Positions 1 to 64,000 of a stretch of DNA of 64,000 bases are shown here, one piece after another (position 1 is the first letter of the stretch; each line of letters starts with the position of its first letter). Source of the stretch: Dehalococcoidia bacterium (lineage in GTDB: Bacteria > Chloroflexota > Dehalococcoidia > DSTF01 > JACRBR01); NCBI GenBank assembly GCA_041494685.1, contig JBGQBE010000002.1, forward strand, positions 124,001 through 188,000, written 5' to 3'. The notes beneath the pieces are model-generated. The model did not search any database, was not told the DNA's origin, and saw only the letters and a list, made by a program, of their open reading frames with translations. A program made the position numbers and the translations under genes.

Positions 1-534
1 CGCGCCCTCGCCGCCGCACGCGGCGTCGATCGAGCCGCTGACCGAGCGCGCCTTCAGCGATCCATCGACGTGCGCCAGCTTGATCGACCCGGACATCGTG
101 CCGGCCGACGCCGCGCCGACCGAGCCGGCCGTCACGCTGCCGCTGCCGCTGTTCAGCCGGCAGCGTCCGCGGCACGCCGCCAGCGTCAGCGAGCCGGAAA
201 CGCTGCGCAGGTCCGCTTCGTCCGTACGGTCCACCTCGATTTTGCCGTTCATCGTGGTGACGGAGACGATGCCAAACTCGCCCTCCATGTGCACGGCGCC
301 GGACTGCGTGCCGATCGTGACGTCGGTGCCGATGGGGCAGCGGACGGTGAAGCTCTTATGGCCGTGTCCGTTGCGGACGCGCAGGGTGGCGCCGCCGTCG
401 TCGAACAACGACTCGATCTTGTCGCCCTCCGCCTCCACGTCATCGCGCGGCTCGGCGAAGACCTCGACCCTGCCGGAGCGCGACTGCAGGCGCAGGGTGA
501 CGGCGACGGGTAGTTCGAAGCGGTGGACGCCCAT
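1..534 (-). CDS. DUF4097-like beta-strand repeat protein, 3' end truncated by the window edge
   Basis: Manual translation from ATG at 534 (RBS GGAAGG): MGVHRFELPVAVTLRLQSRSGRVEV..., with repeated xSGSI/SGSV units (TQSGAV, SVSGSL, SGSGSV, TMSGSI, SVSGSI). Frame is open to position 1. Confidence 0.65.
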   Translation of the reverse strand, partial: MGVHRFELPVAVTLRLQSRSGRVEVFAEPRDDVEAEGDKIESLFDDGGATLRVRNGHGHKSFTVRCPIGTDVTIGTQSGAVHMEGEFGIVSVTTMNGKIEVDRTDEADLRSVSGSLTLAACRGRCRLNSGSGSVTAGSVGAASAGTMSGSIKLAHVDGSLKARSVSGSIDAACGGEGA

Positions 535-640
535 GGTATGTCCTTCCCGGGTGGTGGACGCCATTGTCGCGCGATCCGCTCGGCCGGCTCAAGCCGGGAG
601 TGTTGCGGAAATCGCAATCCGGGCGGCGCGAGGCGCGCCG

Positions 641-2122
<1,482 letters not shown>

Positions 2123-2217
2123 GGGGGTAGGTTACAGCGAAGTATGGAGCAGGGAGTAGGGACTGGTCGCTGTTCCCTGGTGATTCGCGACCAGCTGACT
2201 CGCTGACCGGCTGACTG

Positions 2218-2691
2218 TCAGCTGATCTTCGTGATCTTCATGGTGACGACGCCCTTGGGCACGTTCACCTGCACCTCGTCGTTCAGCTTCTTGCCCATCA
2301 GCGCCCGGCCGACCGGCGACTCGTTGCTGATCTTGCCCTCGCGAGGATCCGCCTCGGCCGGGCCGACGATCACGTACTCCTGCGCCTTGCCCTCGCTGGT
2401 CTTCACCTTCACGTGGCTGCCGAGGATGACCATCTTCGACTTGTGCGCGCCGTCTTCGTCGATGATCGCGGCGTTCTGGATCAGGCTCTGGAGCTGCTGG
2501 ATGCGGCCCTCCACCATCGCCTGTTCGTTCTTGGCGTCCTCGTACTCGGCGTTGTTCTGGGTGCTCGCCAGCTCTTTCGCCTGGTGGATCTTGTTGGCCA
2601 CCTCGCGGCGGCGCACCGTCTCCAGGTACTGGAGTTCTTCTTCTATCTTCGCAAGACCGTCACGGGTGATCGGCTGGGCCTTCTCTACCAT
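2218..2691 (-). CDS. greA: Transcription elongation factor GreA
   Basis: NAEYEDAKNEQ, IVGPAEADP and ISNESPVGRALMGK motifs. Start placed at ATG 2691 (MVEKAQPIT). Confidence 0.93.
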   Translation of the reverse strand: MVEKAQPITRDGLAKIEEELQYLETVRRREVANKIHQAKELASTQNNAEYEDAKNEQAMVEGRIQQLQSLIQNAAIIDEDGAHKSKMVILGSHVKVKTSEGKAQEYVIVGPAEADPREGKISNESPVGRALMGKKLNDEVQVNVPKGVVTMKITKIS

Positions 2692-2816
2692 GTGCGTCCT
2701 CCCGATGCCGTGGCGCCGGGCGCGAGTCGCGCCTGCAAGTGCCTGTGCCGCGTTATGTCTGGCTCGTTCAGTGTCGGCGGGGCGGCAGGCCGCCCGCAGG
2801 ATGGGTTCCGGTTGTG

Positions 2817-2849
2817 AAAAAAAGAACTGAGGCACCGGGCCGCCTCAGT
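2817..2849 (-). terminator. Intrinsic terminator in the greA 5' leader (possible attenuator)
   Basis: Minus strand ACTGAGGC-8 nt loop-GCCTCAGT followed by TCTTTTTTT, lying between the predicted promoter and greA. Confidence 0.8.
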
Positions 2850-2865
2850 CGTGAAGTTCGCGCCG

Positions 2866-2895
2866 AGTATAGCCATGCGCGCGTACACCTGTAAA
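2866..2895 (-). promoter_or_regulatory. Sigma70-type promoter for greA
   Basis: Minus strand TTTACA-N18-TATACT. Confidence 0.7.
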
Positions 2896-3135
2896 GATGC
2901 CGGTACGACAAACCTGTTACAACGTCGCGCTGAACGCCGTAGCCGCCGGGGCGCTCTGGTAGAATGGCGGCGCTCCCGCGCGGCCTCGCGGCCTCATGGT
3001 AAGCGGCGATTTGCCCTACCGTAGCGCGAGGGCGACACTGCCTGAGACGGAGCGCCGGGCGCCCCGGCGGCCACACCCACGACCAAGCACCTGGAGGTAT
3101 CCGTCGCCTCCGCCGCAGCGGAAGCGCGATTGCCC

Positions 3136-4800
3136 ATGGCGAGCGAGCAACGGGGTCCTTTCGACCGGATCCTTAAGACCAACGCCGGTGACGAGCCCGG
3201 CCAGCCCGACCGCGCTCCCATCTACATCGTGGGCACGATCGTCGGCCTGGCGCTGTTGCTGCTCGTCCTGTTACTGCCACCGGTGTCGATCCTGAGCCGC
3301 GGCGGCGGCGGCAACTCCGATATCCCCAGCGGCCCCGGCAACGCCGATACCTATACCTCCACCGTGCGCAGCGGCATCCCGAAGTTGCCGGCCGGCCTCA
3401 GCGCCGCCTCGGCCATGTTCGACCTCGCGGCGCCGGTGGACCAGCGCGGCGCGTCGCGCATCACGATCCCGTTGAAGGAGAAGCAGACCGACCAGCGCAA
3501 CCTGGCGCTGTACTCGTACGTCAGCGGGAAATGGCAGCGTCTGGCCGACGTGACGCTCGTCTCCAACGGCACCGCCGCGCGCGCGAGCGTCAGCTCGCTG
3601 CCGGGCAACGTCGCCGTGCTGCGCCGCAGCCACGCGACGATGCAGGTGGCCGGGTCGATCCCCGCCGGAACGACGCTGGACCCGCAGGCGGAGCCGGTGA
3701 TCACGACGCTCCACCCGATCGTCTTCATCCCGGTCAACGACGCCACGATCGTCGGCCTGCCGCCCGCCGTGCCGCCCGCGGGCTACCGCGTCGTTCCGGC
3801 CATCGTGGCGCCCAACCCGGAGACGATCGATACGCTGCTGCGTTCCAGCGACCTGACGAACAAACACGCCGCGAACATCGCCGCGGAGGTGAAGAAGGGC
3901 AATTTCGCGGGCATCGACGTGGACTACCGCAACGTCAACCCGACGCTGAAGGACCGCTTCAGCGCGTTCGTCACAACGCTGGCGAAGGCGCTGCACGAAG
4001 ACGGCCGGACGCTGACGCTGACGCTGCCGCTGCCGGCGAACGACAACGGCACCGTGAACTCGGGCGCGTACGACTGGGAGACGCTGGGCAAGCAGGCAGA
4101 TACGATCGAGCTGGCCGGCGAACTGGATCAGGAGCTGTACTTCCAGAACACCGAGGCCGCGCTCACGTACATCACGGACAAGGTAGACCGCACCAAGGTG
4201 CTGCTCAGCATCAGCTCGCTGAGCATCGAGCGCGGCGGCGACGGCCTGAAGACGATGTCGCTGGACAACGCGCTCGCACGCGCCAGCACCGTCGCGCTGA
4301 AGTCCACCGGCGAGATCACCACCGGCGCGCAGGTGCAACTCGTCGCGAAGAACGTCGCGCCGGGCGAGGGTGCCAGCGGCCTGCACTGGGACGACCAGTC
4401 GCGCTCCGTGACGTTCAGCTACCCCGGCCTCGGCGGCAAGCGCACCGTCTGGATCGCCAACCAATTCAGTGCGGCCTTCCGGCTCGAGTTGGCGCAGCGC
4501 TTCGGCCTCGGCGGCGTCGCGATCAGCGACGTCTCGACCGAGGACGGCGGCGCGGACGTATGGGCGCCGGTGCAGCAGCTTTCGGACGCGGGCAGCCTGA
4601 CGCTGGTCCGCCCCAACGGCGCACTGCTACAGCCCGCCTGGTCCGCCGCCGACGGCACGTTGGACCCGCAGGCCGGCGACACGACAACCTGGACGGCGCC
4701 CGCCAAGGCCGGCACGTACCAGGTCCTGCTCGTGGTCAGTGACGGCGTCATCCGCGCCGGTCAGCAGCTCTCTCTCGACGTCGTAGACAAGCCACAGTAG
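3136..4800 (+). CDS. Membrane-anchored protein with a GH18-like TIM-barrel domain (probably non-catalytic) and a C-terminal Ig/PKD-like domain
   Basis: N-terminal TM helix. GNFAGIDVDYR matches the GH18 DxDxE position; AYDWETLGKQAD and RFGLGGVAI resemble YaaH/YdhD-like proteins. Confidence 0.65.
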   Translation: MASEQRGPFDRILKTNAGDEPGQPDRAPIYIVGTIVGLALLLLVLLLPPVSILSRGGGGNSDIPSGPGNADTYTSTVRSGIPKLPAGLSAASAMFDLAAPVDQRGASRITIPLKEKQTDQRNLALYSYVSGKWQRLADVTLVSNGTAARASVSSLPGNVAVLRRSHATMQVAGSIPAGTTLDPQAEPVITTLHPIVFIPVNDATIVGLPPAVPPAGYRVVPAIVAPNPETIDTLLRSSDLTNKHAANIAAEVKKGNFAGIDVDYRNVNPTLKDRFSAFVTTLAKALHEDGRTLTLTLPLPANDNGTVNSGAYDWETLGKQADTIELAGELDQELYFQNTEAALTYITDKVDRTKVLLSISSLSIERGGDGLKTMSLDNALARASTVALKSTGEITTGAQVQLVAKNVAPGEGASGLHWDDQSRSVTFSYPGLGGKRTVWIANQFSAAFRLELAQRFGLGGVAISDVSTEDGGADVWAPVQQLSDAGSLTLVRPNGALLQPAWSAADGTLDPQAGDTTTWTAPAKAGTYQVLLVVSDGVIRAGQQLSLDVVDKPQ

Positions 4801-4860
4801 CGAGCACGTTGCCCGCGGGCGTAGCGCACGCACACGGCCCGCTCCGGTATGGTGCATGCC

Positions 4861-4890
4861 TTGACAGGAATATGCTCAATAGGCTATATA
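4861..4890 (+). promoter_or_regulatory. Sigma70 promoter with an imperfect ATAT..ATAT operator palindrome, leaderless
   Basis: TTGACA-N18-TATATA, 6 nt upstream of ATG 4897, with no SD sequence. Confidence 0.65.
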
Positions 4891-4896
4891 CAGGGC

Positions 4897-5202
4897 ATGC
4901 CCACAACGTTCGACGTCGTAGCCGAGCCGCACCGCCGCCGCATCCTGGACGCCCTGCGCGGCGGCGAGCACTCTGTCGGCGAGCTGGTCAACGGGCTCGG
5001 CCTCAGCCAGCCCGCCGTCTCCAAGCACCTGCGCGTCCTGCGCGAGGCGGGCCTCGTCGCTGTGCGCGTGGACGCGCAGCACCGCCAGTACCGCCTGCGC
5101 CCGGCGCCGCTCGCCGAGCTGGACGCCTGGCTGGCACCCTACCGCGCATTCTGGGCGGGGCGCCTCGACGCGCTGGAACGGCATCTCGACAAGGAGGAGT
5201 GA
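4897..5202 (+). CDS. ArsR/SmtB family transcriptional regulator
   Basis: AEPHRRRILDAL and SQPAVSKHLRVLREAGLV HTH motifs. Confidence 0.93.
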   Translation: MPTTFDVVAEPHRRRILDALRGGEHSVGELVNGLGLSQPAVSKHLRVLREAGLVAVRVDAQHRQYRLRPAPLAELDAWLAPYRAFWAGRLDALERHLDKEE

Positions 5203-5204
5203 CC

Positions 5205-6176
5205 ATGGACGAGGGGACGATCCTGCAGATCGGAAGCGGTCACGCGCTGCGTTTCGAGCGCCATCTGCCGCATCCGATCGAGAAGGTGTGGGCGGCGCTG
5301 ACCGACCCCGCGCAGTTCGCGCAGTGGCTGGCCTCCGGCGAGATCGACCTGCGCGCGGGCGGGCGCGCGCGCCTGCGACACGCCGACGGCACGTCGATGG
5401 TCGATGGCCGGGTCACCGCCGCCGAGCCGCCCCGCCTGATCGAGTACCACTGGGCGACGCAGGACGGCGACGGCGGCCCCGTGCGCTGGGAGCTGTTCGA
5501 GGAGGACGGCGGCACGCGCCTCGTCTTCACGCACATGCTCGCCGACCCGCTCGCCTACCTGCTCGCGCTGGCCGGCTGGCACACGATCCTCGACTCGCTG
5601 GCATTCTGGTTCGCGGGCGGAGCGCCGGCGGGCCGGCCGACGTGGGAGCAGCTCCACGACGGCTACACGCGCCGCTATGCGAAGATCACGCGGATCGACG
5701 ACGCGAAGGTGCGCGAGACGGCGAACGGCATCGAGGTGCGCTTCGAGCGCTACCTCAACCACCCGGTCGAAAAGGTGTGGGCCGCGCTCACCGACCCGAC
5801 CCGTCTCGCGGAGTGGCTGGCGCCCGGCGAGGTCGAGCTGTGCGCGGGCGGCCGCATTCACCTGCGGTTCGAAAACACCGGCGACGCGCTCGACGGCGAG
5901 ATCCTGGCGGTCGCAGCGCCGACGCTGTTGGAGTACACATGGCACGGCGCGGGCGAAGGGAGCGTGCGGTGGGAGCTCTCGGAGTACGCCATCGGCACGC
6001 GCCTGGTTCTGACGCACACGCTGCCGTCCTCCGCACCGCGAGAGTCGTACCTGGCGGGCTGGCACACGCACCTGGAGCTGCTCGGCTCCACGCTGGAGGG
6101 GCGTCCGCTGCCATGGCCCTGGGAGCGCTGGCAGGAGCTACGCGACTACTACCTCGGTCTCGCCGCACCGCGCTGA
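5205..6176 (+). CDS. Tandem SRPBCC/AHSA1-domain protein
   Basis: Two repeats of LRFERxLxHPxEKVWAALTDP...GTRLVxTH...AGWH. RBS AAGGAGG. Classic ArsR-SRPBCC pairing. Confidence 0.88.
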   Translation: MDEGTILQIGSGHALRFERHLPHPIEKVWAALTDPAQFAQWLASGEIDLRAGGRARLRHADGTSMVDGRVTAAEPPRLIEYHWATQDGDGGPVRWELFEEDGGTRLVFTHMLADPLAYLLALAGWHTILDSLAFWFAGGAPAGRPTWEQLHDGYTRRYAKITRIDDAKVRETANGIEVRFERYLNHPVEKVWAALTDPTRLAEWLAPGEVELCAGGRIHLRFENTGDALDGEILAVAAPTLLEYTWHGAGEGSVRWELSEYAIGTRLVLTHTLPSSAPRESYLAGWHTHLELLGSTLEGRPLPWPWERWQELRDYYLGLAAPR

Positions 6177-6235
6177 CGCCCCCCACGCGCCGTGCCGGCG
6201 TGGCATCATGCGGGCATGCGAAACGGCCGGGCACG

Positions 6236-6808
6236 ATGCGGGTGATCGCGGGGAGCGCGCGCGGGCGCACGATCAAGGGGCCGCCGCGCGTCCGGGCGTC
6301 CGGCAAGCCCGGCATCCGGCCCACGTCCGACATGGTCCGCGGCGCCATCTTCGACATGCTCGACGCCCTCGGCGCGGACTACGGCCGCGTCCTCGACGTC
6401 TACGCCGGCACCGGCGCGCTCGGCATCGAGGCGCTGAGCCGGGGCGACGGTTCGGCGGACTTCGTCGAGAACGACGCGGAGGCGGCGCGGATCGTGGCGG
6501 CGAACCTGGCGCTGCTCGGCCTCGAATCTCGCGGGCAGGTGCACCGCTTGACAGCGGAGCGCGCCCCGGAGCGGCTTTCCGGCCCGTACACCCTCGTCCT
6601 CGCCGACCCGCCATATTACGATGAGGGCGCCCTGGCGGCGGTGCAGGCGATCGCCGCCTCGCCGCTGGTGGACGGGCGGACGGTGTTCGTGTATGAACAC
6701 CCCCGGAGGACCGAACCGCCGCCGTCGCTCGGGCCCCTGCCGCTCTACCGGTCGCGGCGGCACGGCGACACCGTGGTATCCATCTACGCGGAGGAGGAAC
6801 CCTCGTGA
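6236..6808 (+). CDS. rsmD: 16S rRNA m2G966 methyltransferase RsmD
   Basis: MRVIAGSARGR, RPTSD, LDVYAGTGALGIEALSRG, DPPY. Lies upstream of coaD. Confidence 0.92.
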   Translation: MRVIAGSARGRTIKGPPRVRASGKPGIRPTSDMVRGAIFDMLDALGADYGRVLDVYAGTGALGIEALSRGDGSADFVENDAEAARIVAANLALLGLESRGQVHRLTAERAPERLSGPYTLVLADPPYYDEGALAAVQAIAASPLVDGRTVFVYEHPRRTEPPPSLGPLPLYRSRRHGDTVVSIYAEEEPS

Positions 6809-7287
6809 CGATCGCCATGTTCCCGGGACGCTTCGATCCGGTCACCAACGGCCACCGCGACATCGCGCGCCGCGCCGCCCGCATGTTCGAGCATGTGATC
6901 GTCGCCGTCGCCGACCTGAAGGCGAACTACCTCTTCAGCACGCGCGAGCGGGTCGCCCTGCTCCGCGAGGCCGTCGCCGACATGCCGAACATCGAGGTGA
7001 AGCCGTACTCCGGCCTGACGGTGGAGTTCGCGCGCTCGGAAGGTGCGACGGTGATGGTGCGCAGCATGCGCGCCGTGACCGACTTCGAGGCCGAGTTCGA
7101 CATGGCGCTGATGAACAAGAAGATGGCGCCGGGCATCGAATCGGTCTACCTGATGGCCAGCCTGGAGCACCTGTTCATCAGCGGCACGCGTATCCGCGAG
7201 GTGTCGGGACTGGGGTATGATGTGAGCGACCTGGTGCCGCCCCACGTCTGGGCGGCGCTCCAGAAGAAGTACGCGGAGCGCGGCTAG
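6805..7287 (+). CDS. coaD: Phosphopantetheine adenylyltransferase
   Basis: FPGRFDPVTNGH, FSTRERV, RAVTDFEAE motifs. Confidence 0.94.
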   Translation: MTIAMFPGRFDPVTNGHRDIARRAARMFEHVIVAVADLKANYLFSTRERVALLREAVADMPNIEVKPYSGLTVEFARSEGATVMVRSMRAVTDFEAEFDMALMNKKMAPGIESVYLMASLEHLFISGTRIREVSGLGYDVSDLVPPHVWAALQKKYAERG

Positions 7288-7326
7288 CGCGGTCGCACCG
7301 GACAGGCACGCAGGGAGGTGCGCCAC

Positions 7327-7857
7327 ATGGACTCGCTACACCTGATCGACCGGCTCGAGGAGATGGTCGCCGAAGGGCGCCGGATGCCGATCGGCGCGGG
7401 CGTGGTGGTGGACCGCCGCCGCCTGCTGGACATGGTGGACCAGATGCGCGCCGCGCTGCCGAACGAGATCAAGGAGGCGGAGGACATCCTGCGCCGCCGC
7501 GACGAGATCCTGCAGCGGGCGGACGAAGAAGCGAAGATCAAGCTCCGCCGCGCGCAGGAGCAGGTCGACGACATCCTGGACAACGAATCGATCGTCAAGG
7601 CCGCGCAGGCGCGCGCCGAGATGCTGGTGCGCGAGGCCGAGGCGCGCGGCGACCGGATGCTGCTCGACACCGAGAACCAGGCGCGGTCGCGGCTGGCCGA
7701 GGCGGAGAAGCTGGCGAACGAGCAGATGGACGAGGCCGACCGCTACGCCGCCGAGATGCTCCGCCGGCTCGACGAGCAGCTGCAGGTCTTCGCGAAGAAC
7801 GTGCGTACGGCGCTCGACTCGCTCGAGACGCGACCGGTGACCGCTGCGGCGGAGTAG
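7327..7857 (+). CDS. Conserved coiled-coil protein downstream of coaD (SepIVA/DivIVA-like or 'ATP synthase subunit B-like')
   Basis: LIDRLEEMVAEGRRMP...DQMRAALP followed by a long coiled coil. RBS GGAGGT. Confidence 0.7.
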   Translation: MDSLHLIDRLEEMVAEGRRMPIGAGVVVDRRRLLDMVDQMRAALPNEIKEAEDILRRRDEILQRADEEAKIKLRRAQEQVDDILDNESIVKAAQARAEMLVREAEARGDRMLLDTENQARSRLAEAEKLANEQMDEADRYAAEMLRRLDEQLQVFAKNVRTALDSLETRPVTAAAE

Positions 7858-7866
7858 CGTTCGCCG

Positions 7867-8685
7867 CTAGTAGCGCGCGTAGCGCTCCTCCAACATGCGC
7901 AGCAGCATGGGCCGCTCCTCTTCGATCCCTTCGGTCAGGCGCTCCACCACGCGCACGAACAGCCAGCGCTCCACCAGCGCCATGTCCTGCGGCCGCACCC
8001 GGCGGTACGCCCGCAGGTACGCCGCCCGCACGATCCTCCGCGCAACGCGCGCACCCACGCGCACGACGAGCGGCGTGCCCGGCGGCAGCGCGCCGCCGCC
8101 GAGCAGCAGCAGCGTGCGCGCAACGTCGGCGTGCGGGTCGCCGCGCGTCGCGTTCGGCCAGTCGATCACGACGGGCCCGCGCGACGACAGAAGGATGTTG
8201 CCCGGATGGAAGTCGCCGTGCAGCAGCGCGCCGCCATCGGGCATGTCCGCGACCGCGCGCGATGCGGCGGCAGCGATGTGTTGCGGCAGATGCGGCAGTA
8301 CCGCCGCCGCGTGCAGGCCGATCGAGTCCCGCGCCGACATGAGTTCCGGCGGCGCCGCGGCAGCGTGCAGGCGCGCGTGCTGGTCGCCGCAGATCAGGCC
8401 GATCTTCCACACCTGCCACGGCTTGCCGGCGAGCAGGGTCAGCAGGTCCGGGCCGTCGACCCGCTCCATGATCAGCCCGTGACGGCCGTCGATCACCGTC
8501 TCGCCGAGGATCGCCGGCACCGATGGCACGACCGCGCGCGCCGCGATCATCCCACGGCGCTCGTTGTCCAGCGACGCGCTGCTGCGGGCGTCGCGGAACA
8601 GGCGCAGCACGGCGCCGTCTTCCCACGCGTAGATCTCGGCCTCGCGTCCTTCGGCGATGAGCGTGAGGCCGTGCGTCGTCGTCAT
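7867..8685 (-). CDS. Aminoglycoside/choline phosphotransferase (APH) family kinase
   Basis: GREAEIY, LLHGDFHPGNILL and VVIDW motifs. Confidence 0.88.
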   Translation of the reverse strand: MTTTHGLTLIAEGREAEIYAWEDGAVLRLFRDARSSASLDNERRGMIAARAVVPSVPAILGETVIDGRHGLIMERVDGPDLLTLLAGKPWQVWKIGLICGDQHARLHAAAAPPELMSARDSIGLHAAAVLPHLPQHIAAAASRAVADMPDGGALLHGDFHPGNILLSSRGPVVIDWPNATRGDPHADVARTLLLLGGGALPPGTPLVVRVGARVARRIVRAAYLRAYRRVRPQDMALVERWLFVRVVERLTEGIEEERPMLLRMLEERYARY

Positions 8686-8773
8686 GCCGACATCATGGCG
8701 GACGCCGCGCGAACGATGCCAGCGGACGGGGGTGCAGTTTTCGCAGGCTGACGGGCTCAGGCCGTACGCGCGG

Positions 8774-9388
8774 CTACGGCCAGAGCGAACTCCAGCCGCC
8801 GCTCGTCGCGGCCTCGACGTAGAGGCCGGCGGAGTACAACGAGCGGCGGGCACGGCCCCCCGTACGGCGTCGCTGCGGAAGGCGGCGCTCCACGTCGTCA
8901 ACGCGCATCTGCAATGTGCGCACCTGGGTACCGAGCGTCCGCACCTGCGTGCGCAGCTGCCGCGTCTCGGCTCCCCGCGGCGTCGCGCCGACCTGCCGCT
9001 CCAGCGCCTCGATGCGCCGTGTGACTTCGCGCAGGGCGGCGGGGTCGGTCGCGGGTGCGGCAGGCGCGACGGCACGGGCGGGCGGCGGTGCGGCGGCGGC
9101 AGGTCGGACGGGTGCCGGCGCCGGCGCGGCGGCCTGTGCGGGCGGCGGTGCGGCGGCCTGCACCACGACGGGCGACGCGGCCGCCGGCGCGGGCGACGCT
9201 GGAGCCTCGGAGGCGGCGCGCGGCATGATCGGCAGCGCAGGCGGCTCCGGCTCGGCCGCGGCGGCGATGATCATCGGCGGCGCTTCCGGCTCGGGCGCCG
9301 GCGCAGCCGCGGCGGCCGGCGGCGGCGCCGCGGCCACTTTCGACATCATCGCGTCGATCTCTGATTGCGAGAGGACGGAATCGCTCAC
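8774..9388 (-). CDS. Uncharacterised protein: FliM-like N-terminal CheY-P-binding peptide, Pro/Ala linker, coiled coil
   Basis: N-terminus MSDSVLSQSEIDAMM versus E. coli FliM MGDSILSQAEIDALL. GTG start overlaps the TGA of the upstream HD-GYP gene (GTGA). Confidence 0.8.
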   Translation of the reverse strand: MSDSVLSQSEIDAMMSKVAAAPPPAAAAAPAPEPEAPPMIIAAAAEPEPPALPIMPRAASEAPASPAPAAASPVVVQAAAPPPAQAAAPAPAPVRPAAAAPPPARAVAPAAPATDPAALREVTRRIEALERQVGATPRGAETRQLRTQVRTLGTQVRTLQMRVDDVERRLPQRRRTGGRARRSLYSAGLYVEAATSGGWSSLWP

Positions 9389-10458
9389 ACGTCCACCTCA
9401 ACGATGATCTTCTTCTGGTGATCCGGGGCGCTCAGGTCCAGGTCGAACGGCTCCCTGACGGGCACGCCGTTGATCGTCAGCACCCGCACGACCGGCCGGG
9501 CGACGTGACCCGGATTCGGGGCGGAGACCACGCCGCCCTCGCCGCTGCTCAACACCACGGTGATGCCGGCGGGGTACTGCGGTATCTGCCGTGCGAAGAT
9601 CTTCACCAGCTCCGGGTCGAACAGCTCGCCGGAGTAGGCGATGATGAACTCGATTGCCTCGTGTGGGCGCAGCGCCTTGCGGTACGGCCGGCGCGAGCGC
9701 AGCGAGATGTACGTGTCCGCGATGCCGAGGATGCGCGCGTAGAGCGAGATCTCGTGCCCCTTCAGGCCGTTGGGGTAGCCCTTGCCGTCCCAGCGCTCGT
9801 GGTGCTGCGCGATCGCCTCGATCGCGTCCTTCTGCAGGCCGGACGACTTCAGCATCTCGATACTGAGCTGGGGGTGCTTCTTCACCAACTCCCACTCGTC
9901 CTTCTCCAGCGGCCGCGGCTGTTCGAGCAGCCCGGGGCGCAGCGACATGTAGCCGATGTTCATCAGCGCCGCGGCGATGCCGAGCGTGAGCAGCTCGAGC
10001 TTCTCCGCGCCCGCGAGCCGCCCCAGCACCATCGCCAGCTCGGCGACCTTCACGGGGTGGATGTACTGGTACCCCTGGAGCGAGTAGGTACCGGAGATGT
10101 CCGCCTCGCCCATCAGGGTCGGGTACAGACAGCTCACCAGCTTGTTCATGGGCGGCACGAGGCCCATCAGGCCGCCCTTCTGGATGCCCGAGGTCACGCC
10201 CTGGTTCATCACCATCAGGATGTTGAGCGCCTGCGAAGCTTTCGCTTCGAGGTCGGCGGCGAACAGGGTGCCGACGACGATGTCCTCGGTGCGGGAGTCC
10301 TCGACCAGGATCTCCGCGGAGCACGAGCGCGCAAGCAGCGGCAGCTTCTCCTCGGTGAGGGTTTCGCCCTGCGTCAGCACGGGCATCCCCTTCACGTCGT
10401 AGATCGTGGACCGAAGAATCATCCCAACGCGAGCGTTGGCGGCCGGCACGCGTCGCAC
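9385..10458 (-). CDS. HD-GYP domain protein with a degenerate HD motif
   Basis: HHERWDGKGYPNGL and RRPYRKAL are present. The LHDIG position reads LMNIG. Confidence 0.9.
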   Translation of the reverse strand: MRRVPAANARVGMILRSTIYDVKGMPVLTQGETLTEEKLPLLARSCSAEILVEDSRTEDIVVGTLFAADLEAKASQALNILMVMNQGVTSGIQKGGLMGLVPPMNKLVSCLYPTLMGEADISGTYSLQGYQYIHPVKVAELAMVLGRLAGAEKLELLTLGIAAALMNIGYMSLRPGLLEQPRPLEKDEWELVKKHPQLSIEMLKSSGLQKDAIEAIAQHHERWDGKGYPNGLKGHEISLYARILGIADTYISLRSRRPYRKALRPHEAIEFIIAYSGELFDPELVKIFARQIPQYPAGITVVLSSGEGGVVSAPNPGHVARPVVRVLTINGVPVREPFDLDLSAPDHQKKIIVEVDV

Positions 10459-10476
10459 GTTACATCTCTCCTGTGG

Positions 10477-11286
10477 TCACGCCGTGCGGCGCAGCTGCGC
10501 CGCCTCGGTGGTACGCCGATAGAAGTTGCCGCCCAGGCGCTCGTAGCCCAGGCTGTCCGTGCCGAGCAGCGCCTCGGTGCCGCCGACGAACAGCACGCCT
10601 CCCGGGCGCAGCGACGCCCGGAAGCGCTCGAAGAGCCCGCGCTTCGTCTCGTCGGAGAAGTAGATCATCACGTTGCGGCAGACGATCAGGTCGAGGTTCG
10701 GCTCGAAGCGATCGGACAGCAGGTTCACCTCGCGGAAGTCGATGCGCCGGCGCAGCGTGTCGACGACCGTGTGGTGATCACCATCGCGCGTGAAGAACGA
10801 CTCCAACCGCTGCTTCGAGACGTTGCGCACGTCTTGCTGCACGTACGGCCCGCCGGCCTTGGCCCGCGCCAGCACGACCCGGTCGATATCGCTGGCCATG
10901 ATCGTGGCGCGGTGCCCGGCGTTCAGTTCGTGCAGGATCATGGCGATCGAGTACGGCTCCTCGCCGTGGGAGCAGGCGCTGCTCCAGATGCGGATCTTCT
11001 GGTTGCCCGCAAGGATCTCGGGCATGATCTGGTTCTGCAACCGCTCGAACTGCTGCGGGTCCCGGAAGAACTCCGACACGTTGATCGTCAGCATGTCTCG
11101 CAGCGCGTCCAGCGCCTCCTGGTCCTTCGGCAGATCGCGGCAGAACTCCGCCACGCTGTTGGGCGCGCGCCGGGAGACGAACGTCTCGAGCCGGCGGCGC
11201 ATCTGCGCCGTCTTGTACGCGTCGATGTCGATCGACAGCAGCTCCTTGATGCGCCGCTTCAGCAGTCCGTAATCGGCGTCGTTCAT
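10477..11286 (-). CDS. cheR: Chemotaxis methyltransferase CheR
   Basis: TINVSEFFRD, IWSSACSHGEEPYS, CRNVMIYF. ATGA overlap with cheB. Confidence 0.96.
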   Translation of the reverse strand: MNDADYGLLKRRIKELLSIDIDAYKTAQMRRRLETFVSRRAPNSVAEFCRDLPKDQEALDALRDMLTINVSEFFRDPQQFERLQNQIMPEILAGNQKIRIWSSACSHGEEPYSIAMILHELNAGHRATIMASDIDRVVLARAKAGGPYVQQDVRNVSKQRLESFFTRDGDHHTVVDTLRRRIDFREVNLLSDRFEPNLDLIVCRNVMIYFSDETKRGLFERFRASLRPGGVLFVGGTEALLGTDSLGYERLGGNFYRRTTEAAQLRRTA

Positions 11287-12359
11287 ACCGCTCGCTCCAA
11301 CCTTCCGGCGCGCGCACGACACGCGTGCACGATCGCACCGGCCACGTTGTCCAGCGGGGCCACATGGTCCACGTATCCCGCTTCGGCCACGCTGCGCGGC
11401 ATGCCGTAGACCACGCAGGTCGATTCGTCTTCGGCGATCACTTCGCCGCCGGCTTCCTTGATCAGCCCGGCGCCGCGCGTGCCGTCCTTGCCCATGCCGG
11501 TCAGCACCACGCCGACCGTCGCCGCGCCGTAGACGGCCGCGGCGGACTCCATCAGCACGTTCACCGCGGGGCGCACGCCGCACTCCGACGGCGTCTGCGT
11601 CAACTCGATCAGGCCGCCCTTGTGCACGGCCATGTGGAACCCGCCGGGCGCGATCAGCACCGTGCCGCGTTCCACGCGAGAACCCGGCCTGGCTTCCTTC
11701 ACGGGCAGCGGGCCCAGTTCGTTCATCCGCTCGGCCAACGCGCGTGTGAACCCGGGCGGCATGTGCTGCACGATCAGCACCGGCACGCTCAGGTCCGCCG
11801 GCAGCGCCGTCAGCACGGCGCGCAGCGCCTGCGGCCCACCGGTGCTGCTGCCGATCACGACCACGCGGTCCGCCCATTCCATGCCCAGCGGCGCGATCGG
11901 CGCGGAGGATGCCGTGCGCAGGTGCGGGCGGTGCAGACGCGCCTGGGCGGCGGCCGCGATCTTCTCGCGCAGCTCGTCGATCACCCCGTGCACGGTGCCC
12001 ACGCCGCCCTGCACGGGCTTGGCGATGAAGTCGACGGCGCCGAGGTCCAGCGCCTTCATCGTCGCTGTGGCGCCGGCACTGGTCAGGGAGCTGACCATGA
12101 CGGCGCGCGTCGGCGTGTCGCGCATGATGCGCTCCAGCGCCTCCAACCCGTTCAGCCGCGGCATCTCCACATCGAGCGTGATGACGTCGGGCCGCAACGC
12201 GGCGACCTTCTCTACGCCGTCCTGGCCGTCACGCGCGTAGCCGATGACCTCAAACCGCTCGTCCCTGGCGAGTTCGCGGCAGAGGATCGCGCGCACCGTC
12301 GCCGAGTCGTCGATGACGAGGAGGCGAATCTTCTTGTCGGTGTTCATCGCTGATTCCAC
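11283..12359 (-). CDS. cheB: Chemotaxis methylesterase CheB (receiver + esterase)
   Basis: Receiver domain (IDDS, TLDVEMP), then GSSTGGP, VQHMP and LTGMGKDG. Confidence 0.96.
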   Translation of the reverse strand: MESAMNTDKKIRLLVIDDSATVRAILCRELARDERFEVIGYARDGQDGVEKVAALRPDVITLDVEMPRLNGLEALERIMRDTPTRAVMVSSLTSAGATATMKALDLGAVDFIAKPVQGGVGTVHGVIDELREKIAAAAQARLHRPHLRTASSAPIAPLGMEWADRVVVIGSSTGGPQALRAVLTALPADLSVPVLIVQHMPPGFTRALAERMNELGPLPVKEARPGSRVERGTVLIAPGGFHMAVHKGGLIELTQTPSECGVRPAVNVLMESAAAVYGAATVGVVLTGMGKDGTRGAGLIKEAGGEVIAEDESTCVVYGMPRSVAEAGYVDHVAPLDNVAGAIVHACRARAGRLERAV

Positions 12360-12387
12360 GATGCGTCCCCTCTCCTGAAGGCGTGAT

Positions 12388-12744
12388 CTAGGCGACGAGC
12401 TTGGAGAGCGCGGACTTCACGCGGTCCGGCTCGAACGGCTTCACGACGAAGTCCCGCGCGCCCGACTTGATCGCTTCCATCACGATCGACTGCTGCCCCA
12501 TGGCGGTAACCATGGCCACGCGCGCCGCGGGGTCGAACGCCAGGATCGCCTTCAGCGCCTCCAGGCCGTCCATGCCGGGCATCGTGATGTCCATCAGCAC
12601 GGCATCGGGCTTGTTCGTCTTGTACGATTCGACGGCCTGCGCGCCGTCGCCCGCCTCGATGACCTCGTGCCCGAGTTCCTTCACCATCGCGGCATTCCGC
12701 ATGCGCAGGAAGGCCGAGTCGTCTACAACCAGCACTTTCGCCAT
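12388..12744 (-). CDS. cheY: Chemotaxis response regulator CheY
   Basis: Single receiver domain with VDDS, MDITMP, TAMGQQ and VKPF (Bacillus/Thermotoga-like CheY). Confidence 0.93.
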   Translation of the reverse strand: MAKVLVVDDSAFLRMRNAAMVKELGHEVIEAGDGAQAVESYKTNKPDAVLMDITMPGMDGLEALKAILAFDPAARVAMVTAMGQQSIVMEAIKSGARDFVVKPFEPDRVKSALSKLVA

Positions 12745-12786
12745 CGTTATCCTCCGAACTCCTGTGTGTACCCTGCTGCCGCGGCG

Positions 12787-13293
12787 CTAGAGCTCATAGC
12801 TCGACCCTCCCACGGTGGAGATGGTCAACGCGCCGGACCCCGAGAGCAGCCGCACGGTCCGTCCGTGCGTCCCGCCCACGTCCTCGCCGCGCAGGCGCAA
12901 CCCCAACGCCTTCATCGTCGCGCGGGCGGCCTCGACGTTCCGCTCGCCGATATTCAGTCTCGCCTCGAATCCCTTCGCCACCGCCATGTGCGCGCCGCCG
13001 GCCATCCTGAAGACGGTGCGGGCGGGCGTCGCGCCCAGCGTTTGCAGGCGCGTCAGCATGATCGGGATCCCCGCGTCGACAAACCGCTCGAGCGTCTTCG
13101 GACGGTTCCCGCTGGTGCTGTCCGGCAGCACGAAGTGCGCCATGCCGGCCACCTTCGCCACGGGGTCGAACGCGGCGAACGCCACGCACGAGCCGATGCC
13201 GTAGCAGACGAGGAGGGTATCCGGGTCGTTCGTAACGTGCAGCTCGCCCAGGCTGATCACCACGGACTGCTCACGGCTCGCCATCAACGTCAT
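12787..13293 (-). CDS. cheD: Chemoreceptor glutamine deamidase CheD
   Basis: GIGSCVA, GMAHFVLP, IGERN, EDVGGTHGRTV. Confidence 0.94.
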   Translation of the reverse strand: MTLMASREQSVVISLGELHVTNDPDTLLVCYGIGSCVAFAAFDPVAKVAGMAHFVLPDSTSGNRPKTLERFVDAGIPIMLTRLQTLGATPARTVFRMAGGAHMAVAKGFEARLNIGERNVEAARATMKALGLRLRGEDVGGTHGRTVRLLSGSGALTISTVGGSSYEL

Positions 13294-13901
13294 GCAGCCC
13301 GCTCCCATTCCAGAAGCTTCTCCATCAAGCTCGCGCTGGGCATGACGAAGAACATGCCCGTGATCTTCCGGTCCGCCACCTCGAACGTCGTCTCCGCGAC
13401 GAAGGCGTCGTCCTGCGTCATCAGCAGGTCCGCGGCGACGAGGTCCAGCAGCGCGCCGGCCATGTCCAGCATCACCGCCGGCGGCGACGGCCGCAGGTCC
13501 ATGCCGACGTCGTCGGCCAGCACGTTCAGGAACGACGCACCGACGATGTTGCCCATCTCGCCCAGCGCGGACTGTTCCATCTCGCCGAGTGCCGTCGTCG
13601 TGCCTTCCGGCTGCATCATCAGCAGGTCCACGAACGCGCAGGCGATGCCAGGGTCGTAGATCAGCATCAGGTGGCCATCGGCCGAGCCGGAGACCGTCAG
13701 GTAGATGCCCACGGACATCACCTCAGGGCCGCCGACAAGCTGCGAGATCTGCGCGATCGGGATCTCCCGCAGATTGAACGTCTTGGTCGTGATGGTCTGC
13801 CCCACCATCTGGGACAGGTTGTCCATGGACTTGATCGTGCCCTTCTTGATCAGATCCGCCCACAGGCCGGAAGCGCCGCCGCTCATCTGCACCTCGGTCA
13901 T
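13290..13901 (-). CDS. cheC: Chemotaxis phosphatase CheC
   Basis: SALGEMGNI (ExxN) and SPPAVMLDMAGA. Located between cheA and cheD. Confidence 0.9.
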   Translation of the reverse strand: MTEVQMSGGASGLWADLIKKGTIKSMDNLSQMVGQTITTKTFNLREIPIAQISQLVGGPEVMSVGIYLTVSGSADGHLMLIYDPGIACAFVDLLMMQPEGTTTALGEMEQSALGEMGNIVGASFLNVLADDVGMDLRPSPPAVMLDMAGALLDLVAADLLMTQDDAFVAETTFEVADRKITGMFFVMPSASLMEKLLEWERAA

Positions 13902-13919
13902 ATTGTCCGTTCCTCCGTC

Positions 13920-15935
13920 CTACGCTGCCTTCAGAAGCGTGGCCACGTCCAGGATCAGGGCCACTTCACCGTCGCCCAGGATGCTGGCACCGGCCACGCC
14001 ACGCGCGCGGCCGATGGTGCTTCCAAGCGATTTCACCACTACCTCTTGCTGATCCATCAGCCGGTCCACGGCCAGCGCCGTGGGCCGGTCGCCCACGCGC
14101 ACCACCACCATGAAGTCCTCCGAGCCCGCCTCGGCGCCCAGCTCGGCGATCCCGCTCAACCGGTAGAGGGGCATCACGGTGCCCCGCAGGTTGATCACCT
14201 CGCGGTTGACGATGTTCTGCACCTGCCGCGGCTCCAGCCGCCCCGTCTCCTGCACGTAGCTGAGCGGGATGGCGTACACCGCGCTCGACGACTCGACCAG
14301 CAGACCGCGGAACGTCGCCAGCGTGAGCGGCAGTTGCAGCGTGAACACGCTGCCGCCGCCCGGCCGGGACTCCACCGTCACCACGCCGTTCAGCGCCTGG
14401 ATACTGCTGCGCACGACGTCCATGCCCACGCCGCGGCCGGAGATGTCGGTCGTCCGCGCGGCGGTCGAGAGACCGGACTCGAAGATCAGGTCCAGCGCCT
14501 CCTGCTCCGTCATGCGCTCCGCCGCTTCGGCGGCGATCATGCCGCGCTCGACCGCTTTCGCCTTCACCGCGGCCGTGTCGATGCCCTTGCCATCGTCGGT
14601 GAGCGTGATCAGGATGCGCCCCTGGTCGTGCGTCGCCGCCAGGCGGATCGTGCCGGCTTCCGGCTTGCCCGCGGCATGCCGTACGTCCGGCAGCTCGATC
14701 CCGTGGTCGACGGCGTTGCGCAGCAGGTGGATCAGCGGGTCCTTGATCTTCTCGATGACGGCACGGTCGATCTCGGTGCCCTCACCTTCCGTCTCGAACT
14801 CCACCTGCTTGCCGGTGCTGCGCGCGACGTCGCGCACGAGGCGCGGGAACTTGCTGAACAGCGTGCCGATCGGCAGCATGCGGGCCTGCATCATGCCGTC
14901 GTTCAGGTCTTCAACAACCTTGCCGATGTGCGCGGAAATCTGCTCCAGCGACTGCACCGTCGCGTCGCCGTGGTAGCGGGCCTGCAGGGTGCGCGCCAGC
15001 TGCGTCACGCGCGTGCGGTCGATCACGAGCTCACCCACGAGGTTCATCAGCGCGTCGAGCTTATCGACGTCGATGCGCACCGACTGCTGCGGCTCGATGC
15101 GGGCGGCGTCGTCGCCGCCGCGGCCGCGCGCGTCAGCCGGACCGGCGGCCGCGGGCAGATCCGCCGGCGCCGCCAGCGTCGCGTCGTAGGGCTCCACCAG
15201 GGCGCCTATGATGTCTTCTACCTCTTCCACCACCGCGCGCAGCTCTTCCGCGGGCGCCGAGGTGATGAGCACCAGCTCGATGTCGTCTGCGGCCTTCTCG
15301 GCCTGGATGTCGTCGAGCGACGGCATCGACACCACGATCTCGCCGTGCAGCGACAGCTCCGTGATCACCTGGAAGCAGCGGACCGCGGCCCACGCCGTGC
15401 CCGGCGCCAGCGACGCCTTCACCTTCCACACGTGCAACCCGTGTCCGGCGGCCGCCTCGATCTGCGTCCGCGCCGACGCATCGGCATCGATCGCAGCGGC
15501 GAGCGTGGCGCGCGCCGCGCCGCCGCCCGCGCTGGCGGCGGCCGGCCCGTCGGCGGCGGCCCGCAGCATCGCGACCTGCGCGGAGATATCGACGTTGTCG
15601 TCGCCGTCCGCGATCACGCCGTGCATCAGCGCCTTCAGGCCGTCCAGGCTCTCCAGCAGCGCGTCCACCAGCTCCGGCGTCACGCCCAGCACACCGCGGC
15701 GGACGCGGTCCAGCACGTCCTCCATGTGGTGCGTCAGCTCCGCCATGCGGGTGAAGCCCAGCATTCCCGACGATCCCTTGAGCGTGTGGGCGGCACGGAA
15801 GATCCCCTGGAGCAGGTCCGTGTTACCGGCCTCCTTCTCCAGGCGAATGATGTCTTCGTCCAGTACCTGGAGATGCTCTTCGGCTTCCTGAAGGAAGACC
15901 TTCAGCTCTTCAGGGTCGATGCCTGACGGGGGCAT
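13920..15935 (-). CDS. cheA: Chemotaxis histidine kinase CheA (P1-P5)
   Basis: FRAAHTLKGSS (Hpt), P2 domain, LMNLVGELVI, HLLRNAVDHGIE, DISGRGVGMDVV, C-terminal CheW domain. Confidence 0.98.
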   Translation of the reverse strand: MPPSGIDPEELKVFLQEAEEHLQVLDEDIIRLEKEAGNTDLLQGIFRAAHTLKGSSGMLGFTRMAELTHHMEDVLDRVRRGVLGVTPELVDALLESLDGLKALMHGVIADGDDNVDISAQVAMLRAAADGPAAASAGGGAARATLAAAIDADASARTQIEAAAGHGLHVWKVKASLAPGTAWAAVRCFQVITELSLHGEIVVSMPSLDDIQAEKAADDIELVLITSAPAEELRAVVEEVEDIIGALVEPYDATLAAPADLPAAAGPADARGRGGDDAARIEPQQSVRIDVDKLDALMNLVGELVIDRTRVTQLARTLQARYHGDATVQSLEQISAHIGKVVEDLNDGMMQARMLPIGTLFSKFPRLVRDVARSTGKQVEFETEGEGTEIDRAVIEKIKDPLIHLLRNAVDHGIELPDVRHAAGKPEAGTIRLAATHDQGRILITLTDDGKGIDTAAVKAKAVERGMIAAEAAERMTEQEALDLIFESGLSTAARTTDISGRGVGMDVVRSSIQALNGVVTVESRPGGGSVFTLQLPLTLATFRGLLVESSSAVYAIPLSYVQETGRLEPRQVQNIVNREVINLRGTVMPLYRLSGIAELGAEAGSEDFMVVVRVGDRPTALAVDRLMDQQEVVVKSLGSTIGRARGVAGASILGDGEVALILDVATLLKAA

Positions 15936-15986
15936 GGGTGTCTCCTGACTGCTCCGATGTCGTATCCGTACGCGGACGCAGCCGCG

Positions 15987-16472
15987 CTACGCGGCTGCGA
16001 GCAGCTCACGGCTGAGGACGGTCTCGTCGTCGGCGCTCAGCAGCGCGTCGCGGTCCACCAGGATGATCAGGCGGTCGTCCAGATTGACGATGCCCTCGAC
16101 CACGCGCATGTTCGACCCGGCCACCACGTTCGACGGCGGCTGGATGCGGTCGCCCGGGACGCGCAGCACTTCCGTGACGGCGTCCACGATCATGCCCACG
16201 TCCTCGCCGTTCACCTCGACGACGACGATGCGGCTCTCCGCCGTCGCGTCGCCCATCGTCAGTCCGAAGCGCTTGCGCAGGTCCATCACGGGGCAGATGC
16301 GCCCGCGGAGGTTGATCACGCCCTCGATCATGTCAGGTGCGTTGGGCACGCGCGTGATCTCCTGCATGCGGATGATCTCCCGCACCGCCTGGATCTCCAG
16401 CCCGTAGATGTCGGTGGCCAGCCGGAACACGACCAGTTGCAGCTCGGCCCTCGTCAGCGTTTCCTCAGACAT
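15987..16472 (-). CDS. cheW: Chemotaxis adaptor CheW
   Basis: QLVVFRL, GVINLRGRICPVMDLR, GMIVDAVTEV. RBS AGGGAGGT. Confidence 0.96.
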   Translation of the reverse strand: MSEETLTRAELQLVVFRLATDIYGLEIQAVREIIRMQEITRVPNAPDMIEGVINLRGRICPVMDLRKRFGLTMGDATAESRIVVVEVNGEDVGMIVDAVTEVLRVPGDRIQPPSNVVAGSNMRVVEGIVNLDDRLIILVDRDALLSADDETVLSRELLAAA

Positions 16473-16618
16473 GGTCAGATACCTCCCTTAACCGGGCTTT
16501 ACAGACACGAACCCAACGCCGAACAGGATGCGCCTGCCAGAAACGTCCGCGTGTCCCGCATCGCTGCCCGATCGCGATGCGCACGGCTTGCCGGAGATCC
16601 GGCCTGTCACTGGAGTAA

Positions 16619-16645
16619 TGTTCGGCGCTCCGCGATCAGGGTTGA
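16619..16645 (-). promoter_or_regulatory. Sigma-28 (FliA/SigD/WhiG)-like promoter for the che operon
   Basis: Minus strand TCAA-N15-GCCGAACA versus consensus TAAA-N15-GCCGATAA. Confidence 0.6.
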
Positions 16646-16882
16646 TCCGGGCCGAAGTCACACGGACGCGAGTGCGCCGCGGTGATGGGCGTGCGCGACG
16701 CGCTCCGCCGGACAGGTCACGATCGCCCGTGCAGGTGCAAGATCGAAGCTGAACATTCCGTCAGCGGGCCGCGCTGCGCCCGCCTCGACGCGCTCTTGTT
16801 GTGCGTGAGACGAGAGAAGCGTCACTGGCGAAGCACTCACAGAACCGAGAGAGCGGCGTGAGAACCACTCCGACCACACACA

Positions 16883-16909
16883 GAAGCGCCGGGCTGAGCC
16901 CGGCGCTTC
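16883..16909 (-). terminator. Hairpin/terminator after secA
   Basis: 12-bp perfect inverted repeat GAAGCGCCGGGC-tga-GCCCGGCGCTTC. The U-tract is weak. Confidence 0.65.
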
Positions 16910-16934
16910 GATCATCGCAGCCTCGCTTCGGGCG

Positions 16935-19655
<2,721 letters not shown>

Positions 19656-19853
19656 ATCGTGTCCTGGGTTGCGGTTGGCATCACGAGACAGTGTACCGAA
19701 ACCGCGGCGCAGCCCCGTACGCCGCACCCGCGGATGCAGCGGCGAATTCCCGTACGTAACCGGATCTGAACCGACGCGCTGGAATCCGCGGCCGGCCAGG
19801 CCGGTCCGTCCAACCACCCACGCGCCCCGATGGCGGCCAGCTACAATCCCACC

Positions 19854-20750
19854 ATGATCCTGAACGTCGCCCTCCTGCAGATGAGCGCCTGCGGTCCAGA
19901 CATCGACGCGAACCGCGCGAAGGGCGAGGCGTTCTGCCGCCAGGCGAAAGCGCTGGGCGCCGACATCGCACTCTTCCCGGAGATGTGGAGCAACGGCTAT
20001 GCCGCCTGCCCCGCCGACGACGCCGGCCGCGCCGCCTGGCGAGCACAGGCCGTCGGGCGCGACGGCGCGTACGTCGCACACTTCCGCGCGTTGGCGCGCG
20101 AGCTGGGGATGGCGATCGCCATCACCTACCTGGAGCGCTGGGACGGCGCGCCCCGCAACACCGTCTCGATCATCGACCGGCACGGTGAGGTTGCGCTGAC
20201 CTACGCGAAAGTGCACACGTGCGACTTCTCGGACGAGCGCGAGCTGACTCCCGGCGACGCGTTCCACGTCGCGCCGCTGGACACCACGCACGGCCCCGTG
20301 CAGGTCGGCGCGATGATTTGCTACGACCGCGAGTTCCCGGAGAGCGCGCGCGTGCTGATGCTGCAGGGCGCTGAGATCATCCTGACGCCAAACGCCTGCG
20401 AGCTCGAGCGGCACCGCATCTGGCAGTTCGCCACGCGCGCCTACGAGAACATGGTGGGCGTGGCGATGGCGAACTACGCGTCGCCGGGCCAGAACGGCCA
20501 CTCCGTGGCGTTCGACGGCGTGGCGTTCGAGGGCGTCGATGGCGAGGACGGCCACGCGGTCGACACGCTGATTGTCGAGGCGGGCGGCGACGAAGGCGTA
20601 TTCATAGCGCCGTTCGACATCGACCGCCTGCGCAGCTACCGCCTGCGTGAGACGTGGGGCGACGCCTATCGGAAACCACGCGTGTACGCGGCCATCACGT
20701 CGGCCGAAGCCCAGGATCCCTTCCGCCGCCCGGACTCGCGGCGTGGATAG
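19854..20750 (+). CDS. Carbon-nitrogen hydrolase (nitrilase superfamily)
   Basis: Catalytic E-K-C triad motifs [19 protein letters not shown]. Confidence 0.92.
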
Positions 20751-20866
20751 GGGGGTCAGGCGTCAAAGCTCTGCGTCCTCTGTGCCGCGGTGTTGAACCT
20801 CCCTCCCAGCCTCCGGCAACCTCCAACTCCCATCCCCTATAGTGCCTGTGTAACGGAGGCACCCCC

Positions 20867-21805
20867 GTGACCGTACCGGCGATCGAGCTGCGCGGCGTCG
20901 AGAAGAGCTACGGGCGCACGCGCGCGCTCCGCGGCATCGACCTCCGTGTCGAGCCGGGGCAGATCTTCGGCTTCCTGGGCCCCAACGGCGCAGGCAAGAC
21001 GACCACCCTCCGCATCCTGCTCGACCTCATCCGCCCGGACGCCGGCAGCGCCAGCGTGCTCGGCTTCGACGCACAGCGCCAGTCGATGGACGTGCGCCGC
21101 CGCGCCGCCTACCTGCCCGGCGAGTTGCGGATGTACGACACCATGCGCGGCGCGGAGTTCCTGGACCTGATCGACTCCTTCCGCCCGGAGCGGCGCGATC
21201 CGCGCTACCGCGCCGAGCTGCTGGAGCGGCTGGGGCTGGACGCCACGAAGCACATCCGCGCGCTCTCGAAGGGCAACAAGCAGAAGCTGGGCATCGTGCA
21301 GGCGCTGATGCACCGGCCGGAGTTGCTGCTCCTCGACGAGCCGACGAGCGGCCTCGACCCGCTCGTGCAGGAGACGGTGTCGCAGTTGCTGGAAGACGCC
21401 GTGCGCGACGGCCGCACCGTCTTCTTCTCGTCGCACGTCCTGCCGGAGGTGGAGCGGCTCAGCCAGTCCGTCGCGATCGTCCGCGCCGGCGAGATCGTGG
21501 CGGTGGAGGAGGTCGCGCGGCTGAAGTCGCGGTCGGTGCACGTGATGGAGATCACGTTCCGGCAGTCGCCGCCCGCCGCCCTGCTCGAGGGGCTGCCGGG
21601 CGTACGCGTGACACATCGCGACGGCCCGCTCATCCACGTGCAGGCGCGCGACGGCGTCGACGCGGTGATCAAGGCGATCGCCCGCTACGAGGTCGTGGAC
21701 CTGCGCACCGAGCAGCCGAGCATCGAGGACATCTTCCTGGCGTACTACTCCGGCGACGCGAAGGGCGACCGCGAGCGAGAGGAGCCGCGCCGTGCTGCGG
21801 TATAG
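20867..21805 (+). CDS. ABC transporter ATP-binding protein
   Basis: GPNGAGKTT, LSKGNKQK, LLLDEPTSGLD, SSH. Confidence 0.95.
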   Translation: MTVPAIELRGVEKSYGRTRALRGIDLRVEPGQIFGFLGPNGAGKTTTLRILLDLIRPDAGSASVLGFDAQRQSMDVRRRAAYLPGELRMYDTMRGAEFLDLIDSFRPERRDPRYRAELLERLGLDATKHIRALSKGNKQKLGIVQALMHRPELLLLDEPTSGLDPLVQETVSQLLEDAVRDGRTVFFSSHVLPEVERLSQSVAIVRAGEIVAVEEVARLKSRSVHVMEITFRQSPPAALLEGLPGVRVTHRDGPLIHVQARDGVDAVIKAIARYEVVDLRTEQPSIEDIFLAYYSGDAKGDREREEPRRAAV

Positions 21806-22643
21806 CATCCTGCGCAAGACGCTCCGCGACCAGCGATGGCAAATCGCCGGCTTCGGGCTGTCGCTCACAGCGATGGCGGCGATGACCGTGGGCATCTGGC
21901 CGTCGTACCGCGACATGCTCCAGAACTTCGATATCCCGTCTGCCTTCCAGGCGTTCCTCGGCACCGACCTGAGCATCGCTACGCCGGCCGGCTTCCTGAG
22001 CGCGGAGTTCTTCAGCTGGATCCCGATCCTGCTGATCGTCTACGCCGTCATCGCCGGCACGGGCGCGATCGCGGGCGAAGAGAGCAACGGCACGCTGGAC
22101 CTGGTACTGGCGCAGCCGGTCACGCGCCGCTCGCTGCTGCTGCAGAAGGCCGCGGCGACGGCTATCGGCAGCGCGGCGATCGTGGCGATCGGCTTCCTGG
22201 GCTTCGCCGTCACGATCCCCTTCGTCGACATCGCCGTCTCGCTCGGCGACACGGCGGTCGCCTGTGCGAACATGCTGCCGATCACGCTGCTGTTCTTCAC
22301 GCTCTCACTCTGGCTCGGCGCGGTGCTGCCGAACCGCGCCGCGGCCTCCGCCGGCGCTGTCGGCGTCGCCACCGCCGCGTACTTCGTGAATTCACTGGCC
22401 AACGGCGTCCAGTCGCTCCGCAACCTGCAGTACGCGTCGCCGTTCTACTACTACGGCGCTGGCCTGCCGCTGATCCACGGCATCAACTGGTGGCATGCGG
22501 GACTGCTGCTGGGCCTCTCCGCGCTGTTCGTTGTGCTGGCGCTCCGCACGTTCACGCAGCGCGACGTCAGCACCGGCGGCGCGACGGACCTCGACATGGC
22601 GGGACTGCTGCGGCGCATCGTGGCGCACGGCGCTTCGAGCTAG
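21792..22643 (+). CDS. ABC-2 type transporter permease
   Basis: About 6 TM helices and AGEESNGTLDLVLAQPVTR. Overlaps the ATPase gene. Confidence 0.9.
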   Translation: MLRYSILRKTLRDQRWQIAGFGLSLTAMAAMTVGIWPSYRDMLQNFDIPSAFQAFLGTDLSIATPAGFLSAEFFSWIPILLIVYAVIAGTGAIAGEESNGTLDLVLAQPVTRRSLLLQKAAATAIGSAAIVAIGFLGFAVTIPFVDIAVSLGDTAVACANMLPITLLFFTLSLWLGAVLPNRAAASAGAVGVATAAYFVNSLANGVQSLRNLQYASPFYYYGAGLPLIHGINWWHAGLLLGLSALFVVLALRTFTQRDVSTGGATDLDMAGLLRRIVAHGASS

Positions 22644-22653
22644 GGCGGCGCCG

Positions 22654-22696
22654 ACCTAACCCCCTGCCCTTCCCGGCGCGGGAAGGACGATCGAGT
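22654..22696 (+). repeat. REP-like palindromic intergenic element, copy 1
   Basis: ACCTAACC..CCCTTCCCGGCGCGGGAAGG.ACGATCGAGT, similar to the inverted copy at 52806-52852. Confidence 0.6.
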
Positions 22697-22776
22697 TGGC
22701 GTGGTACGGATCGGCACCTTCCTCACGAGGATCGACGGGTGCAGCGTCTACGGCCGGAATCCGCTACAACGTGGCG

Positions 22777-23628
22777 ATGCAGGAACGCTCGGGCACCTTC
22801 CAGAACGCCGCCGGCCAGCGCCTCTTCGAGCAGCACTGGCTGCCCGACGCGACGCCCGCGGCCGACGTCGTCATCGTCCACGGCTACGCCGAGCATCTGG
22901 GCCGCTACCAGCACGTCGCCGCGTACCTGGTGCGGCGCGGCTACGCCGTCCACGCGCTGGACCTGCGCGGCCACGGCCGCAGCGAAGGCGAGCGCGTGCT
23001 CGTCCGTTCCTTCAACGAGCACCTCGACGACGTCGATCTCTTCCTGGCGCGCGTGCGCGGCGAGGCGGAGGGACGGCCGATCTTCGTGCTGGGCCACAGC
23101 GTGGGCGGCACGATCACCGCGCTCTCAACGCTCGTGCGGCTGCCGGACGTGCGGGGCGTCATGCTCAGCGGCGCGGGGATGACGATACGGCTGCGCGGCC
23201 TGGAGCGCGTGCTGCTCGAGGTGATGGTGCTCGTCGGACGCATCGTGCCCCGCTGGCGCGTGCGCGAGCTCGCCGCCACGGACGTCTCCCGCGACCCCGA
23301 AGTCGTCGCGCGCTATGACAGCGACCCGCTCGTCTACCGCGGCAAGATGCCCGCCGGCACGCTCAGCGCCATGGTGCGCGCGATCCGCCTCATCGACAAG
23401 CGCATGGAGGAGGAGCGGTACCCCGTGTTGATCATGCACGGCACCGAGGACGCGCTCACCAGCCCCAACGGCAGCCGCGCCCTGTACGAGCGCGCGTCAT
23501 CCGCCGACAAGACGCTGAAGATCTACGAGGGCCTCTACCACGAGATCCTCAACGAGCCCGAGCAGCTCACCGTCCTCGGCGACATCGCCGCCTGGCTCGA
23601 CGAACGCACCCACACCGCCCCGAAATAG
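22777..23628 (+). CDS. Lysophospholipase/monoglyceride lipase family alpha/beta hydrolase
   Basis: VHGYAEH, DLRGHGRS, GHSVGG, HGTED, YHEILNE. Confidence 0.9.
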   Translation: MQERSGTFQNAAGQRLFEQHWLPDATPAADVVIVHGYAEHLGRYQHVAAYLVRRGYAVHALDLRGHGRSEGERVLVRSFNEHLDDVDLFLARVRGEAEGRPIFVLGHSVGGTITALSTLVRLPDVRGVMLSGAGMTIRLRGLERVLLEVMVLVGRIVPRWRVRELAATDVSRDPEVVARYDSDPLVYRGKMPAGTLSAMVRAIRLIDKRMEEERYPVLIMHGTEDALTSPNGSRALYERASSADKTLKIYEGLYHEILNEPEQLTVLGDIAAWLDERTHTAPK

Positions 23629-23707
23629 CCGCGCCATCCCCCGCCACGCAGCGCAGCGGCGCTCCCGATGTGCGATGATACGCGCAGGCGGGATCATGGA
23701 GGTGCGC

Positions 23708-24376
23708 GTGAAGACGGTACTCATGACGATCCTGGCGTGCGCGGGCATCGCCCTCGCCGGGGTTGCCTGCGGCAGCAGCAAGAGCACCCCCACGCCCGCC
23801 CCGGCGCACTCCGCCACCGCCGTGCCCGCATCGCCACCCGCGGCCACGCCCGCTCCGGCCCACTCGGCCACCGCCGCCGCCGCATCGCCCGCCGCCACGC
23901 AGCCCGCCACCGCAGCACCCTGCCCCACCGCGACGTCCGCCACGCCGCCCGCGTCCATCCACTCCGTCGGCACGCCCTCGGCCAGCATGCCCGCGCTGAT
24001 GACCGGCGCGCGCACCGAGACCTCGGCCTGCGAAGACCGCGTCGTCTTCGAGTTCGCGCCCGGCGCGCTGCCCGGCTGGGACGCGCGCTACCTGCCGGGC
24101 GTGGTCGGTTGCGGCTCCGGAGCGCCGATCACGACGCAGGGCTCCGCGCAGCTCGCCATCTCGTTCACGCCGGTCGACGCGCACGACTCCGCGGGCAACG
24201 CCACCGTCGCGAACCGCGATCTGCTGCCCGGCTACCCCTCGCTGAAGGAGGCCGTCATCTCGTGCGACTTCGAGGCCGAGGTCGCGTGGGCGCTCGGCAC
24301 GGCCCAGCGCCCCTTCACCGTCACCGCGCAGCCGAACGCCGCGCCCCCGACGATCATCGTGACGATCGCGCACTGA
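23708..24376 (+). CDS. Secreted lipoprotein with a Pro/Ala/Thr linker and an AMIN-like domain
   Basis: Lipobox-like LAGVAC, low-complexity linker, DRVVFEF and CDFEAEVAWALG. Confidence 0.65.
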   Translation: MKTVLMTILACAGIALAGVACGSSKSTPTPAPAHSATAVPASPPAATPAPAHSATAAAASPAATQPATAAPCPTATSATPPASIHSVGTPSASMPALMTGARTETSACEDRVVFEFAPGALPGWDARYLPGVVGCGSGAPITTQGSAQLAISFTPVDAHDSAGNATVANRDLLPGYPSLKEAVISCDFEAEVAWALGTAQRPFTVTAQPNAAPPTIIVTIAH

Positions 24377-24464
24377 ACGCCCAGGTGTGACGCAGCCTGC
24401 GGAGGCGCCCGTCCCCGGCCGAAGCTAATTAGTGGAACCGGAGGATTGCCCGTCCGGGGAAGCG

Positions 24465-24493
24465 TTGATATATGCTTCCGGGAGCAACATTCT
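24465..24493 (+). promoter_or_regulatory. Sigma70 promoter for pepA with a palindromic operator in the spacer
   Basis: TTGATA-N17-CATTCT. The spacer contains near-palindrome TGCTTCCGGGAGCA. Confidence 0.5.
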
Positions 24494-24518
24494 TCATACG
24501 TCCGAGAGGATTCCCCGC

Positions 24519-26015
24519 ATGCAGATCCAGGCCGTCGCCGGCGATATTACCAAGACCGAAACACCCTGTGTCGTGGTCAACCTGTTCGAGGGCGTCACTG
24601 CCCCGGGCGGCGCCACCGGCGCCGTCGACCATGCGCTCGCCAGCATGATCAGCGAGTTGATCGACGCCGGCGACATCCGCGGCAAATGGGGCGAGATGAC
24701 GCTCGTCCACACCTTCGGCCGCATCCCGGCGCCGCGCGTGCTGGTCGCCGGCCTCGGTAAGAGCGGCGAGTTCACCGTGGACCGCGTGCGCGACCTCAGC
24801 GCCGCCGTCGCACGCTTCCTGCGCGGCAAGCGCATCGAGAGCTACGCGACGATCACGCACGGCGCGGGCATCGCCGGCCTCGACGCCGAAGCCTGCGCGC
24901 AGGCCGTCGCCGAGGGTACGGCGCTCGGGCTCTACCGCTTCGGCCGCCACCGCAAGCCCGAGGACGACGCCACCGACGTGCAGTCGGTGACGATCATCGA
25001 GAGCGACAGCAAGAAGGCGCAGGCGCTCCAGCGCGCCGCCGAGCGCGGCGTCATCGTCGCCGAAGCGGCGAACTTCGCGCGAGACCTGGCGAACGAGCCG
25101 GCGAACGTGCTCACCCCCACGGAGATGGCCACGCGGGCCGAGGCGATGGCGCGAGAGACCGGCCTGGGCTGTCACATCTACGACCGCGACTGGGCGGAGC
25201 AGATGGGGATGGGATCGTTCCTGGGCGTCGCCCGGGGCAGCGCCCAGCCGCCGAAATTCATCGTGCTGACCTACCAGGGCGCGGGCGAGGCGAAGCCGAT
25301 CGGCCTCGTCGGCAAGGGCATCACCTTCGACACCGGCGGCATCTCGATCAAGCCCGCCGCCGGCATGGAAGAGATGAAGGGCGATATGTCCGGCGGCGCC
25401 TGCGTCATCGCCGCGATGCAGGCGATCGCGAAGCTGAAGCCGCGCGTCAACGTCACCGCGCTCGTGCCCGCGACGGAGAACATGCCCGGCGGCAACGCCA
25501 CGAAGCCAGGCGACGTGCTGCGCGCGATGAACGGCCGCACGATCGAGGTGATCAACACCGACGCCGAGGGCCGCCTCATCCTGGCCGACGCGCTGGCCTA
25601 CGCCGTCAAGCTGGACCTGACGCCCGTCGTGGACGTCGCGACGCTGACCGGCGCGATGTCGTACGCGCTGGGCGACGTCGCGTACGGCGTCTTCACGCAG
25701 GACGACGCGCTGGCGGGACGCATCGACGCCGCCGCGTCCGCCGCGGGCGAGAAGTGCTGGCGCATGCCGATGTTCCCCGAGTACAAGGAGCTGATCAAGA
25801 GCAACGTCGCCGACATCAAGAACAGCACCGGCCCCAAGGCCGGCTCGATCTGCGCCGCCTTCTTCCTGCGCGAGTTCGTGGACGACCGCCCCTGGGCGCA
25901 CCTGGACATCGCCGGCGTGGACTTCTACGACAAGGAGAAGGGCGTGCTGGTGAAGGGCTCCAGCGGCATCCCCGTCCGCACGCTGGTCAACCTGGTGCTC
26001 GCCGCCGCGGGATAG
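24519..26015 (+). CDS. pepA: Leucyl aminopeptidase (M17)
   Basis: GKGITFDTGG, MKGDMSG, NTDAEGRL, HLDIAG. Confidence 0.96.
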   Translation: MQIQAVAGDITKTETPCVVVNLFEGVTAPGGATGAVDHALASMISELIDAGDIRGKWGEMTLVHTFGRIPAPRVLVAGLGKSGEFTVDRVRDLSAAVARFLRGKRIESYATITHGAGIAGLDAEACAQAVAEGTALGLYRFGRHRKPEDDATDVQSVTIIESDSKKAQALQRAAERGVIVAEAANFARDLANEPANVLTPTEMATRAEAMARETGLGCHIYDRDWAEQMGMGSFLGVARGSAQPPKFIVLTYQGAGEAKPIGLVGKGITFDTGGISIKPAAGMEEMKGDMSGGACVIAAMQAIAKLKPRVNVTALVPATENMPGGNATKPGDVLRAMNGRTIEVINTDAEGRLILADALAYAVKLDLTPVVDVATLTGAMSYALGDVAYGVFTQDDALAGRIDAAASAAGEKCWRMPMFPEYKELIKSNVADIKNSTGPKAGSICAAFFLREFVDDRPWAHLDIAGVDFYDKEKGVLVKGSSGIPVRTLVNLVLAAAG

Positions 26016-26018
26016 CCG

Positions 26019-27272
26019 TCACGCCGGCGCATCCGCGAAGTCCAGCGCCAGCACCGTCGCGTTGGCGTCCAGCTCGCCCTCCGGCACGACGATCGTGATC
26101 TCGCCCAGCGGGTCCGGGTTGAACATGCGGTCGATGATCGTCGTGCGCGCGGACCACTTCAGCTCGTTACCGGACGCCATCACGCGCGCCGAGCGCAGGC
26201 GCTTCACACGCACGCCGCGCACCGTCACCGTCGCGTACGGACGCATCAGCAGGTGCAGGTACACCGTGTCGCCGCGGCGCGTCGTCGGCCCGTAGAACTG
26301 CCACGGCTCCAGCGCCGGCGCCGTCCCCACGATGCTCTCCGCGTGCTTCGACATCCACTCCTCAACCACCGCCAGCCGCTCGGTCAGCTCCGGCTGCAGG
26401 CGGCCGTCGCCCATGGGGCTGACGTTGAGCAGCAGGTTGCCGCCGCGCGCCGCGACCTCGCACAGCGTGTGGATGAGCTGGCGCGCGGGCTTGAAGTGCC
26501 GGTCCTTGGGGTTGTAGCCCCAGCTCTCGTTGATCGTCATGCACGTCTCCCACGGGCGCGCGGGCGCCTGCGCGGGGACGAACTGCTCCGGCGTCTCGTA
26601 GTCGCCGACGCCCGGCAGCCGGTCGTTGATCATGATCTCCGGCTGCAGCTCGCGAATCATCTGCTCCAGCTCTTTCGACTTCCACTGGTCGATGCGCCGC
26701 TCCCAACCGCCGTCGAACCAGAGGACGTCGATCGCGCCGTAGTTCGTCAGTAGCTCGCGCACCTGCGCGAACATCGCGTCGACGAAGCGCGGCCAGCGCT
26801 CCGGGTCGGCCGGGGGCCACTTCCCCCAGACGTACGGTTGATCCTCCTGCCGGAACGGCGGGTAGTCCGGGTGATGCCAGTCGATCAGCGAGAAGTAGAA
26901 GCCGACGCGGATCCCCTGCTCGCGCATCGCGTCCACGTATTGGCGGACGATGTCGCGCCCGTAGGGCGAGTGCATCACACCGTAGTCCGACTGCTTCGTG
27001 TCGAACATCGCGTAGCCGTCGTGGTGCTTCGTGGTGAGGACGGCGTACTGCATGCCCAGCCGCTTCGCCATCTGCGCCCATGCGCGCGGGTCGTACTGCG
27101 CCGGGTTGAAGCTCGCCGCCGTCGAGTGGTACTGCTCGACCGTCACCGGCGCCAGCTCCGCCTCGGTCGCCTGGTTGCCGGTCAGCGGCCACGACAGCTC
27201 AATTCCCTGCTGCGAGCTGTGCCCCCAGTGCACGAACATCCCGAACCGCGCCGTGTCGAACCACATTGCCAT
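26019..27272 (-). CDS. Alpha-L-fucosidase (GH29)
   Basis: FGMFVHWG, TTKHHDGY, LWFDGGW, WETCMT, GGNLLLN. Confidence 0.93.
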   Translation of the reverse strand: MAMWFDTARFGMFVHWGHSSQQGIELSWPLTGNQATEAELAPVTVEQYHSTAASFNPAQYDPRAWAQMAKRLGMQYAVLTTKHHDGYAMFDTKQSDYGVMHSPYGRDIVRQYVDAMREQGIRVGFYFSLIDWHHPDYPPFRQEDQPYVWGKWPPADPERWPRFVDAMFAQVRELLTNYGAIDVLWFDGGWERRIDQWKSKELEQMIRELQPEIMINDRLPGVGDYETPEQFVPAQAPARPWETCMTINESWGYNPKDRHFKPARQLIHTLCEVAARGGNLLLNVSPMGDGRLQPELTERLAVVEEWMSKHAESIVGTAPALEPWQFYGPTTRRGDTVYLHLLMRPYATVTVRGVRVKRLRSARVMASGNELKWSARTTIIDRMFNPDPLGEITIVVPEGELDANATVLALDFADAPA

Positions 27273-27424
27273 CTGCGAACCTCATTCTCCCTGCCGTCCC
27301 GCGCCGAACGGCGCACCGCCGCTGCTGCCGACATAGTCGCAGGTCAGGCGGGCGCGGCCAACGCGGCCGGCCGTAGCGGGGCGGTCGGAGGCCGGAACTC
27401 GTGAGTCGGGCCGCCGACACCATC

Positions 27425-27465
27425 TCCAATCCCGACCTCCGACTTCCGACCTCCAACCTCCAGCC
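27425..27465. repeat. Short tandem heptamer repeat
   Basis: CTCCAAT CCCGAC CTCCGAC TTCCGAC CTCCAAC CTCCAGC. Confidence 0.6.
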
Positions 27466-27528
27466 GCCCAAAACTACGGGTGTTCCCTGATACACGCGGG
27501 ATCCCCGTCTGCGTAGGATGTCCTCGTC

Positions 27529-28020
27529 ATGAGCAATTGGGGATTCCTGCACCGCTGGTACATGCCGTTCGTCTGGCTCACCGTCACCTCGCTCTGGACG
27601 GTGCCGCTGGCGATCTACTTCCAACACGGCGTCCAGACTCACACCGGCGCGGAGTTGGGCCTCGGCTTCGGCTCCAGCTGGATGAAGCGCGACGACCTGC
27701 TCGAATCCATCGTCCCGTACCTGCTGAACCTGGGCTGTGTCATATGGCTGTTCAACGAGGACGGTAGCACGCGTTGGGCGGCATTCTGGTCGCTGATGCT
27801 CGCGATCGCGCGCGTCGCCACGCCGATCGTGCTCACCAGCACGTCGCAGGTCACGCTGGCCGGCGGGCAACACTACCTCGACTGGCACACGCTGCGCATG
27901 GTGCTCTGGTTCCAGGACGCGCAGATGCTCATCGCCGGCGTGATGCTCTGGATGGCGTTCGGGCACTTCGTCGGCCAGAGCGGCTCCGCCGTCTCGCACG
28001 CCGCCCACGCCGAGGCGTAG
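27529..28020 (+). CDS. Hypothetical integral membrane protein (about 4 TM)
   Basis: Hydrophobic Trp-rich segments and GC3-biased codons. Confidence 0.75.
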   Translation: MSNWGFLHRWYMPFVWLTVTSLWTVPLAIYFQHGVQTHTGAELGLGFGSSWMKRDDLLESIVPYLLNLGCVIWLFNEDGSTRWAAFWSLMLAIARVATPIVLTSTSQVTLAGGQHYLDWHTLRMVLWFQDAQMLIAGVMLWMAFGHFVGQSGSAVSHAAHAEA

Positions 28021-28049
28021 CTCCCGCCCCGCAGACAGCGTCGTCTCCC

Positions 28050-28088
28050 GCCGCCGTCCTCCATCCATCCCGCCTGGAGGACGGCGGC
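28050..28088 (+). terminator. 14-bp stem hairpin downstream of the membrane protein gene
   Basis: GCCGCCGTCCTCCA-N11-TGGAGGACGGCGGC, with no clear U-tract. Confidence 0.5.
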
Positions 28089-28118
28089 ACGGTTCTCGTC
28101 TCCGCCGCATGTCTCGGA

Positions 28119-28148
28119 TTGACAGCGCCGCCCGCCGCGGCCTACGGT
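28119..28148 (+). promoter_or_regulatory. Sigma70 promoter
   Basis: TTGACA-N18-TACGGT upstream of ATG 28196. Confidence 0.55.
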
Positions 28149-28195
28149 TCACGGTGCGTCCGGCGTCGCGGGCGGCTTTTTGGGGGACACTCCAC

Positions 28196-28810
28196 ATGAC
28201 CGACATCTTCCACGACGGCAACCGCGAGCTGCAGGACCGCTTCGATACGCGACGGCTCGCCGACCGCGTCAGCGACATCGTCCACGACGTCATCAGCGAC
28301 GGCGACCGCGCCTTCATCGAGCAGCGCGACATGTTCTTCCTGGCGACCGTGGACGCGCAGGGGCACGCCAACTGCTCGTACAAGGGCGGCGAGCCCGGCT
28401 TCGTGCGCGTGGTCGACGAGCACACCATCGCCTTCCCCAACTACGACGGCAACGGCATGTACCTCTCGCTGGGCAACGTGCTGCGGACGCGGCAGGTCGG
28501 CATGCTCTTCATCGACTTCGAGAACCAGTGGCGCATGCGGCTCAACGGCGAGGCGACGATCGACGACGCCGACCCGCTGCTGGCGGAGTACCCGGAGGCG
28601 CAGTTCATCGTCCGCGTCAGGCCGCGCGAGATCTTCGCCAACTGCCCGCGCTACATCCACCAGTACAAGCTCGTCAAGCGCTCGAAGTTCGTCCCGAAGG
28701 GCGAGTGCCAGACCCCCGTGCCCGCGTGGAAGAAGAGCGGCTGGGTCGACGACGTCCTCCCCGCGCACGACATCGCCCGCGAGGACGCGCGCGAAGTGCT
28801 GGACCGGTGA
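28196..28810 (+). CDS. Pyridoxamine 5'-phosphate oxidase family FMN-binding protein
   Basis: CSYKGGEPGFV, FPNYDGNGMYLSLGN, NCPRYIH. Confidence 0.9.
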   Translation: MTDIFHDGNRELQDRFDTRRLADRVSDIVHDVISDGDRAFIEQRDMFFLATVDAQGHANCSYKGGEPGFVRVVDEHTIAFPNYDGNGMYLSLGNVLRTRQVGMLFIDFENQWRMRLNGEATIDDADPLLAEYPEAQFIVRVRPREIFANCPRYIHQYKLVKRSKFVPKGECQTPVPAWKKSGWVDDVLPAHDIAREDAREVLDR

Positions 28811-28819
28811 AGGGGCCGG

Positions 28820-28855
28820 AACAGACAACAGACAGCAGACAACAGATGGCTGACG
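28820..28855. repeat. Short tandem heptamer repeat (CAACAGA)n
   Basis: AACAGA CAACAGA CAGCAGA CAACAGA. Confidence 0.6.
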
Positions 28856-28898
28856 CGGCGTGAGAGCAAGCAGCACAGCAAGGTGCACCTCCAGCAAC

Positions 28899-29822
28899 GT
28901 GCCGGCGGCGACCATTGCCTCGATCCGCGAGATTCGGCGCGCGCTGCTCGCATGGCACCGCCGCGCCGGCATGAGCGCGCCCTGGCGCGACTCCGGCGAC
29001 CCTTACCACGCGCTCGTCGCCGCCGTCATGGCGCAGCAGACGCAGATGAGCCGCGTCATGCTGTGCTACGAACGCTTCGTCGCCGCCTACCCCACCGTCG
29101 ACGCGCTGGCCGCCGCCACGCGCGGCGATGTCATCCGCACCTGGGCCGGCATGGGCTACAACCAGCGCGCCGTCCGCCTGCACAACGCCGCGCGCACCAT
29201 CGCCGTGCACGGCTGGCCGCGCGCCGCCGAGGCGCTGGCACGCATCGACGGCATCGGCCCCTTCACCGCCGCCATCGTCGCGTCGTTCGCCTTCGCCGCG
29301 CCCGCCGCCTGCGTCGACACGAACGTCCGCCGCGTGCTCGGCCGCCTCGCCGGCGACGAGACCATCGACGGCCGCCGTCTGCAGGCGCTCGCCGACGAGG
29401 CGCTCGCCCGCCGCTCGCCGGCGCGCTGGAACCAGGCGCTCATGGACTACGGCGCGCGCGTCTGCGTGCCGCGCCCCCGCTGCGGCGAGTGCGTCCTCGC
29501 GGCATGGTGCCCCGCCCGCGACCGCTATGCCGCCCCAACGCAACTCGCCGCCGCGGAAGATCGCGCCCGCTACGTCGCCACGCCGCGCCGCACGAAACCC
29601 GAAGCGCCCTTCGAGGGCTCGCCGCGCTACTTCCGGGGCCGCATCGTCGACGTGCTGCGCGGTCTCCCGCCCGGCGCATCCGTGCCGCTGCGCCGCCTGC
29701 CCGCGCTGATCGCCAACGGCCACCCCGCGCCCGACGCCGCCGCCACGCGCGCGCTGGTCGCTGCCCTCGAACGCGCCGGCCTCGCAGTCGTGCGCGGGAG
29801 TACCGTGTCGCTGCCGGAGTAG
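28899..29822 (+). CDS. mutY: MutY-like HhH-GPD DNA glycosylase with a [4Fe-4S] motif; catalytic Glu position altered
   Basis: MAQQTQ, WAGMGY, GIGPFTA (HhH), VDTNVRRV, CVPRPRCGECVLAAWC. Start codon uncertain. Confidence 0.8.
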   Translation: MPAATIASIREIRRALLAWHRRAGMSAPWRDSGDPYHALVAAVMAQQTQMSRVMLCYERFVAAYPTVDALAAATRGDVIRTWAGMGYNQRAVRLHNAARTIAVHGWPRAAEALARIDGIGPFTAAIVASFAFAAPAACVDTNVRRVLGRLAGDETIDGRRLQALADEALARRSPARWNQALMDYGARVCVPRPRCGECVLAAWCPARDRYAAPTQLAAAEDRARYVATPRRTKPEAPFEGSPRYFRGRIVDVLRGLPPGASVPLRRLPALIANGHPAPDAAATRALVAALERAGLAVVRGSTVSLPE

Positions 29823-29976
29823 CGCCGGTTTGCGGCGCTGGCGCTCGGAGAGAGCACATGAGATGAGCGGGAAGAGAGTCAGGATTCCCATCGCGGCGCG
29901 ACAAACCCTGTCGCCATGCCCCGCGACAATACGACGGGATGACGCAGATGCGTCGTCCGGGAAGCAGGAGAAGAAG

Positions 29977-30714
29977 ATGACCACGGACCTTGAGGTGATC
30001 GGCGCCGCATCCGTCGCGCTCCGCGGATCGACAAACATCGTGATGATCCTGGACCGCTCGGGCAGCATGGCCGGTAAGGAGTCCGACGTCATCGGCGGGT
30101 TCAACAGCTTCATCTCGAGCTGCCGCGACGCCAACCTCGCAAACTGCTCCGTGACCTACGTCCGCTTCGACATGGAGGTCGAGCGTGTGTTCACGGAAGA
30201 GCTGGCGGACGTGCCGGAGCTCACCGGGCTGTTCTACCAGCCGCGCGGGAACACGGCGCTGCTCGATGCGGTCGGCCAATCCGTCAGCTCCGTGACCAGC
30301 GAGCCTGACAACCGGTACATCGTGGTCACGTTCACCGACGGCCACGAGAACGCGTCGCGCGAGTGGACCAAGGAGAAGGTCTCGGGGCTGCTCCGCGAGC
30401 GCGAGACGCTCGGGAACTGGACGTTCGCGTTCTTCGGCGCGGACATCGACGCGTGGGCGGAGGCGGGTGACATGGGTTTCGGCGCCGGTAACGCGGCGTC
30501 GCACGCCAGCGGTGCCACGCACGACATGATGGCGGCCTCGGGGCGAGTGGCGTCCGTGCTGGCGCGCGGATACCTGGCGCGCAGCGTACATTACGCGGAG
30601 GCGGTGGAATCGGTCGCGCACGACCCCGGCGTGTCAGACGAAGAGATCGAGCGCACGCTGGCGGGCGAGGGGCACGGCGGGCACGTGCGTGACGGACAGG
30701 CGGGCAGCCGCTGA
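29977..30714 (+). CDS. Stand-alone von Willebrand factor A (vWA) domain protein
   Basis: MIDAS motif ILDRSGSM, PRGNTALLDAVG, TDGHENAS. RBS AGGAG. Confidence 0.88.
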   Translation: MTTDLEVIGAASVALRGSTNIVMILDRSGSMAGKESDVIGGFNSFISSCRDANLANCSVTYVRFDMEVERVFTEELADVPELTGLFYQPRGNTALLDAVGQSVSSVTSEPDNRYIVVTFTDGHENASREWTKEKVSGLLRERETLGNWTFAFFGADIDAWAEAGDMGFGAGNAASHASGATHDMMAASGRVASVLARGYLARSVHYAEAVESVAHDPGVSDEEIERTLAGEGHGGHVRDGQAGSR

Positions 30715-30980
30715 TGGAGATCGATGAGTGGGACGGGAACTTCGTATCGGCGAGCGCGAGCATGCGGTTCCAGGGGCGTAGCCGCCTGCGCGAGTTGGTA
30801 ACGACGCATGAGCACCCGGACATAGCGCAGGTTGGCGGCACACCCAGCGGGCTGGTGCATTTCAAGGACGATGTTGACCGTGTTTGGGCCGACATCACAG
30901 CGGAGCGCCAGCAGCTTCACCCGGAGTGGCCGGCGCTGGAGCGGCCGGCTCCCGATTCTACGATGCCGCAGGCGGAGTAG
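30714..30980 (+). CDS. Hypothetical protein coupled to the vWA gene
   Basis: TGATG stop/start overlap, 88 aa. Confidence 0.55.
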   Translation: MEIDEWDGNFVSASASMRFQGRSRLRELVTTHEHPDIAQVGGTPSGLVHFKDDVDRVWADITAERQQLHPEWPALERPAPDSTMPQAE

Positions 30981-31107
30981 TCTCTCGTCAGAGGAGGCAG
31001 CCGAGGCGGAGAACTACCGCCCCCGTCTCGAAGGGCGCGCGCCGGGGCTCCGCGCCTCGGCGGATGCGGCACGCGCAGCGCCGTGCGCCTCGACCAGTGC
31101 TGACCGG

Positions 31108-32187
31108 TCAGCGCGGGGCGACGAGCTTACCCAGCCGCGCCTGCCATGAGCCGCGATGAATGAGCCGCGAAGCGCCCGCCCGCAAGGCTTCCGCCTTCGA
31201 GAGACGTAGGATGGAGCGCCAGTCGCCTCGCTCGTCCACGGCCACGTAGTACAGGGCATTGCCCTCGTCGATGCAGTCTGCCACGGCAATGCGCGGGAAC
31301 AGCGCCACGTAATACACGACACTTCCCAAGTGAGAGCCGGCGTACCAGCCGTCGGGGCCGAGAGAATCGATGAACCGGAAGCGATCCGGAGCCATGCGCC
31401 GCGGCGGCGATCCTCGCGGAGCCGGCATCGATAGCCCGTGCGGGTGGTTCGCGCGGCGCGTCTCCCACCAACGCTGCGGCAGGATCGTCCAGTCCAACTG
31501 CTGGGTCCCCGGGGCGATGGAGTCGCGCTCCATCAAGTCACTCTTGTCGACGACGCGAAGGCCTTCGGGCGGCAACTGGCCCCCGCCCAAGGACTTACCC
31601 AAGTTGTCCCACGCAAAACCTGCCGGCGTAGTAGGAAGCGCGATCTCAAGGTAGCCGTGGCGATTGCGGACCCCGAGGACGGACTGCGGGGGGCCGACGA
31701 AGGTGCGTTGGTCGTGGCCTGCCCTGAACATCTCGTAGGTGCGCTCTCCGCGCCGGATCAGGAATTGCCCGCGGGTGGTCGAAAAGACGCGTACCCCTTC
31801 GAATGAGATGCGCTTCGCGGCAGGCGGGCGGGGCCCTTTCCGCTTCGCGGGACGAGCGGGCCGCTGCCCGGTCGTTCGCTTGGCCGGCGGGCGGGACGCG
31901 ATGGGTGGCACCGGTTGCGGCTCGGTCCGCACGCGGCCAGACGTCCATCTCGTCATCGCGCCCGGGCGCATTGACGCATCACGCGCGGCCTGCAGCCTGA
32001 CCCGCTGTATCACAACATCCGGCTGCGTCCCGTTGGGCGCGGACAGGCTCGGACGGTCAGCCCGAAGAACGCGCCTCTCGTGTCGCGCAATCTTCGCCGA
32101 GATGGCATCCTTAAGCTCCTGCTGCGCCCGCGCGCGAGCCTCGCGTTCAGGATCCCGCCCGAAGGGATGTTTCTTGCGCTTCACCAT
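31108..32187 (-). CDS. Hypothetical protein with a basic disordered N-terminus and a C-terminal GNALY...HxGxW domain
   Basis: 359-aa ORF with RBS AGGAG and codon usage that differs from the flanking genes. Confidence 0.65.
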   Translation of the reverse strand: MVKRKKHPFGRDPEREARARAQQELKDAISAKIARHERRVLRADRPSLSAPNGTQPDVVIQRVRLQAARDASMRPGAMTRWTSGRVRTEPQPVPPIASRPPAKRTTGQRPARPAKRKGPRPPAAKRISFEGVRVFSTTRGQFLIRRGERTYEMFRAGHDQRTFVGPPQSVLGVRNRHGYLEIALPTTPAGFAWDNLGKSLGGGQLPPEGLRVVDKSDLMERDSIAPGTQQLDWTILPQRWWETRRANHPHGLSMPAPRGSPPRRMAPDRFRFIDSLGPDGWYAGSHLGSVVYYVALFPRIAVADCIDEGNALYYVAVDERGDWRSILRLSKAEALRAGASRLIHRGSWQARLGKLVAPR

Positions 32188-32253
32188 GAAGTCTCCTCGC
32201 CACGCGGAGCATGTTCCATCACAGTCCTGCGGTCAAGCGCTCAAGCGGCCGCT

Positions 32254-32498
32254 CCCGCTATACTTCCCGCCCCGCCCGATCCACGCTGTCCCGCACAGGA
32301 GGTGCACACCATAACCAACACATCATCGGCCGCGCGTGGCGCGGTGCTCATCAGCTGCGCGTCCAGATGGACTTCCAGGTCTTCGCCGGCTTCCACAAGG
32401 ACAGCGACGCCAAGCGCGTGCGCGCCAAGGCCTCACCGCGCCTCACCCCATCCGCATCCGCATCGACGTCACCGACGCCGCCACCATCGCCGCCGCGC
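32254..32498 (+). pseudogene. Degenerate duplicate of the promoter and 5' end of the downstream SDR gene
   Basis: Aligns by eye to 32843-33121. ATG has become ATA, with internal indels. Confidence 0.85.
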
Positions 32499-32901
32499 GC
32501 GAGGCAGTCGCCCCGCGAGGTGGAGCTGAAAGGGCTGGCGGGTGCGCACACCATCCGCGCCGTGCGCTGGACGCCGTGACGCGCCCCCAAGAACCTTGAT
32601 GCTGCGGCCCTGCGCCCGCTCCTCCGCATGTGACACCCCCCGCTGGGACATCCGCGCCGCGATCCCCTACCATCGCCCCGCGGACGGTCGCGCCCATCGC
32701 CCACGCGGCCGCCCGCAAGGAGCCGAACATGCCCCACGCGAAGACAGACGGCAACACGCATCAATCAGCCACGCCCCCGCCCGTAGATTCGACATCAATC
32801 AGAAACGTGCGAAATCCCGGAAAAACAACACATCAACCAGTGCCCGCTATACCTCCCGCCCCACCCGATCTACGCTGTTCCGCACAGGAGGTGCACCACC
32901 C

Positions 32902-33819
32902 ATGACCAACGCATCATCGGCCCCGCGCGGCGCGGTTCTCATCACCGGCGCGTCCACCGGCATCGGCGAGGCCTGCGCCATGCGCCTCGACCAGATGGGC
33001 TTCGAGGTGTTCGCCGGCGTCCGCAAGGACAGCGACGCGGAGCGCCTGCGCGCCAAGGCCTCGCCGCGCCTCACCCCCGTCCGCATCGATGTCACCGACG
33101 CCGCCACCATCGCCGCCGCGCACGCCACCGTCGCCGCCGCGGTCGGCGCGCGCGGGCTCGCGGGCGTCGTCAACAACGCCGGCATCGCCGTCGCCGGGCC
33201 ACTGGAGTTCCTGCCCCTCGACGACCTGCGCCACCAGCTCGAGGTGAACGTCACCGGGCAGGTGGCCATCACGCAGGCGTTCCTCGCGTTCGTTCGGCAG
33301 GGGCGCGGTCGCATCGTCAACATCGGCAGCGTCAGCGGCCGTCTGTCCACGCCATTCGTGGGCCCGTACTCGGCGTCAAAGTTCGCCATGGAAGCGATCA
33401 CCGATGCGCTGCGCATCGAGCTGCGCCCGTGGGGCATCCACGTCGCCATCGTCGAGCCGGGCAGCATCGCCACGCCGATCTGGGACAAGTCCGAGGAGAC
33501 AGCCGACAAGGTCGAGCGCGAGCTGCCGCCGGAGGGCCGCCGCCTCTACGGCGCGGTGATCCCGGCCCTCCGTGCGTTCGCGGCCGATGCGGCGAAGCGC
33601 GGCATCCCGCCGGACGCCGTCGCGAAGGCCGTCGCGCACGCGCTGACGGCGAAGCGCCCGAGGACGCGCTACCTCGTCGGCACCGACGCGCGCATCCAGG
33701 CGCTGCTGGCGCGGCTGGTGCCCGACCGCGTGCGGGACGGCCTCATCGAGCGCCAGCTCAAGCTGCCGCGCACCGCGCCTGCGGCGACACGAAAGGAGGA
33801 GGCGACGCATGCCCGCTGA
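32902..33819 (+). CDS. SDR family oxidoreductase (retinol/17-beta-HSD-like)
   Basis: TGASTGIG, NNAG, YSASK. RBS AGGAGGT. Confidence 0.93.
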   Translation: MTNASSAPRGAVLITGASTGIGEACAMRLDQMGFEVFAGVRKDSDAERLRAKASPRLTPVRIDVTDAATIAAAHATVAAAVGARGLAGVVNNAGIAVAGPLEFLPLDDLRHQLEVNVTGQVAITQAFLAFVRQGRGRIVNIGSVSGRLSTPFVGPYSASKFAMEAITDALRIELRPWGIHVAIVEPGSIATPIWDKSEETADKVERELPPEGRRLYGAVIPALRAFAADAAKRGIPPDAVAKAVAHALTAKRPRTRYLVGTDARIQALLARLVPDRVRDGLIERQLKLPRTAPAATRKEEATHAR

Positions 33820-34432
33820 CGTGATCAAGGTGGGGCCGCTGGGCCCGTACGCCAACAACGCCTACGTCATCGTGGACCGCGCGACGAAGCGATCGATCGT
33901 CGTCGACGCGCCGTACGACAGCGCGAAGACCATCGAGGCGGCGCGCGGTACCGACGTGCAGATGATCGTCGTCACGCACCGCCACGGCGATCACTGGGCC
34001 GAGATCGATCTCGCGAAGGAAGCCCTCGGCGCGCCGATCTGGTGCCACGAGGACGACCGCGCGCCGTACGCCAAGCACGTGTTCGACACGCTGGCCGACG
34101 GCGCGGAGATCGTGCTGGGTGAGTCGAAGGTGCGGGTGATCCACACGCCGGGCCACACACCCGGCAGCATCTGCCTGCTCGTCGACGGCGTCCTGATCTC
34201 CGGCGACACGCTGTTTCCCGGCGGCCCCGGCCGCTCGGACTCGCCCGCCGACCTGCGGCAGATGGTCGATTCGATCGCCTCGCGGCTGCTGCCGCTGCCC
34301 GGTGACACAGCCGTCTACCCCGGCCACGGAGACAACACCACGATCACCGCATCGAAGCGCGAGCACGCGGTCTTCGCGTCGAAGCCGCACGCCGCGGACC
34401 TGCACGGCGACGTCACCTGGGAAGGGTCATAG
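33809..34432 (+). CDS. MBL-fold metallo-hydrolase (glyoxalase II-like)
   Basis: THRHGDH, HTPGHTPG, SGDTLF, YPGHG. Confidence 0.92.
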   Translation: MPADVIKVGPLGPYANNAYVIVDRATKRSIVVDAPYDSAKTIEAARGTDVQMIVVTHRHGDHWAEIDLAKEALGAPIWCHEDDRAPYAKHVFDTLADGAEIVLGESKVRVIHTPGHTPGSICLLVDGVLISGDTLFPGGPGRSDSPADLRQMVDSIASRLLPLPGDTAVYPGHGDNTTITASKREHAVFASKPHAADLHGDVTWEGS

Positions 34433-34951
34433 GGGACAGAGGACTCGCGTGCGATTCCAGTCTCCTTCGAGGCAGGTGTGGAAGACGTCGGGCAGCACCT
34501 TCAGTACGGGCTGGCCGGTGTCCAGCAGCACACTCGCAAATTGGGAGTCGTTGATGCGCCGGTCCATGTCGTAGCGCGGGTACGTCACGAAGAGGATGAG
34601 CAACACCTCCAGGATCACGTACGCCTTCGCCGCGCCCAGCACAGCGCCCAGCAGTTGATCGATGATCCCGAGCTGCAGGATCGTCACCGCGGGGTGGATC
34701 AGCGCCGCCAGCACCTGCCCCGCGACGGTCACCGCCACGAAGATCACCAGGAACCCCACCACGGCGGCAGTCGTCTGGTTATCGATGCTCGACAGCAGCG
34801 AGTCCGCGACATCCCGGTAGAACAGCCCCGCCAGCACGGCGCCCAGGATCGCCGACGTCATGCCGATGATCTCACGAATAAAGCCCGCGTTGAACGCGGT
34901 GATGATAAAATACAGGAACACGATGACAATCGCGGCGTCCATCCACGTCAT
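34427..34951 (-). CDS. CvpA (colicin V production) family membrane protein
   Basis: WMDAAIV...GFIRE and [16 protein letters not shown] overlap with lon. Confidence 0.85.
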
Positions 34952-37296
34952 GCGTCGATAGTCCTCTCGTTCAGCGCGGCACGCAGCACATCGGCCATGT
35001 CGCCCGCGAACACGAATCGCAACTCCTTGAGCACGGCCGGCGGCACGTCGCTCAGGTCCTTCTCGTTCCGCTTGGGCAGCACGAACGTCTTGATGCCCGC
35101 GCGGTGCGCCGCCAGGATCTTCTCCTTCAACCCGCCGACCGGCAGTACGCGGCCGCGCAGGGTGATCTCGCCCGTCATCGCCACCTGCCGGCTGATCGGC
35201 CGCCGCGTGAGCGCCGAGATCAGCGCCGTGGCGATCGTGATGCCCGCCGACGGCCCCTCTTTCGGCACCGCGCCCGCGGGCACGTGCACGTGGATGTCGT
35301 TCTTCTCGAACACCTCCAGCGGGATGTGCAGCTCCTCCGAGCGCGAGCGCGCGTACGACAGCGCTGCCTGCGCCGACTCCCGCATCACCTCGCCCAGCTG
35401 GCCCGTCAGCGTCAGCCCGCCCTTGCCCGGCATCAGCGTCACCTCGACGCCCAGCACGTCGCCGCCCAGCTCCGTCCGCGCGACGCCCGTGGCCACACCC
35501 ACCTGATCCGTCTCTTCCGCCGCGCCCCAGAAGAACTTCTCCGCGCCCAGGTACTTCTCGATGTTCTGCGCCGTCACGTGCACCACCGACGTGTCCAGCT
35601 CTGCGAAGCGGCGCGCCACCTTGCGGCAGATGCCGCCGATCTCGCGCTCCAGGTTGCGCACGCCGGCCTCGTGCGTGTAACCGCGCACGATCTTCTTCAG
35701 TGCGCCCGCCGTGAACGTCAGCTGCAGCCGCGAGAGCCCATGCTCCTCAAGCTGCTTCGGTACCAGGAACTGCTGCGCGATCCGCAGCTTCTCGTCTTCG
35801 ATGTATCCCGGCAGCTCGATCACCTCCATGCGGTCGCGCAGCGCCGGGATGATCGGGTCCATGATGTTCGCCGTGGCGATGAACAGCACGTGCGAGAGGT
35901 CGTACTCCACGTCCAGGTAATGGTCGGAGAACGCCACGTTCTGCTCCGGGTCCAGCACCTCCAGCAGCGCCGACGACGGGTCGCCGCGGAAGTCCGCGCC
36001 CACCTTGTCCACCTCGTCGAGCATGAAGACCGGGTTCACGGTGCCCGCCTGCCGCATCGCGTGGATGATCCGCCCGGGCAGCGCCCCCACGTACGTGCGC
36101 CGGTGGCCGCGGATCTCCGCTTCGTCGCGGATGCCGCCCAGGCTTACGCGCACGAACTTGCGCCCCAGCGCCTCCGCGATCGATCGCCCCAGGCTGGTCT
36201 TGCCCACGCCGGGCGGCCCCACCAGGCAGAGGATCGGGCTGCGCTGCTTCTCCTTCGCGAGCTGGCGCACCGCCATGTAATCCAAGATGCGCTCCTTCAC
36301 CTTCGGCAGCCCGTAGTGGTGGCGGTCCAGCACGCGCGCCGCGTCGCGCAGGTCCAGGCGGTCGGTCGTGATCTTCGTCCACGGCACCGTCACGAGCCAC
36401 TCCAGATAGCCGCGGATGATCCCGACCTCGGGCGACGACGACGGGATCTGCTCCATCCTCCGCAGCTCGTCTTCCGCCTTCTTCGCCGCCGCCTCCGGCA
36501 TACCTGCCGCCGCGATGCGCTCGCGCATGTCGTAGGCGTCGCGCGTCGCCGGGTCCGTCTCCCCCAGCTCGCGCTGCATCGCCTTGATCTGCTCACGCAG
36601 GAAGTACTCGCGCTGCGACTTGTCCAACTCCTCCTGCACGCGAGAGTGGATCTTCGTCTGCAGCTCCAGCACGTCCAGCTCGCGCGCCAGGTGGATGCTC
36701 AGCTTCTCCAGTCGCTCGCGGATCTCCACCGTGTTTAGCAGGTCCACGCATTCGTCGTCGTCCAGGTTCAGGCACGAGCCGACGTAGTCCGCCAGCCAGC
36801 CAGCGTCCTCAATATTCATCGCCATCACGTAGGCGTCGTCCGGGATGCTGGGCGCCAGGTGCGCGACTTTCTCGAACAGCGCCAGCACGGCGCGCCGCAG
36901 CGCCTCCGTCTGCAGGGTGCGGTCCACCGGGTCCTCGATCACCTCCACCCGCACGCGGTAGTACGGCTCCGCCTGCACGATGCCCAGCACGCGCAGCCGC
37001 CGCATCCCCTGTACCCACACCTGCGTGGTACCGTCCGGCAGGCGCAGCGCGCGGCCGATCGTGGCCTCGGTGGCGATGGGATAGATATCCGAGAGGGTGA
37101 CCTCGCTCAGCGAGGGGTCGCGCTGCGTGACGACGGCCACGATGTCGTCGCCGGCGGTGGCTTCGTCGATGGCGCGGAGGGTGGTGCGGCGGCCCACCAG
37201 GATGGGGCCGGCGACGTTAGGAAAGAGGATGCCGCGCCGCCGCGGCAGCAGTGGCAGTTCAAGCGTGGCGTCCTTGCGCCGCTTTGGACGGGGCAC
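34948..37296 (-). CDS. lon: Endopeptidase La (Lon)
   Basis: [43 protein letters not shown] start with RBS AGGAGGT. Confidence 0.97.
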
Positions 37297-37749
37297 GATA
37301 CCTCCTGACCCCGAACGGGCCCGCTCCTGGCGGGCCGCCGGTACCGTGGTGCGCCTCACACACAGTATCGGCAGGCCAAGTCTAGCATGGCGCGAGCCCG
37401 AAACTAGCTTCACTTATGGCGATTCGATCAGCGGATCGATCAGATCGCCACCCACGCACGCAACTCCGAGCATTGTGTCTGTCGTCAGCCAATCTGTAGA
37501 GCATGTTTCAGTGGAGCATCGGTCGCTCAGGGCGGTCATTGATCTTCATATACTGATCGCGATCCGAGTGATCGAGTAAAATCGATACGGTGGCAAATAA
37601 GTATAGGCTACGCGGATGAACCCCGCGCTGGGTGTCTGCCCGCAACGAGGCCATCGTTGTGACCGCCAACCACGACGATAGGTGAGTCGGGTTTGGCAGT
37701 CGCGCCGGGCGGGAGCCGGTAAGTTGTTGCCGCTGAAAGGATGTGTCCG

Positions 37750-38070
37750 ATGGCAGATGCTTACGCGATCATCAAGCAGGCGATCCAGACGCGCAGTTCT
37801 GTGTCGGCCATATACAGCGGGCGTTACCGCGAAATGACACCCCACGTTCTCGGATCGAAGAACGGTCGGCGGCAGGCATTGTGTTACCAGTACGCAGGTG
37901 AGAGCACGTCGGGGCCGCTCGGTCCCGTTGGTTCACCGGAGAATTGGCGATGCGTCAATGTCGAGAAGCTGTCCGACGTAAGGCTCATCAGTGGCGTCTT
38001 CCATACAGCGCCAGACCACACGCGCCCGCAGACCTGCGTCGACGAGATTGATGCCGTCGTGTTGTACTAG
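37750..38070 (+). CDS. Small stand-alone WYL-like domain protein
   Basis: AI...Y..RYREMTPHVLG...LCYQY...WRCVNVEKLSDV resembles the WYL SH3-like fold pattern. Confidence 0.55.
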   Translation: MADAYAIIKQAIQTRSSVSAIYSGRYREMTPHVLGSKNGRRQALCYQYAGESTSGPLGPVGSPENWRCVNVEKLSDVRLISGVFHTAPDHTRPQTCVDEIDAVVLY

Positions 38071-38255
38071 CGCGCGTCGTTCTTGAACTTCGCGTACTCC
38101 TCGGCACGTGCCTTCGCATCGGGCCCCGAGAAGATGGCTACGTATACCTGACCCTCTACCTCGTGGTCGGTCGCCTCAACGCGGTACTCGCTATCGTCGA
38201 CGGCTGTCAATGCGCGGGCAACTTCGTATTGCAGGCGTGTCTTGGTACCAGGCAT
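38067..38255 (-). CDS. Small hypothetical protein
   Basis: 62 aa with a strong RBS AAGGAGG; YRVEA...YVAIFSGPDAKARAEEYA. Confidence 0.65.
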   Translation of the reverse strand: MPGTKTRLQYEVARALTAVDDSEYRVEATDHEVEGQVYVAIFSGPDAKARAEEYAKFKNDAR

Positions 38256-38463
38256 GTGTTCCTCCTTCAATGACTATCGATCCTACAAGGCTGGCGACGA
38301 TCTTAGCACGGACAGGCGCACAACTCCCCGCCCACGCTGACACCCCACGCTAGGAGATCGCGCGGGGCGCTGCTAGCGTGCTGCCTGGCGCAGCAGCGCC
38401 GAGCGAACGGTAGTGGGTCAGTTTGAGGGTTGACGGCTCGGGCGTCGCGGGTGACAATGGATC

Positions 38464-38700
38464 ATGCAAGATCGCTCAAGCAAACGGCGGCGAGATCTGA
38501 ACGGGATGGACGCGTCTATTGTAGGCGAGGCGACGGGCGAAGCGCCGCCTGAGGAACGGTCGAACAAGAACCCTGCTGCCGTCGCACTAGGGCGACTCGG
38601 CGGGCAGAAGGGCGGCAAGGCAAGAGCTATGAAGTTGAGCGCGAAGCGCCGATCCGAGATCGCGAAGAAGGCTGCGCTCACACGTTGGGCGAAGCGGTGA
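38464..38700 (+). CDS. Small basic KGG-motif protein (often auto-annotated 'histone H1'; commonly near mobile elements)
   Basis: KNPAAVALGRLGGQKGGKARAMKLSAKRRSEIAKKAALTRW. Confidence 0.75.
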   Translation: MQDRSSKRRRDLNGMDASIVGEATGEAPPEERSNKNPAAVALGRLGGQKGGKARAMKLSAKRRSEIAKKAALTRWAKR

Positions 38701-39584
38701 GCCCGGCTCACACCGCCGACGAAGTCGTACAGGCGCGACTAGACGACTTGCTCGGGGAGGTTGCCACAGCATTTGGCGGAGACGCTCTTGTGTGGTGGGG
38801 ACCGATCATTGACGGTGTTGACGCAGCGGTGAGGCGAGTCGTGGAGACACGGCGCAAGACCGACAACAGTAAGATCCTCACGATCCTGTTGACCACTAAT
38901 GGCGGACTCGTCGAGGTTGTGCATCGCGTTGTGGATACCGTGCGCCACCACTATGACGTGGTGAATTTCGTGATCCCCGACTCCGCCTATTCCGCTGGCA
39001 CGGTACTGGCAATGTCCGGCGATGCGATCTTCATGGACTACTATTCCCGTCTTGGCCCGATTGATCCCCAGTTGCCTAAGGGAGAGCGACTAGTGCCAGC
39101 TCTGGGGTATGTCGAACGCTATACCGACCTCATTAAGAAGGCCGCCAAGACGCCTTTGAACGACGCCGAGTTCGCCGTTCTGGTCGGCGGGTTCGACCAG
39201 GCAGAGCTATATTAGTATGAGCAAGCCAGAGAATTGTCGATATCACTCCTCCAGGACTGGCTTGTGCAGTACAAGTTCAAGGATTGGACTACGACGCGAA
39301 CGCGCGGCATTCCGGTAACTCTGGCGCAAAAGAAGAAGCGCGCTAAGCAGATTGCCAGTTCCCTGAGCAATACGCGGCGGTGGCACAGCCATGGACTCGG
39401 GATCTCGGCTGAAACGCTGCGCAATGAGTTGAACCTCGTGATAGACGACCTGGATGCCGATCCTAAGCAAAGCGAGACCGTCCAGAGCTATCACGGGCTG
39501 CTACAGAACTACATGATCCAGGCAGGCCAAGTTGGCGTAGTCCATATGCGCGGCCTGTATACCGCTTATCACATCCACGGTTGA
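38697..39584 (+). pseudogene. SDH-family Clp-fold serine protease interrupted by an in-frame TAG at 39213-39215
   Basis: LTTNGG, AYSAGTVLAMSGD, LGPIDPQ, WHSHG. Both ORF halves are in the same frame (ELY*YEQAREL). GTGA overlap with the upstream gene. Confidence 0.85.
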
Positions 39585-39604
39585 TCTGAATAGGAGGACG
39601 CGGC

Positions 39605-39808
39605 ATGACTGACCAACAGACACCTGGCGACCTCTCAGTTGAGGTTCCTGAACACCTACTCAACCGGGTTCGGGTGATTCAAGAGCGGCTTGATCGCCTT
39701 GGGGTGAAACGTCCGGGTTATCAAGCGAACACGCATGGTCGGATCCGCGTTGGGCCGAAATCGGACTCCGCCGACCCACACACATTCCACTTAGCGCCAA
39801 GACCATAA
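39605..39808 (+). CDS. Small hypothetical protein
   Basis: 67 aa with RBS AGGAGG, directly after the protease gene. Confidence 0.55.
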   Translation: MTDQQTPGDLSVEVPEHLLNRVRVIQERLDRLGVKRPGYQANTHGRIRVGPKSDSADPHTFHLAPRP

Positions 39809-40029
39809 GCTCGCCGAACTTGACACTTTAGGCCGCCCGACACCGACACGCCACGCCGGGAGATCGCCCAACCCGCTGCTACCGTGCTGGCTGACGCACC
39901 AGCGCCGCGCCCACACGCGACGCCAACCAGCGGCCCGCGCCGCGCAAACGGCGAAAAGTGCCGAGCAAACTGCCGGAAAAACACCGAGAATTGCAGAACG
40001 AAGTCGGGACAGGCTTCGCCCCCGCGACG

Positions 40030-41268
40030 CTACCCGCGCCAGCGGCGGAAGATCAGCGTGGCGTTCTGGCCGCCCATGCCGAAGCTGTTGCTCAGCACGA
40101 TGTCCACCTGCGCCGCGCGCGCCTTGTTCGGCACGTAGTCCAGGTCGCACTCCGGGTCCGGCGTCTCCAGGTTGATCGTCGGCGGGATCATGTTGTCACG
40201 GATCGCCAGCACGCTCGCCACCGCCTCCAGCCCGCCCGCCGCCGCCGCCGAGTGCCCCGTCATCGACTTGATGCTGCTCATCGGCACACGGTACGCCGCC
40301 TCGCCGAACGCCAGCTTCGCCGCCGCCGTCTCCGTCTTGTCGTTGTACGGCGTGCCCGTGCCGTGCGCGTTCAGCCACGAGACCTCGCCCGGCGCGATGC
40401 CCGCCGACTTCAGCGCCCGGATCATCGCGAGCGACTGGCCTTCGGCGTCCGGCGCCGCGTCGTCCGCCGCGTCGAACGACCAGCCCTGGCCCGCGTACTC
40501 CGCCAGGATCGTCGCGCCGCGCGACTGCGCGTGCTCCAGCGACTCCATCACGACGATGCCCGCGCCCTCAGCCAGCACGAAGCCGTCGCGGTGCAGGTCG
40601 AACGGCCGCGACGCCTTCTCCGGCGTGTCGTTGTAGCCCTTGCTCAGCGCGCCCATCAGCCCCATCGTGGCCACGGCCACCGGCGTGATGATCGCCTCCG
40701 TGCCGCCGCCCAGCATGATGTCGGCCGCGCCGCAGCGGATCATGTTGTACGTCTGCCCCAGCGCGTCCGTCGCCGACGCGCAGGCGCTGTTGATCGACGA
40801 GTTCGGCCCGCGCAGCCCCAGCTCGCGCGCCACGCGCCCGGCCGACATGTGCGGCCCCCAGCGCGGGATGATCAGCGGATCCACGCGGTTCGGCCCGCGC
40901 TCGTCGATGATCGTCTCCTGGCGCCCCATCTCGAAGACGCCGCCGGTGCTGCCGAGGATCGCACCCATCTCCGTCGCCGTCTGCGCGTCCAGTTCCAGCT
41001 TCGCCGAGACCAGCGCCTCCCGCGCCGCCTTCAGCGCCAGCTGCGCGAAGCGGCCGGAGCGCCGCACCGCGCGGTGCTCCATCACCTCGCGCGGGTCGAA
41101 GCCCTTCACTTCGCCCGCCACGCGCACGGGGTGCCGCGACGCATCGAAGTGCGTGATCGGCCCGATGCCGCTCTTGCCCGCGAGCAGGCTCCGCCAGAAC
41201 GTCTCGGCGTCGTTGCCCACGGGCGTGACGGCGCCGATGCCGGTGATGACTACGCGTCGAAGTTCCAC
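40030..41268 (-). CDS. fabF: 3-oxoacyl-ACP synthase II
   Basis: VVITGIG, SACAS, NAHGTGT, KSMTGH, SNSFGMGGQN. Confidence 0.93.
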   Translation of the reverse strand: MELRRVVITGIGAVTPVGNDAETFWRSLLAGKSGIGPITHFDASRHPVRVAGEVKGFDPREVMEHRAVRRSGRFAQLALKAAREALVSAKLELDAQTATEMGAILGSTGGVFEMGRQETIIDERGPNRVDPLIIPRWGPHMSAGRVARELGLRGPNSSINSACASATDALGQTYNMIRCGAADIMLGGGTEAIITPVAVATMGLMGALSKGYNDTPEKASRPFDLHRDGFVLAEGAGIVVMESLEHAQSRGATILAEYAGQGWSFDAADDAAPDAEGQSLAMIRALKSAGIAPGEVSWLNAHGTGTPYNDKTETAAAKLAFGEAAYRVPMSSIKSMTGHSAAAAGGLEAVASVLAIRDNMIPPTINLETPDPECDLDYVPNKARAAQVDIVLSNSFGMGGQNATLIFRRWRG

Positions 41269-41376
41269 GGGGAGGCTGCTCCTGCGGCGGCCGGGCGCGG
41301 CCGGCGATCTGTCGGTCTACACCTTCTAGTGTATCGGTTGCTGGTCGCTGGTCGCTGGGGACTGGGGGGTAAGGCA

Positions 41377-41406
41377 AGAGAGGCCGCTCGGAAGAGCGGC
41401 CTCTCT
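41377..41406 (-). terminator. Terminator hairpin after the MCP gene
   Basis: 13-bp perfect stem AGAGAGGCCGCTC-ggaa-GAGCGGCCTCTCT. Confidence 0.7.
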
Positions 41407-41431
41407 CCACTTGTACTGGTTCCGTTCAGTC

Positions 41432-43558
41432 CTACGCGGCCTTGCGCTGCTCCGGCCGCAGTTGCACCGGCTGCTTGCCCGCTCCGTCCGTCGCCAGCTT
41501 GAACTCCGACACGCGGCCCAGCAGGTCGTCCGCGATGGCGCCCAGTGCGTGCGCCGCCGCCGTCACTTCCTCCACCTGCGCCGTCATCTCTTCGCTCGAC
41601 GCCGACACCTCCTCCGTCGCCGCAGAGTTCTCCTCCGCCACGCCGGCGATGTTCTCGATCGCTTCGCCCACGCCCCTGGCCGTGTTGCGCATCTGCGACG
41701 TCGCCGCAGCGTTCTGCTCCGCGACGCTCGCGATGCCACCGACGTTCTCCACCACGTTCTCGATGACGTCCCGCACTGTCGCGATCACCGTCACCATCTC
41801 GCCGCCAGCCGTCCGCAGGTCCTCAGACCCGCTCGCGATCAGCTGCATCTGCCCGTTCACGTCCTCCACCGCCTGCAGGATGCGGCCCAGCGCCGCCCCC
41901 GCCTCGCCGGCCACCTGGGCGCCGGATTCGGTCTCCGTCGCGCCCTCGGCCATCACCTTCACACTGCTCTCGACGCTGCGCTGGATGCCGTTGATCAGGC
42001 CACTGATCTCCTTGGTGGCTCCGGCCACCCGCTCGGCCAGCTTCCGCACTTCGTCCGCGACCACCGCGAAGCCGCGTCCCTGCTCGCCCGCCCGCGCCGC
42101 CTCGATGGCGGCGTTGAGCGCCAGCAGGTTGGTCTGCGCCGCGATGTCGTCGATGACGGCGACGATGTTGCCTATCTCCGCGCTCCGCTCGCCCAAACGT
42201 GCGATTTCGTCCGCCGCCTGGTCCACGGTGCCTTTGATCCGCGCCATCCCGTCGATCGTCTTCTGCACCATCTGCGCGCCATCCTGCGCCGTGTCCGAGG
42301 CAGCCTTCGCCCCCGTCGCCGCGTTCTGCGCGTTCGACGCCATCGTGTCGGCCGCCTTCGCCACCTTCGCCCTGGCCGTCTCCTCCAGCGAGCGCGCGGA
42401 GCTCTTCAGCTCATCGACGGAGGCGTTCACGTCCCGCACGCTGCGCGACGTCTGGTCCGTGCCTTCCGCCACCTGCGCGATGGCACTGTCCAGCTGGTTC
42501 ATCGACGCGCTCACGTCCTGCACGCTCTTCGCGGTCTGGTTCGTGCCTTCCGCGACCTGGTTCGACGTCTGCGCGATCTGCTGCGTCGCCTGCGCCGCCT
42601 GGTCCGCGCTCTGGCTCAGCTCACGCTGTGCCGTGTTCACCTGCTCCGCGCTGCTCTGGATCTGCCGCATCAGGTCGCTCAGCGAGTGCCGCGTCTGGTT
42701 ATAGTTGCCGATCGTCGCCACCATGTTGTCGATGATGTCGTTCGTGGCGATCGCCGCTGTGCCTACCTCATCATTCGGGTACGTGTCGATCTTCGCCGTC
42801 ACTGGCGTCACGTCGACCGTCAGGTTGCCCCCCGCGATCGCCTTCATGCCCGCGCTCAGGTCCGCGATGCAGTGCTCCTGCAGGCTCTTCAGCCGCTTCA
42901 CCAGTTCGCTCAGCGGCTTCGTGATCGACCGCGCCACGAAGAACGCCGTCCCGGCGGCGATCAGGCTGGCGATCACCGCAATGGCGATCATCAGCGTCGT
43001 CGCCGTGCTCGTCGTCGACTTCGCGGCGGCGTCCGACTGCTTCGCGACGGTCGCCGTCTCCTTGCTGAACTCGACGACCTTGTCGAAAGCGTCCTGGAAG
43101 TGCTGGCCGCCAGGGCCGTAGAGCGCGGCGGTGACCGCGCCGGCCTGATCACCCGCGTCGGCCTTCGCCAGCGGGCCCGCGTCGCGCGCCTTCGTCCAAT
43201 CGCCGATCGCCGTCTCGGCGGTCGTCAGCTGGTCCTTCTGCGTCGCGTTGAGATTCTCGCCTCGCAGCGTCTCCAGGTCCGCGGCCATCGCCGTGTCAAG
43301 CTCCTTGATCGTCGTGCCGAACTCGGCCCGCTTCTCCGCCGGCGCCGACACGTAGCTCAGGATAGCGATGCGCTGCTGGAGCATGTCGCGGCGCAGCGCA
43401 GCGGCCTTGTCCGTCTGCTCAACACTGTTGGTATACAGCCCGTCGGCCTTGCTGCCCACGCTCTTGATCTGCGTGATCGCGACCACCGATGCGATGATCA
43501 GCGCAAGCACCCCGATGCCGAACCCTGCGAATAGTTTCGTACGAACGCTGAGCGCCAT
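41432..43558 (-). CDS. Methyl-accepting chemotaxis protein (2 TM, 4HB-like sensor, HAMP, long signalling domain)
   Basis: [35 protein letters not shown] hairpin tip. Confidence 0.96.
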
Positions 43559-43712
43559 GTGCAGGTTCCCCCTCTGTCTGCTGAATCTCCCCTGGCCCGG
43601 TACACACCTCCGCCCACGGCGCGCACGCGGCTCATGAGGTGTATCGGTGCGGGAGATCTTCGGACTTCGAAGAGGCGCCTCACAGCGGCCTCACAGATTC
43701 GAGAAGCGCGTC

Positions 43713-45818
43713 TCAGCCGGCCGCTGTGAGCGGGGCCGCTTGCGACCGCAGCACCTCGCGCACCCGACGCACGAGGATGGCGGAGGTGAACGGCTTGGTG
43801 AGCACCGGCACCGGGTGGCCGCTCGGCGGGATGGGGATCGTCTGGTCGCCGGTGAAGCCGGACATGTACATGATGCGGGTCGCGGGACGCGAGTCGTGCA
43901 GACGCGCCGCCAGCTCGACGCCGCCCATCTCGGGCATGACGACGTCGCTCAGCACGAGGTCGATGTGCCCCGCATGTCGGCAGGCGACCGCGAGCGCTTC
44001 GACGCCATTGCGCGCCTCGAGCACCGCGTAGCCCTGCGCCGCCAGCGCGCGGACGGCGAAGCTCCGCACGGCGTCCTGGTCTTCGACCAGCAGGATCGTC
44101 GCGTCGCCCGCTGCGGCCGCGTCATCGCCGCGCGGCGCCTCCGACTCCACGGCGGGCGCTTCGGTGCGTGGCAACTCGATCCGGAAGGTCGTGCCCTGGC
44201 CGGGCGCGCTGTCAACCTCCAGGCTGCCGCCCGCTTGCGAGACGATGCCGTAGCACGTGGAGAGCCCCAGGCCGCTGCCGATGCCCGCGCCCTTCGTCGT
44301 GAAGAACGGCTCGAAGATCCGCTGCTGCGTCTCCGCATCCATGCCGGCGCCGGTGTCGCTCACCGTCATGCGCACGAACTCGCGCCCGTCCTCGCTGACG
44401 TTGTCCGTGCGGACGGTGATCATGCCGCCGTGCGGCATGGCATCGCGCGCGTTGACGACCAGGTTCAGGACCACCTGCTGCATCTGGCTGGGGTCCACCC
44501 GCACGTGCCACAGGCCGGGTTGCGCGCTCATCACAAGTTGCACATCCTCGCCAATCAGGCGCGAGAGCATCACACGCATCGACACGGTCAGCTCGTCCAG
44601 CAGCACCTCGGCCGGCTCGACGACCTGGCGGCGCGAGAACGCCAGCAGCTGCTTTGCCATCTCACCCGCGCGCTCAGCCGTGGCGCAGATCTCCGCGAGG
44701 TCGTCGCGCAGTGAGCCAATCTCGGGCAGGGCGATCGACGCGAGCTCCGCGTGTCCGATGATCGCGGTCATCAGGTTGTTCACGTCGTGTGCGACGCCGC
44801 CAGCCAGCCGCCCGACGCTCTCCATCTTCTGCGCCTGCAGCAACTGCGCCTCCGCCTGCTTGCGCGCGGTGACGTCGATGCCGACGCCCCAGGCCGCCCA
44901 CCCCGGCACCGGCGCGTGCAGCGACAGGCTGGACCAGGCGATCGTGCGCGTGCTCCCGTCCCTGCAGCGGATCTCCGTCTCAGCGTCGCGGTACATCCCC
45001 TGCGCCGATGTCATGGATTGCAGCAGCGCTGTACGGTAGGCGTCGTCGGGAAAGAGGAGGTTGAACATGTCGTGCCGGCCGAGGGTCTCGGCGGCGGTGT
45101 AACCCGTGACGCGCTCGCACTCTTCGTTCCAGGCTAGCAGATGGTACGCCTCGTCGAACGCGAAGATCATCACCGGCATGTGGCGCACGATGAGCGCCAG
45201 GCGCTGCTCACTATCGGCAAGCGCCAGCGTCGCCATCCTGCGTTCGGCGACGTCTTCGGTCATGGCGATCGTCCCGATCAAATTGCCTTCTCCGTCGAGC
45301 AGCTGCACGACCTGAATACGCAGCTCGATCTCGCGACCCCAGCTGGACCGGTGAGTCGTCTCGAACGTCTCAGAGTGCCTGCCGGCAAGGACGCGCCGGA
45401 AGACGCCGCTGACGCCGCTCTCGACCGCCTGCGGCACCGCCGGCAGGTTGAGACCGATCATCGCCTCCGCGCCGGGGGCGCCGAAGATCGCGACGGCGGC
45501 TGGATTCACCGCGGTGATGACGCCGCTGGCGTCGGTGCTGGTGATGCCGATCGGCGCCTGCTGGAGCAAGAAGCTGCTGGTCCGCTGCAGCGCACGCAAC
45601 TCCGCCGCCGTGCGGCGGTGCTCCTCGGCCTCGCGCTGGAGGGCCCGGGTGCGCGCCTCGATCAGCCGGTTGAAGCGGCGGCCGGTGGCGACGATGGTAA
45701 CGTAGAGGACGCCGGCGCTGGCGGCCATGCCGATCGCGAGGGCGGCGCCGGTATCCCACGACATCGCGGGCAGGGGGATCCGCGCGATCTCCGCGACGAC
45801 GGTGATCCCCAGCTGCAT
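43713..45818 (-). CDS. Hybrid PAS-PAS sensor histidine kinase/response regulator (CckA-like architecture)
   Basis: TM, two PAS domains, QAQKMESVGRLAGGVAHDVNN, NLVVNARDAM, FEPFFTTK, C-terminal receiver (SDVVMP). Confidence 0.93.
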   Translation of the reverse strand: MQLGITVVAEIARIPLPAMSWDTGAALAIGMAASAGVLYVTIVATGRRFNRLIEARTRALQREAEEHRRTAAELRALQRTSSFLLQQAPIGITSTDASGVITAVNPAAVAIFGAPGAEAMIGLNLPAVPQAVESGVSGVFRRVLAGRHSETFETTHRSSWGREIELRIQVVQLLDGEGNLIGTIAMTEDVAERRMATLALADSEQRLALIVRHMPVMIFAFDEAYHLLAWNEECERVTGYTAAETLGRHDMFNLLFPDDAYRTALLQSMTSAQGMYRDAETEIRCRDGSTRTIAWSSLSLHAPVPGWAAWGVGIDVTARKQAEAQLLQAQKMESVGRLAGGVAHDVNNLMTAIIGHAELASIALPEIGSLRDDLAEICATAERAGEMAKQLLAFSRRQVVEPAEVLLDELTVSMRVMLSRLIGEDVQLVMSAQPGLWHVRVDPSQMQQVVLNLVVNARDAMPHGGMITVRTDNVSEDGREFVRMTVSDTGAGMDAETQQRIFEPFFTTKGAGIGSGLGLSTCYGIVSQAGGSLEVDSAPGQGTTFRIELPRTEAPAVESEAPRGDDAAAAGDATILLVEDQDAVRSFAVRALAAQGYAVLEARNGVEALAVACRHAGHIDLVLSDVVMPEMGGVELAARLHDSRPATRIMYMSGFTGDQTIPIPPSGHPVPVLTKPFTSAILVRRVREVLRSQAAPLTAAG

Positions 45819-46074
45819 ATGCGCGCCCCCGGTTCCGCACACCCGCGCGACGGCGGGAATCGTGGCGGATTGGGTACCAGTTACGGCCCTGTCCCACGAC
45901 CTGTCAATAGGTCGCGATCACGAAACACTCACAAACTTCTGGAAAAGATCGTCTCAATACTAAATTACAGTATCAACAATCCAAACCTCGGTTATCGTCG
46001 CCGCGACGCAAGCAGCGTGCGCGATTGCTTCGCCGCGGTGGTTGCTGGTACAACTGTTTCGAGAGGATGACGCC

Positions 46075-46548
46075 ATGGTACACGCGCGCAAGCGGAGCAT
46101 CGTCGTTGAGGGTCCGGGGCTGGCCGCCTGGCGGCTCTTCCTGCAGGCGCACAAGGAGCTGACAAACGTCCTCGCCGCGGAACTGGAGGCCGAGCGCAAC
46201 CTGCCGCTGGGCTGGTACGACGTGCTGATCCAACTCTCCCTGGAGCCGCAGGGGCGCATGCGGATGCAGGACCTGGCGCGCCGCGTCCTGCTCAGCAAGA
46301 GCGGCCTCACCCGCCTCTTCGACCGCATGGAAGAAGCTGGTCTGGTGGAACGACAGTCGTGCCCGGAGGACCGCCGCGGCACCCACGCGGTGCTCACGCC
46401 CGCGGGCCGCCGCACGCTGCATCGCGCCATGCCCGTGCATCGGCGGGGCATCGAGCGGCACTTCTCAAGCCAGCTCACCGAAGCGGAGACGGCAGCGCTG
46501 CGCTCCGCGTTCGAGAAGATGCTGGCGGCGCTGGACGCGCCCGCCTAA
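46075..46548 (+). CDS. MarR family transcriptional regulator
   Basis: YDVLIQL, LSKSGLTRLFDRMEEAGLVER, DRRG..AVLTPAG. Confidence 0.92.
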   Translation: MVHARKRSIVVEGPGLAAWRLFLQAHKELTNVLAAELEAERNLPLGWYDVLIQLSLEPQGRMRMQDLARRVLLSKSGLTRLFDRMEEAGLVERQSCPEDRRGTHAVLTPAGRRTLHRAMPVHRRGIERHFSSQLTEAETAALRSAFEKMLAALDAPA

Positions 46549-46570
46549 CGAGACTTCAGACTCCCACGGA

Positions 46571-47524
46571 TCAGACCACACGGAACGGCAATGGTTCGCC
46601 GCGCAGGCCGGCGAGGCAGTTGTCCACCGCGATCGACGCCATGCGCTCCCGCGTGGCGTGGCTGGCGCTGCCGATGTGCGGCAGCAGCGTCACGTTCGGC
46701 GCGCGCAGCAGCGCGTCGCCCGGCGGCACCGGCTCCACCTCCGCCACGTCCAGCCCGGCAGCGGCGATCCAGCCCTGCTCCAGCGCGCGCACCAGCGCCG
46801 CTTGGTCGATGACGCCGCCGCGCGCTGTGTTCACCAGCACGGCGGTCCGCTTCATCGCGCGCAGCTGCCGCTCGCCGATCATGCGCACGGTCTCCGGCGT
46901 CAGCGGCACGTGCAGGCTGACGAAGTCCGACTCGCGCAGCAGCGCGTCGAGCGGCACGCGCTCCGCGGCCAGGCCCGGCTCCGGCGCGGCATCGTGCCGG
47001 CCGGCGTACAGGACCCTCATGGCGAACCCCTGCGCGCGACGCGCCACGGCGCGCCCGATCTGCCCGAAGCCCACGATGCCCAGTGTCGCGCCGTGCACGT
47101 CGTGCCCCAGCAGCAGGTTGGGGTCCCACGTCTGCCAGCGGCCGTCGCGCACGAAGCGCTCCGCCTCGACGATGCGGCGTGCCGCCGTCAGCAGCAGCGC
47201 GAAGGCGAGGTCAGCGGTAGTTTCGGTGAGCACGCCGGGCGTGTTGCCAACGGCGATCCCGCGCGCCGCCGCCGCCGCCACGTCGATGTTGTCGTAGCCG
47301 ACCGCGACGTTGGCGACCACGCGCAGCCGCGGCGATCCGGCGATCAGCGCCGCGTCGATTCGGTCGGTGAGCAGCGAGATGGCGCCCTCCGCCCCGGCGC
47401 AGCGGCGGCGCAGTTCGTCGTACGGCGGCGGCAGATCGCCGGGCCAGAGGTCGACGTCGGCGGCGCGGGCGAGGCGGTCGAGCGCATCGCCGGGGAGTCT
47501 GCGTGTGACGAAGACGCGCGGCAT
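46571..47524 (-). CDS. D-glycerate/glyoxylate reductase (D-2-hydroxyacid dehydrogenase)
   Basis: VGYDNID, GFGQIG, NTARG, LPHIGSA. Confidence 0.92.
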   Translation of the reverse strand: MPRVFVTRRLPGDALDRLARAADVDLWPGDLPPPYDELRRRCAGAEGAISLLTDRIDAALIAGSPRLRVVANVAVGYDNIDVAAAAARGIAVGNTPGVLTETTADLAFALLLTAARRIVEAERFVRDGRWQTWDPNLLLGHDVHGATLGIVGFGQIGRAVARRAQGFAMRVLYAGRHDAAPEPGLAAERVPLDALLRESDFVSLHVPLTPETVRMIGERQLRAMKRTAVLVNTARGGVIDQAALVRALEQGWIAAAGLDVAEVEPVPPGDALLRAPNVTLLPHIGSASHATRERMASIAVDNCLAGLRGEPLPFRVV

Positions 47525-48762
47525 CACACGTGCTGGAGCACGTCGTCGGCCGGCGGCGCGGGCGCCTGCTCGGCGCGCTGGCGCGCGGCGCGGCGGGCGG
47601 CCGCCTCCATGGCGGAGAGCTGCGCCAGCGCCTTGCGCGTGTCGGAGGCGACGCGCGCCGGCTCCTGGTTCTTCACGCGGTACTTGAACAGCCAGTAGAG
47701 GAACTCGCGCAGCTCCGACAGCGCGATGTGCGCGGAGTGCGGAAGCCCCGCCTCGTCGCGGAACTCGCGCAGCAGCACCGCGCGCGGCTGTCCGTAGACG
47801 CGCTCGTACACCGGGTCGATTTGCGCCTCGTCGGCGCGCGGATCCTTGATCGAGACGTTGAGCTTCTCCTTCGACACCTCCAGCTCAACGGCGTACTGCA
47901 GCGCCTCCTCCACGATCACGCCGTACACGTAGTTGAGGTGGGCGCGGTGCTTCGTCTCGCCGATCGCTTCGCGCAGCAGCTCGTCGGTGACGCGGCGCGG
48001 GCCGTCGGGCGCCGCCGCATCAGCGGGCGCGTGCGCGGTGAAGAGCAGCCGCTCCGCCTCGTCGCTCGGGATCAGCGCCGGCGCTTCGTCGATCAGGCGC
48101 TCGGCGAGCAGCAGCCAGTCGAACGCCTCGCCGCCGATGAGGTAGCGGTACTCGCGCCCGGCGAAGGTCTCCTGCGGCTGCTCCCACAGCGCGATCGCAC
48201 GCATCAGCGCGTCGAACCAGGCGTCGCCCGCCTCGAGCGCCGCCACGAAACTCTCGACTGGCGCGGCGTCTTCCGCGCCGTCGGCGTCGCCGTGCAGGTA
48301 GCGCCCGTAGATCGGCGACGTGAAGAAGTCCGTCAGCACGTCGCGGTGGTTATAGGCGACGGCGAGGTCCGGCAGCTCGTGCGGCGCAAAGAAGCGCAGC
48401 TCGCGACCCTCGCCGCACACCATCTCCCCGGCCGGCGTCTGGCAGAGCGCGTGGAAGAGGTACAGCTCGTAGTCGGCGCCGCGCTTCGTGCTGCCGCGCG
48501 CGCCAGTGGCCGTTTCGGCGAAGTAGTAGGCACGGAACGGCTCGATGCGGCCGAGCGTGATGCCCGTCTCCTCGGTGATCTCGCGGCGGGCGGTGTCTTC
48601 GGGCGTCTCGCCGGGGTCGGCGGCGCCGCCGGTGATGCCCCAGTGCCCGGGAAACATGATCTTCGGGTCGTCGTCGCGCAGCTGCAGCAGGACGCGGCCC
48701 AGCGCGTCGACGAGGATGACGCCGGCGCTGATCTTGCGCGGTACGGAGCGTGGTCCAGCCAT
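47524..48762 (-). CDS. NUDIX hydrolase fused to an uncharacterised helical domain
   Basis: Nudix box GGAADPGETPEDTARREITEETG plus a C-terminal domain (YLIGGEAFDWLLLAERL...FLYWLFKYRV). Confidence 0.82.
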   Translation of the reverse strand: MAGPRSVPRKISAGVILVDALGRVLLQLRDDDPKIMFPGHWGITGGAADPGETPEDTARREITEETGITLGRIEPFRAYYFAETATGARGSTKRGADYELYLFHALCQTPAGEMVCGEGRELRFFAPHELPDLAVAYNHRDVLTDFFTSPIYGRYLHGDADGAEDAAPVESFVAALEAGDAWFDALMRAIALWEQPQETFAGREYRYLIGGEAFDWLLLAERLIDEAPALIPSDEAERLLFTAHAPADAAAPDGPRRVTDELLREAIGETKHRAHLNYVYGVIVEEALQYAVELEVSKEKLNVSIKDPRADEAQIDPVYERVYGQPRAVLLREFRDEAGLPHSAHIALSELREFLYWLFKYRVKNQEPARVASDTRKALAQLSAMEAAARRAARQRAEQAPAPPADDVLQHV

Positions 48763-48851
48763 GATTGCCGTGTGTGCCGCGCCCGCGACTATGCGGCCGC
48801 AACATACCAGTATAGCAATCGGCATCGGCGCGCCGGTGTTGACCCCTGCGC

Positions 48852-49766
48852 CTACGCCCCGCCGCGCGCCAGTCGCATCATCTCGTCGTACAGATCCGTC
48901 GCGGCGAACTGCGCGATCAGCGTCCGCAGCGCGGGCACGGTTCGTTCCGGCAGCGCGCCCGGCGCGAACGCCGCCATGCCCTGCCCCTCGCGCAACTCCA
49001 GCGCCGAGAGCGGCGCGTCGAGCGGCGCGGCGTAGACGTAGATGAGCTGCCGCCGCGCGTCGCCGGCTTCGAGCGTGCGGAACGGCACGCCGTCGTACAG
49101 GGCCACGCAGCGCGGCTGCCAGCACAGCTCCTCGCGCAGCTCGCGCAGGAAGCCCTCTTCCGGCGTCTCCCGCTGGTCCGTCTCGTGCGGCTCCACGCGG
49201 CCGCCGAACGAGCCCCACAGCCCCGGATGCGCGATCTCCGGCTTGTCGTCGCGGTGCTGCAGCAGGAAGCGGCCCTCCGCATCGACGATCAGCCCCGTCG
49301 TGCTGAGCCAGTCCCACGCGCGGCGCACCCGGCCGTAGGCGCGCGAGCGTGCGAACTCTTCGATTACCGGCACCAAGCCTGGCACGATCGCGGCAGGCAA
49401 CGCGCCGGGCGCGAACAGCGCCATCGCCTGGCCCTCGCCGAGCGTCAGCGCTTGCGGCGGCACGTCGAGGTGCGCGGCGAAGACATGCGAGACGACGCGC
49501 TCGCCGTAGCCCTTGTCTCCCGGCAGCGGCGGCACGTAGGCGGAGAGATAATGCTCGAAGTGGCGCGGCCGCCAGGACAACTCTTCGCCCAGTTCGCGCA
49601 GGAACGCGGCGCTCAGCGCCTCGCCCGGCTCGGCGTGGCCGCCGAAGAGCCCCCACAGCCCCGCGCCGCTGACGCCCGGCTTGTCGTCCCGGTGCTGCAG
49701 CAGAAGGCGGCCGTCCGACGCGGCGATCAGTCCGACGGCCACCTGTTCGAAGTCATTGCCCCTCAC
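48852..49766 (-). CDS. Tandem double-NUDIX protein
   Basis: Two LLQHRDDKP...WGxFGG...FLRELxEEL repeats. Start codon uncertain. Confidence 0.82.
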   Translation of the reverse strand: MRGNDFEQVAVGLIAASDGRLLLQHRDDKPGVSGAGLWGLFGGHAEPGEALSAAFLRELGEELSWRPRHFEHYLSAYVPPLPGDKGYGERVVSHVFAAHLDVPPQALTLGEGQAMALFAPGALPAAIVPGLVPVIEEFARSRAYGRVRRAWDWLSTTGLIVDAEGRFLLQHRDDKPEIAHPGLWGSFGGRVEPHETDQRETPEEGFLRELREELCWQPRCVALYDGVPFRTLEAGDARRQLIYVYAAPLDAPLSALELREGQGMAAFAPGALPERTVPALRTLIAQFAATDLYDEMMRLARGGA

Positions 49767-49776
49767 CGGGTTGCGG

Positions 49777-51159
49777 TCAACGGCGGCGCGTCGCCGCCGC
49801 GACGGCCTTCGCCGGCGCGCGGCGCGCGGGCGCCCTCTTCGCGCCGGCCTTCTTCTTCGCGCCGGCGGCATCGCGCTTGCCGATGGCCACGTAGGAACGG
49901 CCGCGGAACCCCGTGTACACCTGGCGCGGCCTCGCGATCTTCTGCTCAGTGTCGGTGATCATCTCGCGCCACTGCGCCACCCAGCCCGCGGTGCGCGGGA
50001 TGGCGAAGAGCACCGGGAACATCTCGACCGGGAAGCCCAGCGCCTGGTAGATGATGCCGGAGTAGAAGTCCACGTTCGGGTACAGCTTGCGCGAGACGAA
50101 GTACTCGTCCTGAAGCGCGATGCGCTCCAGCTCCAGCGCGATCTCCAGCATCGGATTCTTGCCGGTGAGGTCGAAGACCTCCTCCGCTGTGCGCTTGATG
50201 ATCTTCGCGCGCGGGTCGTAGTTCTTGTAGACGCGGTGGCCGAAGCCCATCAGCCTGCCTTCGCCGTTCTTGAACTTCTTGATGAACTCCGGCACGCGCT
50301 TCTTGTCGCCGATCTCCTGCAGCATCCGCAGGACCTCTTCGTTCGCGCCGCCGTGCAGCGGACCGTAGAGCGCGGCCGCCGCCGCCGCAGTCGCGCTGAA
50401 CGGGTCCGGCCGGCTGCTGCCCACGGCGCGCATGGCGTTCGCGCTGCAGTTCTGCTCGTGGTCCGCGTGCAGGATGAACAGCACGTCGATCGCGCGCTCC
50501 AGCGTGGGGTTCGGCTTGTACTTCGGCTCGGACATCTTCCAGAGCATGTTCAAGAAGTTGCCGGGAAAGGAGAGGTCGTTGTCCGGATAGACAAACGGCA
50601 TGCCGCGGCTGTGGCGGTAGGCGAACGCCGCGATCGTCGGGATCTTCGCGATCAGGCGCCACGTCTGCACTTCGCGCGACTCGGGATCGTCGACGTTGCG
50701 CGCATCCGGATAGTACGTGCTCAGCGCGCCGATCGTGCCGACAAGCGTGCCCATCGGGTGCGCGTCGTAGTTGAAGCCGTCGACGAACTTCTTGATGTTC
50801 TCGTGGACCATCGTGTGATAGGTGATGTTGTGCGTCCACTTCGTCAGTTGCGCTGCCGTCGGCAGCTCGCCGTAGACGATCAGGTACGCCGTCTCCAAGT
50901 ACGTGCTCTTCTGCGCCAGCTGCTCGATCGGGTAGCCGCGGTACTCGAGAATCCCCTTGTCGCCGTCGATGAACGTGATGGCGCTGCGGCACGACGCGGT
51001 GTTCGTGAACGCCGGGTCGTAGCTCATCAGCCCGAAGTCGCCGCCGCCCGTGCTGATCTGGCGCAGATCCATCGCGCGGACCGTGCCGTCCTTGATCGGG
51101 AGCTCGTACGACTTGCCGGTGCGGTTATCAGTGACTGAGAGGGTGTTGCGCGGTGCCAT
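49777..51159 (-). CDS. gltA: Citrate synthase with a basic C-terminal tail
   Basis: YRGYPIEQL, HADHEQNCS, GPLHGGANE, MGFGHRVYK, YPNVDFYSG. Confidence 0.96.
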   Translation of the reverse strand: MAPRNTLSVTDNRTGKSYELPIKDGTVRAMDLRQISTGGGDFGLMSYDPAFTNTASCRSAITFIDGDKGILEYRGYPIEQLAQKSTYLETAYLIVYGELPTAAQLTKWTHNITYHTMVHENIKKFVDGFNYDAHPMGTLVGTIGALSTYYPDARNVDDPESREVQTWRLIAKIPTIAAFAYRHSRGMPFVYPDNDLSFPGNFLNMLWKMSEPKYKPNPTLERAIDVLFILHADHEQNCSANAMRAVGSSRPDPFSATAAAAAALYGPLHGGANEEVLRMLQEIGDKKRVPEFIKKFKNGEGRLMGFGHRVYKNYDPRAKIIKRTAEEVFDLTGKNPMLEIALELERIALQDEYFVSRKLYPNVDFYSGIIYQALGFPVEMFPVLFAIPRTAGWVAQWREMITDTEQKIARPRQVYTGFRGRSYVAIGKRDAAGAKKKAGAKRAPARRAPAKAVAAATRRR

Positions 51160-51448
51160 GGCCGAGGCCTCCATCTATGGCCGCCAGGCGGCGGCGCGTC
51201 TGAAGTCTGCCACCCGGCGCGGGGTGCGGGATGGCGCTGGGACGCTCCCCCCCGGGGGAGCCAATGCGTACATCGAGCATATCAGGAACGCCCCTTCCAC
51301 TCCTATATCGGACGGTAGGCGCGATACCGCCACCTTCGAAGCTCCAGCGGTACAGCCGCCGCGCCGATAGCGGGACGAGAGGCCCGAACGGGGAGGAAGA
51401 CCCGCACCTGGCTTCGAGGCACCCCCGCCGGCGTCCCCGTTCCGCTGG

Positions 51449-52117
51449 CTACCCCGCCACCAGCTCCAGCGGGAAGTCGTGCAGCGACGCGATGATGCGC
51501 TCGATGCCGGGCATCGGCGGCGCGGCCGTCGCCGTCGCGCGCAGCTGGATGACGTGCGCGCCCGACCGCAGCGCCGATGTCAGCCCGTTCGTGCTGTCCT
51601 CGACCGCCACGCACTGCTCCGCCGCGAAGCCGAGCTTGCGTGCCGCCAGCACGTACGGCGCCGGGTCGGGCTTCGTCGCCTCGACCATGTCGGCGGTGCT
51701 GTAGGCGTCGAACAGCCCCTCCAGCCCGGCCGACGGCAGGATCGCATCGACCCAGCGGCTGTACGACGCGGTGCAGAGCGCGACCGGCACGCCGCGCTCG
51801 CGCAGCGCCAGCAGCAGTTCGCGCGCGCCGGGCAGCGCCGGCCGCGGCTGGCGGAGCCGCGCCATCAGCGGCGCCTCGTACGCCTCCAGCACCGCGTCCG
51901 GCGTCACGGGCATGTGCTTGTACGCGATCATCCGCGTCCACATCGCGGGCGTCGCCATGCCGATGAACGACTGGTAGTCGTCGATGGAGACGTGCTGGCC
52001 GTAGCGCGCGAGGACGTCGTTGACGGCGGCGTGGAACGCCGGCTCGCTGTCGGTCAGCACGCCGTCCATATCGAAGAGCACCGCGCGGTACGGCGCGGCG
52101 TTGGGGTGGGCCGGCAC
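51449..52117 (-). CDS. HAD family phosphatase
   Basis: FDMDGVLTDSE, KPDP, VEDSTNG. Confidence 0.92.
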   Translation of the reverse strand: MPAHPNAAPYRAVLFDMDGVLTDSEPAFHAAVNDVLARYGQHVSIDDYQSFIGMATPAMWTRMIAYKHMPVTPDAVLEAYEAPLMARLRQPRPALPGARELLLALRERGVPVALCTASYSRWVDAILPSAGLEGLFDAYSTADMVEATKPDPAPYVLAARKLGFAAEQCVAVEDSTNGLTSALRSGAHVIQLRATATAAPPMPGIERIIASLHDFPLELVAG

Positions 52118-52686
52118 TACGTGCGGTTGAACTCGGTGTAGGCGCGGCTGGGCGTGGGGCTCATCTGCCCCTGGTACTTGCTGTGCAGCTCCGGGCTGCC
52201 GTACGGCCGGTCCACGGGCGTGGACATGCGCAGGAAGCTGAGCTGGCCGATCTTCATGCCCAAATGCAGCGCGATCGGCATCTTCGCCACGTTCGACAGC
52301 TCCAGCGTCAGCTTGCCGTGCCAGCCGGGGTCGACGAACCCCGCCGTCGCGTGGATCAGCAGGCCGATGCGGCCGAGCGAGCTCTTGCCCTCGACCTGCG
52401 CCAGGATGTCGTCGGGCAGCGTCAGCACCTCCAGCGTGCTGGCCAGCACGAACTCGCCGGGGTGGATGAAGAAGGGCCGCTGGTCGTCGATCACCACCTC
52501 GTCGGTCAGGTCGTCCATCGGCTCGCGCACGTCGATGTACGGCCGGCTGCTCACCTTGAACACCCGGAAGACGCGGTCGATGTGCACGTCCACGCTGGCC
52601 GGCTGGATATCGTCCGGATGCAGCGGGTCGATGACCAGCCGCCCCTTCGCCAGTTCTTCCTTGATCGTCCGGTCGCTCAGCACCAT
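52117..52686 (-). CDS. dcd: dCTP deaminase
   Basis: IQPASVD, EGKSSLGRIGL, DPGWHGKLTLEL, SKYQGQ. Confidence 0.95.
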   Translation of the reverse strand: MVLSDRTIKEELAKGRLVIDPLHPDDIQPASVDVHIDRVFRVFKVSSRPYIDVREPMDDLTDEVVIDDQRPFFIHPGEFVLASTLEVLTLPDDILAQVEGKSSLGRIGLLIHATAGFVDPGWHGKLTLELSNVAKMPIALHLGMKIGQLSFLRMSTPVDRPYGSPELHSKYQGQMSPTPSRAYTEFNRT

Positions 52687-52805
52687 ACCGGCACAGGGTA
52701 CCCGCCGCGCCCGGCGCGGACTAGAGAGCTCTTGGCGGATAGCAATTAGCTGCACCGCGCCAGAGGCTGATCACTCGTCCGGAGGTCGCTGCGCCGATCT
52801 CGCAC

Positions 52806-52852
52806 ACTCGATGGTCCCTTCCCGCGTCGGGAAGGGGTAAGAAGGTTAGGTA
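52806..52852 (-). repeat. REP-like palindromic intergenic element, copy 2
   Basis: Minus strand ACCTAACC..CCCCTTCCCGACGCGGGAAGGGACCATCGAGT. Confidence 0.6.
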
Positions 52853-52953
52853 CCCCGACGGGCCATCCGGCCGTTCCCCTGCCTCGGAGCGCCGTTGACG
52901 CGACGCGCCACCGGATCGATCATGAACTGCTGCATTGAACTCGGAGGTGACGC

Positions 52954-53760
52954 ATGACTGACCGCTTCAAGGACCAGGTGGTAATCGTGACCGGCGGCGG
53001 GCGCGGCATCGGCCGGGCGACCGCACTGGAGTTCGCGGCGGAGGGCGCGACGCTGCTGCTGGGCGGCCGCCGCATGGACGCGCTGCGCACCGCGGCCGAG
53101 GAGTGCCGCAGCGCCGGCGGCCGCGCCGAGGCCGTGCGCTGCGACGTGGCGGTGGACGAGGAGCTGCAGGGGATCGTGCAGACGGCGCTGGACCACTACG
53201 GTCGCATCGATGTGCTGGTCAACAACGCCGGCGTCGTCGCCGGCGGCCGGCTGGACGAGATCGACGCGGACGACGTGGGCCGCATGGTGGGCGTGAACGT
53301 CTGGGCGCCGATCCGCCTGTCGCAGCTGGTCGTGCCGCACATGCGCGAAGCGAAGAGCGGGACGATCGTCAACATCTCGTCCCTCGCGGGGCGCGTCGGC
53401 GTGCCGTACTACGCGACATACTGCGCCAGCAAATTCGCGATGCGCGGCTTCAGCGAGTCGCTGCGGCGCGAGCTGGCGCCGGACGGCGTGCACGTCATGG
53501 CCGTGTTCCCCGGCGGCACCGCTACCGACATGCTGGAGAACGTCGAGTTCGACAGCTTCGGCGTCACGATCGCGACGGCGCAGCAGGTGGCCGCCGCGAT
53601 CGTGCGCGGTGTGCGCTGGCGTCAGCCGGAAGTCTTCATCGGGCTCGGTGAGTCGATCGTCTCGCGCTGGAACGACGTGATGCCGTGGACCGTCGACCTG
53701 GGCATGGGCATATTCCGCCAGCGCTTCAAGGAAGCGGTGCAGCACCAACGGACGACGTAG
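52954..53760 (+). CDS. SDR family oxidoreductase
   Basis: TGGGRGIG, NNAG, YCASK. RBS GGAGGT. Confidence 0.93.
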   Translation: MTDRFKDQVVIVTGGGRGIGRATALEFAAEGATLLLGGRRMDALRTAAEECRSAGGRAEAVRCDVAVDEELQGIVQTALDHYGRIDVLVNNAGVVAGGRLDEIDADDVGRMVGVNVWAPIRLSQLVVPHMREAKSGTIVNISSLAGRVGVPYYATYCASKFAMRGFSESLRRELAPDGVHVMAVFPGGTATDMLENVEFDSFGVTIATAQQVAAAIVRGVRWRQPEVFIGLGESIVSRWNDVMPWTVDLGMGIFRQRFKEAVQHQRTT

Positions 53761-53763
53761 CCC

Positions 53764-54645
53764 CTACGCCAGTTCGGACTCGCCGCGCACGTCGCGCCCC
53801 GCCTCGACGTCGTCGATGAACTCGAAGACGGCGCGCTGCCACAGCTTCGGCCGGAAGTCGGGCGTCGAGTGCGCCGCGCGGCGGATCGTCACCAGGCGCG
53901 AGTTCGGGATCAGCGCGTGATCGCGCTCGGCGCACGGGTAGAAGTCGTCCCACTCGCCGCACGAGACGAGCGTCGGCGCCGTGATCGCGGGCGTGCGCGA
54001 CGTGAGGTCCGGGCGCTCACGCAGCGCACGGTTCGCCGCCAGGTATCCCGCCTCCGTCATCATCTCAAGCTTCTGCTGCCGGTTCTTCGCGCCCTGCTCC
54101 TCCAGCGACATCTCGGACAGCCGCGCGTAGCGGTCGCTCTCGAGGCGGTACACGTCCTCGCGCTCGACGAGCCCCGCCATGCCGTACTTCTCGACGATGT
54201 ACGCCATCCGCTCGAACGCGCTGATGATCCGGCGCTCGACCTCATTCGCCGCCGCGCTGGAGCCGGCGCCGTTGCCCGCCGTCGTGTCGCAGAGCAGCAA
54301 CGACCGCAGGCGCTCCGGGTAGTCGCAGGCGAACTGCGCGCTGATCATGCCGCCCATCGACACGCCACCTACGTGCGCGCGCTCGATGCCGAGCGCGTCG
54401 AGCAGCCCCGCCAGGTCGGCGGCGAACTGCGGCACGGTGACCGTCGCCGGATCGGCGGGTACCGTCGTGTTGCCGTGGGCGCGCACGTCGTACAGCAGCA
54501 GGTCGAAGTGTGTCTTGAACGCCTCGATGATCGGCGGCCAGCCGCCCGTCGGCCCGGCGAAGCCGTGCGTCAGCACCAGCAGCGGCCCCGGCGCGCCGGA
54601 GCGCTCGTACCAGATGTCGATGCCGTTGACGCGCGCGGTCGGCAT
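53764..54645 (-). CDS. Alpha/beta fold hydrolase
   Basis: THGF, GVSMGG nucleophile elbow, GEWD, AAH. Confidence 0.88.
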   Translation of the reverse strand: MPTARVNGIDIWYERSGAPGPLLVLTHGFAGPTGGWPPIIEAFKTHFDLLLYDVRAHGNTTVPADPATVTVPQFAADLAGLLDALGIERAHVGGVSMGGMISAQFACDYPERLRSLLLCDTTAGNGAGSSAAANEVERRIISAFERMAYIVEKYGMAGLVEREDVYRLESDRYARLSEMSLEEQGAKNRQQKLEMMTEAGYLAANRALRERPDLTSRTPAITAPTLVSCGEWDDFYPCAERDHALIPNSRLVTIRRAAHSTPDFRPKLWQRAVFEFIDDVEAGRDVRGESELA

Positions 54646-54647
54646 GG

Positions 54648-54974
54648 CTATCGGCCTGACTTCGCGGAGCGGGATGAGCGCGACGGCCGCTGCGGCAGCA
54701 CGACCGCGCCCTCGGCGGGCGCGTTCCACAACTGCTCGGCGCGGCGCGGCGCGCGCACGTTCGGCGGGAAGATGCCGTTGATCGAGGCGATGACCAGCGT
54801 CAGCCCGGAGAGCGCCAGGATGGCGAAGAAGAGCAGCAGCCACGCCACGAACAGGTCGCCGCGGATGCCGAGCGCGTGCGGGACGGGCGTCCAGAACAGG
54901 AACAGCCCGATCACGAACCAGAGCCCGGCGAACACGAACGCCGTAACGGCGGTGCGGTAGCTAATGCGGCGCAT
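54648..54974 (-). CDS. Small 2-TM hypothetical membrane protein
   Basis: Two hydrophobic helices and GC3 bias. Start codon uncertain. Confidence 0.65.
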   Translation of the reverse strand: MRRISYRTAVTAFVFAGLWFVIGLFLFWTPVPHALGIRGDLFVAWLLLFFAILALSGLTLVIASINGIFPPNVRAPRRAEQLWNAPAEGAVVLPQRPSRSSRSAKSGR

Positions 54975-55108
54975 CAGGCAAGATCGTAGCACATGAGATC
55001 CGGGCAGCGTGGGGGCTCGAGCCAACGGCGCTTAGAGGATCTACCCAGGAACGCACCTTCGGTAGTATGATCCTCATGGCGGGAGGCGTACGGTAACGGA
55101 GGGCTGCC

Positions 55109-55852
55109 ATGTCGAGCACGTCATCGATCGAGTGGACGGACGCAACCTGGAACCCCGTCACCGGCTGCTCAAAGGTCTCGCCGGGGTGCGCGCACTGTTA
55201 CGCCGAAACGTTCGCCGAGCGTTTCCGCGGCGTGCCCGGGCACCCATACGAACAGGGCTTCGACCTCAAGCTTTGGCCGCAACGCCTGGAACTGCCGCTC
55301 ACGTGGAAGCGTCCGCGGATGATCTTCGTCAACTCGATGAGCGATCTCTTCCACGATGACGTCCCCGATGCCTTCATCCAGCAGGTGTTCGATGCGATGG
55401 GGCGCGCCGACTGGCATACCTTCCAGGTGCTGACCAAGCGACCGGAGCGAGCCGCCGCGATGTCGGCGCAACTGCCGTGGCGTGCGAATATCTGGATGGG
55501 CACGAGCGTCGAGAACCAGCGCTTCACGTCGCGCATCGAGTCGTTGCGGGGCACCGCGGCTCACGTGAAGTTCCTGTCCTGTGAGCCGCTGCTCGGGCCG
55601 CTGAAGCTCAAGCTTCGCCATATCGACTGGGTGATCGTGGGCGGCGAGTCCGGCCCCGGCGCGCGGCCCATGCGCGCCGACTGGGCCCGCAGCGTGCGCG
55701 ACCAGTGCGGGGCGTCGGGCGTGGCGTTCTTCTTCAAGCAGTGGGGCGCGCACGACGAAGCCGGCATCCGCGTGGGCAAGAAGCACGCTGGACGCGTACT
55801 CGATGGTCGAACGTGGGACGGGATGCCCCGGACGGCGGCACTCGCACGCTGA
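55109..55852 (+). CDS. DUF5131 / phage Gp37-Gp68 family protein (three-Cys, radical-SAM-like)
   Basis: IEWTDATWNPVTGCSKVSPGCAHCYA, NSMSDLFH, LTKRPER, WVIVGGESG, FFKQWG. Confidence 0.93.
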   Translation: MSSTSSIEWTDATWNPVTGCSKVSPGCAHCYAETFAERFRGVPGHPYEQGFDLKLWPQRLELPLTWKRPRMIFVNSMSDLFHDDVPDAFIQQVFDAMGRADWHTFQVLTKRPERAAAMSAQLPWRANIWMGTSVENQRFTSRIESLRGTAAHVKFLSCEPLLGPLKLKLRHIDWVIVGGESGPGARPMRADWARSVRDQCGASGVAFFFKQWGAHDEAGIRVGKKHAGRVLDGRTWDGMPRTAALAR

Positions 55853-56696
55853 TGCCAAGACAGAAGATTCCGCGACCGATAGGCGACTGGACAGCGCACA
55901 AGCTTGAGCATCTCAGCGCGTACCTCGAGGCTTTTGCCAAGGCTACGACCACAGCTCGCGAGCGATATTACATCGATGCGATGGCCGGCTGTGGCGAGTG
56001 CGTGCTCTCGAAAACTGGCTATTCTACTCCAGGCTCAGCTTTGCGCGCGTTGAACGCTAGACCACGGTTCACAGGCATTCACTTGGTGGAACTCGACCCG
56101 GCGTCCGCGCAGCACCTACGTCTCAAGATGCAGTCCCACCGAAACGTCTTCGTGTACCAGGGGGATTGTAACGAAGTGATCCCGCGAGACGTGCTCCCAA
56201 AGATCTCAACGATCGCGCCGACGCTGGCGTTCATCGATCCGACGGGTGTGCAGTCCACCTGGACATTAATCGAGCGAATCGCGCGACATCGCAAAGGTGT
56301 GCGCGGCGAGAAGATCGAGCTGCTCGTCTGTTCGCGTTCGACATGTTCATCAACCGTTGGCTGAAGAACGAATCTTCGTGGCCCCAGTTAGACGCGTTCT
56401 ACGGAACACACGCGTGGCATGCGGACCTTCTTGAAAGCCAGCGGCTCGGCGAGGACCTCGATGCACGGCGAGAACGATTCATGAAGCTTTATATGGATCG
56501 ATTGAAGGCCGTCCTTGGTTACAAGTACGTTGATCCCCACGGTCCGCTGAAGAAGAAGAACCGCACTCTATACCACATGATCTTCGCCACGGATCATCCT
56601 GCTGCACACAGAATCATGAGTGACGTCTGGGGGAAGGCCCGTCCGTTACCAGGAGACATGTTCTATCAGAAGACTTTCGATCTTGAACCAGGCTGA
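55852..56696 (+). pseudogene. tcmP: Three-Cys-motif partner protein TcmP (methyltransferase-like), frameshifted near 56328
   Basis: WTAHKL, YIDAMAGCG, GSALRAL, GDCN, FIDP. Restoring one base (GTC[C]TG) gives LLVLFAFDMFINR...YHMIFAT. TGATG coupling to DUF5131. Confidence 0.8.
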
Positions 56697-56746
56697 CGAC
56701 TGACAGTCGCGGCGACACAACGGCGACGCGCAGGGCTCTCAATAGG

Positions 56747-56772
56747 AGAGGCCCCCTTCACCGGGGGCCTCT
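56747..56772. terminator. Hairpin between the convergent tcmP and glnK genes
   Basis: AGAGGCCCCC-ttcacc-GGGGGCCTCT. Confidence 0.65.
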
Positions 56773-56804
56773 TCCGCTTCGATGCTCTGTGCTGGCCGCG
56801 GCGG

Positions 56805-57152
<348 letters not shown>

Positions 57153-57164
57153 TCAGTCCCCTGG

Positions 57165-58541
57165 CTACCGGGCCGTGCCCGAATGCTGCGGCTGCATCGT
57201 GTGCTGGTCCGCGAACGGCTCCCCTGAAGCCATCGTGTGCACCGGGATCGCCTCCGGGATGCCGAGCACCGGGCCGCTGCCGCCGAAGATGTAGGCGCGC
57301 TCCCCGTGCTGCGACACGTCCAGGCCGGCGATCTCCTGTTCCTCGCTGACCCGCAGCCCCATGGTCACGTCGAGGGCCTTGAGTATGACCCACGTGGCCG
57401 CAAAAGAGTAGACGCCGACCGCTCCCGTGGCGACCATCTGGCGCCACACCTGGTCGCCCGCGCCGTGAAACAGGCCGTCCACGCCGCCCACCGTCGCCGT
57501 GGCGAAGAGGCCCGTCGCCAGGCTGCCCCAGAGTCCGCCGACGCCGTGCACGCCCACCACGTCCAGCGAGTCGTCGAGCGACGTCCGGCCGCGCCACTGC
57601 ACCGCCAGGAAGCAGATGACACCCGCGACCGCGCCGATGGCGATCGCCTCCATCGGCTGCACGAAGCCGGACGCCGGCGTGATCGCCACGAGCCCGGCCA
57701 CCGCGCCCGCCGCCGCGCCCACGACGCTTGGCTTGCCCGACAGCCACCAGCTCATCCCGACCCAGCTGAGGGCCGCCGCGGCCGCCGCCGTGTTCGTCAC
57801 GACGAAAGCGTTGACCGCCTGCGCGTTCGCCGCGCCCGCGCTGCCGGCGTTGAAACCGAACCAGCCGAACCAGAGCAGCGACGCGCCCAGCACGACCATC
57901 GTCACGTCGTGCGGCTCCATCGGCTCTTCCTTGAAGCCCTTGCGCCGCTTGAAGATCAGCGCCGCGGCCAGCGCGGCCGCGCCCGCGTTCACGTGGATCG
58001 CCGTGCCACCGGCAAAGTCCAGCGCCTTCACCTTCGTGCCGGCCAGCGAGGCCCAGCCGTCGTTCGCGAACACCCAGTGCGCGACCGGGTCGTACACCAG
58101 GAAGGACCAGAGCAGCATGAACACGAGGAAGGTGCTGAACTTCGCCCGCTCGGCGAAGGCGCCCGTGATCAGCGCGGGCGTGATGATGGCGAACATCATC
58201 TGGAACGCCATGAACGCCTCGTGCGGGATGCCGATGCCGTAGGTACGCGGCTCGCCGTTGTGCGTGTAGCTGGCGACGTTCGCGCCGACATCCTTGAGTC
58301 CGACCCAGTCCAGGCCGCCGATGAGGCCCCAGTGGTCCGGCCCGAACGCCAGGGTGTAGCCGATGACCACCCATTGGACGCCGATCAGCCCCGCCACGAT
58401 GAAGCTCTGCATGATCGTGCCCAGGACGTTCTTGCTACGGGTCAGTCCCCCGTAGAAGAAGCCCAGCGCGGGCGTCATCAGCAGCACCAGCGCGGACGCT
58501 GTCAGCACCCATGCGGTATTGCCCGAGTCAACTGCCGGCAT
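57165..58541 (-). CDS. amt: Ammonium transporter
   Basis: DFAGGTAIHVNAG, WFGWFGFNAGS, DDSLDVVGVHGVGG (twin His). Confidence 0.97.
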   Translation of the reverse strand: MPAVDSGNTAWVLTASALVLLMTPALGFFYGGLTRSKNVLGTIMQSFIVAGLIGVQWVVIGYTLAFGPDHWGLIGGLDWVGLKDVGANVASYTHNGEPRTYGIGIPHEAFMAFQMMFAIITPALITGAFAERAKFSTFLVFMLLWSFLVYDPVAHWVFANDGWASLAGTKVKALDFAGGTAIHVNAGAAALAAALIFKRRKGFKEEPMEPHDVTMVVLGASLLWFGWFGFNAGSAGAANAQAVNAFVVTNTAAAAAALSWVGMSWWLSGKPSVVGAAAGAVAGLVAITPASGFVQPMEAIAIGAVAGVICFLAVQWRGRTSLDDSLDVVGVHGVGGLWGSLATGLFATATVGGVDGLFHGAGDQVWRQMVATGAVGVYSFAATWVILKALDVTMGLRVSEEQEIAGLDVSQHGERAYIFGGSGPVLGIPEAIPVHTMASGEPFADQHTMQPQHSGTAR

Positions 58542-58575
58542 GTTCCCTCCCCTGACTATTCAGTGCGATGGGGAG

Positions 58576-58629
58576 AGCATAGGGCCGTAATGTTACGGCC
58601 ACGTTTCGGGCAGGTGACGGCACGGTTAC
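58576..58629 (-). promoter_or_regulatory. amt promoter with four GlnR-like pentamer sites at 11-bp spacing
   Basis: Minus strand GTAAC-N6-GTCAC-N6-GAAAC-N6-GTAAC (58629-58592), then -10 TATGCT (58581-58576). Confidence 0.7.
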
Positions 58630-58770
58630 GCGTGAACCTGCAAGTTGGCGAATCCAAAGCAACCGCCGCGAGATCACGTCAAGTTCGGAGCGGGAAGCGT
58701 TCAGGAACCGGTCCGCGCCCCGGTCCGGCCGGCGCGGGCGCCAGATCATCGCCCGTAACCGGTCCCCCGG

Positions 58771-60036
58771 CTACCGCCCGATGCCCACATACGCCGCGCC
58801 CGCCGCCGCCACGACGGCCGGATCGAGCGCCGCGCGCGTGTCCAGCACGGCGCGCAGGCCGCTGAACGCGCGCAGGTCCAGCGCCGCGTACTGCTCGTGC
58901 CACGCCTGCACGACGAGCGCGTCGCACGCCAGCGGGAACGCGGGCGGCGGCTGCATGCCGTGCGCGGCGATCTCGGCGTCGGAGTACAGCGGGTCGTGCA
59001 CGTAAACCGTCGCGCCGCGGGCGGTGAGCGCCGCCGCGAGGCCGTAGGCGCTGCTGTGGCGCGACTCCTTCACGCCGGGCCGGTACGCCAGCCCCAGCAC
59101 GACGGCCGTGGCCCCGCGCAGCGTGCCCAGCGCGTGCTCCAGACGCGACGCCGCGTACGCCGCCATGCCGTCGTTCAGGCGGCGCGACACGCCGATCAGG
59201 TCGTCCGGCTCGTCCGCCGCGTCGAGGAAGTAGGGGTACACCGGGATGCAGTGGCCCCCGACTCCCGCGCCCGGCGCGTGGATGTGCGAGTAGGGCTGCG
59301 TGTTCGCCGCGGCGATCGCCTGCAGCGCGTCCACGCCGATGCGGTCGGCAATCCGCGCGAACTCGTTCGCCAGCGCGATGTTCACGTCGCGGTACGTCGT
59401 CTCCGCGAGCTTCGAGAACTCCGCCGTCTCGGCGTCGCGCACCTCCAGCACCTCGGCGTCGAGCATGGCGCGGTAGAAGCGCGCGGCCCGCGCGGTACTC
59501 TCCGCATCGATGCCGCCGACGATCTTCGGGTAGGTGCGCAGGTCGCGCAGCACGCGGCCCGATGACACGCGCTCGGGCGAGAACGCGAGCGCGAAGTCCG
59601 CACCCGGCCACATCGCTGACACGGCAGCGATCTGCGCGCCCACGCGGTTGCGCGTCGTGCCGGCCGGCACCGTCGTCTCGACGATCACGAGCGCGCCGCG
59701 CTTGAGGTGCGGCGCCACGGCCGCCACCGCCTCGTCGAGCAGCGCGAAGTCGGCCTGGTGGTGCGCGTCAATGTCCACGGGTACGATGAACACTGCGACA
59801 TCGGCATCCGCGACCGCATCGCGCGCGTCGGTGGTGGCGCGCAGCCGGCCGTCCGCCACGAGCGCCGCGATGCGCTCCGAGAGCACCGGCTCAGTGGGCA
59901 GCGGGTTGCTGCCGGCGTTGATCTCGGCGACGCGCGCGGCGTTCACGTCGTAGCCGGCGACGCGCGCGCCTTTCGATGCGAACTGCACCGCCAGCGGCAC
60001 GCCGATCTTGCCCAGCCCGACGATGGCGACGTTCAC
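58771..60036 (-). CDS. Nucleotide-sugar dehydrogenase (UDP-GlcNAc/ManNAc 6-dehydrogenase family)
   Basis: GLGKIG, ETTVPAGTT, FSPERV, YRDVNIALANE, GVGGHCIP, GLAYRP. Confidence 0.93.
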   Translation of the reverse strand: MNVAIVGLGKIGVPLAVQFASKGARVAGYDVNAARVAEINAGSNPLPTEPVLSERIAALVADGRLRATTDARDAVADADVAVFIVPVDIDAHHQADFALLDEAVAAVAPHLKRGALVIVETTVPAGTTRNRVGAQIAAVSAMWPGADFALAFSPERVSSGRVLRDLRTYPKIVGGIDAESTARAARFYRAMLDAEVLEVRDAETAEFSKLAETTYRDVNIALANEFARIADRIGVDALQAIAAANTQPYSHIHAPGAGVGGHCIPVYPYFLDAADEPDDLIGVSRRLNDGMAAYAASRLEHALGTLRGATAVVLGLAYRPGVKESRHSSAYGLAAALTARGATVYVHDPLYSDAEIAAHGMQPPPAFPLACDALVVQAWHEQYAALDLRAFSGLRAVLDTRAALDPAVVAAAGAAYVGIGR

Positions 60037-61064
60037 GACGGCGCCGCCTCCAGGGGCAGGCTGACACCGGCGCCGCTGCGCGCCGCGCGCACAAGCGCCT
60101 CGGCCGCCGCCATGGCGGCGAGCCCGTCGTCAGGCGTGACGGCAGGCGGCGTGCCGGCGCGCACCGCCGCGGCGAACGCCTCCAGCTCCATGCGCAGCGG
60201 CTCGCGCTTGTCAATCTTCAATTGGTGCACGGGGCCCTCGCTCACGCCCTTCTGGTGGCGCGCCGCCCAGCCGCCCGGCTGCTCCGCGCCGTGCGCGTTC
60301 TCGAAGAAGGTCAGCTCGCGCGCCAGGTAGTCGACCACGAACAAGCCGCGCTCGCCGAGCACCGAAAGCTCGCGGATCTTCGTCGGCGTCAGCCAGTTGA
60401 TGTCCAGCACGCCCACGACGTGGTTGGCGAAGCGCAGCAGCCCGATCAGCATGTCCTCGTGCTCGGTGTTGATACGCTGCTCGGTCTCCGCCTGGACGCG
60501 CGTCACCTCGCTGTTCAACAGGTAGCGCATCACGTCGATGTCGTGCGGCGCCAGGTCCAGCACCACGCCGACGTCGCGCACGCGCTCCGGGAACGGTCCG
60601 ACTCGCCGCGCGTGCACCTGGTACACGCGGCCCAGCTCGCCCGCGCTCAGCTGCCGCTTCAACTCGATCACGGCTGGGTTGAAGCGCTCGATGTGACCGA
60701 CCGTCAGCAGCACGCCGGCCGCCGCGGCCAGATCGCGCAGCCGCCGCCCCTCGTCCAGCGTCGCGGCCAGCGGCTTCTCCACCAGCAGCGGCACCCCGCG
60801 CGCAATCACCTCCGTGCCCACGTCGCCGTGCGCGCGCGTCGGCACGGCCACCGACACCAGGTCGATGCGCTCTTCGTCCAGCATCCGTCGATAGTTGGTG
60901 TAGCCGCGTGCGGCGCGCCCGCGCGTCGCGTGCCCGACGCGCGCGGCGTCAGTATCGGCGACGGCGGCAAGCTCCACGCCGGGGATCTCGGCGTAGACGC
61001 GGGCGTGGTTCGACCCCATGGCGCCCAGCCCGATGACGGCAGCTCGCAGCACGCGCTCGCTCAC
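60033..61064 (-). CDS. Gfo/Idh/MocA oxidoreductase (WbpB/WlbA-like)
   Basis: GLGAMG, VEKPLA, GHIERFNP, DLAPHDID. GTGA overlap with the downstream dehydrogenase. Confidence 0.9.
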   Translation of the reverse strand: MSERVLRAAVIGLGAMGSNHARVYAEIPGVELAAVADTDAARVGHATRGRAARGYTNYRRMLDEERIDLVSVAVPTRAHGDVGTEVIARGVPLLVEKPLAATLDEGRRLRDLAAAAGVLLTVGHIERFNPAVIELKRQLSAGELGRVYQVHARRVGPFPERVRDVGVVLDLAPHDIDVMRYLLNSEVTRVQAETEQRINTEHEDMLIGLLRFANHVVGVLDINWLTPTKIRELSVLGERGLFVVDYLARELTFFENAHGAEQPGGWAARHQKGVSEGPVHQLKIDKREPLRMELEAFAAAVRAGTPPAVTPDDGLAAMAAAEALVRAARSGAGVSLPLEAAPS

Positions 61065-61127
61065 GCCGCCAGTGTATCGGTGCATGCCGACGCGCGGCAG
61101 ACGGAATCGTGTCGAGGGTGCTGATGG

Positions 61128-62066
61128 TTAGGAAGCCGCTGCCGCGCCGTTCTCGAACACGTCGCCGGGTGCGATAGCCGCCTCCGCGGCGAATTCCGCG
61201 GCCGACAGCTTCTTGCCGCCCTCGAACTGCAGCCGCCTCGCGTGCAGCACGCCACCCGCCAGCGCGATGTCGATGCCGCCGTCCGCCACGGCCAGCACCG
61301 TGCCGGGCGCGGCGTCCGATGCGATCTCAGGCGTCATCCGCGCGTCGAAGAAGCGCACCCGCGTGCCCCGCAGCAGCGCGTGCGCGCCCGGCGCGGGGTT
61401 GGAGCCTCGGACCAGGTTGTAGACCTCCGCCGCGGGCCGCTGCCAGTCGATGCCGCTGTTGCCGTCGTCGGCCGGAGCCTCGTACGTGGCGCGCGACTCG
61501 TCCTGCGGCTCGCGCGGCGCCGTGCCCTCGCGCACCATGCGCACCGCGTCGGTCAGCGCCTGCACGCCCATCGGGAAGAGCCGGTCGAAGTACAGCGAGC
61601 GGACGGTGTCGTCCGGCCCGATCTCCGTTTCGCGTTGTAACAAGATCGGGCCCGTGTCGATGCCCTTGTCCACCCAGAAGATCGTCAGGCCCGTTGTCGT
61701 GTCGCCCTGCATGATCGACCAGTTCATCGCGCTGCGGCCACGGTGGCGCGGCAGCAGCGACGGGTGGTACTGGATCGAACCGTGGCGCGGCTGCTCGATC
61801 ACGCGCTCGGGCAGAATGTGGTTCACGTACGCCATCACGCAGAGGTCCGGGCGCGTGGCGGCGTACGCCTCCAGCACGTCGGGCTTCTTCAGGCTGCCCG
61901 TGGGGAACACCGGCACGCCGGCGGCCTGTCCCGCCGCCCACAACGGGTCCGGCCGCTCCGGCTTGCCCGTGATCGACGACACCGCGACGACGTCCTCGCC
62001 GGCCGCGCGCAGCGCGGTGAACACCGCCTCGCCGAACGCAGCCTGGCCGATCAGTGCGATGCGCAT
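61128..62066 (-). CDS. Formyltransferase family protein (ALDH1L N-domain/Fmt-like)
   Basis: IGQAAFG, QYHPSLLPRHRG, GIDTGPILLQ, RGSNPAPGA. Confidence 0.85.
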   Translation of the reverse strand: MRIALIGQAAFGEAVFTALRAAGEDVVAVSSITGKPERPDPLWAAGQAAGVPVFPTGSLKKPDVLEAYAATRPDLCVMAYVNHILPERVIEQPRHGSIQYHPSLLPRHRGRSAMNWSIMQGDTTTGLTIFWVDKGIDTGPILLQRETEIGPDDTVRSLYFDRLFPMGVQALTDAVRMVREGTAPREPQDESRATYEAPADDGNSGIDWQRPAAEVYNLVRGSNPAPGAHALLRGTRVRFFDARMTPEIASDAAPGTVLAVADGGIDIALAGGVLHARRLQFEGGKKLSAAEFAAEAAIAPGDVFENGAAAAS

Positions 62067-62140
62067 CGTAGTCTGTAGCGGGTAGTGAGTAGTTTGTAGT
62101 TCACGGCCTGCGCAACCTCACCAGCGACCAGGCGACCAGA

Positions 62141-63307
62141 TCACGGGTAGACCAGCTCGCGCTCCAGCAGCGACCGCGCGATCACCACGCGCTGCACCTG
62201 GCTCGTGCCCTCGACGATCATCAACTGGCGCGCGTCGCGGTAGTGGCGCTCCAGCGGATGGTCCATCATGTAGCCCTGCGCGCCCAACACCTGCAGCGCG
62301 TCGCTCGATACCTTCACCGCCGTCTCCGTCGCGAACACCTTCGCGATCGAGAGGTACGCGGCATGCTCGCGGCTGTAGAGCCCCTGGTCGACGCGCCACG
62401 CCCCCTGGTACACGAGCAGCCGCGCCGCCTCGATCTGGATCGCCATGTCGGCGAACATGAACTGGATCGCCTGCAGGTCCGCGATCGGCTTGCCGAACGC
62501 CTCGCGCTGGCGCGCGAACTCCAGCGCGTACGTCATCGCGCCCTCCGCAAGGCCGACGCCGCGCGCGCCGACCACCGGCCGGCACGAGTTCAGCGTCAGC
62601 ATGGCGTGCGTGAAGCCCTGGCCCTCGACGCCGCCGACCAGGTTCTCGCGCGGCACACGCACGTCCTCCAGCACGATGTCCGCCGTCGGCACGCCGCGCA
62701 CGCCCATCTTGCGGTCGGTGCCGGCGACGCGGAATCCCGACGCGTCCGTCGGCACGATGAAGGCGCTGATCCCCTTCGGTCCGGGCGTGCCGTTGGTGCG
62801 CGCGAACGCCACCACGTAGTCGGCGACGGTGCCACCGGAGATATACATCTTCTCGCCGTTCAGGATGTAGTCGTCGCCGTCGCGGACCGCGCGCGTCTCC
62901 AGGTTGCCGGCGTCGGAGCCGTGGTTCGGTTCCGTCAGGCAGAAGGCGCCCTTCATGTTGCCGCTGGCGATGCCTTCGCCGATCCACTTCTTCTGGCGCT
63001 CGTCGCCGCCGATCATCACCGGCTGCGAGGGCAGCGCCGAGAGCAGCAGCATCAGCCCGGAGGCGCAGCAGTACTTCGCCGTCTCTTCGACCGCGAGCGC
63101 CAGCGCCAGCATGCCCGCACCGCTGCCGCCGTACTGCGCCGGGATCGTCAGCCCCGTCAAGCCGGTATCCTTAAACGCCTGGAAGATGTCGTGCGGATAC
63201 TCGCCTGAGATGTCCATCTCGGCCGCCCGCGGCGCGATCTTCTCTTTCGCGATGCGGCGCGCCGTCTCCTGGATCAGGCGGTGCTCGTCGGATAGCTGGA
63301 ACTGCAT
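62141..63307 (-). CDS. Acyl-CoA dehydrogenase
   Basis: FCLTEPNHGSD, LNGEKMYI, RQREAFGKPI, YRDARQLMIVEGTSQVQR. Confidence 0.94.
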   Translation of the reverse strand: MQFQLSDEHRLIQETARRIAKEKIAPRAAEMDISGEYPHDIFQAFKDTGLTGLTIPAQYGGSGAGMLALALAVEETAKYCCASGLMLLLSALPSQPVMIGGDERQKKWIGEGIASGNMKGAFCLTEPNHGSDAGNLETRAVRDGDDYILNGEKMYISGGTVADYVVAFARTNGTPGPKGISAFIVPTDASGFRVAGTDRKMGVRGVPTADIVLEDVRVPRENLVGGVEGQGFTHAMLTLNSCRPVVGARGVGLAEGAMTYALEFARQREAFGKPIADLQAIQFMFADMAIQIEAARLLVYQGAWRVDQGLYSREHAAYLSIAKVFATETAVKVSSDALQVLGAQGYMMDHPLERHYRDARQLMIVEGTSQVQRVVIARSLLERELVYP

Positions 63308-63371
63308 GTGCGGCCTCGCTGAGATGGAATCGGGGTGTCCCAAAGAGAGTACCCGCGCCGCGCGCGTGAGG

Positions 63372-64000
63372 CTACCGTGCGCCCTGCACCCATAGCGCCG
63401 CTGTATGCGCTTCCTCGAACCCGAGCGACGCGAACAGCTTGCGCGCCGACCCCTCGATCCCCGTGCGCAGGCCGATGACGTCGCAGCCTTCCGCGCGCGC
63501 GTCGGCGATCGCCGCGGCCAGCAGCGCCGTGCAGATGCCCCGCCGGCGGTACGCTTTCAACGTCGCGACGCCGTAGACGCCGGCCGTCGCGCCGTCCACG
63601 AGCAGGTGCACGGTGCCGGCCGTCTCGCCATCAACCCCGGCCAGGTAGAAGGTGTAGCCCGGCTCCAGCACGCCGGCGAGCACCGATTTCAGCATGAGCG
63701 GCTTCAGCCACTTCTCGCCGCGCGCCGCCGCGATATCCGCGACGGCCCGTGCGTCGTCCGGCTCCGCGCGGCGGATGCGCACGCCCTCCGCGCGCGGCGA
63801 TGGCACGGCGCCGCGGTGCACCATCGTCACCGTGCGCTCGGATGGCGCCAGGCCGCGGCGCCGCAGCCGCTCCTCCAGCGACGCGGGCCGGTCGAGCGGC
63901 GTCACGTACGCCGCCGGCTCGCGGTCGAACGCGCGCAGCAGCGCGAAGCCGATATCGAGCAGGTCGTCGATCGTGCGTTCGTCGGCGGTGAAGGATTCGA
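63372..64000 (-). CDS. GNAT family N-acetyltransferase, 5' end truncated by the window edge
   Basis: VYGVATLKAYRRRGI and FASLGF. Frame is open to the window end. Confidence 0.85.
   Translation of the reverse strand, partial: ESFTADERTIDDLLDIGFALLRAFDREPAAYVTPLDRPASLEERLRRRGLAPSERTVTMVHRGAVPSPRAEGVRIRRAEPDDARAVADIAAARGEKWLKPLMLKSVLAGVLEPGYTFYLAGVDGETAGTVHLLVDGATAGVYGVATLKAYRRRGICTALLAAAIADARAEGCDVIGLRTGIEGSARKLFASLGFEEAHTAALWVQGAR

Follow-up and report, generated by a model that had tools for sequence, protein, structure and literature searches.

The open reading frame (ORF) at positions 8774..9388 on the minus strand of the analysed window (the whole 64,000-nt stretch of DNA considered here) encodes, with a probability of roughly 55%, a stand-alone adaptor that docks phosphorylated CheY (CheY-P) for F1-type chemotaxis in archaellated, flagellum-less bacteria. 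The gene is conserved, follows cheR and an HD-GYP gene, and is found where chemotaxis (che) and archaellum genes co-occur, but not in flagellated or che-less relatives. Even the minimal claim, that of a free-standing FliM-peptide protein outside the flagellar system, is already unusual.

The ORF encodes 204 a.a. from a GTG start (the stop codon is at 8774-8776), and its translation begins VSDSVLSQSEIDAMM. Its location and the overlap of its start with the stop of the HD-GYP gene (9385-10458) in GTGA are as given in a preliminary description of this DNA, and a Shine-Dalgarno-like GAGGTGG is found just upstream of the start. Residues 1-19 (9332..9388, minus strand) contain the putative FliM-like CheY-P-binding peptide, with SVLSQSEIDAMM at residues 4-15 and a helix modelled by AF2 at residues 8-19 (pLDDT ∼83). 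The Pro/Ala linker that follows (residues 20-115, ∼95 a.a.; 9044..9331, minus strand) is predicted to be disordered (AF2 pLDDT 49-66, no secondary structure), and a short conserved motif inside it, IIAAxPEPEPPAxPLPPRA, is visible in the alignments. Residues 116-176 (8861..9043, minus strand; AF2 pLDDT ∼90) had been described as a heptad coiled coil: a heptad-like region is present, but AF2 models it as a helical hairpin with helices at residues 116-135 and 140-176. The protein ends with an Arg-rich stretch and a conserved tail, RRSL[WY]SAxLYV[DE]..GxW (residues 177-204; 8777..8860, minus strand), which is seen in alignments, has low AF2 confidence and shows a sequence pattern that is more strand-like than helix-like. 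The Pro/Ala-rich stretch and the GGWSSLWP end are present as described earlier. Ahead of the tail lies an RRxxxR motif of c-di-GMP type, but homologues do not conserve it and it was discarded as a candidate. The likeness to PopZ is one of layout only (helix, linker, helices), with no Pfam match.

A Pfam scan of the ORF (E ≤ 0.01) returned 0 families; no FliM, CheC, CheX, FliN, FlaC or CheF domain is found, in line with the earlier statement that the CheC-like middle domain of FliM and the FliN/SpoA domain are absent. The hairpin with its tail or zinc ribbon (see below) likewise matched no known family in Pfam, relaxed Pfam, NCBIfam or the ESM Atlas: the relaxed Pfam scans of the two main groups of homologues gave only sub-threshold coiled-coil and zinc-finger noise, NCBIfam gave nothing real, and the ESM Atlas gave only the family's own 'hypothetical' cluster (136 members). 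FlaC_arch (PF05377) is a sub-threshold match in four out of eight group B members (best E 0.074), amid many coiled-coil families. Homology of the family with CheF or with the ArlCDE-like protein is undetectable by hhalign (probability ∼1-2%).

The ORF is part of an F1-type operon on the minus strand with the order cheW-A-C-D-Y-B-R-HD-GYP-ORF. The operon encodes CheW (15987..16472), CheA (Hpt-P2-dimerisation-HATPase-CheW; 13920..15935), a CheC-type phosphatase (13290..13901; Pfam CheC, 1.6e-09), CheD (12787..13308), a CheY of 118 a.a. that is recognized by Pfam and is the presumed ligand of the N-terminal peptide (12388..12744), CheB (REC and methylesterase; 11283..12359), the methyltransferase CheR (10477..11290) and an HD-GYP protein of 357 a.a. 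with an intact HHERWDGKGYP motif (9385..10458; Pfam HD_5, 4.8e-33). The Pfam CheR match (9.7e-53) lies at residues 266-439 of a long ORF; the true start of cheR is probably near 11290, and the longest ORF (to 11877) overlaps cheB. cheC and the ORF are separate genes, four genes apart. One of the two MCP genes of the genome (open frame of 752 a.a.) is also in the window, with its signalling domain at 41765..42310 on the minus strand (G000:C2:165765-166310). The gene order agrees with the preliminary description, in which the ORF is the last gene of the che operon, but a gene for an APH-family kinase follows on the same strand, and no promoter or terminator is predicted around the 3' end of the ORF, including between these two genes. 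At the orthologous loci of genomes G002 and G019, the next listed ORF after the family member is read from the other strand. The contigs obtained from four sediment runs yielded no informative variants, their matches to the locus being confined to short identical stretches and low-complexity cross-matches.

The host is an uncultured Chloroflexota of the class Dehalococcoidia, and its genome (G000) is 97.6% complete. FliM, FliG (FliG_C) and FlhA have no match in this genome, so that the lack of flagellar genes noted for the window holds beyond it, and CheF (PF04283) has no match anywhere in the genome either. The host does encode archaellum proteins (archaellins, ArlCDE-like, ArlG/F, ArlH, ArlI and ArlJ; FlaH 263.6 bits, FlaI 636 bits and ArlJ 456.7 bits), on contigs different from that of the che operon. 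The ArlCDE-like gene (G000:C51:2030-2734) is so called because it lies between arlB and arlG and because PMC12488501 describes such homologues as typical, not because of a domain match: neither Arch_fla_DE nor FlaC of Pfam matches its product.

The motif is beyond chance: in a six-frame translation of the genome (6.58 million residues), the only match to L[ST]Q.[ED]ID.[LM] is the one at the N-terminus of the ORF. FliM proteins of flagellated relatives in the same class have N-termini of the same pattern (..VLTQREIDALLS in G421 and ..TLSQREIDALLS in G279), and FliN-type proteins of flagellated Chloroflexota carry MLSQEEIDAL. Compared with the CheY proteins of these two FliM-bearing relatives, the CheY of the host has identities of 63% and 57%, respectively, and its GQQSIVMEAIKSGARDFVVKPF region is nearly unchanged between them; its closest solved relative is the CheY of Thermotoga maritima (7.7e-36). 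In the che operons of G421 and G279 we found no HD-GYP motif, and no ORF with the N-terminal peptide besides FliM. According to PMC9126983, the CheY-P site of FliM and FliY is their 'EIDALL' motif.

Homologues of the ORF form a new family, defined by the N-terminal peptide, a disordered linker, a C-terminal anchor and a location directly after cheR–HD-GYP in archaellated, FliM-less Chloroflexota; the ORF shows all of these features. Family members were observed only in Chloroflexota and come in three variants. The ORF belongs to group A. The main form, group B (93 database clusters), has a zinc ribbon and a WWGWWP tail, and among its new representatives the zinc ribbon is found in 91 out of 91 and the W tail in 90 out of 91. 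By hhalign, the hairpins of groups A and B are homologous (probability 98.4%, E 8.7e-15). A variant in genus g9 has a different helical C-terminal end, whose helix shows no more than a possible homology (hhalign probability 26%, E 7e-4) to the protein encoded after arlJ (p137). The N-terminal peptide is the only part common to all three variants. Its conservation in homologues, a check proposed in the preliminary description, is borne out by the alignments: L6, Q8, I11 and D12 are invariant in 13 group A sequences, and among 91 group B representatives 77 have the strict pattern, 11 have near-variants and three are N-truncated. Column identities in 87 group B sequences are 0.76-0.99 for the C-terminal module, 0.69-0.70 for the peptide (the second most conserved segment) and 0.34-0.39 for the linker. 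DNA coding for WGWWP in five group B genomes was found only in the family member, in an MMPL-like transporter and in a frame of seven codons. In the MMPL-like protein, an unrelated membrane protein, the sequence RWGWWP directly follows a transmembrane segment.

The proposed linkage to che genes holds at each che locus of archaellated lineages that was inspected: the order cheR–HD-GYP–family member is found in 11 out of 11 loci (G000, G002, G019, G041, G008, G022, G040, G366, G192, G174 and G413). HD-GYP genes and family members overlap by start and stop in six of the nine loci where the spacing was measured, and are separated by gaps of 32-44 nt in the other three. The archaellum operon adjoins the che operon in three of the 11 loci (G366, G192 and G174). 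Among the 36 genomes of family f1, archaellin is found in 35, CheA in seven and FliM in none, and the gene with the N-terminal peptide was verified in six of the seven genomes with CheA. In a sample of 401 genomes of the phylum (archaellin cut-off E ≤ 1e-18), the protein family of the ORF is present in all four genomes with archaellin and CheA, in none of the three with archaellin and no CheA, and, apart from G174, where it is also found, in none of the other 58 CheA-bearing genomes. In one genome that is only 51% complete (G015), the gene is away from che genes and CheA was not found. Archaellated, che-bearing Chloroflexota of other classes have been reported in the literature. Published data sets contain 226 archaellated Chloroflexota genomes, 58 of them with an F1 system, and a 2026 paper names a cultured strain of SAR202 that has both an archaellum and che genes.

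How such a protein may work can be outlined from these parts. Like the FliM peptide, the N-terminal helix would bind CheY-P in its alpha4-beta5-alpha5 groove, the disordered linker of ∼95 residues would serve as a leash, and the C-terminal hairpin with its tail (zinc ribbon and WWGWWP in the main form) would anchor the protein at an output device. CheY-P may thus be concentrated at that device, much as the FliM peptide gathers it at the flagellar C-ring before action at a second site. In flagella, the N-terminal peptide alone is not enough to switch the motor, and a second contact with CheY-P is needed. The output device is most likely the archaellum motor (the ArlCDE-like protein, ArlH, ArlI or ArlJ), in which case the adaptor would functionally replace the CheF of archaea; the co-translated HD-GYP protein could belong to that output complex or be another target. 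Lineages vary in their C-terminal modules but conserve both the archaellum parts and the HD-GYP, which means that the data do not point to a single docking site.

A different reading, which we consider unlikely, makes c-di-GMP the output: the ORF would tether CheY-P to the co-translated HD-GYP protein, in an arrangement equivalent to a REC-HD-GYP regulator split into three parts, the Che pathway would tune hydrolysis, c-di-GMP would control the archaellum or the lifestyle, and the motor would not be touched directly. This reading overlaps with a direct action on the motor, and both could hold. It is consistent with the HD-GYP gene immediately before the family member at all 11 loci, often with overlap, and with che-linked HD-GYPs that form a group of their own across lineages, distinct from tail-bearing paralogues (split 100/100), with HHERWDGxGYP invariant and no REC domain of their own. 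There are 17 GGDEF domains in the host genome, so c-di-GMP is probably made in the host, but a search of the host for a PilZ receptor found none. The group A tail is also fused to HD-GYP paralogues of the same bacterial family, a link of the Rosetta-stone type, but these paralogues form a clade separate from the che-linked enzyme, and AF2 gives no confident docking of the tail of one of them onto its enzyme (pLDDT ∼50, from a shallow alignment of 10 sequences). Because tail-bearing paralogues are encoded in che-less genomes too, the tail may be a general anchor (e.g. to the membrane) rather than an element for docking at the motor. A word-based search with the last 55 residues of an HD-GYP paralogue matched only itself and one close relative. 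F1 systems with CheB, CheR, CheC and CheD are typical controllers of fast motility, which speaks against c-di-GMP as the output. They have also been linked to archaella (PMC13747009).

It is improbable that the ORF acts as a sink, with the peptide buffering CheY-P, or presenting it to CheC as a split FliY, to speed signal termination without passing the signal on. CheC and CheD are encoded in the same operon, FliY of the Bacillus type joins the same peptide to a CheC-like domain (PMC9126983), and a stand-alone peptide on a long linker could act as a competitor or buffer; however, the ORF has no CheC-like domain, its gene is always beside the HD-GYP gene and never beside cheC, the conserved C-terminal module suggests specific anchoring that would be superfluous for a simple sink, and archaellated cells with che genes would be left with no known output. 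A membrane or polar scaffold with no CheY binding, its N-terminal motif being a relic or binding another partner, is very improbable: Arg and Trp abound in the tails, the MMPL-like membrane protein has RWGWWP after its transmembrane segment and the tail occurs on non-che proteins, but the peptide is far more conserved than the linker in group B, its key positions are invariant in group A, it persists in all variants including that of g9, and the gene tracks che rather than the archaellum alone. An artefact, i.e. a chance ORF or a decayed fragment of fliM or fliY, is refuted by conservation. The DNA at the locus is GC-rich, with long ORFs in several frames, and GC content by codon position fails to distinguish the frame of the ORF from its antisense partner; full-length homologues (30-54% identity) with the same architecture and operon position are nevertheless found in other genera and in metagenomes. 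Nor is the ORF a broken fliM or fliY, as it has no similarity to FliM, CheC or FliN, its length and architecture are conserved, and FliM was not found in its genome or in any of the 36 genomes of family f1.

The adaptor reading can be taken further. That archaella function in Bacteria was demonstrated only in 2025. Both papers on the subject state that Chloroflexota lack the archaeal adaptor CheF, and the structural one suggests that another component carries the CheY signal to the motor in its place (PMC12488501, PMC13747009). No adaptor replacing CheF is named in PMC13747009 or in its preprint, and we found no paper naming one. The preliminary description had offered three options for the ORF, namely relay to a motor without a C-ring, a sink or polar scaffold for CheY-P, and delivery of CheY-P to CheC; the host being archaellated and CheF not having been found, the relay is favoured and supported. 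The other two options gained no support. Of the refuting conditions set out in that description, three were checked (loss of the motif in homologues, lack of linkage to che genes, a broken fliM or fliY), and none of them holds. More tentatively, at somewhat less than even odds, the family would be what Bacteria have in place of CheF: Chloroflexota of the class Dehalococcoidia would have exchanged their flagellum for a horizontally acquired archaellum and kept their bacterial F1 CheY, and the FliM peptide would have been grafted onto a new hairpin/zinc-ribbon protein docking at the motor, alongside a dedicated HD-GYP. An archaeal rotary motor would then be under the control of CheY-P, and possibly of c-di-GMP, through a hybrid bacterial–archaeal switch. 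The family is at any rate a concrete candidate for the component replacing CheF: a protein of ∼200 a.a. that combines a conserved anchor with a peptide of 15 residues whose function is known. If confirmed, it would be a case of a pathway rewired to a foreign motor by moving a short linear motif with the response regulator unchanged, would help to locate the archaellum's switch surface, and would prompt the question of whether c-di-GMP acts on an archaeal-type motor.

RpfG is a response regulator with REC-HD-GYP architecture; as in RpfG, a receiver-domain signal is paired here with an HD-GYP, but CheY, the adaptor and the HD-GYP would be three co-encoded polypeptides, the HD-GYP has no REC and the coupling would be non-covalent, via the peptide. 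As with FliY of the Bacillus type, the N-terminal peptide and a CheC-type phosphatase are in the same pathway, but on separate genes. With FliM, FliY and some FliN the ORF shares the pattern of its first ∼15 residues (x-L-[ST]-Q-x-E-I-D-A-[LM]-[LM]). The peptide of FliM is a high-affinity tether, according to PMC9126983, and in both proteins one expects a tether and, after it, a flexible linker; unlike FliM, the ORF has neither the middle nor the FliN/SpoA domain, and its host has no detectable flagellar genes. CheF is a dimer with two PH-like domains plus a lengthy C-terminal domain, and its contact with CheY-P lies close to the phosphorylation site, not at the alpha4-alpha5 groove (PMC9126983). 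The ORF has no sequence relationship or predicted structural relationship with CheF, being modelled by AF2 as a helix, a disordered linker and a helical hairpin; its gene nevertheless shares with the cheF of archaea a setting among che genes and close to arl genes, and the job proposed for it would be the same, to link an F1-type CheY to the archaellum motor.

The ORF proposed in the preliminary description is real: it occupies window positions 8774–9388 on the minus strand, with 204 codons, a GTG start and an upstream GAGGTGG ribosome-binding-like site, and its translation opens with VSDSVLSQSEIDAMM. The GTGA overlap that had been claimed between its start and the stop codon of the HD-GYP gene upstream (9385–10458) is present, and its placement in a che operon also holds, as the same-strand upstream genes were assigned by Pfam to CheW, CheA, CheC, CheD, CheY, CheB, CheR and HD-GYP. 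A Pfam scan of the ORF protein itself gave no match. Its FliM-like N-terminus (the N-peptide) is the only match to L[ST]Q.[ED]ID.[LM] among the 6.58 million residues of a six-frame translation of the whole genome. An AF2 model built on a 13-sequence alignment predicts an N-terminal helix (residues 8–19; pLDDT about 83), a disordered stretch (residues 20–115), a confident helical hairpin (residues 116–135 and 140–176; pLDDT about 90) and a C-terminal tail of low confidence. Elsewhere on the minus strand of the window, the longest form of a SecA ORF (16935–20555) has 1206 a.a., with the SecA_DEAD domain beginning only at residue 307; either its start is far downstream or it has an unusual N-terminal extension.

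The ORF is a member of a conserved, uncharacterized gene family. One homologue came up in a word-based search, searches of genomes yielded orthologues from three genera of the host's own bacterial family (f1), and three loci were confirmed among 185,579 species genomes scanned, in bacteria described as uncultured Dehalococcoidia or Chloroflexia. When 1.84 billion representatives were searched with a profile, 45 matched at E ≤ 1e-3, of which 18 were inspected: ten have the architecture of the window protein (group A), five form a second group (group B), P0037 is related to group B only doubtfully, and P0028 and P0040 were rejected as noise. The helical region is all that the other 27 share with the profile, and most of them are far longer proteins. 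Group B proteins have the N-peptide, linker and helices of group A, but continue with a four-cysteine zinc ribbon and end in EGWWGWWP, whose spacing is identical to that of GGWSSLWP at the end of the ORF protein; hhalign joins the two groups across the hairpin (probability 98.4%, E 8.7e-15). Searching a 5.8-billion-protein collection with a group B profile returned 93 clusters, annotated as 'hypothetical' or mis-named throughout, with named sources that are Dehalococcoidia or Chloroflexi. Among 91 new group B representatives, 77 have the strict N-peptide pattern, 11 have near-variants (e.g. MLNQDAIDAL) and three are truncated at the N-terminus; the zinc ribbon is found in all 91 and the W tail in 90. 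Column identity over 87 group B sequences is 0.69–0.70 in the N-peptide, 0.34–0.39 in the linker and 0.76–0.99 in the C-terminal module. Group B proteins also have, in addition to the ribbon, a His/Cys-rich motif GHHHEECIAAGD just N-terminal to the hairpin (e.g. residues about 68–80 of the protein encoded at L043 10593–11156), with a column identity of about 0.80, which may be a further metal site. A third form is found in genus g9 (L023 8222–8884 in G008 and L076 2379–3335 in G022): it shares the N-peptide (VLSQAEIDAML) and has a much longer disordered region, but has no hairpin, tail or zinc ribbon, its C-terminus being another conserved helical motif (..RVPDV..LL.EL.E..GLLGIE).

The host genome (G000; 3.29 Mb, 97.6% complete) has no match to FliM, FliG_C or FlhA, so the absence of flagellar genes described earlier for the window extends beyond it, and it has no match to the archaeal adaptor CheF (PF04283). 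It encodes at least five archaellins, two ArlG/F-like proteins and one ArlCDE-like protein, together with FlaH/ArlH (NCBIfam 263.6 bits; cut-off 194), FlaI/ArlI (636 bits; cut-off 550) and ArlJ (456.7 bits, under the curated 570), on contigs C33, C51, C27 and C19. If the host swims at all, it does so by an archaellum. Of the 36 genomes of f1 (a tally that includes G021, unpublished and counted only there), 35 have archaellin and seven have CheA, and in none was FliM found. The host arlH-arlI genes are on a contig other than that of arlB, arlG, arlF, arlJ and the arlCDE-like gene, and two large GGDEF-domain genes (C19:23023–28863) are located about 6–11 kb upstream of them. Directly after arlJ (C51:5410–5823, locus L049) is a gene for a conserved 137-a.a. 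protein, seen at this place in all of the f1 archaellum clusters inspected, che-less ones included. Its conserved N-terminal motif reads RxEVEALLPAS and its C-terminal helix reads VDDVDMGDLLEDL..AALRRRKAA; in the g9 variant, the helix at the C-terminus shows a weak likeness to this protein (hhalign probability 26%, E 7e-4).

The candidate adaptor gene tracks the che operon, not the archaellum alone. An N-peptide gene directly follows cheR-HD-GYP in six of the seven CheA-bearing f1 genomes (group A in G000, G002, G019 and G041; the g9 variant in G008 and G022); in the seventh (G042), this place is covered by a contig of just 2.3 kb, on which no N-peptide ORF was seen. In G015 (51% complete, no CheA found) a group A gene lies apart from che genes. 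Outside f1, group B genes follow cheR-HD-GYP in G040, of the same order, and in G366, G192, G174 and G413, of the same class. In G366 and G192 the che operon is followed by three regulator genes and then the archaellum operon on the same strand, and in G174 the archaellum operon converges on the che operon. The G174 locus (L059 3576–7067 and 13312–14080) also has two ArlI-like ATPase genes in tandem in the archaellum operon and, in the che operon, two CheY-like genes in tandem. At five of the nine loci measured, the HD-GYP stop and the ORF start share 4 nt, and at a sixth they share 1 nt; at the other three they are separated by 32–44 nt. Of 401 genomes sampled evenly from the phylum, 63 have CheA (including the unpublished G089, used in the tally only) and seven have archaellin at a strict E ≤ 1e-18. 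All four genomes with both (G000, G192, G366 and G413) have the gene family; none of the three with archaellin and no CheA (G026, G108 and G228) does. G174 has CheA and the gene family, and its archaellin gene, visible in the locus, scored below the strict cut-off. The other 58 CheA-bearing genomes of the sample have no full-length match to the family. G219, a genome without CheA or a strict archaellin match, has a sequence (L060, about 6040–6267) that matches part of the C-terminal module of group B; this may be a remnant or belong to another protein.

Flagellated relatives serve as a control. CheA and FliM are both present in two genomes of the same class, G279 and G421, and their FliM N-termini (..AVLTQREIDALLS and ..ATLSQREIDALLS) show the pattern of the ORF N-terminus; their che regions have no HD-GYP signature and no N-peptide ORF except FliM, and no FliM was found in G174, G366 or G192. 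Among solved structures, the window CheY is nearest to that of T. maritima (7.7e-36). Its identity to the CheY of these flagellated relatives, 63% and 57%, is as high as that to the CheY of group B hosts (58–62%), and the segment forming the alpha4-beta5-alpha5 face is almost unchanged relative to the flagellated relatives. The simplest history is that a bacterial F1 CheY recognizing the FliM peptide was retained through the loss of the flagellum, the peptide now being on a different protein. Movable N-peptides have precedent in the phylum, since in flagellated Chloroflexota of another family (L027 in G254 and L033 in G155) the CheY-binding peptide (MLSQEEIDAL) is carried by a FliN/SpoA-type protein with a Pro/Ala linker.

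By analogy with the FliM N-peptide, the ORF protein would be a tether: the N-peptide would capture CheY-P (CheY binding is likely), the disordered linker would give reach, and the hairpin and tail, or the zinc ribbon, would fix the protein at an output device. This device is most likely the archaellum motor, because the che system is a complete F1 motility-type system, the archaellum is the only motility organelle detected and the two operons are adjacent in three genomes. The main alternative, or an additional target, is the HD-GYP enzyme, because its gene is invariably adjacent to the ORF and frequently translationally coupled to it. The host encodes 17 GGDEF domains, and PilZ was not detected. 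The group A tail (RRSL[WF]SxxxY[VL][DE]..GxW), which occurs exactly twice in the host genome, also ends HD-GYP paralogues, after a long (∼100 a.a.) disordered Pro/Ala linker, in the host (C31, locus L018 1483–2652, minus strand), in G019 and in several che-less f1 genomes (G020, G017, G016, G047, G004 and G046), so this subfamily occurs in che-less archaellated genomes too. In a tree of 21 HD-GYP proteins, che-linked enzymes are split from tail-bearing paralogues with support 100/100; therefore the che-linked HD-GYP is an old dedicated operon partner, and the tail is a module portable within f1. AF2 modelling of a fused paralogue did not dock the tail on its HD-GYP domain (pLDDT about 50 for the tail). 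The hydrophobic moment of the tail is 0.29 at strand periodicity versus 0.14 at helical periodicity (n = 23). The W-rich end of group B resembles a membrane-interface motif in an unrelated transporter, which is a hint only.

The ORF protein is not a FliM, FliY or CheF: tests for the domains that define these proteins found none of them. According to sections of PMC9126983, the 'EIDALL' peptide of FliM/FliY binds the alpha4-alpha5 groove of CheY-P and is a high-affinity capture site, CheY-P then acting on a second site, whereas CheF binds CheY-P near the phosphorylation site and docks on ArlCDE. PMC12488501 states that Chloroflexota lack CheF and may have evolved a different component; the absence is repeated, with no adaptor named, in PMC13747009 and its preprint. 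Full-text literature searches found no CheY-to-archaellum adaptor for Chloroflexota, the related matches being these CheF-absence papers and archaeal CheF work, and a search on archaellum with HD-GYP found no such adaptor either, its match being a review on second messengers in archaea. In the literature searched, the family is therefore undescribed. Judged by sequence, place in the operon and phyletic distribution, no better candidate is available for the chemotaxis-to-archaellum link that is missing in Bacteria: on the input side the ORF protein would work like the FliM N-peptide, and as a whole it presumably works like CheF.
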